A DNA stretch of 64,000 nt from Macrostomum hystrix. Lineage: Eukaryota; Animalia; Platyhelminthes. A program made the position numbers and the translations under genes. Where the stretch lies: assembly GCA_950097015.1 (NCBI GenBank), contig CATNEN010000034.1:5146001-5210000 (forward strand), given 5' to 3'. Positions 1 through 64,000 of the stretch are shown here, in pieces (positions within the stretch are counted from its first letter, which is position 1; each line of letters begins with the position of its first letter). Below the pieces are notes generated by a model that was not told where the DNA came from, searched no databases, and was given only the letters and a program-made list of their open reading frames with translations.

Positions 1-600
1 AATCGTCTAGTGGAAGAAGCGTCAGGTTGAAGAAGTGTCAGGTCGAAGAATCGTCTAGTGGAAGAAGCGTCAGGTTGAAGAAGTGTCAGGTCGAAGAATC
101 GTCTAGTGGAAGAAGCGTCAGGTTGAAGAAGCTTCTTGTCAAAGCGTTAGGTCAAAGAAGCGTCAGGTTGAAGAAGCTTCTTGTCAAAGCGTTAGGTCAA
201 AGAAGCGTCAGGTTGAAGAAGCTTCTTGTCAAAGCGTTAGGTCAAAGAAGCGTCAGGTTGAAGAAGCTTCTTGTCAAAGCGTTAGGTCAAAGAAGCGTCA
301 GGTTGAAGAAGCTTCTTGTCAAAGCGTTAGGTCAAAGAAGCGTCAGGTTGAAGAAGCTTCTTGTCAAAGCGTTAGGTCAAAGAAGCGTCAGGTTGAAGAA
401 GCTTCTTGTCAAAGCGTTAGGTCAAAGAAGCGTCAGGTTGAAGAAGCTTCTTGTCAAAGCGTTAGGTCAAAGAAGCGTCAGGTTGAAGAAGCTTCTTGTC
501 AAAGCGTCTGGTCGAGGAAGCGTCAACTCGAAGAAGCGTCTGGTCGAAGAAGCGTCAGGTCGAAGAAGTGCCAGGTCGAAGAAGTGCCAGGTCCAAGAAG
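1..600. repeat. Tandem repeat, 45-bp unit (GGTTGAAGAAGCTTCTTGTCAAAGCGTTAGGTCAAAGAAGCGTCA) with degenerate flanks; probably intronic to the GPCR
   Basis: GGTTGAAGAA recurs at 121, 166, 211 etc. The 205-aa ORF 27..644 is its translation (15-aa period). Confidence 0.95.
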
Positions 601-727
601 CGACCCTTTCTATCCTTGTTTATCCTTTGAAGTTACTCTCCTAACCCTAGTATGAGCTGTTTACTCGTGGCTATGAAAACGTTGAAGACTAGCAGCGAAT
701 CGTCCTTCAACTCGTCTATCATTGCAG

Positions 728-1256
728 CATTCGCCATGCTGCTGAACACTTTCTCGCTAGTCTCCATGGCGATAATCAGAGCCAGAATGAGTGCAGCAAC
801 ACAGGCCGGGGCCAGGCGCCTTGCCAACCGCACCATGGCCGTCTTTGTAGCCCTGAGCTGGGCACTGGCCGCCGGGCTGTCGGCCCCGGCCCTCTTTGTC
901 TACTCGCTGAAGATAATTCGTCTGCACCGGCCCCAGAATATGACGCTGAACTTCACAGAGAGAACCTTCGACACACCCTACCAGTACTGCACAGAGACAT
1001 CTTTTGGAGAACACTCGGCGAGGCAGGTCGCCTCCTTGGCGCTGCTGATTGTGCTGACCATATGTCCGCTGGCCATTATCTGCCTTAGCTATGGCATAGT
1101 GGCCAGAGCTATCTTGCGGCACTTTGCTCGACTAGAAAACGAACGAGCAGCCATCTCTATGCTGCTGCAGCGCTCAGTGGAGGAAGAAGAGCCGGTCGAT
1201 ATTGATGGTTCAACGGTGCAACAGCGACCGAAGCGGCAACCACAAACCTCTACTAG
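728..1256 (+). CDS. Class A (rhodopsin-like, peptide-receptor-like) GPCR, internal exon encoding TM3-TM5 and ICL3; TM1-2 lie upstream of the window
   Basis: Translation FAMLLNTFSLVSMAIIRAR (TM3), VALSWALAAGLSAP (W4.50, Pro), YQYC (ECL2 Cys), ICPLAIICLSY (P5.50, Y5.58). Donor AG|GTATGT at 1256/1257. Acceptor TTGCAG| at 727/728 is preferred; CCCTAG| at 650/651 is an alternative. Confidence 0.85.
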
Positions 1257-1676
1257 GTATGTCACTAGTACTAACAGTTTGAAACATTTGTCTTGAATGT
1301 ACATTCGTAAAAATCATTTCAAAGCTGGTATCATTTAGCGACAGTCGACCCGGAACCAACAAGAAGGCGATACAGCCCATTTCGTTTATCCCTGAGCACA
1401 GTCACTCATGAAGGTATGGAAATCAGCCCTGATTTTCTCAATGTCAGGTGGTGATATTCTGTCGTGTACACTTGCACGACAGAAGCCCAAATTAATATGG
1501 CCTCGCCATATTAACTTTTGTGCGTAAGTCGGATACAACCGCTACACCGCGCAACACTCATCTAGACTATTATTAAGGCATATTTATTTTTACTCAGTTT
1601 GTCATGTCACTTTTTGAGAATTTTCGGCTTTGCAACTGCAGACTGAGTCTTTAAATATTTCGTAAATAATCGTCAG

Positions 1677-2022
1677 TGTGGCGATAGGTGCAACAAGCAA
1701 TCGTGATGCACGAAATCAGCAGCAGCAGCCACTGGCTCCAGAATCCGGCACTCACAAGAGAGCCCTTCGAACCATCGTCATCCTGGTTGTCTGTTTCTTC
1801 ATCTGCTGGCTACCAAAGGAGCTGCTAATTGTCCTGCTAAACTTTATATGGCGCAAGCCGGTGCCAGGTGGCCAGCCGGCGGTTGGCATCCTGCTGCGCA
1901 ACCTCCTGGATTACGCCACCATCCTGCAGTACGCGCACACAGCACTGTCCGCCTTCCTCTATCCGTACCTGAGCTCGGACTATCGCGCCAGGGTGCAACA
2001 ACTCGTGCGTAGATTGCGCTGA
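1677..2022 (+). CDS. GPCR terminal exon (TM6-TM7-helix 8)
   Basis: Acceptor CGTCAG| at 1676/1677 is phase-compatible with the 1256 donor (AG+T=Ser). HKRALRTIVILVVCFFICWLP has the CWxP motif. LQYAHTALSAFLYPYLSSDYR is TM7/H8. Stop TGA 2020-2022. Confidence 0.88.
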
Positions 2023-3823
2023 CCTAAAGAGATTGGGACTTTTGCAGATAAGGAAGCAGACAGAAGTTTTTTTCTTGAAGAGTTGAGTCAACACCCAAAT
2101 TCTAACCCTAGCCTCAGACTAGACAGCTGAAGTTTACATTCGAAAACCTTACATTCGTCCATAAGCTGTCGTACGAGATAATTTTAGTCTCCCTCATTTT
2201 TGTCCGCCCTACCAATTTCCCGAGTTTCTTCCTGCCTCTAGCTCTCTATTTGTCATTATGAGGCACAAGCAACGGAGGCGGCAATAATCCCTCTTAATCT
2301 TCAACCCCCGCCCCTCTGTTCCGCCATCAGGATTTCTCAATCTTCCTCTCGGCCTCCCGTTCCTGGTCTAGGTTCTTTCCCTAGCCGTGTCTGCGCCCTA
2401 ATTCTGAGGCCCACCCGAAGCCCTGCTATCTTCGTCATTTGACAGGCAAATTAGAGGACCTCAATAAGCATCGACCAAGAAGCTCTAGCAGATTTTTCTT
2501 TTTTTCGCTCGCTCTGCCGACAGCGATGTGGGAGTTCTCGTCGACCTTCAAGCATCTATTTTTTATCATCTCTTTGATGTTTTCCACATATATATATTCG
2601 CGTTTGAAGTTTTTCCGGCCTATTGTACCGCCCACTTCATTAGCAGTCATGCACTCCTCTTTGTGTCTCGAATGCCAGAAAAAGCAATCACGAACAAATG
2701 TTGAACCCAAATTAACTGTAATCTGAAAGTTTAAACTCACGCTGAACGGAAACGACTTTGTAAAGTAACAACCGAATCGGATGACGTTGCTTAAATGGTA
2801 AATTTCTGTGTGTTGTGAAATTTTATGTGAAAACTAATAAATGGATGTGAAAATGCATGGGAAAATATATGCAATATATGTTTCGATGTGAGTGACCATG
2901 TGAAAACTACCAAATCTATGTGAAAATATATGTGAAAATCTTTGTAAAATTTGTTTCGATGTGAATTACTATGTGAAAACGTAGTATTGTGGATTAATAT
3001 GTGATGTGTGAAATTCCATGCGAAAATATATGTATCAAAATTTATATGTAAAGCTACTATATGTAAAAAATGTGAAATATTTAATAATAAGTATTTTTCT
3101 TTGTGAAAGCTACGCAATAAATATAGAAATTTAATTGAAAACTGTACGAAACTATACGCACAAGCCCAAAGACAAAGCTATCAATTTATTTTTGTGAAAT
3201 CAATCTACAGTCGCTCCGCGAATACGAAAAATACAAAAAAATCCACTGTTTTTGTCAATGTCCTATATGTTATAATCAGAATATCAGCTGTATTTGGATG
3301 CCCTAATATGCCCTCACGCTTCTAAGAAACAAATGAGCAGGAAGCTTTGAGCTGCAATCGAAAAAAACGCGGAAGATTTTCTTACAAATGGCCAAGCGCA
3401 GCCTGGCCACGCATGTAAAATTTGTCTTCTGGGGCTTATCTGATCTTCAGCAGCCGAAATCCTGCGGGCGTTTAAAGGCTCAGGCATTTACTCCCCTCGC
3501 ATAGGGCCGCCAGCCAGGCAGGTTTTCTGATTAATACCTGCACAAATTGTGGGCCCCGCATAGTCTCAGAGCCAAAGCAATTAGTCATGTCGCCTTCCAC
3601 CCCGCAACATGCCTCACAATACGAATCTCTCAACACTCGAATATGCGAGTCCCGCCCAGGCCGTCAGGTTCGCTCAGATTTCAAATTAGTGGGTCGAAGC
3701 GAGGCGTGAGTTAATCTGAAGAAAAATAATTCTCTTCGTTTATGAGTCGGCAAGGATATTTGCGATTCTGTATTGCGATCCGACCATGGCGAAAGGCTCT
3801 ACAGTTGAGAGATAAGAGAAGGT

Positions 3824-4300
3824 AGAGATGACACTCGGGAGAGATGAGACTGGGAAGAGATGAGACACGGGAGAGAGATGAGACAGGGGAGAGATGAGAC
3901 TGGGAAGAGATGAGGCACGGGAGAGAGATGAGACAGGGGAGAGATGAGACTGGGAAGAGATGAGACACGGGAGAGAGATGAGACTGGGGAGAGATGAGAC
4001 TGGGGAGAGATGAGACACGGAGAGAGATGAGACACGGGAGAGAGATGAGACACGGGAGAGAGATGAGACACGGGAGAGAGATGAGACACGGGAGAGATGG
4101 GACTGGGGAGAGATGAGACACGGAGAGAGATGAGACACGGGAGAGAGATGAGACACGGGAGAGAAATGAGACACGGGAGAGAGATGAGACACGGGAGAGA
4201 CATGAGACTGGGGAGAGATGAGACACGGGAGAGATGAGACTGGGGAGAAATGAGACACCGGGAGAGACGGGACAGGGGAGAGATGAGACACGGGGAGAGA
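3824..4300. repeat. Purine-rich minisatellite, 16-19-bp units (GAGATGAGAC[ACG/TG]GGGA); same family as 56140-56228 and 57310-58546
   Basis: Direct reading of GAGATGAGAC repeats. Confidence 0.95.
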
Positions 4301-4988
4301 CAGGAGCCGCTGACGCAGCTGTTAAACAAAATAATGAAAATCTGAAAATAATTATATATTGAACGGAATTCTATACTACGAGTACTTCTACTTCGTACTT
4401 CTACTTCGAGAAGTACTCGTACTTCTATTGGAATAAGGTTAAAAGTGCAAGAATGGTAAACTCGAAGCAATGCAGTTATTGGCAAGGCCTATTAGTATGT
4501 AGTCAGCTAGCTACAGCAAGTCAAAGTATACCTGAGTTATAATCATATATTCAATCTGGTTTGAGATGGTGTAATATGGATATACGAACTCAAACTCGCT
4601 TTGTGGATAATGGAGTAATTGATTATAGAGCACTCAACTGCACTTTATCGAGTTGGCTGTAGAATATGAGTAGATTGCAGGCCAGCTCAAACTGTTCATA
4701 ATTGAATCAGAACTATTGCACACAGGCCTGGTTCCTCATAGTCTGGCGTCAATGATAGATAAAAGAGCCTTCGTGCTTTTAGTGTTAGTGATATTGCCAA
4801 AAAACACCCGACTAGTTTATGTACGTATATGGAAAAATCATGAAGCCTAAATATAGAATCTGGAATTAGACAAATCCCAAAAGCCCACATTTTCCAAACC
4901 ATACTAGGATATGTGGCTATTCCACATTTACACTGGGCAAATGAGCAATTGACTCACAAATGAATAAATGAACTGCATTCATTTAGTC

Positions 4989-6172
4989 GGGGGTTGTAGC
5001 CTAGTGGGGGTTGTAGCCTATAGTTGGGGTTTTAGCCTATAGTAGGGGGTTGTAGCCTATAGTGGGAGTTGTAGCCTATAGTAGGGGGTTGTAGCCTATA
5101 GTGGGGGTTGTAGCCTATAGTGGGGGTTGTAGCCTATAGTGGGGGTTGTAGCCTATAGTGGGGGTTGTAGCCTATAGTGGGGGTTGTAGCCTATAGTAGG
5201 AGGTTGTAGCCTAGTAGGGGGTTGTAGCCTAGTAGGGGGTTGTAGCCTAGTAGGGGGTTGTAGCCTATAGTAGGGGGTTGTAGTCTAGTAGGGGGTTGTA
5301 GCCTATAGTAGGGGGTTGTAGCCTATAGTGGGGGGTTGTAGCCTTAGTAGGGGGTTCTAGCCTATATTAGGGGGTTGTAGCCTATAGTGGGGGTTGTAGC
5401 CTATAGTGGGGGTTGTAGCCTATAGTGGGGGTTGTAGCCTATAGTAGGAGGTTGTAGCCTAGTAGGGGGTTGTAGCCTAGTAGGGGGTTGTAGCCTAGTA
5501 GGGGGTTGTAGCCTATAGTAGGGGGTTGTAGTCTAGTAGGGGGTTGTAGCCTATAGTAGGGGGTTGTAGCCTATAGTGGGGGTTGTAGCCTATAGTAGGG
5601 GGTTGTAGCCTACAGTAGGGGGTTGTAGCCTATAATAGGGGGTTGTAGCCTATAGTGGGGGGTTGTAGCCTATATTAGGGGGTTGTAGCCTATATTAGGG
5701 GGTTGTAGCCTACAGTAGGGGGTTGTAGTCTAGTAGGGGGTTGTAGCCTAGTAGGGGGTTGTAGCCTATAGTAGGGGGTTGTAGTCTAGTAGGGGGTTGT
5801 AGCCTATAATAGGGGGTTGTAGCCTATAGTGGGGGGTTGTAGCCTATAGTAGGGGGTTGTAGCCTACAGTAGGGGGTTGTAGCCTATAATAGGGGGTTGT
5901 AGCCTATAGTGGGGGGTTGTAGCCTATAGTAGGGGGTTGTAGCCTATAGTAGGGGGTTGTAGCCTACAGTAGGGGGTTGTAGCCTATAATAGGGGGTTGT
6001 AGCCTATAGTGGGGGGTTGTAGCCTATATTAGGGGGTTGTAGCCTATATTAGGGGGTTGTAGCCTACAGTAGGGGGTTGTAGTCTAGTAGGGGGTTGTAG
6101 CCTAGTAGGGGGTTGTAGCCTAGTAGGGGGTTGTAGCCTAGTAGGGGGTTGTAGCCTATAGTAGGGGGTTGA
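4989..6172. repeat. G-rich minisatellite, 17-20-bp unit AGGGGGTTGTAGCCTATAGT
   Basis: Direct reading, about 60 copies. Confidence 0.95.
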
Positions 6173-6849
6173 AGCCCAGTCTTTGAGTAGTCCCACCCAG
6201 TCCATGTACTGAACAGCTGCAGCCGTACCCAGCCTACGGATTCGCAATAGCTGCAGCTGTGCCGTCGGTCGGGGTTTGCCGGTAGTCCTTGCTCAAAGCT
6301 GTATGGAAAGATTTAATTTACTTTCTTAAAACAACAAATATTGCTTAATAAAGCCGTTGAAACGGAAGTCAGTCAAGCGCTTATCAATTTTTTTTTATTA
6401 ATATCCCATGAATCGGTCAGGTAGAAAAAGTCAGAATCAGCAAAGGAAGCAGAAAATATACATTCTCTAATGGGTTGAATACTAAAGCCAAGTAATTAGT
6501 CTCAAACCTTGTTGGGAGGAAGCGTGACTTTCATTTACTTTTTTTACTTTTATATAAACTAATTAGCAGTACGAGTATTGGTTAACCTTCGTTAAGAAAA
6601 GTCAATCAAAAGTCAGGATTTGGAAATTAACTTGTGTTGTTGGTTTTTTAGTGTTGTTGGTTTTCAATGAAAAACACGCGCCAGTGTCTACTGAAAGTGT
6701 GTCAGTAGAATGAACAGACGAATTTTTTTAATACTCTCAGTATGAAATAACGTAAATGAGTTTAGGTTGCATTTCAAAATGACAGGTGCAAGTTAACACT
6801 TTGTACTATTATTAATTAACCATAATCACATTAAGATGATCGCCTTAGC

Positions 6850-7250
6850 TAGATAATTACCTCATTCAGATGATCAGAAAATATCAGATAATTAGCCCAT
6901 TTTTATTATCGTCAAGTATCTAGATAATTACCCCATTTAGGTGATCGTCAAATATCTAGATGATTACCCCATTTAGATGATCGTCAAATATCTAGATAAT
7001 TACCCCATTTAGATGATCGTCAAGTATCTAGATAATTATCAAGTATCTAGATAATTACCCCATTTAGATGATCGTCAAGTATCTAGATAATTACCTCATT
7101 TAGGTGATCGTCAAGTATCTAGATAATTACCTCATTTAGGTGATCGTCAAGTATCTAGATAATTACCCCATTTAGATGATCGTCAAATATCTAGATGATT
7201 ACCCCATTTAGATGATCGTCAAATATCAGATAATTATCCCATTTAGATTA
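6850..7250. repeat. 36-bp tandem repeat (TCGTCAAATATCTAGATAATTACCCCATTTAGATGA)
   Basis: TCGTCA at 6909, 6945, 6981. Confidence 0.9.
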
Positions 7251-8180
7251 TTGATGGTCTATACAATGGTCCAGACACATTTTCCAAATACTTATCGTGG
7301 CCACACTTAAAACACGAACAAGAAAAGAGACAACTTTTGAATGCTAATTGAAAATCTTAAAATGCTTTGCATTTTGCATGGTAATACGAGTTCTTGCATG
7401 TTTAACTTCCCTGTTTTTTAAAGACTTTTTTGTATTACATTTACTGTCACTTTCCAATTTTACTCTTCACCGATACGCGGATTAGCGATGATAAGAAAGG
7501 TGGTAATAATTAATCGCTTCCTTGTCGTAAAAATATTATTGACAATGACGAGGTGCAGATAGTGTCGAAATGATTTATGATGTGCAATCTAGAGTGCAAA
7601 CTTAAGTGCACTGGAGAACACAAAAATATGCGTTAGTGATACTGGTTTAACTTACGACTCAAATTTAGTATAACAAATATGATGAACAGAAAATGACACA
7701 TTAAAAGTAATAATATTTCATTCTTTTAAACATGCAGTGTGGTAGCGATACGCATCGATTTAACACAGTTAAAAAACACAGCTCAGTCCTATATTCTACT
7801 AATTTACAGCTAATGGTGCTGATACATATTGTTTTCAAAGTTACACCTGGGCGAGTGTGTGATGAGGTGAATCAATAAATCATTTAACAATGTCGAATTC
7901 GGAAATGAAGACTGACAAGATATTTAATATGATGTCCGAGTCGCGACCAAGTCGATTCAAACGATTCTGTACTTTAGTGTCCACAATGTGCAAGCAGCAA
8001 CTATTTATATCTACGAGGGCATAAAAATGGTTGTATTTTAGAACAAAGAGGTCACAGTGGTTCTGATGACTTAATCAATACGAATGCAGATACAACATAA
8101 ACAGTAAAACTTATTATAATCGAATAGTTAAAAAGTTACGGGTGAAAATTCATGAAAATTAAAAAAACTCGACTCCGCAT

Positions 8181-8352
8181 AAAGATAAGGACGCCCACCC
8201 CACTCCACACAGAGATAAAGACGCCCACCCCACTCCACACAAAGATAAGAACGCCCACCCCTCCACACAGAAATAAAGACGCCAACACTACTCCGTAAGG
8301 AGATAAGGACACCCACCCCACTCCACCCAGAGATAAGGACACCCACCCCACT
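8181..8352. repeat. ~30-bp tandem repeat (AGATAAGGACGCCCACCCCACTCCACAC), just downstream of the discoidin/F-lectin stop codon (likely 3' UTR)
   Basis: Units at 8181, 8211, 8241 and degenerate copies to ~8350. Confidence 0.85.
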
Positions 8353-8477
8353 CTGGAGCAATAGCATCCAGCCACTTAGCCCTGTTTTAGTAACTACATT
8401 TTTTACAAGAACTCGGACACAGTTAAAAGATAAAACACGTGCCAACAGCTAATTATTGATTTGTCCAGCTCAGCCAA

Positions 8478-8615
8478 TCAGTAGACGATCACCTCGCAAA
8501 GGGCGGCTTTAAACTGGCCCCGCCAGCGCGCGGTGTTGGCCAGCGGGCTGCCGCGGGCCTGAAGGTAGACAAAGCGACCGTTCATCAGGTGCGAGCAGGG
8601 CACGTGGATCCGAGG
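8478..8615 (-). CDS. Discoidin-discoidin-F-type-lectin protein, exon 8 (last): PRIHVPCSHLMNGRFVYLQARG...KAALCEVIVY*
   Basis: Acceptor TTCATTAG| at 8616/8615, phase 0. C..GRFV and LCEV.VY match the C-terminus of F-type lectin (FTP) domains. TGA 8480-8478. Not in the supplied ORF track. Confidence 0.85.
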   Translation of the reverse strand, partial: PRIHVPCSHLMNGRFVYLQARGSPLANTARWRGQFKAALCEVIVY

Positions 8616-8706
8616 CTAATGAAAAGAATTTTGCGAGGGGTTCAGTTAGAAAACTAGTTTTTATATTAAAAAATCAATTCTTTTTTAATAGCCGCTAAAA
8701 ACTCAC

Positions 8707-8849
8707 CTGCACCAGAGCTTTATTCAAACTATTAACGGTGCCGCAAAGTAGGTGCGGTCGAAAACGACCATTTCTAATCTTCTTTTTAGTCACGTAGACC
8801 TCCAGCCTATCCAGGTTGTCTAGCCGTCTAGTCAGGGTGGCCCCGATGC
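8707..8849 (-). CDS. Same gene, exon 7: IGATLTRRLDNLDRLEVYVTKKKIRNGRFRPHLLCGTVNSLNKALVQ
   Basis: Donor CAG|GTGAGT at 8707/8706, phase 0. Acceptor CTAACAG| at 8850/8849 (phase 1); an in-frame alternative starts at 8897. Confidence 0.75.
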
Positions 8850-9106
8850 CTGTTAGTGTCGGCGTTTTTGTTTCATCATTTAGGCGCGCTTTATCTACTT
8901 TAAGTAGCGTGCGGGTATTCTAAAAAATGTTCGATAAATCGTAGAAGATCGCTCAAGGTTAAGTGGTTGTGTCGCAAAGTGTCCGGCTCTCGCTCTGTGG
9001 TTGCGTAACTTATCCCTGTGAGTAGGTGTGCTCAGGGGCCAGCGGAATGAGTAAAAAAACTGCGCTAAAAGCAATTGAAAATGAAATACATAGCCAGCCA
9101 ACTCAC

Positions 9107-9572
9107 TGGAATCGTTGAGTCCTGTGTAGATAAATACTCCCTGCACTGGCTGTCTGATCTTGAAGTCCACAGCCCAGGCCGGGATGGCGACTTCCGCGTT
9201 GCTAAGGACATCACACGAGTGCCTAGCAACCAGGCCGTCGACCGCCTTGCTGGATGGCGGATCCTCCTGCCAGCTGTCTCCACTGCCAAGATGTCGCTTC
9301 CGGTGCTTGCCGCCCGAAGCGTCTCCGCCACTGCTGCCATCGTTGACATAGGCATTTTTACCGTAAGCCAGGTTACCCTGGCAACGCGTGGCATTGTTGA
9401 CCCGAAAGTAGCCGGGACCGCAGGCACCACGGTGCGGGCAGCCGTAGACGCCGGCCCGCATGGCGATGCGATTGTGCCAGGAGTCCGGGTGGAAGCGAAC
9501 GTAGCGAGCCACGAACGGCTTGTTGAGATAGTGCACCCGCTCGGTGTTGCGGTCCATGTTGCCGCCGAATAT
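9107..9572 (-). CDS. Same gene, exon 6: end of F5/8C domain 2 (IFGGNMDRNTERVHYLNKPFVARYVRFHPDSWHNRIAMRAGVYGC) and start of FTP-like domain (NLAYGKNAY...SSKAVDG...C...PAWAVDF)
   Basis: Acceptor CAAAG| at 9573/9572 phase 0; donor A|GTGAGT at 9107/9106 phase 1; overlaps ORF 8895..9557. Confidence 0.9.
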
Positions 9573-10097
9573 CTTTGCGACAAAGACCGGGCACTTATTA
9601 TCGAATTGACTAATTTGTACATTTGAAATTGCTTGGCTGCCCGCCTTAAAAACCCGACTCGCGCCTTATCGATCTCACTCAATCCTTTCCTCGACGCTGA
9701 TTGGCTAGCCAGATTTCACCCACCCCCGCCTCATCGATCCAATTCGACGAATCTTGACGCTGATTGGCTGGCTCACTTTTTTTAACCCCCACGCGATATC
9801 TGTATCTACACATTCGTTTGAAAAAATATAAACAGAAAAAATACGTCCTAGTAACACCATGGTAACCATCCCTTGGCATTGGACTTTTCGAATGTGTTAG
9901 TCGTTCGCTATTAAACTAGTTTATTTTATTTAATACAAAGTATTTTAATACACTATTTAAACTAAAATTGTTATTTGTATAAAAAGAGTGTAGCTTATCC
10001 ATTAATAATATTAATTATTTATTTAAATACATTGAATCACTGTTATGGTTTAGAAATAAATTGTTGAAATAAGTTGGATAACTTAATCTGGTCGCAA

Positions 10098-11030
10098 ATT
10101 GTGAAGCCATGGAAGGTTTGTGATCATTGTGAAGTCATGAAAGGTTTGTGATCATTGTGAAGACATGGAAGGTTTGTGATCATTGTGAAGTCATGGAAGG
10201 TTTGTGATCATTGTGAAGTCATGGAAGGTTTGTGATCATTGTGAAGTCATGGAAGGTTTGTGATCATTGTGAAGTTATGGAAGGTTTGTGATCATTGTGA
10301 AGTCATGAAAGGTTTGTGATCATTGTGAAGTCATGGAAGGTTTGTGATCATTGTGAAGTCATGAAAGGTTTGTGATCATTGTGAAGTCATGAAAGGTTTG
10401 TGATCATTGTGAAGTCATGGAAGGTTTGTGATCATTGTGAAGACATGGAAGGTTTGTGATCATTGTGAAGTCATGGAAGGTTTGTGATCATTGTGAAGAC
10501 ATGGAAGGTTTGTGATCATTGTGAAGTCATGGAAGGTTTGTGATCATTGTGAAGACATGGAAGGTTTGTGATCATTGTGAAGTTATGGAAGGTTTGTGAT
10601 CATTGTGAAGTCATGGAAGGTTTGTGATCATTGTGAAGTTATGGAAGGTTTGTGATCATTGTGAAGTCATGAAAGGTTTGTGATCATTGTGAAGTCATGG
10701 AAGGTTTGTGATCATTGTGAAGTCATGAAAGGTTTGTGATCATTGTGAAGTCATGAAAGGTTTGTGATCATTGTGAAGTCATGGAAGGTTTGTGATCATT
10801 GTGAAGACATGGAAGGTTTGTGATCATTGTGAAGTCATGGAAGGTTTGTGATCATTGTGAAGACATGGAAGGTTTGTGATCATTGTGAAGTCATGGAAGG
10901 TTTGTGATCATTGTGAAGACATGGAAGGTTTGTGATCATTGTGAAGTCATGAAAGGTTTGTGATCATTGTGAAGTCATGAAAGGTTTGTGATCATTGTGA
11001 AGACATGGAAGGTTTGTGATCGTTGTGAAA
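10098..11030. repeat. 28-bp intronic tandem repeat GTGAAGTCATGGAAGGTTTGTGATCATT
   Basis: AAGGTTT at 10141, 10169 etc. Confidence 0.95.
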
Positions 11031-11606
11031 ACAAAAAACGGAAGTGAAGAAGTTAAAATACAGATCCAGGGGACTTCATTTGAACATAGAAATGACGTCA
11101 CAGTAAGGCAGAGACTGAACCGCCAATTATCTCAAATACAAAGACCCGCGCAACATGCGAATGAATGAATAAGTCATTACTAGATCTGTGCTTAAAATTT
11201 CCAATTATCAAAGAAATAATCTAAATGACTGGCAGTAATTAGTGTGCTTCAAAATCAATCAATCAATCACAAAAACACACAGGCATACACATGCAAGCAC
11301 ACGGAAACAAGTTTGAATCACCCGTAAACGCAGTTTGCAGTTGTCGAAGCGTGTAATTATTCTAAAAATTGTTAAATTTTGCAGCCATTCATTCTATTCT
11401 ATGCTCGTATAAGGGTAAGGCCGACAAAATTGGAATAGCTTTTAAACAGTCAATTTCACAACTCGACATTATCCATTATCAATCGATCCTGTCCATTGTA
11501 GTACAGGCTATACCTGTCCTGATTTTTCTCTCTTTCTGTCAGTTAGCTGGACTTTAAATAGTGCCGACCGAATCTCCCCATAGACAGTCACTAATTTGCA
11601 ACTGAC

Positions 11607-12066
11607 CGATTCCTGTTTCGATTCTAGCTCCGATTCCTGTTTCGATTCTAGCTCCGATTCCTGTTTCGATTCTAGCTCCGATTCCTGTTTAGATTCTAGC
11701 TCCGATTCCTGTTTAGATTCTAGCTCCGATTCCTGTTTACGAGCTCGTAGATTCTAGCTCCGATTCCTGTTTAGATTCTAGCTCCGATTCCTGTTTAGAT
11801 TCTAGCTCCGATTCCTGTTTAGATTCTAGCTCCGATTCCTGTTTAGATTCTAGCTCCGATTCCTGTTTAGATTCTAGCTCCGATTCCTGTTTAGATTCTA
11901 GCTCCGATTCCTGTTTAGATTCTAGCTCCGATTCCTGTTTAGATTCTAGCTCCGATTCCTGTTTAGATTCTAGCTCTGATTCCTGTTTAGATTCTAGCTC
12001 CGATTCCTGTTTAGATTCTAGCTCCGATTCCTGTTTAGATTCTAGCTCCGATTCCTGTTTAGATTC
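11607..12066. repeat. 24-bp intronic tandem repeat GATTCCTGTTTAGATTCTAGCTCC, with one palindromic interruption at 11738-11749
   Basis: GCTCCG at 11651, 11675 etc. Confidence 0.95.
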
Positions 12067-12609
12067 CTTCTGGGATTTTACAAGCTAGATTTGTTTTTTT
12101 TGTGATTTATATCTGCAACTTTCGCAGCGACTCACTCCTGGCATCAAGCTTAGCTGTTGCATTAAAAAGTCTAAATAGAAGTTAGTCAATAATATTTGAA
12201 TTGAACTCTATAAGAAATACTTGTAACTAGAGTTATAGCTACGCTAATCAACTAGAAAGGCGATTAATTAACGAGAAGAAAATACACTCGTAATAATCAT
12301 GGATAGAATTATTGATAAAGTACTATTGAAATCGACAGAATAATCAACTACCTCAGGCACGTGCTAAATTAAGAAAAATGCATTTCATTGGCCTGTTTGA
12401 GAAGGCATTCGATTAGTTTCAGGGGAATCAGAGGCTTGCAAAAGGCACACACCTGGAAGCTAGCAGCTTGCAATAAGATACTTACTGTGCCATTTTCGGT
12501 CAAATAGAAATTCCATTTCTCCTGAATTTATCGAATTCCGTAATAATAAATAGTGTTCATAGCTCAAGTGCTACAAAAAAGGTTCAGAAGATTCTAGAAG
12601 TTCACAGGC

Positions 12610-13497
12610 TGGAAAATTCAGGGATTCTGGAAGTTCATGGATTCTGGAAGTTCAGGGATTCTGGAAGTTCAGGGATTCTGGAAGTTCAGGGATTCTGGAA
12701 GTTCAGGGATTCTGGAAGTTCAGGGATTCTGGAAGTTCAGGGATTCTGGAAGTTCAGGGATTCTGGAAGTTCATAGATTCTGGAAGTTCAGGGATTCTGG
12801 AAGTTCAGGGATTCTGGAAGTTCAGGGATTCTGGAAGTTCAGGGATTCTGGAAGTTCAGGGATTCTGGAAGTTCAGGGATTCTGGAAGTTCAGGGATTCT
12901 GGAAGTTCAGGGATTCTGGAAGTTCAGGGATTCTGGAAGTTCAGGGATTCTGGAAGTTCAGGGATTCTGGAAGTTCAGGGATTCTGGAAGTTCTGGGATT
13001 CTGGAAGTTCAGGGATTCTGGAAGTTCAGGGATTCTGGAAGTTCAGGGATTCTGGAAGTTCAGGGATTCTGGAAGTTCAGGGATTCTGGAAGTTCAGGGA
13101 TTCTGGAAGTTCAGGGATTCTGGAAGTTCAGGGATTCTGGAAGTTCAGGGATTCTGGAAGTTCAGGGATTCTGGAAGTTCAGGGATTCTGGAAGTTCAGG
13201 GATTCTGGAAGTTCAGGGATTCTGGAAGTTCTGGGATTCTGGAAGTTCAGGGATTCTGGAAGTTCAGGGATTCTGGAAGTTCAGGGATTCTGGAAGTTCA
13301 GGGATTCTGGAAGTTCAGGGATTCTGGAAGTTCAGGGATTCTGGAAGTTCAGGGATTCTGGAAGTTCAGGGATTCTGGAAGTTCAGGGATTCTGGAAGTT
13401 CAGGGATTCTGGAAGTTCAGGGATTCTGGAAGTTCAGGGATTCTGGAAGTTCAGGGATTCTGGAAGTTCAGGGATTCTGGAAGTTCAGGGATTCTGA
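12610..13497. repeat. 17-bp intronic tandem repeat GTTCAGGGATTCTGGAA, near-homogeneous
   Basis: CTGGAA at 12661, 12678 etc.; ORF 12637..13497 is its translation. Confidence 0.97.
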
Positions 13498-13573
13498 AAG
13501 TACGGGAAGTTGTCATTTCACATAAAGTAGATCTTATAAAAACAAAGCTTCAAATTTTAAGAACTTTTTTTAC

Positions 13574-13746
13574 CTTGGGACTCAGGTGAGCGGCGTCCTT
13601 GTAATAGGTCCAGATGTTGCTGTCGTTACTGTAAGCCACCTTGTAGGCCGTGACCCAGGAGTCCCTAGATCCATCGCCTCTGCCCTTGGTGACCAGACCT
13701 GTGACCATTGTTGGTGGTCCAAGATCCATTTGGAGCCACTGGAGAG
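13574..13746 (-). CDS. Discoidin/F-lectin gene exon 5: LQWLQMDLGPPTMVTGLVTKGRGDGSRDSWVTAYKVAYSNDSNIWTYYKDAAHLSPK
   Basis: WLQxDLG, VT, GR and WVT.YKV.YS.D are F5/8C hallmarks. Acceptor TACCAG| 13747/13746 phase 1; donor AAG|GTAAAA 13574/13573 phase 0. Confidence 0.92.
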
Positions 13747-13774
13747 CTGGTATTGGAAGGCACGGGGTTATGTT

Positions 13775-14245
13775 CATAATTATGAAAATGGTCATAGTGA
13801 CTGATATGCTCATAATTATGAAAATGGTCATAGTGACTGATATGCTCATAATTATGAAAATGGTCATAGTGACTGATATGCTCATAATTATGAAAATGGT
13901 CATAGTGACTGATATGCTCATAGTTATGAAAATAGTCATAGTGACTGATATGCTCATAATTATGAAAATGGTCATAGTGACTGATATGCTCATAATTATG
14001 AAAATGGTCATAGTGACTGATATGCTCATAGTTATGAAAATAGTCATAGTGACTGATATGCTCATAATTATAAAAATGGTCATAGTGACTGATATGCTCA
14101 TAATTATAAAAATGGTCATAGTGACTGATATGCTCATTATTATAAAAATGGTCATAGTGACTGATATGCTCATAATTATAAAAATGGTCATAGTGACTGA
14201 TATGCTCATAATTATAAAAATGGTCATAGTGACTGATATGCTCAT
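13775..14245. repeat. 36-bp intronic tandem repeat CATAATTATGAAAATGGTCATAGTGACTGATATGCT
   Basis: Direct reading; 12-aa period in the ORF track. Confidence 0.95.
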
Positions 14246-14771
14246 ACTAAAAAACTACTCATTGTGGCTAAAATGACTTTTGGATGCCAGCACTCGAATG
14301 AAATTTTTGTTATTACGATTTGACCAAAAATGATTTGAAGCACCGAATGCAGCGAACAAAATTACAAGCCTACAGTCAGCAACAAACTGTTAGACCCACC
14401 ATAGACTAAGAGTTAGGCAGTTTAGGCAAGTGCAAACAAGTTCTACAACTGTTACTTATTGCTAGCATTTGTCTGCGTAATAAATGCTCTGGGCTTCAAT
14501 CTGAGGACCGCCCATGAGGCGACCTGCACCCGCATGCCCGATTCCTGACCACCAGACAGTGTGTGCCAGTAGTTAGTAGGAGGGCGGCAGTACAGATTCT
14601 GTATGTTTTTTGCATTCAACCGCTTTTCCAATGCGCTTTCTGCTTTCTCTCGTTTTCATTGAGTGTATAAGTGCTCGTAATTTCCGTGCGTACTCCTTTC
14701 CCTTTTTAGTCTCTTATGTTGTTTGACCTTGCAAGTATTCACTTTTAGTTTAAAATAATTTACATGCAAAT

Positions 14772-15786
14772 CTCTCAGATCCGCAGTCTCACACATCCCC
14801 AGTGTCACAGATACGCAGTCTCACAGATCCGCAGTCTCACACATCCCCAGTGTCACAGATCCCCAGTCTCACACATCCCCAGTGTCACAGATACGCAGTC
14901 TCACAGATCCGCAGTCTCACACATCCCCAGTGTCACAGATCCCCAGTCTCACACATCCCCAGTGTCACAGATACGCAGTCTCACAGATCCGCAGTCTCAC
15001 ACATCCCCAGTGTCACAGATACGCAGTCTCACAGATCCGCAGTCTCACACATCCCCAGTGTCACAGATACGCAGTCTCACAGATCCGCAGTCTCACACAT
15101 CCCCAGTGTCACAGATCCCCAGTCTCACACATCCCCAGTGTCACAGATACGCAGTCTCACACATCCCCAGTGTCACAGATATGCAGTCTCACACATCCCC
15201 AGTGTCACAGATACGCAGTCTCACACATCCCCAGTGTCACAGATCCCCAGTCTCACACATCCCCAGTGTCACAGATACGCAGTCTCACACATCCCCAGTG
15301 TCACAGATATGCAGTCTCACACATCCCCAGTGTCACACATCCCCAGTGTCACAGATCCGCAGTGTCACAGATCCGCAGTCTCACACATCCCCAGTGTCAC
15401 AGATACGCAGTCTCACAGATCCGCAGTCTCACACATCCCCAGTATCACAGATCCCCAGTCTCACACATCCCCAGTGTCACAGATCCCCAGTCTCACACAT
15501 CCCCAGTGTCACAGATCCCTAGTTTCACACATCCCCAGTGTCACAGATCCGCAGTCTCACACATCCCCAGTGTCACAGATACGCAGTCTCACAGATCCGC
15601 AGTCTCACACATCCCCAGTGTCACAGATCCCCAGTCTCACACATCCCCAGTGCCACAGATCCGCAGTCTCACACATCCCCAGTCTCACAGATCCGCAGTG
15701 TCACAGATCCGCAGTGTCACAGATCCCCAGTCTCACACATCCCCAGTGTCACAGATCCCCAGTGTCACACATCCCCAGTCTCACAC
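14772..15786. repeat. Intronic composite 16-bp minisatellite (CACAGATCCGCAGTCT / CACACATCCCCAGTGT variants)
   Basis: Direct reading of alternating 16-mer variants. Confidence 0.95.
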
Positions 15787-15841
15787 CTCCGCTGCCTTGT
15801 TCTTGTTACCATTGCACTCGCCACTGAATGCAATCACTCAC

Positions 15842-15982
15842 TGTTTTTGACCTTCGCGCACCAGGCTTTGTCTGTGAGGATGTGACCGTAAGAAGGGTCG
15901 CAAGTTCGCATTGATCGTCTGCCACGAGCGCTGGAAGCCGATAGTCTATCGTATGGCGGCACAGACAGCAGCTGCTTGCAGG
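15842..15982 (-). CDS. Discoidin/F-lectin gene exon 4: (P)CKQLLSVPPYDRLSASSARGRRSMRTCDPSYGHILTDKAWCAKVKN
   Basis: Acceptor CTCCAG| 15983/15982; donor A|GTGAGT 15842/15841; both phase 1. SASS and AWCA motifs of F5/8C domain 2. Confidence 0.88.
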
Positions 15983-16204
15983 CTGGAGTGAGTTGGTTGG
16001 TCGCACGGCGGCGTGAGGTGGTTGGGTAAGGTGTGGGGTTGATCCTTTGGTGGCGTGAGGTGGTTGGGTAGGTGTGGGGTGGGTCGCACGGCGGCGTGAG
16101 GTGATTGGGTAAGGTGTGGGGTTGGTCGGCATTCGTGCTAATGTACATTTATTTACTAGCTCGTAGAACATTCAGGAACAGATATTCGGCCTAAGGTGAC
16201 TCAC

Positions 16205-16493
16205 GTTGACAGCCGATAACTTCCATCCTCATGCTGGGATGTCCGTTGAACTTCACTGGGTAGACGCGCACAAAGCGAGCCCTCACCGGCTCGTCGAAAT
16301 AATTGTGCTTTACCGAGTACGCATCAGTGTTGCCATCGAAGACGCGCTGACGGCCGAACTGCTGAGAGTCCACGTAATCCCATTTGATGGCGTCCTGGCT
16401 GTAGCCCACTCGATAAGCCGTGACCCACTCTTTGCTGTCGCCGCGACCCTGGGTCATCACTCCGGTGACCAGGGCTTCAACTCCAAGATCCAC
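16205..16493 (-). CDS. Discoidin/F-lectin gene exon 3: VDLGVEALVTGVMTQGRGDSKEWVTAY...FDGNTD...RARFVRVYPVKFNGHPSMRMEVIGCQ
   Basis: Classic F5/8C C-terminal half. Acceptor ATCCAG| 16494/16493 phase 0; donor C|GTGAGT 16205/16204 phase 1. Confidence 0.95.
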
Positions 16494-16589
16494 CTGGATT
16501 TAAAAGCAACGTATTTGATTCATTCTGTTTATATGGATATGGGATAAATACTGATATAAAATTCTGGGAACACCGGGATGTGGAAAATA

Positions 16590-16938
16590 ATGGGGATATC
16601 ATGACCTGAGAAATTAAGGACATGATCTGGGAAAATGATAATATCATGATCTGAGATAATTTGAGATATCATGATATGGGGTAATTTGTGATAATTTGAG
16701 ACATCATGATCTGGGAAAATGAGAATATCATGATCTGGGATCATTTGGGACATCATGATCCGGGATAATTTGGGGATAATTTGGGATATCATGATCCGGG
16801 ATAATTTGGGATATCATGATCTGGGATAATTTGGGACATCATGATCCGGGATAATTTGGGGATAATTTGGGATATCATGATCCGGGATAATTTGGGATAT
16901 CATGATCCGGGATAATTTGGGATATCATGATCCGGGAT
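16590..16938. repeat. ~25-bp intronic tandem repeat (ATCATGATCCGGGATAATTTGGGAT)
   Basis: Direct reading; fills most of the 457-bp intron. Confidence 0.9.
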
Positions 16939-16950
16939 AAAAGGACAGAC

Positions 16951-17132
16951 CTGAAGCCACTCGGAGGTGCCCTTCTGCTCAGCGCACCAAGAGTGCCTGT
17001 TGGGCTGGTACAGTCGGCCGTATTTTTCCTCGCATCTGGGCGCCCACTCGCGTGGAAAAGTCGAGCTCGCTGTGATCTGCCAGTCGCGGATTTCACCAGA
17101 TATCATGCCCAATGGCCCGTCCTGAGTGCACT
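16951..17132 (-). CDS. Discoidin/F-lectin gene exon 2: (E)CTQDGPLGMISGEIRDWQITASSTFPREW...SWCAEQKGTSEWLQ
   Basis: PLGM.SG.I.D.QITASS is the F5/8C N-terminal signature. Acceptor CGCAG| 17133/17132 phase 1; donor CAG|GTCTGT 16951/16950. Confidence 0.93.
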
Positions 17133-17194
17133 CTGCGTGATTGAAGAAAATGCTGCTGCGTTTTCAGAGACTTACTGAAATCCTAATTAATTCC

Positions 17195-17645
17195 AATTCA
17201 TCCCAAATCCCGAATCCCAACTCAGAAATACCAATTCTTAGAAATCCCAATTAATAGAAATCCCAATTCTTAGAATTCATAGAAATCAAATTTCTAAGAA
17301 ATATTTTTTCATAGAAATCCCAAATCACAGAAATCCCAACTCACAGAAATCCCAACTCACAGAAATCCCAACTCACAGAAATCCCAACTCACAGATATCC
17401 CAACTCACAGAAATCCCAATTCATATAAATCCCAATTCTTAGAATTCATAGAAATCGAATTCCTAATTCATGAAAATCTCAACACACAGAACCCCAATTT
17501 ATAAAATCCCAACTTACAGAAATTCCGATTTATCAAAATCTCGATTTATCAAAATCTCAACTCACAGAAATCCCGATTCAAATAAATCCCATAGATATCC
17601 CATTTTATAGAAAACGCAACTCAAATAAATTCCAATTCATAGTAA
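17195..17645. repeat. Degenerate 16-bp intronic repeat (CACAGAAATCCCAACT)
   Basis: Clean copies at 17325-17410, degenerate flanks. Confidence 0.8.
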
Positions 17646-18024
17646 TCCTAAGTCATTGAGAGTAAGTCATTAAGTCATTGAAAAAACTCCGGTTTTTTTA
17701 CTTGCCGGTGTAAACTAATTTGTAGACTGAAGCAATAAAACAAAACTAAGCGGTCGGAACACAGTCGTGAAATAATAAAATAGTTATACGGAAAACATGC
17801 ACGACAGTATGTGCAAAAATTAACTGAAGAGTAACTTTTTCACTAGCTAACATCAGAGAGAATTGTATTACATCGTCTACTTTACGGAACTGCAGTTTCC
17901 AAGTTTGCTCGGATCAAAAAATTTCCCTACCAGTCAGTGAGGGCTATGAGGGACCTTTTTTAGTATTACGCTAAAAAACTTCCTTATTGTGCACATCACT
18001 CTTGATTGAAATTCATTGGGATTT

Positions 18025-18572
18025 CACTCTCCTCTCTAACTCACTCTCTCCTCTCTACGTCACTCTCTCTCCTCTCTACCTCACTCTCTCCTCTCTACCT
18101 CACTCTCTCTCCTCTCTACCTCACTCTCTCTCTCCTCTCTACCTCTCTCTCTCCTCTCTAGCTCACTCTCTCTCCTCTCTACCTCTCTCTCTCCTCTCTA
18201 CCTCTCTCTCTCCTCTCTACCTCACTCTCTCCTCTCTACCTCTCTCTCTCCTCTCTAGCTCACTCTCTCTCCTCTCTACCTCTCTCTCTCCTCTCTACCT
18301 CTCTCTCTCCTCTCTACCTCACTCTCTCCTCTCTACCTCTCTCTCTCCTCTCTACCTCACTCTCTCCTCTCTACCTCTCTCTCTCCTCTCTACCTCACTC
18401 TCTCCTCTCTACCTCTCTCTCTCCTCTCTACCTCACTCTCTCCTCTCTACCTCTCTCTCTCCTCTCTACCTCTCTCTCTCCTCTCTACCTCACTCTCTCC
18501 TCTCTACCTCTCTCTCTCTCTCCTATCTATCTCACTCTCTCTCTCCTCTCTAGCTCACTCTCGCTCATCTCT
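18025..18572. repeat. CT-rich (polypyrimidine) minisatellite CTCTCTACCTCACTCTCTC; resumes at 18863-19040
   Basis: Direct reading. Confidence 0.93.
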
Positions 18573-18696
18573 CAGTTCAGCACCGGCATCTCGTACGACC
18601 GAGTCAGTGCCACGGAGTTGAGTGAGTATGGATTGAGTTGCTGGGCGCTGCCGAATCGATTACGATATGTTGAGATTGAAAGCTGGATTTGAACAA

Positions 18697-18806
18697 GCGC
18701 CTATAGCCAAATGGCTGGAGCGCTGGGCTAGACTCTACTGATGAGCTCCAATAAGAGCGAAACGCGTCTGGAGTTGCCTTGGTTCGAATCCGGATTTCAA
18801 TTTTTT
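18697..18806 (+). mobile_element. tRNA-derived / SINE-like Pol III unit surrounding the hammerhead (A box, B box, T6)
   Basis: GCGCCTA-TAGCCAAATGG (A box 18704-14 at tRNA positions 8-18); GGTTCGAATCC 18781-91 (perfect B box); TTTTTT 18801-06. Confidence 0.6.
18731..18775 (+). ncRNA. Minimal type I hammerhead ribozyme (predicted GUC cleavage after 18768), antisense to the host intron
   Basis: Stem I GACTCTA(18731-37)/TGGAGTT(18769-75); core CTGATGA 18738-44; stem II GCTC-CAATAA-GAGC 18745-58; GAAA 18759-62; palindromic ACGCGT stem III; GTC triplet 18766-68. Confidence 0.88.
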
Positions 18807-18862
18807 CGATACATATCGCAATCGATTCCAACATTAGATTTTTTTAATTCAATGGGCAGTGT

Positions 18863-19040
18863 CCTCTCTCCTCTCTCCCGCTCTCTCTCCCTCTCTCCCT
18901 CTCTCTACCTCACTCTCTCTCTACCTCACTCTCTCTCCTGTCTACCTCTCACTCTGCTCTCTACCTCACTCTCTCTTTCCTCTCTACCTCACTCACTCTC
19001 TCCTCTCGTCTCTCCCCTCTACCCCTCTCTCCTCTCTACA
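18863..19040. repeat. Continuation of the CT-rich minisatellite
   Basis: Same CTCTCTACCTCACTCT units as 18025-18572. Confidence 0.88.
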
Positions 19041-19689
19041 TCATTAATTCCCTCACCTATCCTATCTACCAAACTCTCCTGTATGCGTAATAAATCTCCT
19101 CTCCCTTCTCTTTCCAGTCTCCCATTTGAAACATTATCCCACTTGACTGACTAGCTTTTATCCTGAATTTGGTATCGAATTTTCATTCTAAAGATTAGCC
19201 CGCGTGTTACAGAGCGCTGCCTTTACGTTGACAAATTCTTTTAGCATTCGACAAAATATTTTCAAGTGTTGCAACGAGAATTGTGGGACAACGCGAAACT
19301 GGGATTAAAACGGTGCGGACAGACAGTTGATCCCAACTCCCATATCCGGGTTAGAGTGGTTGGGATAAAATTTGAGCTTTTCAGCAACCGGATAGATAGG
19401 ATAAATAAGTAATGATGGGATAAAAATGGGATTAACAGTCTCAGCTAATCTTCAAGAGCTCTCAAATCCTCACATTGCTTTTAGTCTGTAACCACTTAAC
19501 AGCTGTCAGGCAAGCTCAATTAGCTTCTCTATAATCCCAAACTAGTGCATTTAGTCGCTGCTACTTTCTGGTTGGGAAAAATTTAAGAAGCTTATCTTCA
19601 ACATCTTCTGACTAAAAAGGAGTTTCTGGTCGGACAAAAAGTCGGCCTCAAAAAAGCTCGTCAGAAAGTTTACTTTTATAATTAACACA

Positions 19690-21190
19690 CGAGTTGTCTG
19701 TAGAGACTTGTCATCTATGAGTTGTCACATAGATTCTACAGTGAGTTGTTTGTAGTGACTTGTCATCTATGAGTTGTCGCATAGATTCTTCAGTGAGTTG
19801 TCTGTAGTTGTCATCTATGATTTGTCACATAGATTCTACAGTGAGTTGTCTGTAGTGACTTGTCATTGAGTTGTCTGTAATCTATATATTCTACAGTGAG
19901 TTGTCTGTAATCGATAGATTCTACAGTGAGTTGTCAGTAATCTATAGATTCTACAGTGAGTTGTCTGTAATCTATAGATTCTACAGTGAGTTGTCAGTAA
20001 TCTATAGATTCTACAGTGAGTTGTCAGTAATCTATAGATTCTACAGTGAGTTGTCTGTAATCTATAGATTCTACAGTGAGTTGTCAGTAATCTATAGATT
20101 CTACAGTGAGTTGTCTGTAATCTATAGATTCTACAGTGAGTTGTCAGTAATCTATAGATTCTACAGTGAGTTGTCTGTAATCTATAGATTCTACAGTGAG
20201 TTGTCAGTAATCTATAGATTCTACAGTGAGTTGTCTGTAATCTATATATTCTACAGTGAGTTGTCTGTAATCGATAGATTCTACAGTGAGTTGTCAGTAA
20301 TCTATAGATTCTACAGTGAGTTGTCAGAAATCTATAGATTCTACAGTGAGTTGTCAGTAATCTATAGATTCTACAGTGAGTTGTCAGAAATCTAGAGATT
20401 CTACAGTGAGTTGTCAGTAATCTATAGATTCTACAGTGAGTTGTCTGTAATCTATAGATTCTACAGTGAGTTGTCAGTAATCTATAGATTCTACAGTGAG
20501 TTGTCAGAAATCTAGAGATTCTACAGTGAGTTGTCAGTAATCTATAGATTCTACAGTGAGTTGTCAGTAATCTATAGATTCTACAGTGAGTTGTCAGTAA
20601 TCTATAGATTCTACAGTGAGTTGTCAGTAATCTATAGATTCTACAGTAAGTTGTCAGTAATCTATAGATTCTACAGTGAGTTGTCAGTAATCTATAGATT
20701 ATACAGTGAGTTGTCAGTAATCTATAGATTCTACAGTGAGTTGTCAGTAATCTATAGATTCTACAGTGAGTTGTCAGTAAACTATAGATTCTACAGTGAG
20801 TTGTCAGTAAACTATAGATTCTACAGTGAGTTGTCAGTAATCTATAGATTCTACAGTGAGTTGTCAGTAATCTATAGATTCTACAGTGAGTTGTCAGAAA
20901 TCTAGAGATTCTACAGTGAGTTGTCAGTAATCTATAGATTCTACAGTAAGTTGTCAGTAATCTATAGATTCTACAGTGAGTTGTCAGTAATCTATAGATT
21001 ATACAGTGAGTTGTCAGTAATCTATAGATTCTACAGTGAGTTGTCAGTAATCTATAGATTCTACAGTGAGTTGTCTGTAACCTATAGATTCTACAGTGAG
21101 TTGTCAGTAACCTATAGATTCTACAGTGAGTTGTCTGTAGTGACTTGTCATCTATGAGTTGTGACATAGATTCGACAGTGAGTTGTCTGT
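19690..21190. repeat. 30-bp intronic tandem repeat AGTGAGTTGTCAGTAATCTATAGATTCTAC
   Basis: Exact 30-bp phase across the 60-nt lines 19921-21121. Confidence 0.97.
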
Positions 21191-21256
21191 AGTCTATTTT
21201 CTACGGCAAGTTGGTGTTTTATGCAATTATATTCAAATCGTAATCAAATATCTTAC

Positions 21257-21335
21257 CAATGTCGCTCGCTTGCAGAAATTCTGTACCCTGTACAAGCAGC
21301 AGCAGCAGCAGCATCATCGCCAGAGTTGAAGACAT
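21257..21335 (-). CDS. Discoidin/F-lectin gene coding exon 1, signal peptide MSSTLAMMLLLLLLVQGTEFLQASDI. Full CDS 8 exons, 1611 nt, 536 aa (552 aa with the 8897 acceptor).
   Basis: ATG at 21335; hydrophobic core; donor G|GTAAGA 21257/21256 phase 1 joins exon 2 as G+AG=Glu. An upstream acceptor TTTTCAG| at 21359/21358 implies a non-coding 5' exon or a trans-splice site. Confidence 0.85.
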
Positions 21336-22028
21336 TACTATTTTGACTTTTGATTTGTCTGAAAATGGCAATAGTTATAAAACTGCAATTTTTTCTATCA
21401 AAGATAACAATTTTTCATACAGCCGACTGTTCTCAAACAGTTCTCAAATTCACCCACCCACCCCTCGCCATTGCGCGAAGCCCTTTATCAGGTCTTTCCA
21501 TCTCAGACGCATCCAGCGTTTAGCTAGTAAAGTCGGCAGACACACTGGTGCCATCATTGTCTGCAACTGTTCTTCTTTTGCCTTGGACACAGACAGGCAA
21601 GGGCTGAAGACGAATATCTTGGCAGTTTTAAAAGCTTTCATCTGTTCTAAATATATATTGAAAACTGAAGTATAAGAGAATAGTGGGCCAGATTACAATC
21701 TCAAAACTAGATAAAAATTTGCGATAAGGGGATACTTACTAGCATAGCACACTTTAAAAGCCAGGTTGGTAAGCTCAACAAAGCAAGCTTCAGAAGAAAC
21801 ATAATCTAGATCTCATAGGTGGAATTTTACAGCACAGATTGTTTTTTGGACAACAGCAATCTGATTAAGCCTCTATAATAATGTAGTTTAGTAATGCATA
21901 ACAGATTTTTGTTACTTGCTTAACACAATCTTTGTCACGATGAATTATGTGTTGACATAATCAATTCTAAATAATCTGATTATACACTATTTTTGTGTTT
22001 AATTCTGCAAAAGCAAAAAATACAACTC

Positions 22029-25000
22029 CTGACACTAAAGTTAACATTATAGCTGACACTAGCTGACACTAAAGTTGACATTATTGCTGACACTAGCTGA
22101 CACTAAAGTTGACATTATTGCTGACACTAGCTGACACGAAAGTTGACACTATAGCTGACACTAGCTGACACTAAAGTTGACATTATTGCTGACACTAGCT
22201 GACACGAAAGTTGACACTATAGCTGACACTAGCTGACACTAAAGTTGACATTATAGCTGACACTAGCTGACACTAAAGTTGACACTATAGCTGACACTAG
22301 CTGACACTAAAGTTGACATTATTGCTGACACTAGCTGACACTAAAGTTGACACTATAGCTGACACTATAGCTAACACTATAGCTGACACTAAAGTTGACA
22401 CTATAGCTGACACTAGCTGACACTAAAGTTGACACTATAGCTGACACTAAAGTTGACACCATAGCTGACACTAGCTGACACTAAAGTTGACACTATAGCT
22501 GACACTATAGCTGACACTATAGCTGACACTAAAGTTGACACTATAGCTGACACTAGCTGACACTAAAGTTGACACTATAGCTGACACTAAAGTTGACACT
22601 ATAGCTGACACTAGCTGACACTAAAGTTGACACTATAGCTGACACTATAGCTGACACTATAGCTGACACTATAGCTGACACTAAAGTTGACACTATAGCT
22701 GACACTAGCTGACACTAAAGTTGACATTATAGCTGACACTAGCTGACACTAAAGTTGACACTATAGCTGACACTAAAGTTGACACTAAAGTTGACACTAA
22801 AGTTGACACTATAGCTGACACTAAAGTTGACACTAAAGTTGACACTAAAGTTGACACTAAAATTGACACTAAAGTTGACACTAAAGTTGGCACTATAGCT
22901 GACACTAAAGTTGACATTATAGTTGACACTAAAATTGACACTAAAGTTGACACTAAAGTTGGCACTATAGCTGACACTAAAGTTGACATTATAGCTGACA
23001 CTATAGCTGACACTAAAGTTGACATTATAGCTGACACTAAAGTTGACACTATAGCTGACACTAGCTGACACTAAAGTTGACTCTATAGCTGACACTATAG
23101 CTGACACTATAGCTGACACTATAGCTGACACTAGCTGACACTAAAGTTGACACTACAGCTGACACTAGCTGACACTAAAGTTGACATTATTGCTGACACT
23201 AGCTGACACTAAAGTTGACATTATTACTGACACTAGCTGACACGAAAGTTGACACTATAGCTGACACTAGCTGACACTAAAGTTGACATTATTGCTGACA
23301 CTAGCTGACACTAAAGTTGACATTATTGCTGACACTAGCTGACACGAAAGTTGACACTATAGCTGACACTAGCTGACACTAAAGTTGACATTATTGCTGA
23401 CACTATAGCTGACACTAAAGTTGACATTATAGCTGACACTAAAGTTGACACTATAGCTGACACTAGCTGACACTAAAGTTGACTCTATAGCTGACACTAT
23501 AGCTGACACTATAGCTAACACTATAGCTGACACTAAAGTTGACACTATAGCTGACACTAGCTGACACTAAAGTTGACACTATAGCTGACACTAAAGTTGA
23601 CACTATAGCTGACACTAGCTGACACTAAAGTTGACACTATAGCTGACACTATAGCTGACACTATAGCTGACACTAAAGTTGACACTATAGCTGACACTAG
23701 CTGACACTAAAGTTGACACTATAGCTGACACTAAAGTTGACACTATAGCTGACACTAGCTGACACTAAAGTTGACACTATAGCTGACACTATAGCTGACA
23801 CTATAGCTGACACTATAGCTGACACTAAAGTTGACACTATAGCTGACACTAGCTGACACTAAAGTTGACATTATAGCTGACACTAGCTGACACTAAAGTT
23901 GACACTATAGCTGACACTAAAGTTGACACTAAAGTTGACACTAAAGTTGACACTAAAGTTGACACTAAAGTTGACACTAAAGTTGACACTAAAGTTGACA
24001 CTATAGCTGACACTAAAGTTGACATTATAGCTGACACTATAGCTGACACTAAAGTTGACATTATAGCTGACACTAAAGTTGACACTATAGCTGACACTAG
24101 CTGACACTAAAGTTGACTCTATAGCTGACACTATAGCTGACACTATAGCTGACACTATAGCTGACACTAGCTGACACTAAAGTTGACACTATAGCTGACA
24201 CTAGCTGACACTATAGCTGACACTAGCTGACACTAGCTGACACTAAAGTTGACATTATAGCTGACACTAGCTGACACTAGCTGACAATATAGCTGACACT
24301 AGCTGACACTAGCTGACACTAAAGTTGACATTATAGCTGACACTAGCTGACATTAAAGTTGACACTATAGCTGACACTAAAGTTGACACTATAGCTGACA
24401 CTAAAGTTGACACTATAGCTGACACTATAGCTGACACTATAGCTGACACTATAGCTGACACTATAGCTGACACTAGCTGACACTATAGCTGACACTATAG
24501 CTGACACTAAAGTTGACACTATAGCTGACACTAGCTGACACTAAAGTTGACACTATAGCTGACACTAAAGTTGACACTATAGCTGACACTAGCTGACACT
24601 AAAGTTGACACTATAGCTGACACTATAGCTGACACTATAGCTGACACTATAGCTGACACTAAAGTTGACACTATAGCTGACACTAGCTGACACTAAAGTT
24701 GACATTATAGCTGACACTAGCTGACACTAAAGTTGACACTATAGCTGACACTAAAGTTGACACTAAAGTTGACACTAAAGTTGACACTAAAATTGACACT
24801 AAAGTTGACACTAAAGTTGGCACTATAGCTGACACTAAAGTTGACATTATAGCTGACACTATAGCTGACACTAAAGTTGACATTATAGCTGACACTAAAG
24901 TTGACACTATAGCTGACACTAGCTGACACTAAAGTTGACTCTATAGCTGACACTATAGCTGACACTATAGCTGACACTATAGCTGACACTAGCTGACACT

Positions 25001-26398
25001 AAAGTTGACACTACAGCTGACACTAGCTGACACTAAAGTTGACATTATTGCTGACACTAGCTGACACTAAAGTTGACATTATTGCTGACACTAGCTGACA
25101 CGAAAGTTGACACTATAGCTGACACTAGCTGACACTAAAGTTGACATTATTGCTGACACTAGCTGACACTAAAGTTGACATTATTGCTGACACTAGCTGA
25201 CACGAAAGTTGACACTATAGCTGACACTAGCTGACACTAAAGTTGACATTATTGCTGACACTATAGCTGACACTAAAGTTGACATTATAGCTGACACTAG
25301 CTGACACTATAGCTGACACTATAGCTAACACTATAGCTGACACTAAAGTTGACACTATAGCTGACACTAGCTGACACTAAAGTTGACACTATAGCTGACA
25401 CTAAAGTTGACACTATAGCTGACACTAGCTGACACTAAAGTTGACACTATAGCTGACACTATAGCTGACACTATAGCTGACACTAAAGTTGACACTATAG
25501 CTGACACTAGCTGACACTAAAGTTGACACTATAGCTGACACTAAAGTTGACACTATAGCTGACACTAGCTGACACTAAAGTTGACACTATAGCTGACACT
25601 ATAGCTGACACTATAGCTGACACTATAGCTGACACTAAAGTTGACACTATAGCTGACACTAGCTGACACTAAAGTTGACATTATAGCTGACACTAGCTGA
25701 CACTAAAGTTGACACTATAGCTGACACTAAAGTTGACACTAAAGTTGACACTAAAGTTGACACTAAAGTTGACACTAAAGTTGACACTAAAGTTGACACT
25801 AAAGTTGACACTATAGCTGACACTAAAGTTGACATTATAGCTGACACTATAGCTGACACTAAAGTTGACATTATAGCTGACACTAAAGTTGACACCATAG
25901 CTGACACTAGCTGACACTAAAGTTGACTCTATAGCTGACACTATAGCTGACACTATAGCTGACACTATAGCTGACACTAGCTGACACTAAAGTTGACACT
26001 ATAGCTGACACTAGCTGACACTATAGCTGACACTAGCTGACACTAGCTGACACTAAAGTTGACATTATAGCTGACACTAGCTGACACTAGCTGACACTAT
26101 AGCTGACACTAGCTGACACTAGCTGACACTAAAGTTGACATTATAGCTGACACTAGCTGACATTAAAGTTGACACTATAGCTGACACTAAAGTTGACACT
26201 ATAGCTGACACTAAAGTTGACACTATAGCTGACACTATAGCTGACACTATAGCTGACACTATAGCTGACACTATAGCTGACACTAGCTGACACTATTGCT
26301 GACACTATTGCTGAGACTATAGCTGACACTAGCTGACACTATTGCTGACACTATTGCTGAGACTATAGCTGACACTAGCTGACACTATTGCTGACACT
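22029..26398. repeat. 4.4-kb modular satellite built from ATAGCTGACACT, AGCTGACACT, AAAGTTGACACT and variants, with an 1810-bp higher-order duplication
   Basis: Direct reading; 23511-24480 matches 25321-26290. Confidence 0.96.
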
Positions 26399-27467
26399 AT
26401 TATCTTCCGAAGCATTTTATAGCCAATAAGATATGCGGAATTATTTACGCGGATAAGAACTGCACCGCCAAACAATAAAGCATTGGCGGTGAGAAAAAAC
26501 TAGTTTTTTTTAGCTTAGCTCGGAACGGAGAGATATCAGACCGTTAGCCTGCAAAATTGTTCCTTTATATCACACTTCTTTATCTTTCCCGCCAAGCATA
26601 GTTTTTTAGCACTTTCGGCCTGAATATGTCTTCCTCTCAGTGCTAGATTTCACGAGATCTTCTAGTAGAGAGTCGTGAGACAGTCGGACAGTTTGAACAG
26701 AATCCCCGTTGCAGACAAACCAGACACAAAGCACACACGACACCAAAGCTGATAAGGGTCGGGTCCATTTTTCTGGCTCGTTTGAGTTCTTTTGACAAAT
26801 TCTTGAGCTGTTAAATATTGGCCTAATCTCTCTTTCTCAGGTCTCCTTCTCTATAATTTCGAAGCAACATAGTCCAGTGCATTTTATAGTTTCGGTAGCC
26901 GATAGACTTAACCTGTGCGAGAAAACATGTCCTCTAGTTAAATAAACTAGTCTTAATTTACTCAGTGTCAGTCTCTCGCTTTAGCCAGAAACACTATAGG
27001 TGTTGAGGCATTTGAAGGCAAAAGCGACAAGCAGTAGTTCTTGAGTTCTTTGAGTCGGAAAAATAAAATTCAATCTTTTCGAATTACTAAATTTACTATC
27101 TAGGCTGTATACGTATAGACAAGAGGCTTAATTTGACAATAAAACTATATTATTACCATTTTATAATTCTTAAAGCCTCACTGGATGGCAAAAACTGGGT
27201 CTTAGAGGCGCCACTTTGTCGATGTTGGGTAGAAATGCAGCTTTCTGTCGATAGAATGGGTTGCATTCCTCACTACCTACTGTTTAATTGTCTTCGGAGA
27301 CTGCAAGCCAGATAAACTGCGAATCTAATTATGCTAAACTTTTATTTACTCACTGGATGCATGAAAAACATGAAACTGTGCAGTTTCTATGCCTTTTTAA
27401 CTTTACTTTTATGGTTGAAAGTGGCATGCGTTCATGGGTAATAATGTGAAGGCGACGAGATAATGTG

Positions 27468-29017
27468 ACATTCCCAGGGAGAGATAATGTAGCATTGGGG
27501 GAGAGATAATGTGGCATTGGGGGAGGGATAATGTGGCATTGGGGGAGGGATAATGTGGCATTGGGGGAGGGATAATGTGGCATTGGGGGAGGGATAATGT
27601 GGCATTGGGGGAGGGATAATGTGGCATTGGGGGAGGGATAATGTAGCATTGGGGGAGAGATAATGTGGCATTGGGGGAGGGGTAATGTGGCATTGGGGGG
27701 AGCATAATGTGGCATTGGGGGAGGGATAATGTGGCATTGAGGGAGGGATAATTTAGTAGTGGGGGGAGGGATAATGTGGCATTGGGGGAGGGATAATGTG
27801 GCATTGGGGGAGGGATAATGTGGCATTGGGGGAGGGGTAATGTGGCATTGGGGGAGGGTAATGGGGCATTGGGGGAGGGATAATGTGGCATTGGGGGAGG
27901 GGTAATGTGGCATTGGGGGAGGGATAATGTGGCATTAGGGGAGGGATAATGTGGCATTGGGGGAGGGATAATGTGGCATTGGGGGAGGGATAATGTGGCA
28001 TTGGGAGAGGGAAATGTGGCATTGATGAGGGATAATGTGGCATTGGGGGAGGGATAATGTGGCATTGGGGGAGGGATAATGTGGCATTGGGGGAGGGATA
28101 ATGTGGCATTGGGGGTGGGGTAATGTGGCATTGGGGGGAGCATAATGTGGCATTGGGGGAGGGATAATGTGGCATTGGGGGAGGGGTAATGTGGCATTGG
28201 GGGAGGGATAATGTGGCATTGGGGAGGGGTAATGTGGCATTGGGGGAGGGGTAATGTGGCGTTGGGGGAGGGGTAATGTGGCATTGGGGGGAGGGGTAAT
28301 GTGGCATTGGGGGAGGGGTAATGTGGCATTGGGGGGAGGGGTAATGTAGCATTGGGGGATAGATAATATGGCATTGGGGGAGGGGTAATGTGGCATTGGG
28401 GGGAGGGGTAATGTAGCATTGGGGGAGAGATAATATGGCATTGGGGGAGGGGTAATGTGGCATTGGGGGAGGGGTAATGTTGCATTGGGGGAGAGATAAT
28501 GTGGCATTGGGGGAGGGGTAATGTGGCATTGGGGGGAGCATAATGTGGCATTGGGGGAGGGATAATGTGGCATTGAGGGAGGGATAATTTAGTAGTGGGG
28601 GGAGGGATAATGTGGCATTGGGGGAGGGGTAATGCGGCATTGAGGGAGGGATAATTTAGTAGTGGGGGGAGGGATAATGTGGCATTGGGGGAGGGGTAAT
28701 GCGGCATTGGGGGAGGGGTAATGTGGCATTGGGGGGAGCATAAAGTGGCATTGGGGGAGGGATAATGTGGCATTGGGGGGAGGGGTAATGTGGCATTGGG
28801 GGAGGGATAATTTAGTAGTGGGGGGAGGGATAATGTGGCATTGGGGGAGGGGTAATGCGGCATTGGGGGAGGGGTAATGTGGCATTGGGGGGAGCATAAA
28901 GTGGCATTGGGGGAGGGATAATGTGGCATTGGGGGGAGGGGTAATGTGGCATTGGGGGAGGGGTAATGTGGCATTGGGGGAGGGATAATGTGGCATTGGG
29001 GGGAGGATAATGTGGCA
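27468..29017. repeat. G-rich ~22-bp tandem repeat GGGGGAGGGATAATGTGGCATT
   Basis: Direct reading; G-run length varies. Confidence 0.96.
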
Positions 29018-29684
29018 CAAGTGGTAATTGGGAGCGTCGGAGACCGTTGTACTTTTGCAGGGATGGTAACTAACACCAAGACGTATCAGCCATATAGCAT
29101 GCTGACAGCATGATTAGTGTGAATCAAGTTGCAAATTACAGAACCGCTTTGATGTGCAAATTTTAATTAATAAAAGCCTCTGCCTTTTTCAAAGTAATTT
29201 AATTGCGATTAATTTGGATTAGAAAAAAAGCGAAATTTTAATTTTCTTTCTTTTTTGGCTGTGGTCTCCTGTGTCAATTTCCTGTTCCATGAGCGAAGGT
29301 TGAAGATTTTGATTTTAACCTGCCACTTTGGTCAATGAAGTAAATCATGCTTTCAATTTCAAACAGACAACTCACGCGATTTGATTTCCTTTCGAAGGCT
29401 AAGTTTCTTCTTTGAGTAGAAGAAGTCTTTGTCGAGTGATACCAAATGGTATCTATAGGTACTGCTTCCGTTTAAGCACTGGCTGTGATTTCAGTGGCTT
29501 CAAAGACCTAAACAGCTGATTTTCTGTGGCGGCCAGACTGTGGTATAGCCTGTCTGTTGTCTCCGAGCTTTCAAATCGACGATTAAAAGCAAAAAAATAA
29601 AGCAGCAGTTCTTTATGGACTCGATTCGATTGGTCGAGAGGGCCAGCCAATGGCAGTGGAATGGGCTCACTTGACACAGCAAGT

Positions 29685-30525
29685 AGTGAGAGAAACAGGG
29701 TGAGATTCTATGAGAAAGAGTGAGAGAAACAGGGTGAGATTCAGTGGGAAAGAGTGAGAGAAACAGGGTGAGATTCATTGGGAAAAAGTGAGAAAAACAG
29801 GATGAGATTCATTGGTAAAGAGTGAGATAAACAGGATGAGATTCAGCGGGAAAGAGTAAGAGAAACAGGGTGAGATTCATTGGGAAAGAGTGAGAGAAAT
29901 AGGTGAGATTCATAGGGAAAGAGTGAGAGAAACAGGATGAGATTCGTTGGGAAAGAGTGAGAGAAACAGGATGAGATTCGTTGGGAAAGAGTGAGAGAAA
30001 CAGGATAAGATTCATTGGGAAAGAGTGAGAGAAACAGGATGAGATTCGTTGGGAAAGAGTGAGAGAAACAGGATGAGATTCGTTGGGAAAGAGTGAGAGA
30101 AACAGGATGAGATTCATAGGGAAAGAGTGAGAGAAACAGGGTGAGATTCATTGGGAAAGAGTGAGAGAAACAGGATGAGATTCATTGGGAAAGAGTGAGA
30201 GAAACAGGATGAGATTCGTTGGGAAAGAGTGAGAGAAACAGGATGAGATTCATTGGGAAAGAGTGTGATAAACAGGGTGAGATTCATTGGGAAAGAGTGA
30301 GAGAAACTGAATGAGATTCATTGGGAAAGAGTGAGAGAAACAGGATGAGATTCATTGGGAAAGAGTGTGATAAACAGGATGAGATTCATTGGGAAAGAGT
30401 GTGATAAACTGGATGAGATTCATTGGGAAAGAGTGTGATAAACAGGATGAGATTCATTGGGAAAGAGTGAGAGAAACAGGATGAGATTCATTGGGAAAGA
30501 TAAAGATAAACAGGATGAGATTCGT
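29685..30525. repeat. 34-bp tandem repeat GAGAGAAACAGGATGAGATTCATTGGGAAAGAGT
   Basis: GATTCG at 29941, 29975 etc. Confidence 0.95.
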
Positions 30526-31054
30526 TGAAAAAGAGGAATATAAAGAGATTCGTTGAGAATGATTTGATTAGAAACACCATGAGATGCAGTTTTATTGGTG
30601 AGTGAAAGAAGCAGAGATGTGTGTGGGTCTGAGGTTGGGATCTCACAGTTGATCAGAAAGTTCAAAGCAAGCCAGCGCGCAGAAGAAAATGAATAAGGAG
30701 CGATTCTATGCCCAGTGACAGACCCGGCAGTTGGCGCTGAAAATTCGTGAATCGAAGGCACAGTTTTGAAGTCCCCAGTGACATGTTCAATGAAGCGCAG
30801 CGTCTATCACCAACGGGGCGCCAGTGCGAGGAGGATGGGGTTGCTGCGCGGTTGCTAAGGGGAGGGGGAGAATTGCGCAGGTTTGGCCAGGATTCGACTT
30901 GTGGGAAATGTCTCCCCCGCCTTGGACGCAGCGGAGCCGCAATTTCAACTGGTTGCTTATCGTGCGACTTCGGACAGTCGATAGAACTTATTAAAATACG
31001 GCAGAATTGGCTTTTGCGCAATATTCTCATTTGAAAAAACTTGTAAAAGACCGG

Positions 31055-32400
31055 CGTGAAACAGGTAAAAGACAGGTAAGAAACAGGCAAAATACTAGCA
31101 AGACACAGTTAAACAACAAGCGAGATACGGGTAAAATACAGGCGAGAAACAGGGTAAGATACAGGCGAGAAACAGGTAAAAGACAGGCGAGAAACAGGTA
31201 AAAGACAGTTGAGAAACAGGTAAAAGACAGGCGAGAAACAGGTAAAAGACAGTTGAGAAACAGGTAAAAGACAGGCGAGAAACAGGGTAAGATACAGGCG
31301 AGAAACAGGTGAAAGACAGGCGAGAAACAGGTAAAAGACAGTCGAGAAACGGGGTAAGATACAGGCGAGAAACAGGTAAAAGACAGTCGATCGAAACAGG
31401 GTAAGACACAGGCGAGAAACAGGTAAAAGACAGGCGAGAAACAGGGTAAGATACAGGCGAGAAACAGGTAAAAGACAGGCGAGAAACAGGGTAAGATACA
31501 GGCGAGAAACAGGTAAAAGACAGGCGAGAAACTGGGTAAGATACAGGCGAGAAACAGGTAAAAGACAGTCGATCGAAACAGGGTAAGACACAGGCGAGAA
31601 ACAGGTAAAAGACAGTCGAGAAGCTTGGTAAGATACAGGCGAGAAACAGGTAAAAGACAGTCGATCGAAACAGGGTAAGACACAGGCGAGAAACAGGTAA
31701 AAGACAGGCGAGAAACAGGTAAAAGACAGTTGAGAAACAGGTAAAAGACAGGCGAGAAACGGGGTAAGATACAGGCGAGAAACAGGTAAAAGACTGTCGA
31801 GAAACGGGGTAAGATACAGGCGAGAAACAGGTAAAAGACAGTCGATCGAAACAGGGTAAGACACAGGCGAGAAACAGGTAAAAGACAGTCGAGAAACGGG
31901 GTAAGATACAGGCGAGAAACAGGTAAAAGACAGTCGAGAAACGGGGTAAGATACAGGCGAGAAACAGGTAAAAGACAGTCGATCGAAACAGGGTAAGACA
32001 CAGGCGAGAAACAGGTAAAAGACAGTCGAGAAACGGGGTAAGATACAGGCGAGAAACAGGTAAAAGACAGTCGAGAAACAGGTAAAAGACAGGCGAGAAA
32101 CAGGTAAAAGACTGTCGAGAAACGGGGTAAGATACAGGCGAGAAACAGGTAAAAGACTGTCGAGAAACGGGGTAAGATACAGGCGAGAAACAGGTAAAAG
32201 ACAGTCGAGAAACGGGGTAAGATACAGGCGAGAAACAGGTAAAAGACAGTCGAGAAACGGGGTAAGACACAGGCGAGAAACAGGTAAAAGACAGTCGAGA
32301 AACAGGTAAAAGACAGGCGAGAAACAGGGTAAGATACAGGCGAGAAACAGGTAAAAGACAGGCGAGAAACAGATAAAAGACAGGCGAGAAACAGGTGAAA
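31055..32400. repeat. 22-25-bp composite tandem repeat (AGGCGAGAAACAGGTAAAAGAC and variants)
   Basis: Direct reading. Confidence 0.95.
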
Positions 32401-33450
32401 CCCAGATGAGAAACGGGTGAGAACATTTGGAAGACAGGTCAAAGCTAGAAATTTTAGATTAGATAATCAGCCTATAGGGGGGATAAGGCAGCTTATCACT
32501 AATGAAGTCCCTCAAGTTGCAGCAATCCGGTGTCGCTCGCTGGAACTTGTTGCGTAATATTTCTGCAACACAAAAAAGCTCACAGATGAAGCCTATTTAT
32601 TATAAGCCTATATATCCCGTTGAATTTTGGCATCCCAATCAGAGGATTCAGGTGAAACAGTTCCGGCTGCTTAATCCTGAGGTACCCAGAGAAGGGGCGG
32701 GACAAATTTCAGTTTTTTCATTTGGTCAAAAAAGAAATTTCAGACAAATGCGAAGAAAGATTTGCTGCATCGGCTTTTTGTAGGATTTCCTTTGACACGA
32801 ATTCTGGTTTTAAAAATCCTCATAGATGAGTCACGAACTGGGAATCGAGTGAATCAAAAAGGCGAAATTCACAAATTAAAAGACATATATATATATTTGA
32901 CACATTAAACTGAAAATCCTGTGTTTTTCTCCATGCATTTTGTCGGTTGGAGTTCATGACTGATTAGAAAAATTTTCTATTTCTCACTAGCAACGTGCGT
33001 GCTAGGATTCTTGAAAAATAATTCATCTCTCAGAAAAGAAGAAATTGTTTTTTTAATTCTTAAAACAAAAAAAAACACTGATTCAGTTGCGTGACATCTT
33101 TTAGACAAGAATTTGATTGCTTGAAACAATTTCATTTTCAAAGGTTTTCTCTCACGGAATTCTGTTCCTTCAGCCTCAATGCTGACTGACACTTTAAAAA
33201 AAACCTTGAAATGCTACTATCAGTAGAGTATCACGAGGCCATATTTTTTATACTCCTAAATATGAGACTTAAGATTTTTACAGAAACAAAATGATATATG
33301 TGCAGATATTAATTATATTCGAGAAACAGACACTTCTGCACAATTCGAGTGCTCAAAATTTAACTTTATAAATTTGAAATAAAAGAATGGTGAATATTTT
33401 ATAGTTTGATATCGTAACTACGTAAGACATTTACAGAATTTTTTACACTA

Positions 33451-33950
33451 AGCGTCAGTGAGTGTCAGTGAGTGTCAGTGAGTGTCAGTGAGTGTCAGTG
33501 AGTGTCAGTGAGTGTCAGTGAGTGTCAGTGAGTGTCAGTGAGTGTCAGTGAGAGTCAGTGAGTGTCAGTGAGTGTCAGTGAGTGTCAGTGAGTGTCAGTG
33601 AGTGTCAGTGAGTGTCAGTGAGTGTCAGTGAGTGTCAGTGAGTGTCAGTGAGTGTCAGTGAGTGTCAGTGAGTGTCAGTGAGTGTCAGTGAGTGTCAGTG
33701 AGTGTCAGTGAGTGTCAGTGAGTGTCAGTGAGTGTCAGTGAGTGTCAGTGAGAGTCAGTGAGTGTCAGTGAGTGTCAGTGAGTGTCAGTGAGTGTCAGTG
33801 AGTGTCAGTGAGTGTCAGTGAGTGTCAGTGAGTGTCAGTGAGTGTCAGTGAGTGTCAGTGAGTGTCAGTGAGTGTCAGTGAGTGTCAGTGAGTGTCAGTG
33901 AGTGTCAGTGAGTGTCAGTGAGTGTCAGTGAGAGTCAGTAAGTGTCAGTT
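33451..33950. repeat. 10-bp tandem repeat (AGTGTCAGTG) x ~50, abutting the stop codon of the MGCTKSK gene
   Basis: Exact 10-bp phase; three AGAGT variants. Confidence 0.98.
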
Positions 33951-34124
33951 AATAAAACGCAGCCGAGCAGCGTCCGCCTTCGTCCATCGGGTTGTCATCA
34001 AAGTCGAGCCGATCGAAGGCCTCCACAGTCCACTGGGTCGGAGAGCCAAAGTCCTCGTATTCGTTGCGCGTGCGGTCGCGTGCGGCATCCAGTTGAGCTA
34101 GGCAGTCCTCCTGACTCGCCGCTT
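33949..34124 (-). CDS. Orphan acylated protein, exon 2: (E)AASQEDCLAQLDAARDRTRNEYEDFGSPTQWTVEAFDRLDFDDNPMDEGGRCSAAFY*
   Basis: Acceptor TTCTCAG| 34125/34124 phase 1 matches the exon 1 donor; GC-rich open frame; TAA 33951-33949. Confidence 0.75.
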
Positions 34125-34159
34125 CTGAGAACGATGGGTGGTTAGCTAGTAAATTAAAA

Positions 34160-34875
34160 TTCTAACGGACTTTGAGTTTACCGGACCTAAAATTTAACGG
34201 ACTTAGGGTTTAACGGAATTGTAAGTTAACAGATTTGGAATTTTACGGACTCGAAATTTACAGGCCTTAGAAATTGCGCATTTGCGGATTAACGGAGATG
34301 GAATTAACGGACTAGAAACAAAGGAATTATAAGTTAACGGACAATGGATAAAAGGACTAGGAATAAACAGACTAGGAATTACCGGACAAGGAATTTACGG
34401 ACCTGGAATTAACGGACTAGAAATTACCCGACTAGGAATTAACGGACTGGAAATTAACGCACTGTGAATTAACGGACTGGGAATTAACGGACTGAGAAAT
34501 AACGGACTGGGAATTAACGGACTGGGAATTAACGGACTGGGAATTAACGGAATGGGAATTACCGGACTGGGAATTAACGGACTAGTAATTACCCGAATTG
34601 GAATTAACGGACTGGGAATTAACGGACTGGGAATTAACGGACTAGGAATTAGGGACTTGGAATTACCGTACTAGGAATTAACGGACTAGGAATTTCCCGA
34701 CTTGAAATTAACGGACTGGGAATAAACGGACTGGGAATAAACGGACTGGGAATTAACTGACTGGGAATTAACGGACTGGGAATTAACGGATTGAAAATTA
34801 ACGGACTGGGAAATAACGGGCTGGGAATTAACGGACTGAAAATTAACGGACTGGAAATTAACGGACTTGGAATTG
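34160..34875. repeat. 15-bp intronic repeat AATTAACGGACTGGG, degenerate towards 34160
   Basis: Direct reading; fills the 823-bp intron. Confidence 0.9.
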
Positions 34876-34947
34876 AGCAAACTTAATATATAACCGAGAT
34901 GAATTTACTTGGCTGAAATTTCGCGGACAGAAACATATTTTCCTCAC

Positions 34948-35233
34948 CTTCCAAGCGTGCGGCGTATCCGACACTGCCCTGACTGCTGCCAGCATCTACC
35001 ATGGTTGTCGGCGGCAGAGCCAGCAGGTTCAGCGCTGTTGAGGACGCATTCGGCAGCCGTTCCGAGCTCTCCTGACGCCGATTTCTCAGAGCCGCTGTGG
35101 ATCCGTTTCGCAGCAGCGCGAAAATTCTTGTCGGAATCTTTCTCAACGACTGGGATCTCGGCCGATGGACCGGGACGCCGTTGGTTGCCATGGTAACGCG
35201 CGGATTCGTATATTTGGATTTGGTGCAGCCCAT
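34948..35233 (-). CDS. Orphan 153-aa protein, exon 1, N-terminus MGCTKSK (predicted myristoylation + palmitoylation)
   Basis: ATG 35233; Gly2-Cys3-Ser6-Lys7; donor GAAG|GTGAGG 34948/34947 phase 1; GC-rich island. Confidence 0.75.
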
Positions 35234-35698
35234 TGAATAATATGGTTCTCTGTTCTGTAAGCCAGTTCTACAGCTGGAATGGATTAGTTACGCGTAAAGG
35301 GAAATTTAATTTTTCAACGCTTGATCTGCCACTTCCCTTTTACTGAGAACTGTTCGCAGTAAAATGGGATTAGTTGCTCATTCTCTTTACTATTTTGCGC
35401 GTACTCCAGTCCCAACCAATCCAGTCCAAGGCAATATCGCACTGAGAAATCGATTTTTCCCTTCTCTCTTTCTGCCATTCTACTTTTCTTGTCTCTCTTC
35501 TAAATAAAACGTATTCCTATTCATAGCTCTTATTAATCTATTGAAGCATTCCATTATAATAATAATGCTTGCAGGAGGGCTGCGGGCAATGGCACATCAT
35601 TTGGTGACACTAGACCCGCAGCCAGCGAGGAGGCAATTCTGCCCATTCTGCCAATTCGCTGATTTCTGAGCACACACGAACACAGATACTGTACGCAG

Positions 35699-35797
35699 GC
35701 ACACGCTCACACAGGTGTGTACACTGCCTGACTTTCTCATCGTCAGGCAGTGTACATTTCACTGTGCCTTGAGGTTGGCCCTCAATGGCGTAAATTG
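35699..35797. mobile_element. ~100-bp dispersed hairpin-containing element, copy 1 (perfect 15-bp stem 35718-32/35742-56)
   Basis: Homologous in inverted orientation to 55386-55489. Confidence 0.55.
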
Positions 35798-35974
35798 CAC
35801 GACAAGCCCCAAAGCCTTCTCTCCGCGGCTGCGCCCCAAATAAATGTGGCCTCGCCGCGGAATCGAGCTGAGCGACCTTGAGGCAAACGTGCTAATCGCT
35901 CCGTTAACTCCACGCCCCCCAGTCTATACCATTTCTTTGAATAAAATTAGAACTATACTAGATTCGGAAGACGA

Positions 35975-37670
35975 TTAGACAGATACCAGAAATCCATTGG
36001 GAAGATTCCAGAAATCGATTGGGACGATTCCAGAAATCGATTAAGAAGATTCCAGAAATCGATTGGGAAGATTCCAGAAATCGATTGGGAAGATTCCAGA
36101 AATCGATTGGGACGATTCCAGAAATCGATTAAGAAGATTCCAGAAATCGATTGGGAAGATTCCAGAAATCGATTGGGACGATTCCAGAAATCGATTAAGA
36201 AGATTCCAGACATCGATTGGGAAGATTCCAGAAATCGATTGGGAAGATTCCAGAAATCGATTGGGACGATTCCAGAAATCGATTAAGAAGATTCCAGAAA
36301 TCGATTGGGAAGATTCCAGAAATCGATTGGGAAGATTTCAGAAATAAATAGGAAAGATACTAGAAATCGATTGGGAAGATTCCAGAAATCGATTGGGACG
36401 ATTCCAGAAATCGATTAAGAAGATTCCAGAAATCGATTGGGAAGATTCCAGAAATCGATTGGGAAGATTTCAGAGATAAATAGGAAAGATACTAGAAATC
36501 GATTGGGAAGATTCCAGAAATCAATTGGGAAGATTCCAGAAATTTATTAGGAAGATTACAGAAATAAATTGAGAAGATTCCAGAAATCAGTTAAGAAGAT
36601 TCCAGAAATCAGTTGAGAAGATTCCAGAAATCGATTGGGAAGATTCCAGAAATCAGTTGAGAAGATTCCAGAAATCAGTTGAGAAGATTCCAGAAATCAG
36701 TTCAGAAGATTCCAGAAATTGATTAGGAAGATTCCAGAAATCAGTTGAGAAGATTCCAGAAATCAGTTGAGAAGATTCCAGAAATTGATTGAGAAGATTC
36801 CAGAAATCAATTGGGAAGATTCCAGAAATAGATTGGGAAGATACTAGAAATCGATTGGGAAGATTCCAGAAATCAGTTGAGAAGATTCCAGAAATCAATT
36901 GAGAAGATTCCAGAAATTGATTGGGAAGATTCCAGAAATCAATTGGGAAGATTCCAGAAATCAGTTGAGAAGATTCCAGAAATTGATTGAGAAGATTCCA
37001 GAAATCAATTGGGAAGATTCCAGAAATAGATTGGGAAGATACTAGAAATCGATTGGGAAGATTCCAGAAATCAGTTGAGAAGATTCCAGAAATCAATTGA
37101 GAAGATTCCAGAAATTGATTGGGAAGATTCCAGAAATCAATTGGGAAGATTCCAGAAATCAATTGAGAAGATTCCAGAAATCAGTTGAGAAGATTCCAGA
37201 AATTGATTAGGAAGATTCCAGAAATCGATTGGGAAGATTCCAGAAACCAGTTGAGAAGATTTCAGAAATCAATTGAGAAGATTCCAGAAATTGATTGGGA
37301 AGATTCCAGAAATCAATTGAGAAGATTCCAGAGATTGATTAGGAAGATTCCAGAAATCGATTGGGAAGATTCCAGAAATCAGTTGAGAAGATTTCAGAAA
37401 TCAATTGAGAAGATTCCAGAAATTGATTGGGAAGATTCCAGAAATCAATTGAGAAGATTCCAGAAATCGATTGGGAAGATTCCAGAAATCAATTGAGAAT
37501 ATTCCAGAAATCAATTGAGAAGATTCCAGAAATTGATTGAGAAGATTCCAGAAATCAGTTGAGAAGATTCCAGAAATTGATTAGGAAGATTCCAGAAATT
37601 GATTAGGAAGATTCCAGAAATCAGTTGAGAAGATTCCAGAAAAAAAGTTGAGAAGATTCCAGAAATTGAT
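35975..37670. repeat. 22-bp tandem repeat GATTCCAGAAATCGATTGGGAA
   Basis: Direct reading. Confidence 0.96.
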
Positions 37671-37974
37671 TGGGATTATTCACAACACAATATTAGCTCA
37701 TTGTTATTAGAATAAATTATTTTTTCGTAAAGTTATAAGCACTCTGAACAGTTGAACAATATTAAGCCGTCAATATTAGAATTATGGAATTGTAAAGTTT
37801 ATTTTGAGTAGTATTCGAAGACGGTTTGAACAAGTATCTACGATTTTCCCTTGCCGAAGAATGCAGCGTGAACTACTAACAGTAGCTGACAAGCATATAA
37901 GCCAAGTTGTTTTTGTGTCATGGGCTAAAATCTGAGCAGGTGAAAAAGAAATCCCTGAAGTAGGCAGATGAGGC

Positions 37975-38905
37975 AATGGGGTAGACAATGGAGGCAATAG
38001 AGTAGACAGAGGAGGGGATGGAGTAGACAGAGGAGGGAACAGAGTAGACAGAGGAGGGAATTGAGTAGACAGAGGAGGGAATGGAGTAGACAGAGGAGAG
38101 AATGGAGTAGACAGAGGAGAGAATGGAGTAGACAGAGGAGGGAATGGAGTAGACAGAGGAGGGAATGGAGTAGACAGAGGAGAGAATGGAGTAGACAGAG
38201 GAGAGAATGGAGTAGACAGAGGAGAGAATGGAGTAGACAGAGGAGGGAATGGAGTAGACAGAGGAGGGAATGGAGTAGACAGAGGAGAGAATGGAGTAGA
38301 CAGAGGAGGGAATGGAGTAGACAGAGGAGAGAATGGAGTAGACAGAGGAGGGAATGGAGTAGACAGAGGAGGGAACAGAGTAGACAGAGGAGGGGATGGA
38401 GTAGACAGAGAAGAGGATGGAGTAGACAGAGGAGGGAATGGAGTAGACAGAGGAGAGAATGGAGTAGACAGAGGAGGGAATGGAGTAGACAGAGGAGGGA
38501 ACAGAGTATGGAAACAGGGAACAGAGGAGAGGATGGAGTAGACAGAGGAGGGGATGGAGTAGACAGAGGAGGGGATGGAGTAGACAGAGGAGGGAATGGA
38601 GTAGACAGAGGAGGGGATGGAGTAGACAGAGGAGGGAATGGAGTAGACAGAGGAGAGGATGGAGTAGACAGAGGAGGGGATGGAGTAGACAGAGGAGATG
38701 ATGGAGTAGACAGAGGAGGGAATGGAGTAGACAGAGGAGAGAATGGAGTAGACAGAGGAGAGAATGGAGTAGACAGAGGAGAGAATGGAGTAGACAGAGG
38801 AGAGAATGGAGTAGACAGAGGAGAGAATGGAGTAGACAGAGGAGAGAATGGAGTAGACAGAGGAGGTAATGGAGGATACTAAGGAGTGATTGGAGTAGAC
38901 AGAGA
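37975..38905. repeat. 21-bp purine-rich tandem repeat GGAGTAGACAGAGGAGGGAAT
   Basis: Direct reading; 7-aa period in ORFs. Confidence 0.96.
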
Positions 38906-39714
38906 AGATAGTGGAGTAGACTATAGTTGGGATAAATAAGAAATTTCCCATACAGGAAGCCTTGCAGGGGAGTCTTATGGGATCTGATGGGCCAAATGCT
39001 TTGGACAATCATTCAAGCTTAGTCACTTGGAGTCACTTGGAGTAGGAGTAAGGCAAAAGTTATATCGCGGGAAACATATTCTTCATTTTTTCAGATAAGA
39101 AAATCAAGGCTTCAGAGCCCCATCTAGTAACAATCAAGTCGTGGAATCTGGCAGCAAATCTCCCAGCCAGCCATCACTCCCTATTGCATTGATCGGTAGC
39201 TTCATAACCCATAGGACTGATCAATCACGGTGGCATCATGCTTCATAATTGTCAGTGCATTGACCTACTAGCCATGTGCAAAGAGGATTAAGCCAAGAAA
39301 TCTAAGGCCTTCTAATAATCCAGACTGCATGAGCTGTCTTGTGCGGGACTCAAAGTTGAGCAGTTAGTCTCATGCAGATTAATAAAATCTCGATTGTCTT
39401 ATCTCGATTGCAGAGTCTTGAACTGGGCATATTTTATTTGAATTCTGTGTGCATTTATCGTATTTGAACTAACTGCCAATCAACCAGCAAACAATCCATC
39501 AATTGTGCCTTAGGATTAAAATTAGTGCCAATGAGGAAGACGTTAAAAGATAAAATAATATCGATTCAAATATTCTTAACAATAATTTGTTTAAGTTCGC
39601 ATAGACAATTTACGAATCATTTTGGACTGTTTCGGCTATTCAAACAAATAAGATGAATTAAAAAGAAACTTATGAATTTGTTCTGGTAAAAATATCTCCC
39701 TAAAATCCTCGCCT

Positions 39715-42700
39715 AAAAATCCTCTCACCGAAATCCTCTCACCGAAATCCTCTCACCGAAATCCTCTCCTCAAAATCCTCTCACTGAAATCCTCTCACCG
39801 AAATCCTCTCAACGAAATCCTCTCACCGAAATCCTCTCACCGAAATCCTCTCACCGAAATCCTCTCACCGAAATCCTCTCACCGAAATCCTCTCACCGAA
39901 ATCCTCTCACTGAAATCCTCTCACCGAAATCCTCTTAACGAAATCCTCTCATTGAAATCCTCTCCTCAAAATCCTCTCACCGAAATCCTCTCACCGAAAT
40001 CCTCTCCTCAAAATCCTCTCACTGAAATCCTCTCATTGAAATCCTCTCACTAAAATCCTCTCATTGAAATCCTCTCCTCAAAATCCTCTCACCGAAATCC
40101 TCTCACCGAAATCCTCTCCTCAAAATCCTCTCACCGAAATCCTCTCCTCAAAATCCTCTCACCGAAATCCTCTCACTGAAATCCTCTCCTCAAAATCCTC
40201 TCACCGAAATCCTCTCCTCAAAATCCTCTCACTGAAATCCTCTCACCGAAATCCTCTCCTCAAAATCCTCTCACCGAAATCCTCTCACCGAAATCCTCTC
40301 ACCGAAATCCTCTCACTGAAATCCTCTCACCGAAATCCTCTCACCGAAATCCTCTCCTCAAAATCCTCTCAACGAAATCCTCTCACCGAAATCCTCTCAC
40401 TGAAATCCTCTCATTGAAATCCTCTCACTAAAATCCTCTCATTGAAATCCTCTCCTCAAAATCCTCTCACCGAAATCCTCTCACCGAAATCCTCTCCTCA
40501 AAATCCTCTCACTGAAATCCTCTCATTGAAATCCTCTCACTGAAATCCTCTCCTCAAAATCCTCTCACCGAAATCCTCTCATTGAAATCCTCTCATTGAA
40601 ATCCTCTCCTCAAAATCCTCTCACCGAAATCCTCTCACTGAAATCCTCTCACCGAAATCCTCTCACTGAAATCCTCTCACTGAAATCCTCTCACTGAAAT
40701 CCTCTCATTGAAATCCTCTCATTGAAATCCTCTCACTAAAATCCTCTCACCGAAATCCTCTCACTGAAATCCTCTCATTGAAATCCTCTCCTCAAAATCC
40801 TCTCACCGAAATCCTCTCACCGAAATCCTCTCCTCAAAATCCTCTCACTGAAATCCTCTCATTGAAATCCTCTCACTGAAATCTTCTCATTGAAATCCTC
40901 TCCTCAAAATCCTCTCACCGAAATCCTCTCACTGAAATCCTCTCACCGAAATCCTCTCACTGAAATCCTCTCCTCAAAATCCTCTCACCAAAATCCTCTC
41001 ACCGAAATCCCCTCAACGAAATCCTCTCACCGAAATCCTCTTCTCAAAATCCACTCACTGAAATCCTCTCACCGAAATCCTCTCACCGAAATCCTCTCAA
41101 CGAAATCCTCTCACTGAAATCCTCTCACGAAATCCTCTCAACGAAATCCTCTCACCGAAATCCTCTCATTGAAATCCTCTCACTGAAATCCTCTCACCGA
41201 AATCCTCTCAACGAAATCCTCTCACCGAAATCCTCTCATTGAAATCCTCTCACTGAAATCCTCTCACCGAAATCCTCTCCTCAAAATCCTCTCACCGAAA
41301 TCCTATCACCGAAATCCTCTCCTCAAAATCCTCTCACTGAAATCCTCTCATTGAAATCCTCTCACTGAAATCCTCTCACCGAAATCCTCTCCTCAAAATC
41401 CTCTCATCGAAATCCTATCACCGAAATCCTCTCCTCAAAATCCTCTCCTCAAAATCCTCTCACTGAAATCCTCTCCTCAAAATCCTCTCACCGAAATCCT
41501 CTCCTCAAAATCCTCTCACCGAAATCCTCTCCTCAAAATCCTCTCACCGAAATCCTCTCACTGAAATCCTCTCCTCAAAATCCTCTCACCGAAATCCTCT
41601 CCTCAAAATCCTCTCACCGAAATCCTCTCCTCAAAATCCTCTCACCGAAATCCTCTCACTGAAATTCTCTCCTCAAAATCCTCTCACCGAAATCCTCTCC
41701 TCAAAATCCTCTCACCGAAATCCTCTCCTCAAAATCCTCTCACCGAAATCCTCTCACCGAAATCCTCTCACCGAAATCCTCTCACTGAAATCCTCTCACC
41801 GAAATCCTCTCACCGAAATCCTCTCCTCAAAATCCTCTCAACGAAATCCTCTCACCGAAATCCTCTCACTGAAATCCTCTCATTGAAATCCTCTCACTAA
41901 AATCCTCTCATTGAAATCCTCTCCTCAAAATCCTCTCACCGAAATCCTCTCACCGAAATCCTCTCCTCAAAATCCTCTCACTGAAATCCTCTCATTGAAA
42001 TCCTCTCACTGAAATCCTCTCCTCAAAATCCTCTCACCGAAATCCTCTCATTGAAATCCTCTCATTGAAATCCTCTCCTCAAAATCCTCTCACCGAAATC
42101 CTCTCACTGAAATCCTCTCACCGAAATCCTCTCACTGAAATCCTCTCACTGAAATCCTCTCACTGAAATCCTCTCATTGAAATCCTCTCATTGAAATCCT
42201 CTCACTAAAATCCTCTCACCGAAATCCTCTCACTGAAATCCTCTCATTGAAATCCTCTCCTCAAAATCCTCTCACCGAAATCCTCTCACCGAAATCCTCT
42301 CCTCAAAATCCTCTCACTGAAATCCTCTCATTGAAATCCTCTCACTGAAATCTTCTCATTGAAATCCTCTCCTCAAAATCCTCTCACCGAAATCCTCTCA
42401 CTGAAATCCTCTCACCGAAATCCTCTCACTGAAATCCTCTCCTCAAAATCCTCTCACCAAAATCCTCTCACCGAAATCCCCTCAACGAAATCCTCTCACC
42501 GAAATCCTCTTCTCAAAATCCACTCACTGAAATCCTCTCACCGAAATCCTCTCACCGAAATCCTCTCAACGAAATCCTCTCACTGAAATCCTCTCACGAA
42601 ATCCTCTCAACGAAATCCTCTCACCGAAATCCTCTCATTGAAATCCTCTCACTGAAATCCTCTCACCGAAATCCTCTCAACGAAATCCTCTCACCGAAAT

Positions 42701-45700
42701 CCTCTCATTGAAATCCTCTCACTGAAATCCTCTCACCGAAATCCTCTCCTCAAAATCCTCTCACCGAAATCCTATCACCGAAATCCTCTCCTCAAAATCC
42801 TCTCACTGAAATCCTCTCATTGAAATCCTCTCACTGAAATCCTCTCACCGAAATCCTCTCCTCAAAATCCTCTCATCGAAATCCTATCACCAAAATCCTC
42901 TCCTCAAAATCCTCTCCTCAAAATCCTCTCACTGAAATCCTCTCCTCAAAATCCTCTCACCGAAATCCTCTCCTCAAAATCCTCTCACCGAAATCCTCTC
43001 CTCAAAATCCTCTCACCGAAATCCTCTCACTGAAATCCTCTCCTCAAAATCCTCTCACCGAAATCCTCTCCTCAAAATCCTCTCACCGAAATCCTCTCCT
43101 CAAAATCCTCTCACCGAAATCCTCTCACTGAAATCCTCTCACCGAAATCCTCTCGCCGAAATCCTCTCCTCAAAATCCTCTCACCGAAATCCTCTCACCG
43201 AAATCCTCTCCTCAAAATCCTCTCACCGAAATCCTCTCGCCGAAATCCTCTCCTCAAAATCCTCTCACCGAAATCCTCTCCTCAAAATCCTCTCACCGAA
43301 ATCCTCTCACTGAAATCCTCTCCTCAAAATCCTCTCACCGAAATCCTCTCACCGAAATCCTCTCACCGAAATCCTCTCCTCAAAATCCTCTCACCGAAAT
43401 CCTCTCCTCAAAATCCTCTCACCGAAATCCTCTCCTCAAAATCCTCTCACCGAAATCCTCTCGCCGAAATCCTCTCCTCAAAATCCTCTCACTGAAATCC
43501 TCTCACCGAAATCCTCTCCTCAAAATCCTCTCACCGAAATCCTCTCCTCAAAATCCTCTCACCGAAATCCTCTCCTCAAAATCCTCTCACCGAAATCCTC
43601 TCACCGAAATCCTCTCACTGAAATCCTCTCACCGAAATCCTCTTAACGAAATCCTCTCATTGAAATCCTCTCCTCAAAATCCTCTCACCGAAATCCTCTC
43701 ACCGAAATCCTCTCCTCAAAATCCTCTCACTGAAATCCTCTCATTGAAATCCTCTCACTAAAATCCTCTCATTGAAATCCTCTCCTCAAAATCCTCTCAC
43801 CGAAATCCTCTCACCGAAATCCTCTCCTCAAAATCCTCTCACCGAAATCCTCTCCTCAAAATCCTCTCACCGAAATCCTCTCACTGAAATCCTCTCCTCA
43901 AAATCCTCTCACCGAAATCCTCTCCTCAAAATCCTCTCACTGAAATCCTCTCACCGAAATCCTCTCCTCAAAATCCTCTCACCGAAATCCTCTCACCGAA
44001 ATCCTCTCACCGAAATCCTCTCACTGAAATCCTCTCACCGAAATCCTCTCACCGAAATCCTCTCCTCAAAATCCTCTCAACGAAATCCTCTCACCGAAAT
44101 CCTCTCACTGAAATCCTCTCATTGAAATCCTCTCACTAAAATCCTCTCATTGAAATCCTCTCCTCAAAATCCTCTCACCGAAATCCTCTCATTGAAATCC
44201 TCTCACTGAAATCCTCTCACCGAAATCCTCTCATTGAAATCCTCTCACTGAAATCCTCTCCTCAAAATCCTCTCACCGAAATCCTCTCATTGAAATCCTC
44301 TCATTGAAATCCTCTCCTCAAAATCCTCTCACCGAAATCCTCTCACTGAAATCCTCTCACCGAAATCCTCTCACTGAAATCCTCTCACTGAAATCCTCTC
44401 ACTGAAATCCTCTCACCGAAATCCTCTCATTGAAATCCTCTCACTAAAATCCTCTCACCGAAATCCTCTCACTGAAATCCTCTCATTGAAATCCTCTCCT
44501 CAAAATCCTCTCACCGAAATCCTCTCACCGAAATCCTCTCCTCAAAATCCTCTCACTGAAATCCTCTCATTGAAATCCTCTCACTGAAATCCTCTCATTG
44601 AAATCCTCTCCTCAAAATCCTCTCACCGAAATCCTCTCACCGAAATCCTCTCCTCAAAATCCTCTCACCGAAATCCTCTCGCCGAAATCCTCTCCTCAAA
44701 ATCCTCTCACCGAAATCCTCTCCTCAAAATCCTCTCACCGAAATCCTCTCACTGAAATCCTCTCCTCAAAATCCTCTCACCGAAATCCTCTCACCGAAAT
44801 CCTCTCACCGAAATCCTCTCCTCAAAATCCTCTCACCGAAATCCTCTCCTCAAAATCCTCTCACCGAAATCCTCTCCTCAAAATCCTCTCACCGAAATCC
44901 TCTCGCCGAAATCCTCTCCTCAAAATCCTCTCACCGAAATCCTCTCACCGAAATCCTCTCCTCAAAATCCTCTCACCGAAATCCTCTCCTCAAAATCCTC
45001 TCACCGAAATCCTCTCCTCAAAATCCTCTCACCGAAATCCTCTCCTCAAAATCCTCTCACCGAAATCCTCTCGCCGAAATCCTCTCCTCAAAATCCTCTC
45101 ACCGAAATCCTCTCACCGAAATCCTCTCCTCAAAATCCTCTCACCGAAATCCTCTCGCCGAAATCCTCTCCTCAAAATCCTCTCACCGAAATCCTCTCGC
45201 CGAAATCCTCTCCTCAAAATCCTCTCACCGAAATCCTCTCACCGAAATCCTCTCCTCAAAATCCTCTCACTGAAATCCTCTCACGAAATCCTCTCACTGA
45301 AATCCTCTCACCGAAATCCTCTCACCGAAATCTTCTTCTCAAAATCCTCTCACTGAAATCCTCGCACTGAAATCCTCTCACTGAAATCCTCTCACCGAAC
45401 TCCTCTCCTCAAAATCCTCTCACTGAAATCCTCTCATTGAAATCCTCTCACCGAAATCCTCTCCTCAAAATCCTCTCACTGAAATCCTCTCACTGAAATC
45501 CTCTCACTGAAATCCTCTCACTGAAATCCTCTCACCGAACTCCTCTCCTCAAAATCCTCTCACTGAAATCCTCTCATTGAAATCCTCTCACCGAAATCCT
45601 CTCACCGAAATCTTCTTCTCAAAATCCTCTCACTGAAATCCTCGCACTGAAATCCTCTCACCGAAATCCTCTCACCGAAATCCTCTCACCGAAATCTTCT

Positions 45701-45715
45701 TCTCAAAATCCTCAC
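39715..45715. repeat. 6-kb satellite, 14-bp unit AAATCCTCTCACCG (variants ...ACTG, ...ATTG, ...CTCA), with a 1469-bp internal duplication
   Basis: Direct reading; rare variant CCACTCACTG at 41051 and 42520. Confidence 0.97.
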
Positions 45716-46482
45716 CTTGAAGCCCTTATCTTAAAGTACTCTTCTCGAAATCCTCAGAAAATTCTGTCCCTAAAATCCCTCATAATCCTCAAATCCAAAA
45801 TCTTCATGATTTGAATCAAAAGTTTCTTAAATTTTATTATCAAAACTTTTTTCTGTTTATCATCGAAAGATCTTGAAATGAGGTTTACAAAAATAGATTC
45901 AACCTCATTTGAATTAAAACTAATGACCAATATGCCGTTTTAACCATATCTAGTACCGTGTATTAGGCACTCGATAAACCCATCCTAAACATGCATTATA
46001 CTGCATTTGCATTCCAATTACAACCCAAATCTTCAATGCTAAAAGAAAATTAAAAAAAAACTGTTTAAAATGAAAGACGAACAAGTTGCTTGTTAATAAC
46101 AGCGGCATTTTTGATTTGCAACAGCTTCCTGGAAAGAATGATTTGAAAGAGAGAGAGAGAGAGAGTTTCAGCGGCACTCTTGCGTGACCAATGAGAACCG
46201 ATGGCTGCACAGCTCTTCATCCTGCCAGTGAGATAAGCATCAAGCGGGCGCTGTCTGTCCGCTCATTGGCTGAGGCCGGTGGCCCGGGGGTGGGTGCTTA
46301 GTCCATTTGACCGCAAGGCGAAACCAACCCCGCCTCAATTTCCGCTCAATTTCTGTTTCAGTTGACAAAAAAAATACTATAAAATCTCGACTGAATTGAA
46401 TTCGAATAAGCAGTTCAATTTGATTCACTTAGTCAATTGATATTACCTGCTAATTATTCTCTAACAAGGAGCTTCGTTGCCA

Positions 46483-46612
46483 ATGGCCGCTTACAAGCAT
46501 CAGCAACAGCACCGAGACGATTTCCTGTCCGTTCATCATCGACAGGACTCGGAGGCGGAACACGAAGACGACGGCGCGGAGCCATCATCCAGTCTGAGCG
46601 ACGTTGGTCAAG
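46483..46612 (+). CDS. evx: Evx (even-skipped) coding exon 1: MAAYKHQQQHRDDFLSVHHRQDSEAEHEDDGAEPSSSLSDVGQ
   Basis: ATG 46483; donor G|GTAGGC 46612/46613 phase 1, compatible with the 49008 acceptor. Assignment as the first coding exon is inferred. Confidence 0.7.
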
Positions 46613-46643
46613 GTAGGCACCCATGCCGACGCTTGGTTCGGCA

Positions 46644-47122
46644 GGAGGTCAATGTCCACCCTAATTGACAAGAGACAGGGAGGTCAATGTCCACCCAAAT
46701 TGACAAGAGACATGGAGGTCAATGTCCACCCTAATTGAAAAGAGACATGGAGGTCAATGTCCACCCTAATTGACAAGAGACACGGAGGTCAATGTCCACC
46801 CTAATTGACAAGAGACACGGAGGTCAATGTCCACCCTAATTGACAAGAGACACGGAGGTCAATGTCCCACCCAAGTTGACAAGAGACAGGGAGGTCAATG
46901 TCCACCCAAATTGGCAAGAGACACGGAGGTCAATGTCCACCCTAATTGACAAGAGACACGGAGGTCAATGTCCCACCCAAATTGACAAGAGACACGGAGG
47001 TCAATGTCCCACCCAAATTGACAAGAGACAGGGAGGTCATTGTCCACCCTAATTGACAAGAGACACGGAGGTCATTGTCCACCCAAATTGACAAGAGACA
47101 GGGAGGTCAATGTCCACCCTAA
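46644..47122. repeat. 35-bp tandem repeat x14 at the 5' end of Evx intron 1 (GGAGGTCAATGTCCACCCTAATTGACAAGAGACAC)
   Basis: GGAGGTCA at 46644, 46679 etc. Confidence 0.95.
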
Positions 47123-48529
47123 TAGACTATACGCACAGGGACGTCAATTCTGGTCTGATAAAAAGACAATATGGCCGTAAATGTAATTTTTCGACTTGTC
47201 TCGTTGACAATATTAATTATTAATAACCTGTTTGCTAATTGACCCCATACGCGAAGATTATTCAGATATGATATTGAAATATTCTACCCCGATATATGAC
47301 GACAAAATCTGGTATCTCAATCACTCACAACAAAGACGCACACAGATTCTTAGCACAAATTAGCAGTGGAAGACACGAATTAAACAAACTCGCTGGTCAC
47401 TTGGAGCAACTGCTTTATAAAAATCATTTTATTGATTCTTCTTATGGGGCATATATTTATACATATATACAAGTGAATCTCGATATAGTAAACATCCGAC
47501 CTGCCCCATCTGTCAAGGTTGAGCTATACATGCCCTGCTCATATGGTATTATAGTTCAGTTTTTATTACACTGAATTCTCATGCTTATTGTGCCAATATG
47601 TGTGTGTTTACACCAGACAAGACATGAGTGTCCGCCAATAAAACCTTTTGATTTTAAGTTAGTTCTAGTTATATATTTCTGGGATTCCTATTGCAGGAAA
47701 TATGGGATAGCTTACCATTTTCCCCTTTTTAGACAACATCGCATGCTTGCATAGGTGAGAACATGTAGCGGTTCTATAGTTGCAAAATTTCTCCCAAATC
47801 GGAGGGTGTTGCACAATAGGATGCGTCCTACAAACGGAAATGATAAATTTGTCTCGCATAATACATGGCTGGATGCCGGAAGCGGTCAGGAAGCCTTTTC
47901 TCACAAACACATTCACGCAACACTTTACTGCTCTTTAACTGATTCACCGTCTCAGACTGAGTTTAAAGTGGTTTGTCTTGGGATAAACAATTTTTTAGCC
48001 CTTCGGGGGGGGGGTTGGTAAAATTTGCCCCCGCATCTGATAAATGGACTCACAACTCAGGGGATGACATAATGCTATAGTTTTGACACGCAATTAAGTA
48101 ATGTTTTAATGCACAATACCCGGCCCCCTCGACCCCCAGGCCATATCTCACCAAATCAGTGCCAAACACCTTCCGTTTTGTTTTGAGTCCCACTTGTTTT
48201 ATTTCGTGCTCATATTGTGCTCAGGGGATATAGCGCAATCTCTGTATTGTGCAGATAGGAATGCTAGATAGACATCGGCTAGCAAGAGAGACTTGTTGAC
48301 CAATCGAAAGACTCCGATTATCAGGGGAATCTGCTAATTGCTAATTGTGTAATTCATCTTAAAATATCTTGTATGATTCTGTCAGCGCAATATTGATAGA
48401 TAAACATATGCTAACAGTGCAACTGCAAATTCATCTTTGTATATAATATTCGATGCAATCGACAAATTTAAAAGAATGAAATGCGCCATTTTCAAACCTA
48501 ATTCACCATTTCAAACTAAATACTTCTTC

Positions 48530-48908
48530 AACTATCCAGTCCGCCATTTCACTAACCCATTCCGCTATTTCCCAAACCCAGTCCGCCATTTCCCAAACCC
48601 AATCCGCCATTTCCCAAACCCAGTCCGCCATTTCACTAACCCATTCCGCCATTTCCCAAACCCAGTCCGCCATTTCCCAAACCCAATCCGCCATTTCCCA
48701 AACCCAGTCCGCCATTTCACTAACCCATTCCGCCATTTCCCAAACCCAGTAAGCCATTTCCCCAACCCAGTACGCCATTTCCCCAACCCAGTACGCCATT
48801 TTCCAAACCCAGTAAGCCGTTTCCCAAACCCAGTACGCCATTTCCCAAACCCGGTACGCCATTTCCCAAACCCGGTACGCCATTTCCCAAACCCGGTACG
48901 CCATTTCC
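48530..48908. repeat. 21-bp tandem repeat x18 at the 3' end of Evx intron 1 (CCGCCATTTCCCAAACCCAGT)
   Basis: Direct reading. Confidence 0.95.
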
Positions 48909-49007
48909 GAATCAGTCAGATTTGAGAACCAGTTTAGTTGGGATAGCAGTTTAACCCAGCTATGCTGAATTTCTAAAACTAATTCTCCAAACTCTCTGCC
49001 ACACCAG

Positions 49008-49325
49008 ATCGCGCAAGCGACTGTTCCTCCCCATGCAACGACTACGGTGACGACCTGACAATGGGAGGCGGCGCCGGTCAGCACGCCTCAGCCGGTTCAG
49101 CTGAAGATCCGAACCAGAAGCGCTATCGCACCGCCTTCAGCCGGGAGCAGCTAGACCGCCTCGAGAAGGAATACCGCCGAGAGTCATACGTGTCGAGGCC
49201 GAGGCGCTGCGAACTCGCCAGCCAGCTGGGCCTACCGGAGGGCACCATCAAGGTGTGGTTTCAGAATCGCCGGATGAAAGACAAACGACAAAGGATTGCT
49301 CAGAGCTGGCCTTATAATCTAGCAG
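49008..49325 (+). CDS. evx: Evx exon 2 containing the complete homeodomain
   Basis: [59 protein letters not shown] is the Eve/Evx signature, followed by SWP. Acceptor CACCAG| 49007/49008; donor G|GTAGGC 49325/49326. Confidence 0.96.
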
Positions 49326-49436
49326 GTAGGCTTTGCTTCGCTAACTGTTGAAGCTGCTGAATTCACATTTACTGATTCTTAGCTAATATGAAAAAGAGTA
49401 AGCTGACTGAATAACGAAATCTTCAACAACCCGCAG

Positions 49437-49960
49437 TTGCCAACCCTCCGCTGTACACCTATTTGGTTCGCGCCGCTTCAGTCTATCACTATTGCGTTTC
49501 GATCGGCGCCAATCCGCCCCAGATACCGTCGCCAGCCATCAACCACCAACCACCATCTGGCAGCGCAGCTGCAGGTGGTTGCGGAGGCGGGGGCCCACTC
49601 GAGGTCCCAGGAACCGACCAGAGCGCCGCCGCCGCGATGGCTGCCGCCGCGGCAAACTACGCCCGAATCGTTGGCATGTCGCTGCCGCCTCCGCTGTCAT
49701 TGCCGCAGCCCCTGACGCCGACGTCCCAGCCGTTGTCGCAGCTGGCGCATCAGTCGATGGCCGTCAACTGGAGGCCGCCGCTGCCCCCGATGTCGCTGCC
49801 ACCGACTGTTCTCATGCCTCAGCCGCAGCCGCAGCAGTTGCCCACAATGTCGCAAGCGTCAATGGCTGCCGCAGCCGCTGCCAACGCGGCCTCCTCAACT
49901 GGTTCTGGAACCAAGGAGACTGCAAGCAAAAGTCAGACAATCTTCAGGCCTTATTGCTGA
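49437..49960 (+). CDS. evx: Evx exon 3 (Ala/Pro-rich repression region, C-terminal IFRPYC*); total 323 aa
   Basis: Acceptor CCGCAG| 49436/49437 phase 1. NPPLYTYLVRAA resembles the Evx post-homeodomain motif. FRPY resembles the Eve LFKPY Groucho-binding motif. TGA 49958-60. Confidence 0.92.
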
Positions 49961-51984
49961 CAAATTTTCTCAACAGATGAGAATAGAAAAAGTGATTAAC
50001 AAACAATAGTGCATTCTTATCCTTTATCTGTTATAAAGACTCATTATCACTATATATTTATGAAATGCTTTTTATTAATACGAGTCAAAAACAGTTAGTC
50101 TTCTGCTTTAATAAGCTTTTTGTAACTGCCTATATTTGTCTAATCCAGCAGATCAATTATAAAAATCAAAAGCTGCTTCATCGGTTTGTCACTCATATAT
50201 AAATATCATTCATTCATTCATTTATTCATCTAAGTGTCCGTGGACTATATTTCCTCTTCTTGTTTCACTTAGTTTTGTCACGACACACCATTGTCTAAAA
50301 TAAATAATACCAAACAAAAAAACGTGTACCTTGATTGTTAAAATGGCTCTTTTTGACAATGCTTTGCCATAACAACCAGTCATAATGCCAGAAATTCATG
50401 CCAATAAATTCCTATTTATATCGATTTTCCGCTTGTCTTCTAAATAATAAAAATGAAAAACACCAAAAGGTCGTTTGCTGGGCTGAAGGGACGAACTAGG
50501 GATTATTGTAACGAGAGGCGCCAGTATACCTAGGCAGGCTTGACAACATTCACCGCCTTTATTGCCCCATTCGCGCTAGTCAAACACAGATTTGCGCAAA
50601 GCAGCAGCCACATTATCGACTGAAGCAGAGTTCCCAATTGATAGCTAGATAAAAAATGAATTTATCTGCATGCGACAATCAGGTGGCACCCTGCCATTCT
50701 CGATCCTATCGGTGAATAGCCATCAATGATATCAACCGGACATAAAGAAATGTTTTATATACATTACACACACACGTGACACGAACATACTTCGAGTAGG
50801 TTGTGACCATTGGTCAGCCGGAATCAAAGCTGTGGTGTAATACGTCTGCGAGGGCCGCCAAAGACACACTGCGTGACACTTGCAACAGAGACAATAATGC
50901 TGCAGGGCAAGCGGATTGAGGACGGGATATTTTACTAGTTTACAACGCCTTGGCTGGCGGGCGCACGTCTCCACGTCTCGATGCTCCGTCGCCGCCGCCG
51001 CCACAGCCGCCACAGCGGCCGCCACGACCGCCGCCGCCGCCGCCGCCGCCGCCGCCAGCGCCGGCGCCTGCCATCCCGCTGGCCATCTTGCGTTACGCGT
51101 GCAACTTTTGGCTAAATAATCATAATCCGTAATATGGCCGGTGTTTCTGGGGGGCTTGTAAGATGTTAAAATTTAAACCGATGCCACTACAGACTATGAA
51201 ATCCACGTTGTGAAAGTTATGGTATGATTATTCAGAATATGGATAAAACGAGTGTTTTTAGTTGTTGATGCTCCACTGATAACAAACTTTGGAAACAACA
51301 AACTAGATTGATTTAAAGAAGTGGGTTTCAAACTGTTCCCAATGTCCCAGATCCCAGATCCCAGATCATCTCATCAAGATGATGCTTAAGTATAGTAAGC
51401 AACCAGAATTCAGTCATGTAGCCCGACGTGTGAGCTAATCCATACAGGAAAAAATAATTAATTTTCCTCTTATCCCCATAGTTACTAACGGCGATAAAGG
51501 CTACAACTTTAGAAGCAGGTTTAATCGACTCGGATTGACATTTGAAGTTAGGCTCGATGGAAAGACACAAACATTCGGGCGCCAAATTGACAGTTTAATA
51601 ATTAATCAAGTAATATATAACTGAGCACATACTCGTTGCTTTGCACTGGGGGGAACCAGAGACAAATAAAGACGCATCTGCTATCTCATTATGGCAGAAG
51701 TTTGAGCACTGAGACACTCAGAGGTGCTTATAGGAGTTTTATGACAGACAGTTAGTTATCAGTCAGTGTCAGGGTCTGATCTGCTGAATATGCTAGTACC
51801 ATAATACCAAATTCTACCATCCGAATCTGAGCATACCATGAGTGACTCTATAAAAATCTTAATTCGTTTCACCAAGCACTATATATAATAGGATGATCTG
51901 GTAGACAAAATGCATGCTGAAGCGTCAAAGCGATACTGCTCTGAATGCCAAATGCCTTTTTTATATTCAGAGGGGTCCGAAAAC

Positions 51985-54900
51985 TTGAGCTGTTCCTGAG
52001 TATGGATTTAAGATTTGAGCTGTTCTCTAGATTTAGGATTTGGCATTTGAACTGTTCCTGAGTATGGATTTGGGATTTGGGCTGTTCCTGAGTATGGATT
52101 TGGGATTTGAACTGTTCCTGAGTATGGATTTGGCATTTGAACTGTTCCTAAGTATGGATTTGGGATTTGAACTGTTCCTAAGTATGGATTTGGGATTTGA
52201 ACTGTTCCTGAGTATGGATTTGGGATTTGAACTGTTCCTAAGTATGGATTTGGGATTTGAACTGTTCCTGAGTATGGATTTGGGATTTGAACTGTTCCTA
52301 AGTATGGATTTGGCATTTGAACTGTTCCTGAGTATGGATTTGGGATTTGAACTGTTCCTGAGTATGGATTTGGGATTTGAACTGTTCATGAGTATGAATT
52401 TGGGATTTGAACTGTTCCTAAGTATGGATTTGGGATTTGAACTGTTCCTAAGTATGGATTTGGCATTTGAACTGTTCCTGAGTATGGATTTGGCATTTGA
52501 ACTGTTCCTGAGTATGGATTTGGGATTTGAACTGTTCATGAGTATGAATTTGGGATTTGAACTGTTCCTAAGTATGGATTTGGGATTAGAACTGTTCCTG
52601 AGTGTGGATTTGGGATTTGAACTGTTCATGAGTATGGATTTGGCATTTGAACTGTTCCTGAGTATGGATTTGGGATTAGAACTGTTCCTGAGTATGGATT
52701 TGGGATTTGAACTGTTCCTAAGTATGGATTTGGCATTTGAACTGTTCCTGAGTATGGATTTGGGATTTGAACTGTTCATGAGTATGAATTTGGGATTTGA
52801 ACTGTTCCTAAGTATGGATTTGGGATTTGAACTGTTCCTGAGTATGGATTTGGGATTTGAACTGTTCCTGAGTATGGATTTGGGATTAGAACTGTTCATG
52901 AGTATGGATTTGGGATTTGAACTGTTCCTGAGTATGGATTTGGGATTTGAACTGTTCCTAAGTATGGATTTGGCATTTGAACTGTTCCTGAGTATGGATT
53001 TGGGATTTGAACTGTTCATGAGTATTGATTTGGGATTAGAACTGTTCCTGAGTATGGATTTGGGATTTGAACTGTTCCTGAGTATGGATTTGGGATTAGA
53101 ACTGTTCCTGAGTGTGGATTTGGGATTTGAACTGTTCCTGAGTATGAATTTGGGATTTGAACTGTTCCTGAGTATGGATTTGGGATTAGAACTGTTCCTG
53201 AGTATGGATTTGGCATTTGAACTGTTCCTAAGTATGGATTTGGGATTAGAACTGTTCCTGAGTATGAATTTGGGATTTGAACTGTTCCTAAGTATGGATT
53301 TGGGATTTGAACTGTTCCTAAGTATGGATTTGGCATTTGAACTGTTCCTGAGTATGGATTTAGGATTTGAACTGTTCCTGAGTATTGATTTGGGATTAGA
53401 ACTGTTCATGAGTATGAATTTGGGATTTGAACTGTTCCTAAGTATGGATTTGGGATTTGAACTGTTCCTAAGTATGGATTTGGCATTTGAACTGTTCCTG
53501 AGTGTGGATTTGGGATTTGAACTGTTCCTGAGTATGAATTTGGGATTTGAACTGTTCCTAAGTATGGATTTGGGATTTGAACTGTTCCTAAGTATGGATT
53601 TGGGATTAGAACTGTTCCTGAGTATGAATTTGGGATTTGAACTGTTCCTAAGTATGGATTTGGGATTAGAACTGTTCATGAGTATGAATTTGGGATTTGA
53701 ACTGTTCCTAAGTATGGATTTGGGATTTGAACTGTTCCTAAGTATGGATTTGGCATTTGAACTGTTCCTGAGTGTGGATTTGGGATTTGAACTGTTCCTG
53801 AGTATTGATTTGGGATTAGAACTGTTCCTGAGTATGGATTTGGGATTTGAACTGTTCCTGAGTATGGATTTGGGATTAGAACTGTTCCTGAGTATGGATT
53901 TGGGATTAGAACTGTTCCTGAGTATGGATTTGAACTGTTCCTGAGTATGGATTTGGGATTAGAACTGTTCCTGAGTATGGATTTGGCATTTGAACTGTTC
54001 CTGAGTATGGATTTGGCATTTGAACTGTTCCTGAGTATGGATTTGGGATTAGAACTGTTCCTGAGTATGGATTTGGCATTTGAACTGTTCCTGAGTATGG
54101 ATTTGGCATTTGAACTGTTCCTGAGTATGGATTTGGGATTTGAACTGTTCCTAAGTATGGATTTGGGATTAGAACTGTTCCTGAGTATGGATTTGGCATT
54201 TGAACTGTTCCTAAGTATGGATTTGGGATTAGAACTGTTCCTGAGTATGGATTTGGGATTAGAACTGTTCCTGAGTATGGATTTGGGATTTGAACTGTTC
54301 CTGAGTATGGATTTGGGATTAGAACTGTTCCTGAGTATGGATTTGGGATTAGAACTGTTCCTGAGTATGGATTTGGGATTTGAACTGTTCCTGAGTATGG
54401 ATTTGGGATTAGAACTGTTCCTGAGTATGGATTTGGGATTAGAACTGTTCCTGAGTATGGATTTGGGATTTGAACTGTTCCTGAGTATGGATTTGGGATT
54501 AGAACTGTTCCTGAGTATGGATTTGGGATTAGAACTGTTCCTGAGTATGGATTTGGGATTAGAACTGTTCCTGAGTATGGATTTGGGATTTGAACTGTTC
54601 CTGAGTATGGATTTGGGATTAGAACTGTTCCTGAGTATGGATTTGGGATTAGAACTGTTCCTGAGTATGGATTTAAGATTTGAGCTGTTCTCCAGATTTA
54701 GGATTTGGGATTTGGGCTGTTCCTGAGTATGGATTTGGGATTTGGGCTGTTCCTGAGTATGGATTTGGGATTTGGGCTGTTCCTGAGTATGGATTTGGGA
54801 TTTGGGCTGTTCCTGAGTATGGATTTGGGATTTGGGCTGTTCCTGAGTATGGATTTGGGATTAGAACTGTTCCTGAGTATGGATTTGAACTGTTCCTGAG

Positions 54901-55322
54901 TATGGATTTGGGATTAGAACTGTTCCTGAGTATGGATTTGGGATTAGAACTGTTCCTGAGTATGGATTTGGGATTAGAACTGTTCCTGAGTATGGATTTG
55001 GGATTAGAACTGTTCCTGAGTATGGATTTGGGATTAGAACTGTTCCTGAGTATGGATTTGAACTGTTCCTGAGTATGGATTTGGGATTAGAACTGTTCCT
55101 GAGTATGGATTTGGGATCTGGGCTGTTCCTGAGTATGGATTTGGGATTTGAACTGTTCCTGAGTATGGATTTGGGATTTGAACTGTTCCTGAGTATGGAT
55201 TTGGGATTAGAACTGTTCCTGAGTATGGATTTGGGATTTGAACTGTTCCTGAGTATGGATTTGGGATTTGAACTGTTCCAAAATATCGATTTGGATTTCA
55301 GCTGTTTGACAGTATGGATTTG
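51985..55322. repeat. 3.3-kb 30-bp tandem repeat TGAACTGTTCCTGAGTATGGATTTGGGATT
   Basis: Exact 30-bp phase in lines 52081-53881; ORFs of 548 and 634 aa are its translations. Confidence 0.97.
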
Positions 55323-55385
55323 GGAGTAATATTAATTCGGGGTAAAGCCGCGGAGAGAAGGCTTGGCAGCTTGTCGTTCAATTTA

Positions 55386-55489
55386 CAATTTTACACCTTA
55401 TAGGGTCAACCCTCAAAGCACAGTGAGAGTGTACACTGCCAGTCGATGAGAAAGTCAGGGCAGATGTACACACCTGCGTGAGCGTGTGC
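55386..55489. mobile_element. Dispersed hairpin-containing element, copy 2 (inverted, more degenerate)
   Basis: Reverse complement aligns to 35699-35797. Confidence 0.55.
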
Positions 55490-56139
55490 TGACTGCGCGG
55501 GCCCACAATGAATCTTCCACACACGAAGATTCACAGTTCATATTCTGTGTGAGGCCGTGCTTATAACTAAAGCGAGTTTTCCTAATCATATCATAGGCAA
55601 CACCTTGAGCAGTCCTCAAGTACCCTCGGCAATTGTTTCCATTAGCCGCTGTCCTAAGTAGAACTGTTTCGCTTCACCAGACTTTGGCCTGCATCATTTG
55701 TGAACTGCAATTGTATGAGACTTGTAAACTCGAAGAATACACTATCATTTCTTCAAGCTTATGCCATAAGTTGAAGCTATAGTGTTCTCGAGTTTAGTCA
55801 GTTTTACAGCTTTTGCTCGGCACTGTGTGGACCCACTCACAATGTTAACTTCGTGTATTATAATTTTGCTCTACACAGTAGGCTATGCGCCTGCTTTTGT
55901 ATCTGGGGCGGCCAGGACCGCTGGCGCCACATTGAAATTAGAATCTGCACTCATCTACAGTCTCAGACTCAAGTCCTATTACCGGCTGAACACCTGCAAT
56001 TGCTTATTTATTCATTTCTACTGCTTCCTACTTAAGTTTTCCAATACAGTTACATCCTGACCTTTAATCTTAAGCCTATTCCTTGGAATTTTAAATCTAT
56101 TAAATCGAATCTATAATCTATCCAATAGAATCTGTCAGA

Positions 56140-56648
56140 GAGTGGAGAGATGAGACAGTGGAGAGATGAGACAGTGGAGAGATGAGACAGTGGAGAGATG
56201 AGACAGTGGAGAGATGAGACAGTGGAGATAATCTGTTCCATCGAATCTACAATCTATTCCATCGAATCTATAATCTATTCAATCGAATCTTTAATCTATT
56301 CCATCGAATCTACAATCTATTCAATCGAATCTTTAATCTATTCCATCGAATCTATAATCTATTCCATCGAATCCATAATCTATTCCATCGAATCTTTAAT
56401 CTATTCCATCGAATCTATAATCTATTCCATCGAATCCATAATCTATTCCATCGAATCTACAATCTATTCCATCGAATCTATAATCTATTGCATCGAATCT
56501 ATAATCTATTCCATCGAATCTATAATCTATTCCATCGAATCTATAATCTATTCCATCGAATCTACAATCTATTCAATCGAATCTTTAATCTATTCCATCG
56601 AATCTATAATCTATTCCATCGAATCCATAATCTATTCCATCGAATCTA
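56140..56648. repeat. Two abutting arrays: 16-bp GAGACAGTGGAGAGAT (56140-56228) and 21-bp CCATCGAATCTATAATCTATT (56230-56648)
   Basis: Direct reading. Confidence 0.93.
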
Positions 56649-57309
56649 ACATTGATTTCATCTGACATGTAGAATCATCTGTCCTAGTGACCGCTGCTAC
56701 CTACCTGTATGCCAGGTAACTAAATTGTCATATGTAAGCAGCGGAGATAAGCCCACGCTCCATCACTAAAAGTTCTCAGTCCACGTTTGATTTGACGCCT
56801 TAAAATTCAAGTCGTTTTGTGCCACTTCTATTAGCTAAAAGGTGAGCATTAATAAATAGTTTGTGGCACAAATCTGACGCTCAACAGTAATAAAATATGG
56901 CAGCAAAAATTGTCCAAATGAGAACACTCGGTTAATTCTGATCTCAATCTCTCTCCCTCTCTATCTGGCCTGATTTCGCTAAGTGAGACATCGATTGGAG
57001 AGTCAAAACTCCCGAGAGGTCGATCAAGGCTATATACGAGCGTAGCGTCTATTTCCTAGAAAGTGTTTTCATCGAGTCTAAGTAATTGGCTTATCCTTCG
57101 GATATCAACTTTCCTGATTTCAGATGGACGATAAGTTATTCATGATGGCCCAAGATTTTATAGGCGACATTATTCTGATTGGTCTCATCTTCGAAGGCAG
57201 TTTATTTCCGAGCATCAATTTGAAATGCAACCAGTTTTGTGGGATGTAATTTACTAAATTACAGTGACGCTGTGAGTATTTAACTGCTGAACTGATAATT
57301 AATACTGAT

Positions 57310-58546
57310 AATGAGACAGTGGAGAGATGACACTGGGGAGAGATGAGGCAGTGGGGAGATGAGACAGTGGAGAGATGAGACAGTGGAGAGATGAGACAGT
57401 GGAGAGATGAGACAGTGGAGAGATGAGACAGTGGAGAGATGAGACAGTGGAGAGATGAGACAGTGGAGAGATGAGGCAGTGGAGAGATGAGACAGTGGAG
57501 AGATGAGACAGTGGAGAGATGAGGCAGTGGAGAGATGAGGCAGTGGGGAGATGAGACAGTGGAGAGATGAGACAGGGGAGAGATGAGACAGTGGAGAGAT
57601 GAGGCAGTGGGGAGATGAGACAGTGGAGAGATGAGACAGTGGGGAGATGAGACAGTGGGGAGATGAGACAGTGGAGAGATGAGACAGTGGAGAGATGAGA
57701 CAGTGGAGAGATGAGACAGTGGAGAGATGAGACAGTGGAGAGATGAGACAGTGGAGAGATGAGACAGTGGAGAGATGAGACAGTGGAGAGATGAGACAGT
57801 GGAGAGATGAGACAGTGGAGAGATGAGACAGTGGAGAGATGAGACAGTGGACAGATGAGACAGTGGAGAGATGAGACAGTGGAGAGATGAGACAGTGGAC
57901 AGATGAGACAGTGGAGAGATGAGACAGTGGAGAGATGAGACAGTGGAGAGATGAGACAGTGGAGAGATGAGGCAGTGGAGAGATGAGACAGTGGAGAGAT
58001 GAGACAGTGGAGAGATGAGGCAGTGGAGAGATGAGACAGTGGAGAGATGAGACCGTGGAGAGATGAGACAGTGGAGAGATGAGACTGGGAAGAGATGAGA
58101 CACGGGAGAGAGATGAGACTGGGGAGAGATGAGACTGGGGAGAGATGAGACACGGAGAGAGATGAGACACGGGAGAGAGATGAGACAGTGGAGAGATGAC
58201 ACTGGGGAGAGATGAGACAGGGGAGAGATGAGACAGTGGAGAGATGAGACAGTGGAGAGATGAGGCAGTGGAGAGATGAGGCAGTGGGGAGATGAGACAG
58301 TGGAGAGATGAGACAGGGGAGAGATGAGACAGTGGAGAGATGAGGCAGTGGGGAGATGAGACAGTGGAGAGATGAGACAGTGGAGAGATGAGGCAGTGGA
58401 GAGATGAGGCAGTGGGGAGATGAGACAGTGGAGAGATGAGACAGTGGAGAGATGAGGCAGTGGGGAGATGAGACAGTGGAGAGATGAGACAGTGGAGAGA
58501 TGAGGCAGTGGGGAGATGAGACAGTGGAGAGATGAGACAGTGGAGA
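57310..58546. repeat. 16-bp tandem repeat GAGACAGTGGAGAGAT, containing a variant block identical to 3946-4051
   Basis: Direct reading. Confidence 0.96.
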
Positions 58547-59214
58547 TATGCGACAGCGTTGTAAAACATTGATGAGTTCACACGATGTAAAAGCCATCAA
58601 GTTTTTTGTACTCTGACAAATTCGCATAATAATGACAGCAGTTTTTTATCTATTTCTCTGCGACATATTTTTCCAACAAAAATAGATATTAAGATTGAGG
58701 TTATATTGTTAGCAATTTGCTCATAGCTAATTGCCTAATTTATCAAAGTTGTTTCGCGTGAGTCTGGTCCAGTTTCTGCTGCTACAATGTCTGCCAGTTG
58801 GTTGATTGCCCATTCATAGTTTATGACATGCAGAGAGACAAATTTTCTCATTTGTCTCATCACATACATCTGCTCTTGTATGGACAAGCTGTTTGAGCAC
58901 AGATATTATAATCATGGCTCTCTCATTATAGGCCAAGAAATATTTGAAATGGTGAGAAAGAGAAATAAATATATAGTTAAGCAGAGAAAGAAATAATATA
59001 ATAACTGACTATAGAATTAACAATGCATTTCAATGCAGCAATTATTTGACTCAGCGTCTAAAACCTATCGTTCTAACCATAACCTCACTCAAATATTAAG
59101 CGTTTACAACCTCTTGAGTTTAACTTGATGTTGCTATCTTTTACTCAAGCAAATGTTAAAGTGAATCTGCAGCGTCATTATAGTTACACTCATATTATGC
59201 TCTTAATTTTAGGA

Positions 59215-59868
59215 ATTTGACAGGCTGATAGAGGGTTTGACAGGCTGATAGAGGGTTTGACAGGCTGATAGAGGGTTTGACAAGCTGATAGAGGGTTTGA
59301 CAGGCTGATGGAGGTTTTGACAGGCTGATAGAGGGTTTGACAGGCTGATGGAGGGTTTGACAGGCTGATAGAGGGTTTGACAAGCTGATAGAGGGTTTGA
59401 CAGGCTGATAGAGGGTTTGACAAGCTGATAGAGGGTTTGACAGGCTGATAGAGGGTTTGACAGGCTGATAGAGGGTTTGAAAAGCTGATAGAGGGTTTGA
59501 CAAGCTGATAGAGGGTTTGACAATCTGATAGAGGGTTTGACAGGCTGATAGAGTGTTTGACAAGTTGATAGAGTGTTTGACAGGCTGATAGAGGGTTTGA
59601 CAGGCTGATAGAGGGTTTGACAGGCTGATAGAGGGTTTGACAGGCTGATGGAGGGTTTGACAGGCTGATAGAAGGTTTGACAGGCTGATAGAGGGTTTGA
59701 CAGGCTGATAGAGGGTTTGACAGGCTGATAGAGGGTTTGACAGGCTGATAGAGGGTTTGACAGGCTGATAGAGGGTTTGACAGGCTGATAAAGGGTTTGA
59801 CAGACTGATGGAGGGTTTGACAGGCTGATGGAGGGTTTGACAGGCTGATAGAGGGTTTGACAAGCTGA
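59215..59868. repeat. 20-bp tandem repeat GACAGGCTGATAGAGGGTTT
   Basis: Exact 20-bp phase. Confidence 0.96.
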
Positions 59869-61369
59869 TCGGGGTTCTGTTTTCTTAGCTTGTAAAACGT
59901 TATGCATTCAGCAGTTCTCTAGTTTGGGTCAGTTTGGGGTGGTTGATTTCTAGCTTTTGTCTGCAATTTTTTATTCAAATTCTTCTTTTTTATTGCGGCT
60001 AGTTCGTCGTATATGACAAATGAAATAAATGGTGCTGACAGCCATTTGTTAGAACAGTTATTAGTTACGGTGACTAAGGCACTCCACCTGTTTTTGGTTG
60101 TAAAATTGAGTGAAAAATAGAATCTCCGAGAAAAACATGAAATATGCGCATGTTCATTGTTCAGCTTCCGTTTTTATGACTAAATTTCTGTTAACAATGT
60201 CAAAAATAAGTATAGACGCGATGAAATCCATCGAGCCTGATTCTTTCCCTTATTGTTTGCTTGGATAATAAAAGTTTAATTTATTAGGCGCTGAGCGGAT
60301 GAAGATGTGACCCCTGGATTATATATATCGCCCATTTTTTATGTGAGGCTGTGAAATACATGTAACAGGTAAGCTTGCGGTACTATGCAGTTTAGCACAT
60401 AGTTGTATCTGCTGCCACACTCCTATTGTTATGTTTTATTAAGATAAAGTGTGCATCACGAATTTTAACAAGAAAAGCGCCAAATTTGTGTTTCAAATAC
60501 ACCAAAAAGCAGTTTTTCCAGCATGGCAGATTTGGGAGATAGCAATTAAATAGAAGTTGTAAAACACGTAACAAAAAGTAATGTTAGTCAACAGCATGCG
60601 GTGTAGTATAGAGCAAGATAGCTTTTAAATCAAGTAGCTCAATGAGTTAAACAAAAAGGCAAACATATTTTTTCGCTTTCCTTGGAATCTTGATTACTTT
60701 TTATTTACACAGATAAATGGCTAGATGTAGTGTATTGGATCAAAACGGTTGATCATTCCTCAGCTAATGTACGTTTAAAATAAAGTAATCGATAAATGTT
60801 CAGCTACAAAGTCATGCGTGATTTACGAGACAAGATACCTACTGCTCGTACCTACTGCTGAAAAATCAAATAGAATTCTAATCGACGATCTACAAAAAAC
60901 GAAAAACCTAAAAATGCTAACAGTGTAATAATAGAATCATATAAAATATTGACGCTAAAAACACTACTGACAAACTAAGTAGTATTACTAGTAAACGATG
61001 CAGGTTAAGGTGCATTTGAAGGTAAAGCTTATAATTTGGATGCATGAGTTGGTTACACATTATATATATATACACTATTTCGCGCATTGGTGAAAAAATT
61101 ATAGTATGACAATAGTGGGGAATAGTCTATAAAGTTATAAAGACAGTCTTAAAAGGACGTTTTACCGCGTGCAAATTTATTAATTTGCAAATATAGTCCT
61201 ATGCACATTATGTGGTATAATTATTAGAAGATTTTAGAGAACTGTTACTGACAGGATTTTAAGCGTCGCGTATTTTTTGTTCTTGGACCCTCGTTTTAGT
61301 AACCACTTAATTACTTTCTCTTATTCTATTGTATTTACTGATACGCGCAAGCAATAGTCCGGTAGACCT

Positions 61370-61412
61370 TATATAAAGGGCTGACTAAATGACTCTAGTC
61401 ATTTTTGACTCA
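61370..61412 (+). promoter_or_regulatory. Candidate TATA-Inr core promoter with an AP-1-like site
   Basis: TATATAAAG 61370-78; TCATT with A at 61401 (31 nt downstream); TGACTCA 61406-12. No downstream gene could be confidently modelled. Confidence 0.3.
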
Positions 61413-64000
61413 TGGAGATCGGCTCTGTGACGTTTTGAGGGAAACGCTTTCACAAGCTTAAAATTTGACAACGTTGAATTAGGGGAACTTCATTAGCCTG
61501 CAATTTCACAACACCGAAATTTCACAGCCCAAATAGAGAGTATTATCATCATACTTCATCAGCCCGAAATTTCACAAACCTGAAATAATTCACATCGTCA
61601 CGTCGATCGACCTGCAGCTAACTACTCAACGTCGAAATTTCACAACATCGAAATTTCAGACCGTCGAATCTGACTGCAGAGAGGTGAAACTTACTAATAG
61701 AGGAAAGCTTAACAGACGAGCTTTTCCAGGCTCGTCGAGAGAAATTTTATGCTTTTTCCCCGTCTAGACCTCTGCCGTCGGGTGAAGAGAACTTATACAG
61801 TTGTGAACAATACAACACAAAAGAAATAGAAAATCCATAGCAATTGCAGAAAAGTGGAATGAAAATGATTTAGTTCTTTATACGACTGTCAGAAATGTTT
61901 TAAACTATCGTATAGTTTTGTTTAGTTTTTCTGTTTCAAAGTAAAGATATAATTCAAAGGGAAAAGGAAGATTAATTTAGATAGATAAATAATATTGCCG
62001 CTGTTACATAAATTAAAAGCAGGAATGTTTTGTTGCATAATAAATTTCAGGAATATCACTTGAATTTGACACTATTTATAGCAAAAATCACTAGAATCTA
62101 GTTAGAACGATTTAAAAAAATTCTGTTGTAAATAAATTGTATCTTAAACTCAACAACAGTCGTTTTTGCAACAGAACCGAACTCGTGCTTATCTATCTCG
62201 CAATGTCTTTGGCAAAGTAAGTTAATTATCTTGTTGGCCATGCTCTAGTAAAGGTTTGTTCTATGCATGACTATCCTGCCCAAAGCCTCCAACTCCCAAG
62301 GCCATACTTTTATTAGTTATTCTAGTTATGACAGAGCAGTCAGTTTTTTTTATTTTTTACTATTGTTCATACATTTTTTATCAGAATTGTTGTAAAGCAT
62401 TGTCATTACAGCACTTACTTGGTATCTACTTTTAGTTTTACACAATACACATGTAAAGACCAATTCTAAGTGACATAATGTAAGTTTGTTATTTTTTAGG
62501 CAGTTGTTATTTGTCGGGTCAAACGGACAAATAGCCATTTGATTATTCATCCTGTTAGCTGAGTTATAAGTTATAACTAAGTTATAAGGGGTTGTAGCGC
62601 TACCACGAGAACCTCTATCATTTGTAAGATAAAAAAATTTACAAGCTGCAAAAGGACAGTCATTCAGATTTGAAGTTTGTGTCTCAAATTATTTTTGCTT
62701 ATCAGCTAATTAAAAAAATTAATACCTTTTCCAGAAATTTGGTTGTTTCAGGGACTAACTTAGTTCAAGGGTATAGTTTAATCTTTGTGAGGTCAAGACT
62801 CAAGATGGCTCTCAGCAGGGCAAGAGTGGTCTTTGGGAGGATTGTTGCTCTTGCTCATTGAAAGGGGAGAAATTAAGTCCTTGGGTGGTTAACTGGTTAA
62901 CCGGACAAATAATCATTTAACTACCAATTTTTTAACTATAAAGATCTCCACTTCTAACCTTAAAATATCAAGTTGCATTACTTGCATTTATAAAGTAGTT
63001 ATACTCATGCATAACAAAAACCTTTTACAAACCAATGTTTTTTTACAAAAGAGAGTTTCAAAATATTTTTGTTTATGTTATTTATGTAAGTTTAAGTATA
63101 TGTTTAAGTATGTATATAACTGTCTCAGTTTAAGTAGGAACATGTACATGGTACACTTTGTGTAATTTACACTGGAAGCTAGATTAAAAAATTACCATAT
63201 GTATCTTTGTCAGTAAGCTGCAAAAATTCTCTATGTTGTATTGGTTAAAGCATACAAGAAACATATTTTTATGTTTAATTAAAAGCTCAAAATTTAACAA
63301 ATAATTGTTATTGTGTTAATTAAGGTTAAATAAAAACAAGTATGCCATTTTATTAAATGATTAAATAAAGAAAACATAAAAAACAGCTTTAACAGATTTG
63401 TAAATTGGAACAACTTAAATATTGTTAATATCATTCTTTGAATGCACAGTCTGTGAATGCCCACTGGCCACCTCATGCATTATGCTAATATCCGATTGAG
63501 CTAATAGAGCATTGAGCCAGTATTGCTGACAATCTATTTGTATGCCAGTTTATGTGAAAAAGTCAAATCCACACTAAAAATATCCAAATCATCTAAAAAC
63601 TATAAATTATTGAACACTGGTATTTTTTATAGATAATACACTGAACTTGAACTATAACTGCTACGATTACAATTGAAGTAAGGATATATTTTAAGGATAA
63701 GGAGAAATCAGAAAAACTGTGTCTGTGTGTGAATGATATTTTAAAATGTACCCGATTGTTTGTTGTATGCAATAGAAAACCAACAAGTCAATCAGAACTT
63801 AAAACCAAATAACTAAGTAAAAGAAAAATAACTTTTTTGGCAAAAATATACTTTGTTAAGCTTAGCAAGTCACATAGTGGCTAAAACAATATAGCTATTT
63901 TGCATGTTTGGAAAATTGGTGTGGATTCAAGTTTAGAGGATGGCTACCATTTTTTGTATTGCTTTTATATAAAACTACATTAATTATCATTGCAATAAAA

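What the first reader, a model, noticed from the sequence alone, without database searches (positions are those of the whole stretch)
18697..18806. Hammerhead nested between Pol III A and B boxes: a tRNA-like gene whose middle is a ribozyme
Seen: GCGCCTA then TAGCCAAATGG fits tRNA positions 1-18 and the A-box consensus TRGCNNARYGG. A perfect B box GGTTCGAATCC starts 6 nt after hammerhead stem I, and TTTTTT follows 10 nt later. The ribozyme occupies the space where the anticodon/variable arms would be. Inference: a ~110-nt Pol III transcript that cuts itself between its own internal promoter boxes. It could be a SINE-like/retrozyme monomer (compare the tRNA-related, hammerhead-bearing SM-alpha/Sj-alpha elements of schistosomes) or a source of small or circular RNA. 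It is not a functional tRNA because the acceptor and anticodon stems do not close.
Basis: partly seen in the sequence, partly recalled or inferred. Interest (0 to 1): 0.9.

Follow-up and report, generated by a model that had tools for sequence, protein, structure and literature searches.

The report
Hammerhead ribozyme inside tRNA-derived repeat
A self-cutting RNA motif really does sit between the two promoter boxes of a decayed tRNA-like sequence, but it is the core of one solitary copy of a very abundant ~300-bp mobile repeat of the known ribozyme-carrying kind, not a stand-alone small RNA gene, and neither transcription nor cutting is shown.

Summary
These are GCGCCTA, an A box at 18704-14, a canonical type I hammerhead with cleavage at C18768|T18769, an exact B box at 18781-91, and T6 at 18801-06.

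It is not a free-standing gene. A DNA run of the same organism covers 18572-18875 at word depths in the thousands to 46,000. This copy differs from the family's majority letters at 8 places, none of which damages the boxes, the ribozyme or the T-run. The scan has met this family on other pieces of this genome at least eight times.

New here:
- **Fold.** The + strand RNA folds (z about -6) into a 48-bp closing helix that buries 10 of the 11 B-box bases. It also forms a hairpin holding the A box, and the hammerhead.
- **Dimer-dependent ribozyme.** Helix III is minimal and palindromic, so efficient cutting should need two copies.
- **Not a SINE layout.** T6 and about 125 bp of family sequence upstream of the A box do not fit spread by Pol III transcripts.
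- **Boxes are not part of the ribozyme module.** The same 26-nt core occurs in 24 metagenome loci with compensated stem I and no boxes.
- **Flanks.** A CT-rich minisatellite flanks the element on both sides, here and in other copies.

Verdict: a new variant of the retrozyme / Sm-alpha kind. Promoter activity is unproven.

The parts
18027..18572 (+). CT-rich 19-bp minisatellite (unit CTCTCCTCTCTACCTCACT) on the 5' side of the element
   Evidence: TRF finds 26.5 copies at 89% match. The 19-mer occurs only at 18027-19045 in the window, always on the + strand. Other family copies also have CT-rich flanks (loose ends of X1 and X3).
18573..18644 (+). 5' domain of the repeat unit (GA/GT-rich, forms its own small fold)
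   Evidence: Covered at word depth 2,700-7,600 in DNA run X3. It forms a separate domain in the fold.
18645..18695 (+). Left arm of the long closing helix / inverted repeat
   Evidence: Inverted repeats 18653-70/18811-28 (94%) and 18675-94/18782-18801 (85%). In the MFE it pairs with 18782-18862: 48 bp including 6 G-U.
18697..18724 (+). tRNA 5'-half-like segment (positions 1 to about 28) holding the A box TAGCCAAATGG (18704-18714); in RNA it forms a hairpin
   Evidence: Sequence. A-box pattern count. Hairpin in the folds. The family majority reads TAGCCTAATGGCTAGAGCGC, which is closer to a tRNA D-arm region.
18725..18779 (+). Canonical metazoan type I hammerhead ribozyme: outer helix GGGC/GCCT, bulge TA, helix I 7 bp, core, helix II GCTC/GAGC with loop CAATAA, helix III A-CGCG-T; predicted cleavage between C18768 and T18769
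   Evidence: Rfam HH9 at 37 bits, E 5e-8. Core pattern unique in the window. Compensatory helix I changes in other families that share the identical core.
18781..18791 (+). B box GGTTCGAATCC (11/11 to the tRNA T-arm consensus); in RNA, 10 of its 11 bases pair with 18685-18694
   Evidence: The only match in the window at up to 1 mismatch. Pair list.
18782..18862 (+). Right arm of the long closing helix, with a small internal hairpin
18801..18806 (+). TTTTTT, a Pol III terminator-type run inside the repeat unit
   Evidence: Sequence. No family variant is listed here. The 157-nt contig of run X9 ends exactly at 18806.
18864..19045 (+). CT-rich tail / minisatellite on the 3' side, same unit as on the 5' side
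   Evidence: Family contigs run on into CT-rich sequence past 18871.

Best explanation
This is one solitary, near-consensus copy (about 97.5% to the family's majority letters) of a very abundant, non-coding repeat of about 300 bp in this animal genome. Earlier notes of the scan call the genome a Macrostomum-type flatworm; I did not verify that.

The core of the repeat is a chimera. The 5' part (positions 1 to about 28, with the A box) and the T-arm part (with the B box) of a tRNA-derived sequence flank a canonical metazoan type I hammerhead. The hammerhead replaces the anticodon and variable region.

**Shown**
- The motifs themselves.
- High copy number.
- The family consensus keeps the boxes, the ribozyme and T6.
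- The + strand RNA has a strong branched-rod fold.
- The ribozyme core with compensated helix I recurs in unrelated elements.

**Inferred life cycle**
1. The repeat is transcribed on the + strand.
2. Because helix III is only A-CGCG-U, two hammerheads pair through ACGCGU to form the active dimer. They may come from tandem units or from two RNAs.
3. The dimer cuts after C18768.
4. Where two units lie on one transcript, unit-length RNA with 5'-OH and 2',3'-cyclic phosphate ends is released.
5. That RNA can be closed by the tRNA ligase RtcB and copied back into DNA by a reverse transcriptase supplied in trans, as in retrozymes and Sm-alpha.

A copy made on a circular template would explain the arrangement CT array - unique part - CT array.

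The A and B boxes most likely descend from a tRNA-type Pol III promoter. If still active (my odds about 0.4), they would give only a ~110-nt RNA (about 18693-18805) that ends at T6. That RNA cannot carry the whole unit, so at best the boxes make a small ribozyme-bearing RNA rather than the transposition template.
For: - **Motifs and statistics:**
- **Family membership and abundance:** in DNA run X3, 55 contigs were laid and summed word depth reached 45,882. The eight places where this copy departs from the majority are 18642, 18709, 18717, 18725, 18792, 18819, 18844 and 18845. Only 18709 falls in a box, at an N position of the A-box consensus.
- **Whole unit with flanks:** a 332-nt contig of X1 spans 18568-18875 with CT-rich sequence at both ends.
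- **Fold:** 18640-18835 gives -79.7 kcal/mol, z -6.76. The whole unit gives -112.9, z -5.9 on the + strand against -88.0 on the - strand, with 6 G-U pairs in the 48-bp helix. 72% of bases are paired and GC is 47%. This matches the 'highly self-paired', low-GC description of metazoan retrozymes (PMC7229834, PMC4918200).
- **Helix III type and dimer requirement:** PMC4209133 and PMC7229834; the ACGCGU self-duplex is -8.9 kcal/mol.
- **Ribozyme under structural constraint:** window GACTCTA/TGGAGTT, family M1 CGATACG/CGTATC and family M3 CACAGTG/CACTGT all flank the identical 26-nt core.
- **Precedent for internal small-RNA-type promoters in hammerhead repeats:** PMC2220036 (schistosome Pol III promoter; newt satellite 2 snRNA-type promoter).
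Against: - At this locus there is one hammerhead only, so no unit-length or circular RNA can come from it alone.
- No joints, molecule ends or circular permutations were seen. Only assembled contigs were available, and these cannot show them.
- No target-site duplication can be read in the CT arrays.
- No reverse transcriptase partner was identified.
- T6 inside the unit and about 125 bp of family sequence upstream of the A box argue against Pol III-driven spread. The reason the boxes are kept is therefore open.
- The family is so uniform that equal conservation of boxes and neighbouring bases says little about selection.
- Tandem copies elsewhere in the genome are known to me only from earlier unchecked notes.
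Confidence: 0.7

Rival explanations
1. One reading: the A and B boxes are an active internal Pol III promoter in many copies. The product is a ~110-nt RNA (about 18693-18805) that is cut at 18768/18769 into a ~76-nt 5' piece with a cyclic phosphate and a ~37-nt 3' piece with an oligo-U tail. These serve as small RNAs, or as trans partners that complete dimeric hammerheads on longer family transcripts.
For: - Exact B box, A box with all the tRNA invariants, and T6 10 nt after the B-box arm.
- A-to-B gap of 66 bp, which is within what type 2 promoters tolerate (established knowledge, not tested here).
- The family majority keeps all three elements.
- X3 depth rises about threefold at about 18693-18704, where a Pol III start would lie.
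- The 157-nt contig from a probable RNA run (X9) ends exactly at the last T of T6.
- A functional Pol III promoter is reported for the schistosome hammerhead repeat (PMC2220036).
Against: - The X9 contig starts at 18650, about 45 nt upstream of any A-box-directed start. The tool warns that DNA can be present in RNA libraries.
- The X1 contig reads through T6.
- A monomeric hammerhead with this helix III cleaves poorly (6% in 1 h for the axolotl analogue, PMC7229834).
- The 112-nt RNA alone is not unusually stable (z -1.44).
- Contig ends are assembly break points, not RNA ends.
Confidence: 0.35
2. The boxes are relics without promoter function. An ancestral tRNA-derived sequence was recruited as structural material. 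The B box is now kept because it is one strand of the 48-bp closing helix, and the A box because it sits in a hairpin. The RNA comes from read-through or another promoter.
For: - 10 of 11 B-box bases pair with 18685-18694, and the A box lies in hairpin 18696-18724.
- T6 and a second T-run lie inside the unit.
- Family sequence extends 125 bp upstream of the A box.
- The identical ribozyme core functions in 24 other loci with no box within 400 nt.
- An RNA-library contig of a third organism (X11) has the hammerhead closed directly by an 18-bp helix with no boxes beside it.
Against: - An 11/11 match to the B-box consensus, together with an A box that keeps every invariant tRNA position, is more than pairing alone requires.
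- The left arm pairs through G-U at two B-box positions, so pairing would allow drift that is not seen.
- The precedent in schistosomes is a working Pol III promoter.
Confidence: 0.35
3. The ribozyme belongs to a fragment of a Penelope-like element's terminal repeat (pLTR), and the boxes are incidental.
For: - Penelope-like elements carry type I hammerheads that act as dimers and coexist with retrozymes (PMC4209133, PMC7229834).
- A 2026 preprint (10.64898/2026.07.22.740005) argues that animal retrozymes are non-autonomous partners of these elements.
Against: - PLE minimal hammerheads have helix II of 7-8 bp, helix I of 4-5 bp and no helix III (PMC4209133). Here helix II has 4 bp, helix I has 6-7 bp with the canonical bulge, and helix III is present.
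- None of the 20 longest ORFs of the window shows a reverse transcriptase or GIY-YIG domain.
- The joint chance of the boxes is about 1e-6.
Confidence: 0.03
4. The unit is a miniature inverted-repeat DNA transposon, and its arms are the 18-42-bp inverted repeats.
For: Inverted repeats at 94% and 85% complementarity around the core; small size; high copy number.
Against: - The family-conserved sequence extends well outside the inverted repeats on both sides, 18572-18652 and 18829-18875.
- The + strand folds 25 kcal/mol better than the - strand through G-U pairs, which points to an RNA-level constraint.
- No target duplication is visible.
Confidence: 0.04

Closest known systems
Sm-alpha / Sj-alpha SINE-like hammerhead repeats of schistosomes (Ferbeyre et al. 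1998; Laha et al. 2000)
   Same: A flatworm repeat of about 330 bp in very high copy number. It carries a canonical type I hammerhead with a short helix III together with tRNA-derived sequence bearing Pol III promoter boxes. A functional Pol III promoter is reported for it (PMC2220036), and it is regarded as a retrozyme-like non-autonomous element (PMC4918200, PMC6155905).
   Different: - In Sm-alpha the tRNA part is a full, contiguous tRNA-Gln that tRNAscan-SE calls as a tRNA or pseudogene (PMC2770079, PMC4918200), so the ribozyme lies outside it. Here the tRNA-like sequence is split and the ribozyme sits between the A and B boxes; ARAGORN sees no tRNA.
- The helix II and loop sequences differ, and the best Rfam family is HH9, not Hammerhead_1.
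- T6 follows the B box.
- The flanks are CT-rich arrays.
- I could not obtain the Sm-alpha sequence or the 1998 paper, so homology was not tested.
Metazoan non-LTR retrozymes (Cervera and de la Pena 2020, PMC7229834)
   Same: A type I hammerhead in a non-coding repeat of 150-450 bp with GC below 50%. The RNA is predicted to be highly self-paired (72% here). Helix III is of the dimer-dependent type, like axolotl HHR_Amex1 (one base pair plus a palindromic tetraloop).
   Different: - The defining tandem arrangement is not met at this locus, which has one hammerhead.
- No circular RNA evidence.
- That literature describes no tRNA-type promoter boxes around the ribozyme (no mention of tRNA genes or Pol III).
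- A variable CT-rich minisatellite is part of the unit.
Newt satellite 2 (Epstein and Gall 1987; Coats et al. 1994)
   Same: A hammerhead-bearing repeat that carries its own internal small-RNA-gene-type promoter. Its hammerhead is active as a dimer (PMC2220036, PMC6155905).
   Different: The newt promoter is of the snRNA type and is used by Pol II. Here the boxes are of the tRNA (type 2 Pol III) kind and flank the ribozyme.
Amniote/Xenopus intronic hammerhead HH9 (Rfam RF02275)
   Same: The core and helix II/loop 2 are nearly identical (CUGAUGAGCUCCAAnAAGAGCGAAAC), and the helix I architecture with an internal loop is the same.
   Different: HH9 is a conserved single-copy intronic ribozyme with a stable helix III. 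Here helix III is 5 nt shorter, the score (37 bits) is under the curated 52, and the motif is part of a high-copy repeat.
tRNA-derived SINEs
   Same: A and B boxes kept while the cloverleaf has decayed; high copy number; a simple-repeat tail.
   Different: The tRNA-like head is not at the 5' end of the unit (125 bp of family sequence precede it). A T6 terminator lies inside the unit. The boxes are separated by a ribozyme. No LINE-derived tail was recognised.

Membership tests
Hammerhead ribozyme, canonical metazoan type I | Catalytic core CUGANGA ... GAAA ... UH cleavage triplet in type I order | tested here: met
   CUGAUGA 18738-44, GAAA 18759-62, GUC|U 18766-69.
Hammerhead ribozyme, canonical metazoan type I | Helix I about 6 bp with an internal loop, helix II 4 bp, helix III 1-2 bp with a 2-4 nt palindromic loop (PMC4209133) | tested here: met
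   Helix I has 6-7 bp plus a UA(G) bulge and an outer 4 bp. Helix II is GCUC/GAGC. Helix III is A-CGCG-U.
Hammerhead ribozyme, canonical metazoan type I | Reaches the curated score of an Rfam hammerhead family | tested here: not met
   Best match is HH9 at 37 bits against 52 (E 5e-8); nothing at gathering threshold. The shortfall comes from the 5-nt shorter helix III and the outer helix.
Hammerhead ribozyme, canonical metazoan type I | Helices supported by compensatory change | tested here: met
   Three element families with the identical 26-nt core have fully different, still complementary helix I strands. They are not copies of this family.
Hammerhead ribozyme, canonical metazoan type I | Self-cleavage activity | not testable with these tools
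   Needs in vitro transcription or RNA end mapping. The contigs show no ends.
Non-LTR retrozyme | Type I hammerhead within tandem repeats of 150-450 bp (dimers to multimers) | tested here: not met
   One hammerhead in 64 kb. Tandem pairs elsewhere in the genome are reported only in unchecked earlier notes.
Non-LTR retrozyme | Low GC (<50%) and a highly self-paired monomer RNA | tested here: met
   GC 47%, 72% of bases paired, z -5.9.
Non-LTR retrozyme | Expressed as linear and circular unit-length RNA | tested here: inconclusive
   Contigs of probable RNA runs hold the element (X1, X9), but no joints or ends are listed, and contigs cannot show them.
Sm-alpha / Sj-alpha | Full tRNA-like (tRNA-Gln) domain with A and B boxes | tested here: not met
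   Boxes are present, but the tRNA-like sequence is split by the ribozyme. ARAGORN finds no tRNA and Rfam gives no tRNA match at E up to 10.
Sm-alpha / Sj-alpha | Sequence homology to the Sm-alpha consensus | not tested
   No Sm-alpha sequence was available in any tool, and PMC108972 is not held.
tRNA-type (type 2) Pol III transcription unit | A box, B box and downstream T-run in the right order on one strand | tested here: met
   18704-14, 18781-91 and 18801-06; the only such combination in the window. The A-B gap is 66 bp, longer than in intron-less tRNA genes.
tRNA-type (type 2) Pol III transcription unit | Transcribed by Pol III | not testable with these tools
   Needs ChIP, inhibitor sensitivity or 5'/3' end mapping.
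tRNA-derived SINE | tRNA-related head at the 5' end of the unit and no internal Pol III terminator | tested here: not met
   Family coverage starts at about 18572, 125 bp upstream of the head. T6 and T7 lie inside the unit.
Penelope-like element pLTR hammerhead | Minimal hammerhead (helix II 7-8 bp, no helix III) next to an RT / GIY-YIG ORF | tested here: not met
   Helix II has 4 bp and helix III is present. The 20 longest ORFs show no RT or endonuclease domain.

The most novel reading that the evidence does not exclude
The family is a 'Pol III retrozyme'. Each copy would carry a working tRNA-type internal promoter wrapped around a dimer-dependent hammerhead. Thousands of dispersed copies would then release ~110-nt ribozyme RNAs that cut themselves between their own promoter boxes. 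These RNAs might pair in trans with longer family transcripts to trigger their processing into unit-length or circular RNA. This would be a self-contained transcription-plus-processing cassette not described for retrozymes or for Sm-alpha.
Probability: 0.25. Interest if true: 0.65.

Novelty: new variant of a known kind. Interest (0 to 1): 0.42.

Why it matters
How animal retrozyme-type repeats are transcribed is largely unknown. Only two cases have a defined internal promoter: schistosome Sm-alpha (Pol III) and newt satellite 2 (snRNA type).

A family in which the ribozyme sits between the A and B boxes would be a compact natural cassette, with promoter, ribozyme and terminator in 110 nt. It would make several questions directly testable:
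- whether Pol III drives hammerhead repeats outside schistosomes;
- whether dimer-dependent hammerheads are activated in trans;
- whether tRNA-derived parts recruit tRNA-processing or ligation enzymes.

If the boxes are relics, the case still shows how a tRNA-derived sequence was rebuilt into the closing helix of a rod-like ribozyme RNA. For this particular locus the result is ordinary: one more solitary copy of a family the scan has already met repeatedly.

Tried and rejected
- **Rfam at gathering thresholds:** nothing in the window or in four metagenome loci.
- **ARAGORN:** no tRNA in the window. With the ribozyme removed in silico (340 variants, relaxed threshold) it gave only 'tRNA-???' calls that use the upstream inverted-repeat arm as the acceptor stem. 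I judged these artefacts.
- **Other copies in the window:** none.
- **Reads:** only Logan contigs were available, so the decisive end and joint tables came back empty.
- **5'-truncated copies:** loose ends in X3 at 18754-18765 lie 4-15 nt upstream of the cleavage site rather than at it. I do not claim they derive from cleaved RNA.
- **Metagenome scan:** gave 24 loci, but none belongs to this family. Smith-Waterman scores of the flanks against family M1 are at the shuffled level, so they cannot test whether the boxes are conserved within the family. I had first misread a MAFFT alignment as showing decayed boxes in M1; rejects that.
- **Dimer cofold of the 55-nt ribozyme:** gave a strand-swapped duplex rather than a clean double hammerhead. 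Only the ACGCGU self-duplex energy is used.
- **Organism:** the protein-atlas look-up of a GPCR ORF gave no usable taxon. 'Macrostomum-type flatworm' rests on earlier notes only.
- **Literature:** Ferbeyre 1998 and Hammann 2012 are not held. No paper combines Macrostomum with hammerhead ribozyme, or hammerhead with A box, B box and SINE.
- **Bacterial-type promoter and terminator scan:** empty and irrelevant for this genome.

Full report
**Observation.**
- GCGCCTA lies at 18697-18703.
- TAGCCAAATGG lies at 18704-18714. It fits the A-box consensus and the invariant tRNA positions 8, 10, 14, 15, 18 and 19.
- The hammerhead core CTGATGAGCTCCAATAAGAGCGAAAC lies at 18738-18763.
- Helix I is GACTCTA (18731-37) paired with TGGAGTT (18769-75). 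After a TA bulge it is extended by GGGC/GCCT.
- Helix II is GCTC/GAGC with loop CAATAA. Helix III is reduced to A-CGCG-T.
- The cleavage site lies between C18768 and T18769.
- The exact B box GGTTCGAATCC is at 18781-18791 and TTTTTT at 18801-18806.

Rfam aligns 18720-18791 end to end with Hammerhead_HH9 (37 bits, E 5e-8). This is under the curated 52 bits because helix III is 5 nt shorter, and nothing passes a gathering score.

The core pattern is unique in the window, with 0.08 expected by chance. The B box is unique. Of 8 loose A boxes and 1 B box in both strands, only this pair forms an A...B...T-run unit. I estimate the joint chance at about 1e-6. ARAGORN finds no tRNA.

**It is a repeat copy, not a gene of its own.**
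Laying contigs of four public runs on 18561-18875 gave 55 contigs from a DNA run of the same organism (X3). Summed word depths ran from about 2,700 to 45,900 across 18572-18875.

The family's majority letters differ from this copy at eight places: 18642, 18709, 18717, 18725, 18792, 18819, 18844 and 18845. That is about 97.5% identity.
- None of the eight touches the ribozyme core, the B box or T6.
- 18709 is an N position of the A box.
- With the majority letters the 5' part reads TAGCCTAATGGCTAGAGCGC. This is even closer to a tRNA D-arm region; the comparison rests on my own knowledge of tRNA sequences.

The family is so uniform, however, that this says little about selection.

Earlier notes of the scan report the same arrangement at eight or more other loci of this genome. 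They are unchecked and I use them only as leads. There is no second copy in this window.

**Anatomy of the unit.**
The unique part runs from about 18573 to 18863. It is flanked on both sides by the same CT-rich 19-bp minisatellite, which occurs nowhere else in the window and always on the + strand. A 332-nt contig of run X1 and loose ends of X3 show CT-rich sequence on both sides of other copies too. The CT array therefore belongs to the element or is its preferred target.

As RNA, the + strand folds far better than shuffles. Region 18640-18835 gives -79.7 kcal/mol, z -6.76. The whole unit gives -112.9, z -5.9.

The fold has three parts:
- A 48-bp closing helix pairs 18645-18695 with 18782-18862 and includes 6 G-U pairs.
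- A hairpin at 18696-18724 contains the A box.
- The hammerhead occupies 18725-18779.

Ten of the eleven B-box bases pair with 18685-18694. The - strand folds 25 kcal/mol worse, which points to an RNA-level constraint on the ribozyme strand. The unit has 47% GC and 72% of its bases paired, matching the description of metazoan retrozyme RNAs (PMC7229834, PMC4918200).

**The ribozyme type.**
By the definitions in PMC4209133 this is the canonical metazoan type I hammerhead: helix I about 6 bp with an internal loop, helix II 4 bp, and helix III 1-2 bp capped by a small palindromic loop. It is not the minimal Penelope-type motif, which has helix II of 7-8 bp and no helix III.

Such a helix III prevents efficient cleavage by a single motif. 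Two motifs pair through the palindrome to form the active dimer (here ACGCGU, -8.9 kcal/mol). The axolotl analogue cleaved 6% in an hour as a monomer (PMC7229834). 'A transcript that cuts itself' is therefore expected to be inefficient unless two units or two RNAs meet.

**Related sequences elsewhere.**
An exact-match scan of metagenome contigs with the 26-nt core returned 24 loci. They fall into three element families.
- Two families have intact hammerheads whose helix I strands are entirely different yet complementary: CGATACG/CGTATC and CACAGTG/CACTGT, against GACTCTA/TGGAGTT here. The GCTA bulge region is conserved and the helix III loops are palindromic. This is good comparative support for the ribozyme fold.
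- None of the 24 loci has an A or B box within 400 nt.
- The flanks of the largest family show no similarity to this element beyond chance.

An RNA-library contig of a third organism (X11) has the same hammerhead (36 of 41 bases) closed directly by an 18-bp helix, with no boxes in the 30 nt on either side. The ribozyme module and the tRNA-derived halves are therefore separable, and their nesting is a feature of this family.

**Does the Pol III unit work?**
In favour:
- The boxes, their order and T6.
- A roughly threefold rise of DNA depth at about 18693-18704.
- A 157-nt contig from a probable RNA run of a near-identical organism (X9) that ends exactly at 18806.
- A functional Pol III promoter reported for the schistosome hammerhead repeat (PMC2220036).

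Against:
- That contig begins at 18650, too far upstream for an A-box-directed start.
- The X1 contig reads through T6.
- Contig ends are assembly break points.
- The repeat unit extends 125 bp upstream of the head and about 60 bp plus the CT tail beyond T6. A Pol III transcript could therefore not carry the whole unit to a new site.
- The B box has a second reason to be conserved, namely pairing.

I put the odds that the boxes are active at about 0.4. If they are, the product is a ~110-nt ribozyme RNA, not the transposition template.

**Most likely mechanism.**
Shown:
- a high-copy, non-coding, strongly structured unit;
- a constrained, dimer-type hammerhead;
- a tRNA-derived frame.

Inferred:
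1. The + strand is transcribed.
2. Dimeric hammerheads cleave after C18768.
3. Where two units share a transcript, unit-length RNA with 5'-OH and cyclic phosphate ends is released.
4. The tRNA ligase closes it into a circle.
5. A reverse transcriptase supplied in trans copies it back into DNA.

Copying a circular template for a little more than one turn would give exactly the observed CT array - unique part - CT array. This locus, with one hammerhead, is probably a dead-end copy.

**Comparison with known systems.**
The closest is Sm-alpha/Sj-alpha of schistosomes: a flatworm repeat of about 330 bp with a type I hammerhead, tRNA-derived sequence and a Pol III promoter. The difference I could document from the literature is that schistosome repeats hold a full tRNA-Gln, which tRNAscan-SE recognises (PMC2770079, PMC4918200). 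Here the tRNA-like sequence is split and the ribozyme replaces its middle.

The element works like a non-LTR retrozyme, but the defining tandem arrangement is not met at this locus and circles are not shown.

Newt satellite 2 is a second precedent for an internal small-RNA-type promoter in a hammerhead repeat (PMC2220036). A Penelope pLTR is excluded for this locus.

I found no paper describing a hammerhead between A and B boxes, or any hammerhead in Macrostomum. The library lacks most subscription journals.

**Verdict.**
- Observation: confirmed.
- Interpretation: partly supported.
- Novelty: a new variant of a known kind.
- Interest: moderate. The arrangement is neat and apparently undescribed, but function is untested and the scan has already found the family many times on other DNA of this genome.

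Noticed in passing
window 39703-45713: A 6-kb C-rich satellite of about 215 copies of a 28-bp unit (14-bp subunit AAATCCTCTCACCG), 87% matching. It lies a few kb upstream of the Evx homeobox exon.
   Followed up: no
window 49076-49290 (+): An exon encoding an Evx-type homeodomain ([19 protein letters not shown]...[13 protein letters not shown]), moderately diverged from vertebrate EVX.
   Followed up: partly
window 8895-9557 and 13550-14245 (-): ORF pieces with F5/8 type C (discoidin) domain matches (E 9e-8 and 6.5e-13): exons of a minus-strand gene. I did not settle whether the hammerhead element lies in an intron of that gene, antisense, as another first-reader note says.
   Followed up: partly
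window 15000-15785, 19867-21139, 22029-23000: Further long minisatellites (units of 32, 30 and 34 bp, 89-96% matching) surround the element. The region is unusually rich in tandem arrays.
   Followed up: no
L002, L003, L007-L010, L012, L015, L017-L022, L024 (metagenome Ga0126336): A dispersed element family of about 260-350 bp from an unidentified eukaryote. It has the identical 26-nt hammerhead core, helix III AC-AACGUU-GU and an internal T6, but no tRNA-type boxes.
   Followed up: partly
L001, L004, L006, L013, L014, L023 (ENA metagenome assemblies): The same locus was assembled six times. Its hammerhead core is intact, but the 3' strand of helix I no longer pairs (3 bp), so it is probably a decayed ribozyme related to the intact one in L005/L011/L016.
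   Followed up: partly
window 18754-18765 (run X3): Several genomic contigs match the element only from 4-15 nt upstream of the cleavage site onward, with unrelated or CT-rich sequence before. Depth rises 3-4 fold from about 18759. This may reflect 5'-truncated copies linked to the ribozyme, or contigs of other tRNA-related repeats attracted by the B box.
   Followed up: no

Follow-up and report, generated by a model that had tools for sequence, protein, structure and literature searches.

The stretch of Macrostomum hystrix DNA analysed here (64,000 nt; the window) carries at positions 18568–18905, with a probability that we put at about 80%, one insertion of a young, non-coding and non-autonomous retroelement with one type I hammerhead ribozyme per unit. 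The element belongs to a new family of an already known kind of ribozyme-carrying retroelement. The ribozyme is not specific to its locus; the window copy is one member of a young dispersed repeat, about 2% from the consensus. Noteworthy traits of the family are its oriented targeting of CT repeats and the tRNA-like boxes that surround the ribozyme.

The hammerhead motif

A complete type I hammerhead can be read directly from the letters at 18732–18774 of the + strand. Helix I is formed by ACUCUA (18732–18737) and UGGAGU (18769–18774), 6 bp including one G·U, and between its two strands follow the conserved core CUGAUGA (18738–18744), the helix II hairpin (18745–18758) with the 4-bp stem GCUC/GAGC (18745–18748 and 18755–18758) and the loop CAAUAA, the core GAAA (18759–18762), the palindromic helix III sequence ACGCGU (18762–18767) and the cleavage triplet GUC (18766–18768; C17 is C18768), the cut being predicted between C18768 and U18769. 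Helix III was placed by direct reading; both strands of helix I, both core segments and helix II were placed by reading and by alignment with the Rfam model Hammerhead_HH9, CUGAUGA in addition by a pattern count and helix II by the fold. A 26-nt core pattern has this one match in the 64-kb window, with 0.00 expected.

The features by which Rfam clan CL00010 defines type I, namely a CUGANGA core, GAAA and an NUH triplet in type I order, are all present, as are three helices with helix I open. Thus the preliminary description is borne out both in reporting an intact type I hammerhead whose palindromic helix III is very short and in placing the predicted cut after C18768, all elements being in order; the limits given there, 18731–18775, are one base too wide on each side. 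What did not hold is the term minimal, since helix I runs on via a 4 × 3-nt internal loop into a 5-bp outer helix of CUGGG (18723–18727; HH9 alignment and MFE folds) and CUUGG (18778–18782; HH9 alignment and MFE fold), as in the layout of the HH9 model. Animal type I hammerheads have a 6-bp helix I, a 4-bp helix II and a helix III of 1–2 bp with a small palindromic loop (PMC4209133). Judged by its sequence, the window ribozyme is of this canonical animal design and not the stripped minimal version of Penelope-like elements.

The HH9 model could be aligned end to end with 18720–18791, with a score of 37 bits; E is 7.9e-8 for the scan of 501 nt and 8.4e-6 at the scale of the whole genome. No Rfam family reached its gathering score, neither in the gathering scan of the window nor in genome searches with HH9 (gathering score 52 bits) and Hammerhead_1 (34 bits). 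All matches of the two genome searches belong to the 336-nt family described below and all lie below the cut-offs: the best sister copy scored 42.1 bits with HH9, and the maximum with Hammerhead_1 was 31.4 bits, reached only by sister copies. Rfam annotation at gathering thresholds would therefore overlook every copy of the family.

The HH9 hammerhead (RF02275) is intronic in amniotes. Core, helix II and loop of the window ribozyme are almost identical to it (in the A-loop subfamily of our family they are identical there), and the two share the layout of helix I, internal loop and outer helix. Unlike HH9, the unit has a helix III that is 5 nt shorter, its score of 37 bits lies under the cut-off of 52 bits, and it is a multi-copy mobile repeat, not a single conserved intronic locus.

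Copy number, divergence and the neighbouring discoidin gene

In a BLAST search of the species' own 220-Mb assembly a 201-nt query gave 127 candidates, of which the top 40 were scored and showed 95–100% identity. The 43-nt ribozyme motif occurs in the genome in 85 copies with at most three mismatches (reversed control, 0), and 39 of these are identical to the window copy. The genome check for related copies that the preliminary description had named was thus positive. Covarying stems among such copies, also named there, were found only between different hammerhead families of the genome (see below); within the 336-nt family neither covariation nor selective constraint was seen among the copies, the family being too young for either to show.

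The mean distance from the consensus is 1.9% in 28 full-length copies. In the ribozyme segment it is 2.5% with the loop polymorphism included, hence the ribozyme shows no extra conservation over the rest of the unit. The main polymorphism of the family is the helix II loop base T18752, which can be T, A or C. By our own count from the list of variants, core changes that are expected to inactivate (such as G5, C3 or a GUG triplet) are present in about 6 of the 85 copies. The window ribozyme is intact because the insertion is young rather than because the locus is under selection.

These numbers bear on the question whether the ribozyme could have been exapted to act on the locus that hosts it, as a counterpart of the HH9 hammerhead that is conserved in an intron of amniotes. 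HH9 is the best Rfam match, and a discoidin exon lies only 2.2 kb from the element; yet the element is on the strand opposite the gene, at least 85 near-identical copies with a neutral-looking decay exist, some six of them with core changes that are expected to inactivate, and the ribozyme lacks any excess of conservation. We consider exaptation extremely unlikely.

Nor is it established that the element lies in an intron, as assumed when it was described as antisense within one. The exons of the discoidin (F5/8 type C) gene at 8898–9557, 13553–14245 and 16194–16493 of the − strand are all on one side of the element, and no discoidin exon was found beyond it in the window. An ORF of 434 codons on the far side (19866–21167) was rejected as an exon, being a translated 30-bp minisatellite, and the intron status is therefore unproven, a further point against exaptation. 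The ribozyme is most probably the cargo of a mobile repeat and not a regulator of the discoidin gene; for the window locus it matters little.

Anatomy of the unit and structure of the copies

In the window the body of the unit, core positions 1–294, extends from 18568 to 18861 of the + strand (BLAST against the own genome and alignment of 30 loci). The body of the consensus starts at 18574, ends with GGGCAGTG at 18854–18861 and has 288 nt; together with a CT-rich tail of about 48 nt in the consensus (18862–18905 in the window, from the flanks of 30 loci) this gives a unit of about 336 nt with a GC content of 47–49%. The unit contains no coding ORF, only spurious ones across the CT repeats.

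The tail forms the fixed 3′ end of the copies and, where an insertion exceeds one unit, also joins one unit to the next. Full copies have this 48-nt CT tail in front of the body as well, often with the 3′ part of another unit before it; such upstream partial units begin, among others, at core positions 152, 155, 186, 202, 231, 234, 253, 261, 271 and 279, and all mapped 5′ ends are scattered between core positions 22 and 279. Probes along the unit were found 48 times (5′ part, core 26–64), 85 times (hammerhead) and 116 times (3′ end), the last number setting the size of the family at 116 copies or more. The counts therefore indicate a fixed 3′ end with graded 5′ truncation, which is the signature of target-primed reverse transcription. 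A pile-up of the 5′ ends of truncated copies at the nucleotide after GUC would be a trace of cleavage in vivo; exactly there begin only 2–3 copies (L006, L052 and L057), and the 5′ ends cluster more broadly within the ribozyme (core 171–202).

Insertions are thus “1.x-mers” of the 336-nt unit, most copies being monomers. True tandem loci are few, about eight, with two ribozymes 300–336 nt apart (e.g., C25, C33, C39 and C1). Insertions that exceed one unit point to an RNA template that was circular or multimeric and ran across a ribozyme site left uncut or re-ligated. In these marks of target-primed reverse transcription from such an RNA the family resembles non-LTR retrozymes and the Sm-alpha elements of schistosomes. 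To judge from the arrangement of the copies, RNA of unit length could be released only from loci with two ribozymes, including insertions of about 1.5 units or longer. A higher-order array (C38), considered as a possible longer element, was rejected; it is a segmental duplication of a truncated copy.

At the window locus there is no tandem arrangement but a single copy with one ribozyme. Dimerisation in cis and the release of unit-length RNA are therefore impossible for it, and the locus is probably inert; the copy, of about 1.0 unit, is most likely an inert “solo” offspring. Four public read sets (assembled contigs, none on record as RNA) carry the consensus of the family, and in these four sets of contigs no joints, ends or circles were found. 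A 157-nt contig (X1) that covers 18650–18806 was considered as a transcript; its end was not accepted as a transcript end because it stops at a variable T run.

Insertion sites

Almost every copy lies inside a CT-rich micro- or minisatellite, with the CT strand being the strand of the element. Among 52 copies the upstream flank has a C+T content of at least 0.75 on the element's strand in 40 and the downstream flank in 33, and GA-rich flanks were found in none. The repeat unit of the host varies from locus to locus, yet in the flanks of 30 loci it matches on both sides of one copy. In the window the element is preceded by a CT-rich minisatellite with a 19-nt unit in 26.5 copies (18027–18545, + strand; Tandem Repeats Finder), the upstream half of the target, and the same 19-nt unit is resumed at 18866–19037 (+ strand; repeat search and Tandem Repeats Finder), the downstream half.

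At locus L006 the insertion is flanked on either side by the same stretch of about 100 bp of host sequence (91% identity in an alignment of 104 nt), which we read as a probable target-site duplication starting at a short CT run. The duplicated host sequence is more divergent than the copies of the element themselves. The 5′ end of the insert at this locus is the first nucleotide after GUC, with one extra T before it.

Helix III, dimers and predicted folds

In the monomeric ribozyme only the A15.1–U16.1 pair is possible in helix III, and the energy rises from −10.8 to −5.1 kcal/mol. A double hammerhead has a helix III of 6 bp, and its designed structure is computed at −29.7 kcal/mol, compared with −21.6 kcal/mol for two monomer folds, a gain of about 8 kcal/mol. 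Cleavage that depends on dimers has been documented for the hammerheads of newt and axolotl and for those of the Penelope type (PMC7761336, PMC4209133, PMC7229834). The papers and the fold energies agree with the preliminary description, which had placed the ribozyme with those of Penelope-like elements, non-LTR retrozymes and Sm-alpha and had noted that such ribozymes can act as dimers; the window ribozyme, too, would be expected to need a dimer.

Taken in isolation, the 72-nt ribozyme region has a minimum free energy that is no better than that of shuffled sequences (z = 0.12), and alternative, non-ribozyme folds outscore the hammerhead fold in the nearest-neighbour model. Folding energy therefore neither proves nor disproves activity.

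The central 201 nt are predicted to adopt, at −79.7 kcal/mol (z = −6.4), a structure made up of a long stem and a three-way junction, with helices I and II of the hammerhead in one of the arms. The stem pairs the two arms of a long imperfect inverted repeat (repeat search and 201-nt fold; + strand) and closes a rod-like structure; the left arm is at 18653–18694, and the right arm, at 18782–18828, overlaps the B-box-like motif and the T6 run described in the next section. For the circular 336-nt unit, cut from a tandem locus, a fold of −115.7 kcal/mol is predicted (z = −4.8) with 68% of the bases paired, in which the purine-rich 5′ portion of the body is the pairing partner of the CU-rich tail. 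The circles of retrozymes have been described as similarly self-paired (PMC7761336, PMC7229834).

tRNA-like boxes around the ribozyme

The hammerhead is bracketed by two motifs of the + strand that resemble the internal promoter of a tRNA gene. At 18704–18714 a reading of the sequence and of the consensus revealed an A-box or D-arm-like motif, TAGCCAAATGG (TAGCCTAATGG in the family consensus), and at 18781–18791 a pattern search found a B-box or T-loop-like motif, GGTTCGAATCC, the sole match to GGTTCGANNCC in the 64-kb window, with 0.24 expected. From start to start the two are 77 nt apart, an order and spacing that are workable at the level of motifs only. Ten nt after the B box follows a T6 run (18801–18806, + strand; by reading), which is also present in the family consensus and would act as a terminator for RNA polymerase III.

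The genome also contains a diverged SINE-like family of tRNA origin (L095–L100). Compared by eye, the D-arm-like stretch agrees with it at about 17 of 19 positions and the B box at 11 of 11; BLAST against this family reported the B-box region only (E = 0.008) and not the match of the D arm. Ancestry of the ribozyme flanks from a tRNA or SINE is likely in view of these sequence matches.

Two readings give the boxes a present function. In the first, 18697–18806 is a stand-alone tRNA-like gene for polymerase III of about 105 nt in which the hammerhead has replaced the anticodon arm, and which either yields a small self-cleaving RNA that has its own function or serves as the internal promoter of the element. 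The A-box-like motif, the perfect B box and the T6 run 10 nt later are indeed laid out like those of a tRNA gene, both the D-arm-like and the T-loop-like stretch are similar to the tRNA-derived family just mentioned, and Sm-alpha elements are also derived from a tRNA (PMC2770079). With or without introns allowed, however, ARAGORN found no tRNA cloverleaf except at thresholds of 80% or less, where the models are mutually inconsistent, and an acceptor stem is missing. The predicted fold has the B-box region base-paired within the long stem of the rod. Furthermore, conservation among the copies continues beyond this putative gene, for 130 nt on its upstream and 100 nt on its downstream side, and no copy ends at its limits. 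We regard the stand-alone gene as decidedly unlikely.

In the second reading the family is a hybrid: a polymerase III unit of the tRNA type has received a canonical hammerhead in place of its anticodon arm, and the boxes and the T6 run are functional. If this were true, each copy, the one in the window included, would make a self-cleaving small RNA of about 105 nt that dimerises in trans via the palindromic helix III; the family would be a retrozyme with its own promoter, whose CT tail directs oriented integration into CT microsatellites and might even seed such minisatellites. This, too, appears unlikely to us. Against a working tRNA-like gene it speaks further that the unit runs 130 nt upstream of the A box, and T6 and T5–7 runs downstream of the B box would halt polymerase III before the copied template was complete; the boxes therefore cannot have made the RNA that was reverse transcribed.

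Penelope-like elements and the possible source of the reverse transcriptase

A search of the genome with the Pfam GIY-YIG domain led to copies, 94–96% identical, of an element that has a reverse transcriptase motif (YVDD) and a GIY-YIG domain and carries a hammerhead close to its 3′ end. With its reverse transcriptase/endonuclease ORF as query at least 134 Penelope-like matches were obtained, which form several families at 40–60% identity. In 21 of the 30 loci inspected a hammerhead was found 158–525 nt past the ORF match, in most of them at 158–225 nt.

The hammerheads of these families are of the bulged Penelope type. Their helix II varies yet stays complementary (GGCU/AGCC, GUCC/GGAC, GACC/GGUC, GCAC/GUGC), and their helix III varies yet stays palindromic (ACGCGU, AAGCUU, AUGCAU). 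A further family of hammerheads, in a (CTAT)n array, has GGCCC/GGGCC and AUAU in these places. At the level of sequence the covariation between families shows that the hammerhead fold is maintained in the retroelements of this genome.

Retrozymes have been derived from Penelope-like elements, and “solo” monomers have been described (bioRxiv 10.64898/2026.07.22.740005); hammerheads have been linked with Penelope-like elements, and retrozymes occur alongside these (PMC7761336, PMC4209133, bioRxiv 10.64898/2026.07.22.740005). Partial tandems with a 5′-truncated upstream unit are a hallmark of Penelope-like insertions (PMC8557442). The 336-nt family has such partial tandems with a 5′-truncated upstream copy and a bias for microsatellites, as described for non-autonomous Penelope-like elements (compare PMC8557442). 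It is not an autonomous one, since the unit contains no ORF for a reverse transcriptase or GIY-YIG endonuclease.

In a BLAST comparison of the 336-nt unit with one Penelope-like family at a word size of 7 only the 11-mer CGAAACGCGTC of the ribozyme was common to both. The unit lacks the conserved 3′ terminus of the sampled Penelope-like families (read by eye in 30 loci out of at least 134) as well as their bulged ribozyme type, and among these sampled families no partner with the sequence of the unit or with its CT target was seen. As sequence, ribozyme type and 3′ terminus are not shared, the link to Penelope-like elements is one by analogy, based on the structure of the insertions and on the literature. 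By this analogy a Penelope-like element would be the most likely source of the reverse transcriptase, and a LINE is a possible partner.

In the alternative with a LINE, the family would be a hammerhead-bearing, SINE-like repeat mobilised by a LINE that itself has a CT-rich simple repeat as its 3′ tail. A tRNA-like part followed by a simple-repeat tail is the classical layout of SINEs, 5′ truncation and microhomology at CT-rich targets would also fit target-primed reverse transcription of the LINE type, and the missing 3′ terminus and ribozyme type of the Penelope-like families point in the same direction. Against a LINE speak the partial tandems with their 5′-truncated upstream unit, the ties of hammerheads and retrozymes to Penelope-like elements, and the abundance of these elements in this genome. 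We therefore think a LINE partner rather unlikely and prefer a Penelope-like one.

Proposed mechanism of mobilisation

We propose that the family moves as follows. A locus with two ribozymes, made up of tandem units or of an insertion of about 1.5 units or more, would be transcribed. The two hammerheads would pair through their palindromic helix III and cut after GUC, and a host RNA ligase would join the 336-nt product into a circle, which would fold to a rod. The reverse transcriptase of a retrotransposon, most likely a Penelope-like one, would then copy the circle where a CT/GA-rich micro- or minisatellite is nicked, the purine-rich strand of the DNA serving as primer by annealing to the unit RNA at its CU-rich tail. 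Copying round the template for a variable distance would leave insertions with a constant 3′ end and differing 5′ ends, some of them longer than one unit.

The family could serve as a clean young example of how ribozyme-bearing retroelements move. Its roughly 116 copies at about 2% from the consensus, with a recognisable, oriented target and a fixed 3′ end, make it useful for such a study, and many Penelope-like candidate partners share the same 220-Mb genome.

Relation to known ribozyme-carrying elements

The Sm-alpha element of schistosomes has a unit of about 330 bp, and in its ribozyme helix II has 4 bp, the A-rich loop has 6 nt and helix III is weak, as in the 336-nt unit; helix I of the Sm-alpha ribozyme is extended past an internal loop into a further helix. 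Sm-alpha is a tRNA-derived SINE-like element with a hammerhead, whose tRNA-like part is called by tRNAscan-SE as tRNA-Gln (PMC2770079), which implies that this part is contiguous. Compared by description, Sm-alpha and Sj-alpha resemble our family in combining tRNA-derived sequence and a type I hammerhead in one SINE-like unit. They differ in that in the 336-nt unit the ribozyme splits the A-box and B-box halves and a cloverleaf is undetectable.

Non-LTR retrozymes have units of 170–400 nt with a GC content below 50% and one type I hammerhead (Cervera and de la Peña, 2020; PMC7229834). The non-coding 336-nt unit falls within these limits with its length, its 47–49% GC and its canonical type I hammerhead, and agrees further in the 6-bp helix I, the 4-bp helix II, the weak palindromic helix III, the rod-like circle (here predicted from DNA sequence only) and the occurrence of monomers, dimers and “solo” copies in the genome. 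In contrast to these retrozymes, it is mostly dispersed as 1.0 to 1.x units and does not form long tandem arrays, it inserts strictly in one orientation into CT-rich micro- and minisatellites through its CT-rich tail, and its ribozyme is bracketed by A and B boxes, retrozymes having been described as promoterless (PMC7761336).

With the pseudo-LTR hammerheads of Penelope-like elements (Cervera and de la Peña, 2014; Craig et al., 2021) the family shares the partial tandems with a 5′-truncated upstream copy, the bias for microsatellites and a palindromic helix III, the sequence ACGCGU recurring in several Penelope-like families of this genome. Unlike Penelope-like elements, the unit is devoid of a reverse transcriptase/GIY-YIG ORF and of their conserved 3′ terminus, and unlike theirs, its hammerhead has no bulged base after CUGANGA and possesses the full architecture of helix I and loop. 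Elsewhere in the genome tandem hammerheads occur 251 nt apart; these belong to a different family, of the Penelope type.

5′ Ends of the Element Copies

Across the family of the 336-nt element, truncated copies and upstream partial units have 5′ ends that cluster at core 171–202 (numbered along the element body), which corresponds to 18738–18769 of the window and lies inside the ribozyme. Of the 32 ends that map to core 165–280, about 21 fall within this stretch; the exact cleavage site is the 5′ end in only 2–3 of the 32. Stalling of RT at the structured apex could explain this cluster, and so could partly cleaved templates. At one locus (L052:320–390; G000:C2:7.353 Mb) the copy begins at the nucleotide after GUC and is separated from its host minisatellite by 66 nt of unrelated sequence, which terminates in a duplicate of core 200–207 (TCTGGAGT). 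This arrangement may reflect a template switch at a cleaved 5′ end.

Host Minisatellites and Tandem Duplication

Most Penelope-like families sampled at the 30 loci matching the RT/endonuclease ORF (L065–L094) share a conserved terminus that sits 70–90 nt past their hammerheads and reads ...GCGAGCTAC..TACC[AT]G (e.g., L070, L074 and L080). Several of the CT-rich minisatellites hosting the 336-nt element carry part of this terminus, CTCTACC, in their repeat units, among them the window's own with its 19-mer unit (18027–18545). Extremely truncated tails of retroelements, stacked one after another, might make up such CT-rich host minisatellites.

At another locus (L033; G000:C38:21522500–21530000) five identical 5′-truncated copies, each comprising core 118–303, follow one another at spacings alternating between about 1589 and about 690 nt; this array is a segmental tandem duplication of one insertion plus its CT-rich flanks.

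In the window, the element region is flanked by two further large minisatellites, at 17213–17656 (16-nt units) and at 19691–21213 (30/52-nt units). Within the latter, the 30-nt array is open throughout as a 434-codon ORF, which could be mistaken for a gene and is a read-through of the array.

Other Repeat Families of the Genome

A diverged tRNA-derived SINE-like family (L095–L100; 70–87% identical) has a D-arm and a T-loop similar to the boxes on either side of the 336-nt element's hammerhead; ARAGORN called no tRNA in any of these copies.

A distinct Penelope-type hammerhead family was observed at L031:1518–1830 (G000:C34:3.335 Mb), with CUGACGA, a bulged A, a 5-bp helix II (GGCCC/GGGCC) and an AUAU palindrome; the (CTAT)n array at this locus contains two hammerhead copies, 251 nt apart. 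One Penelope-like family has two copies (L069 and L070) at G000:C8:2.49 Mb; they lie about 3.4 kb apart in opposite orientation, bordered by (TAG)n/(CTA)n, an inverted-pair arrangement typical of Penelope-like insertions.
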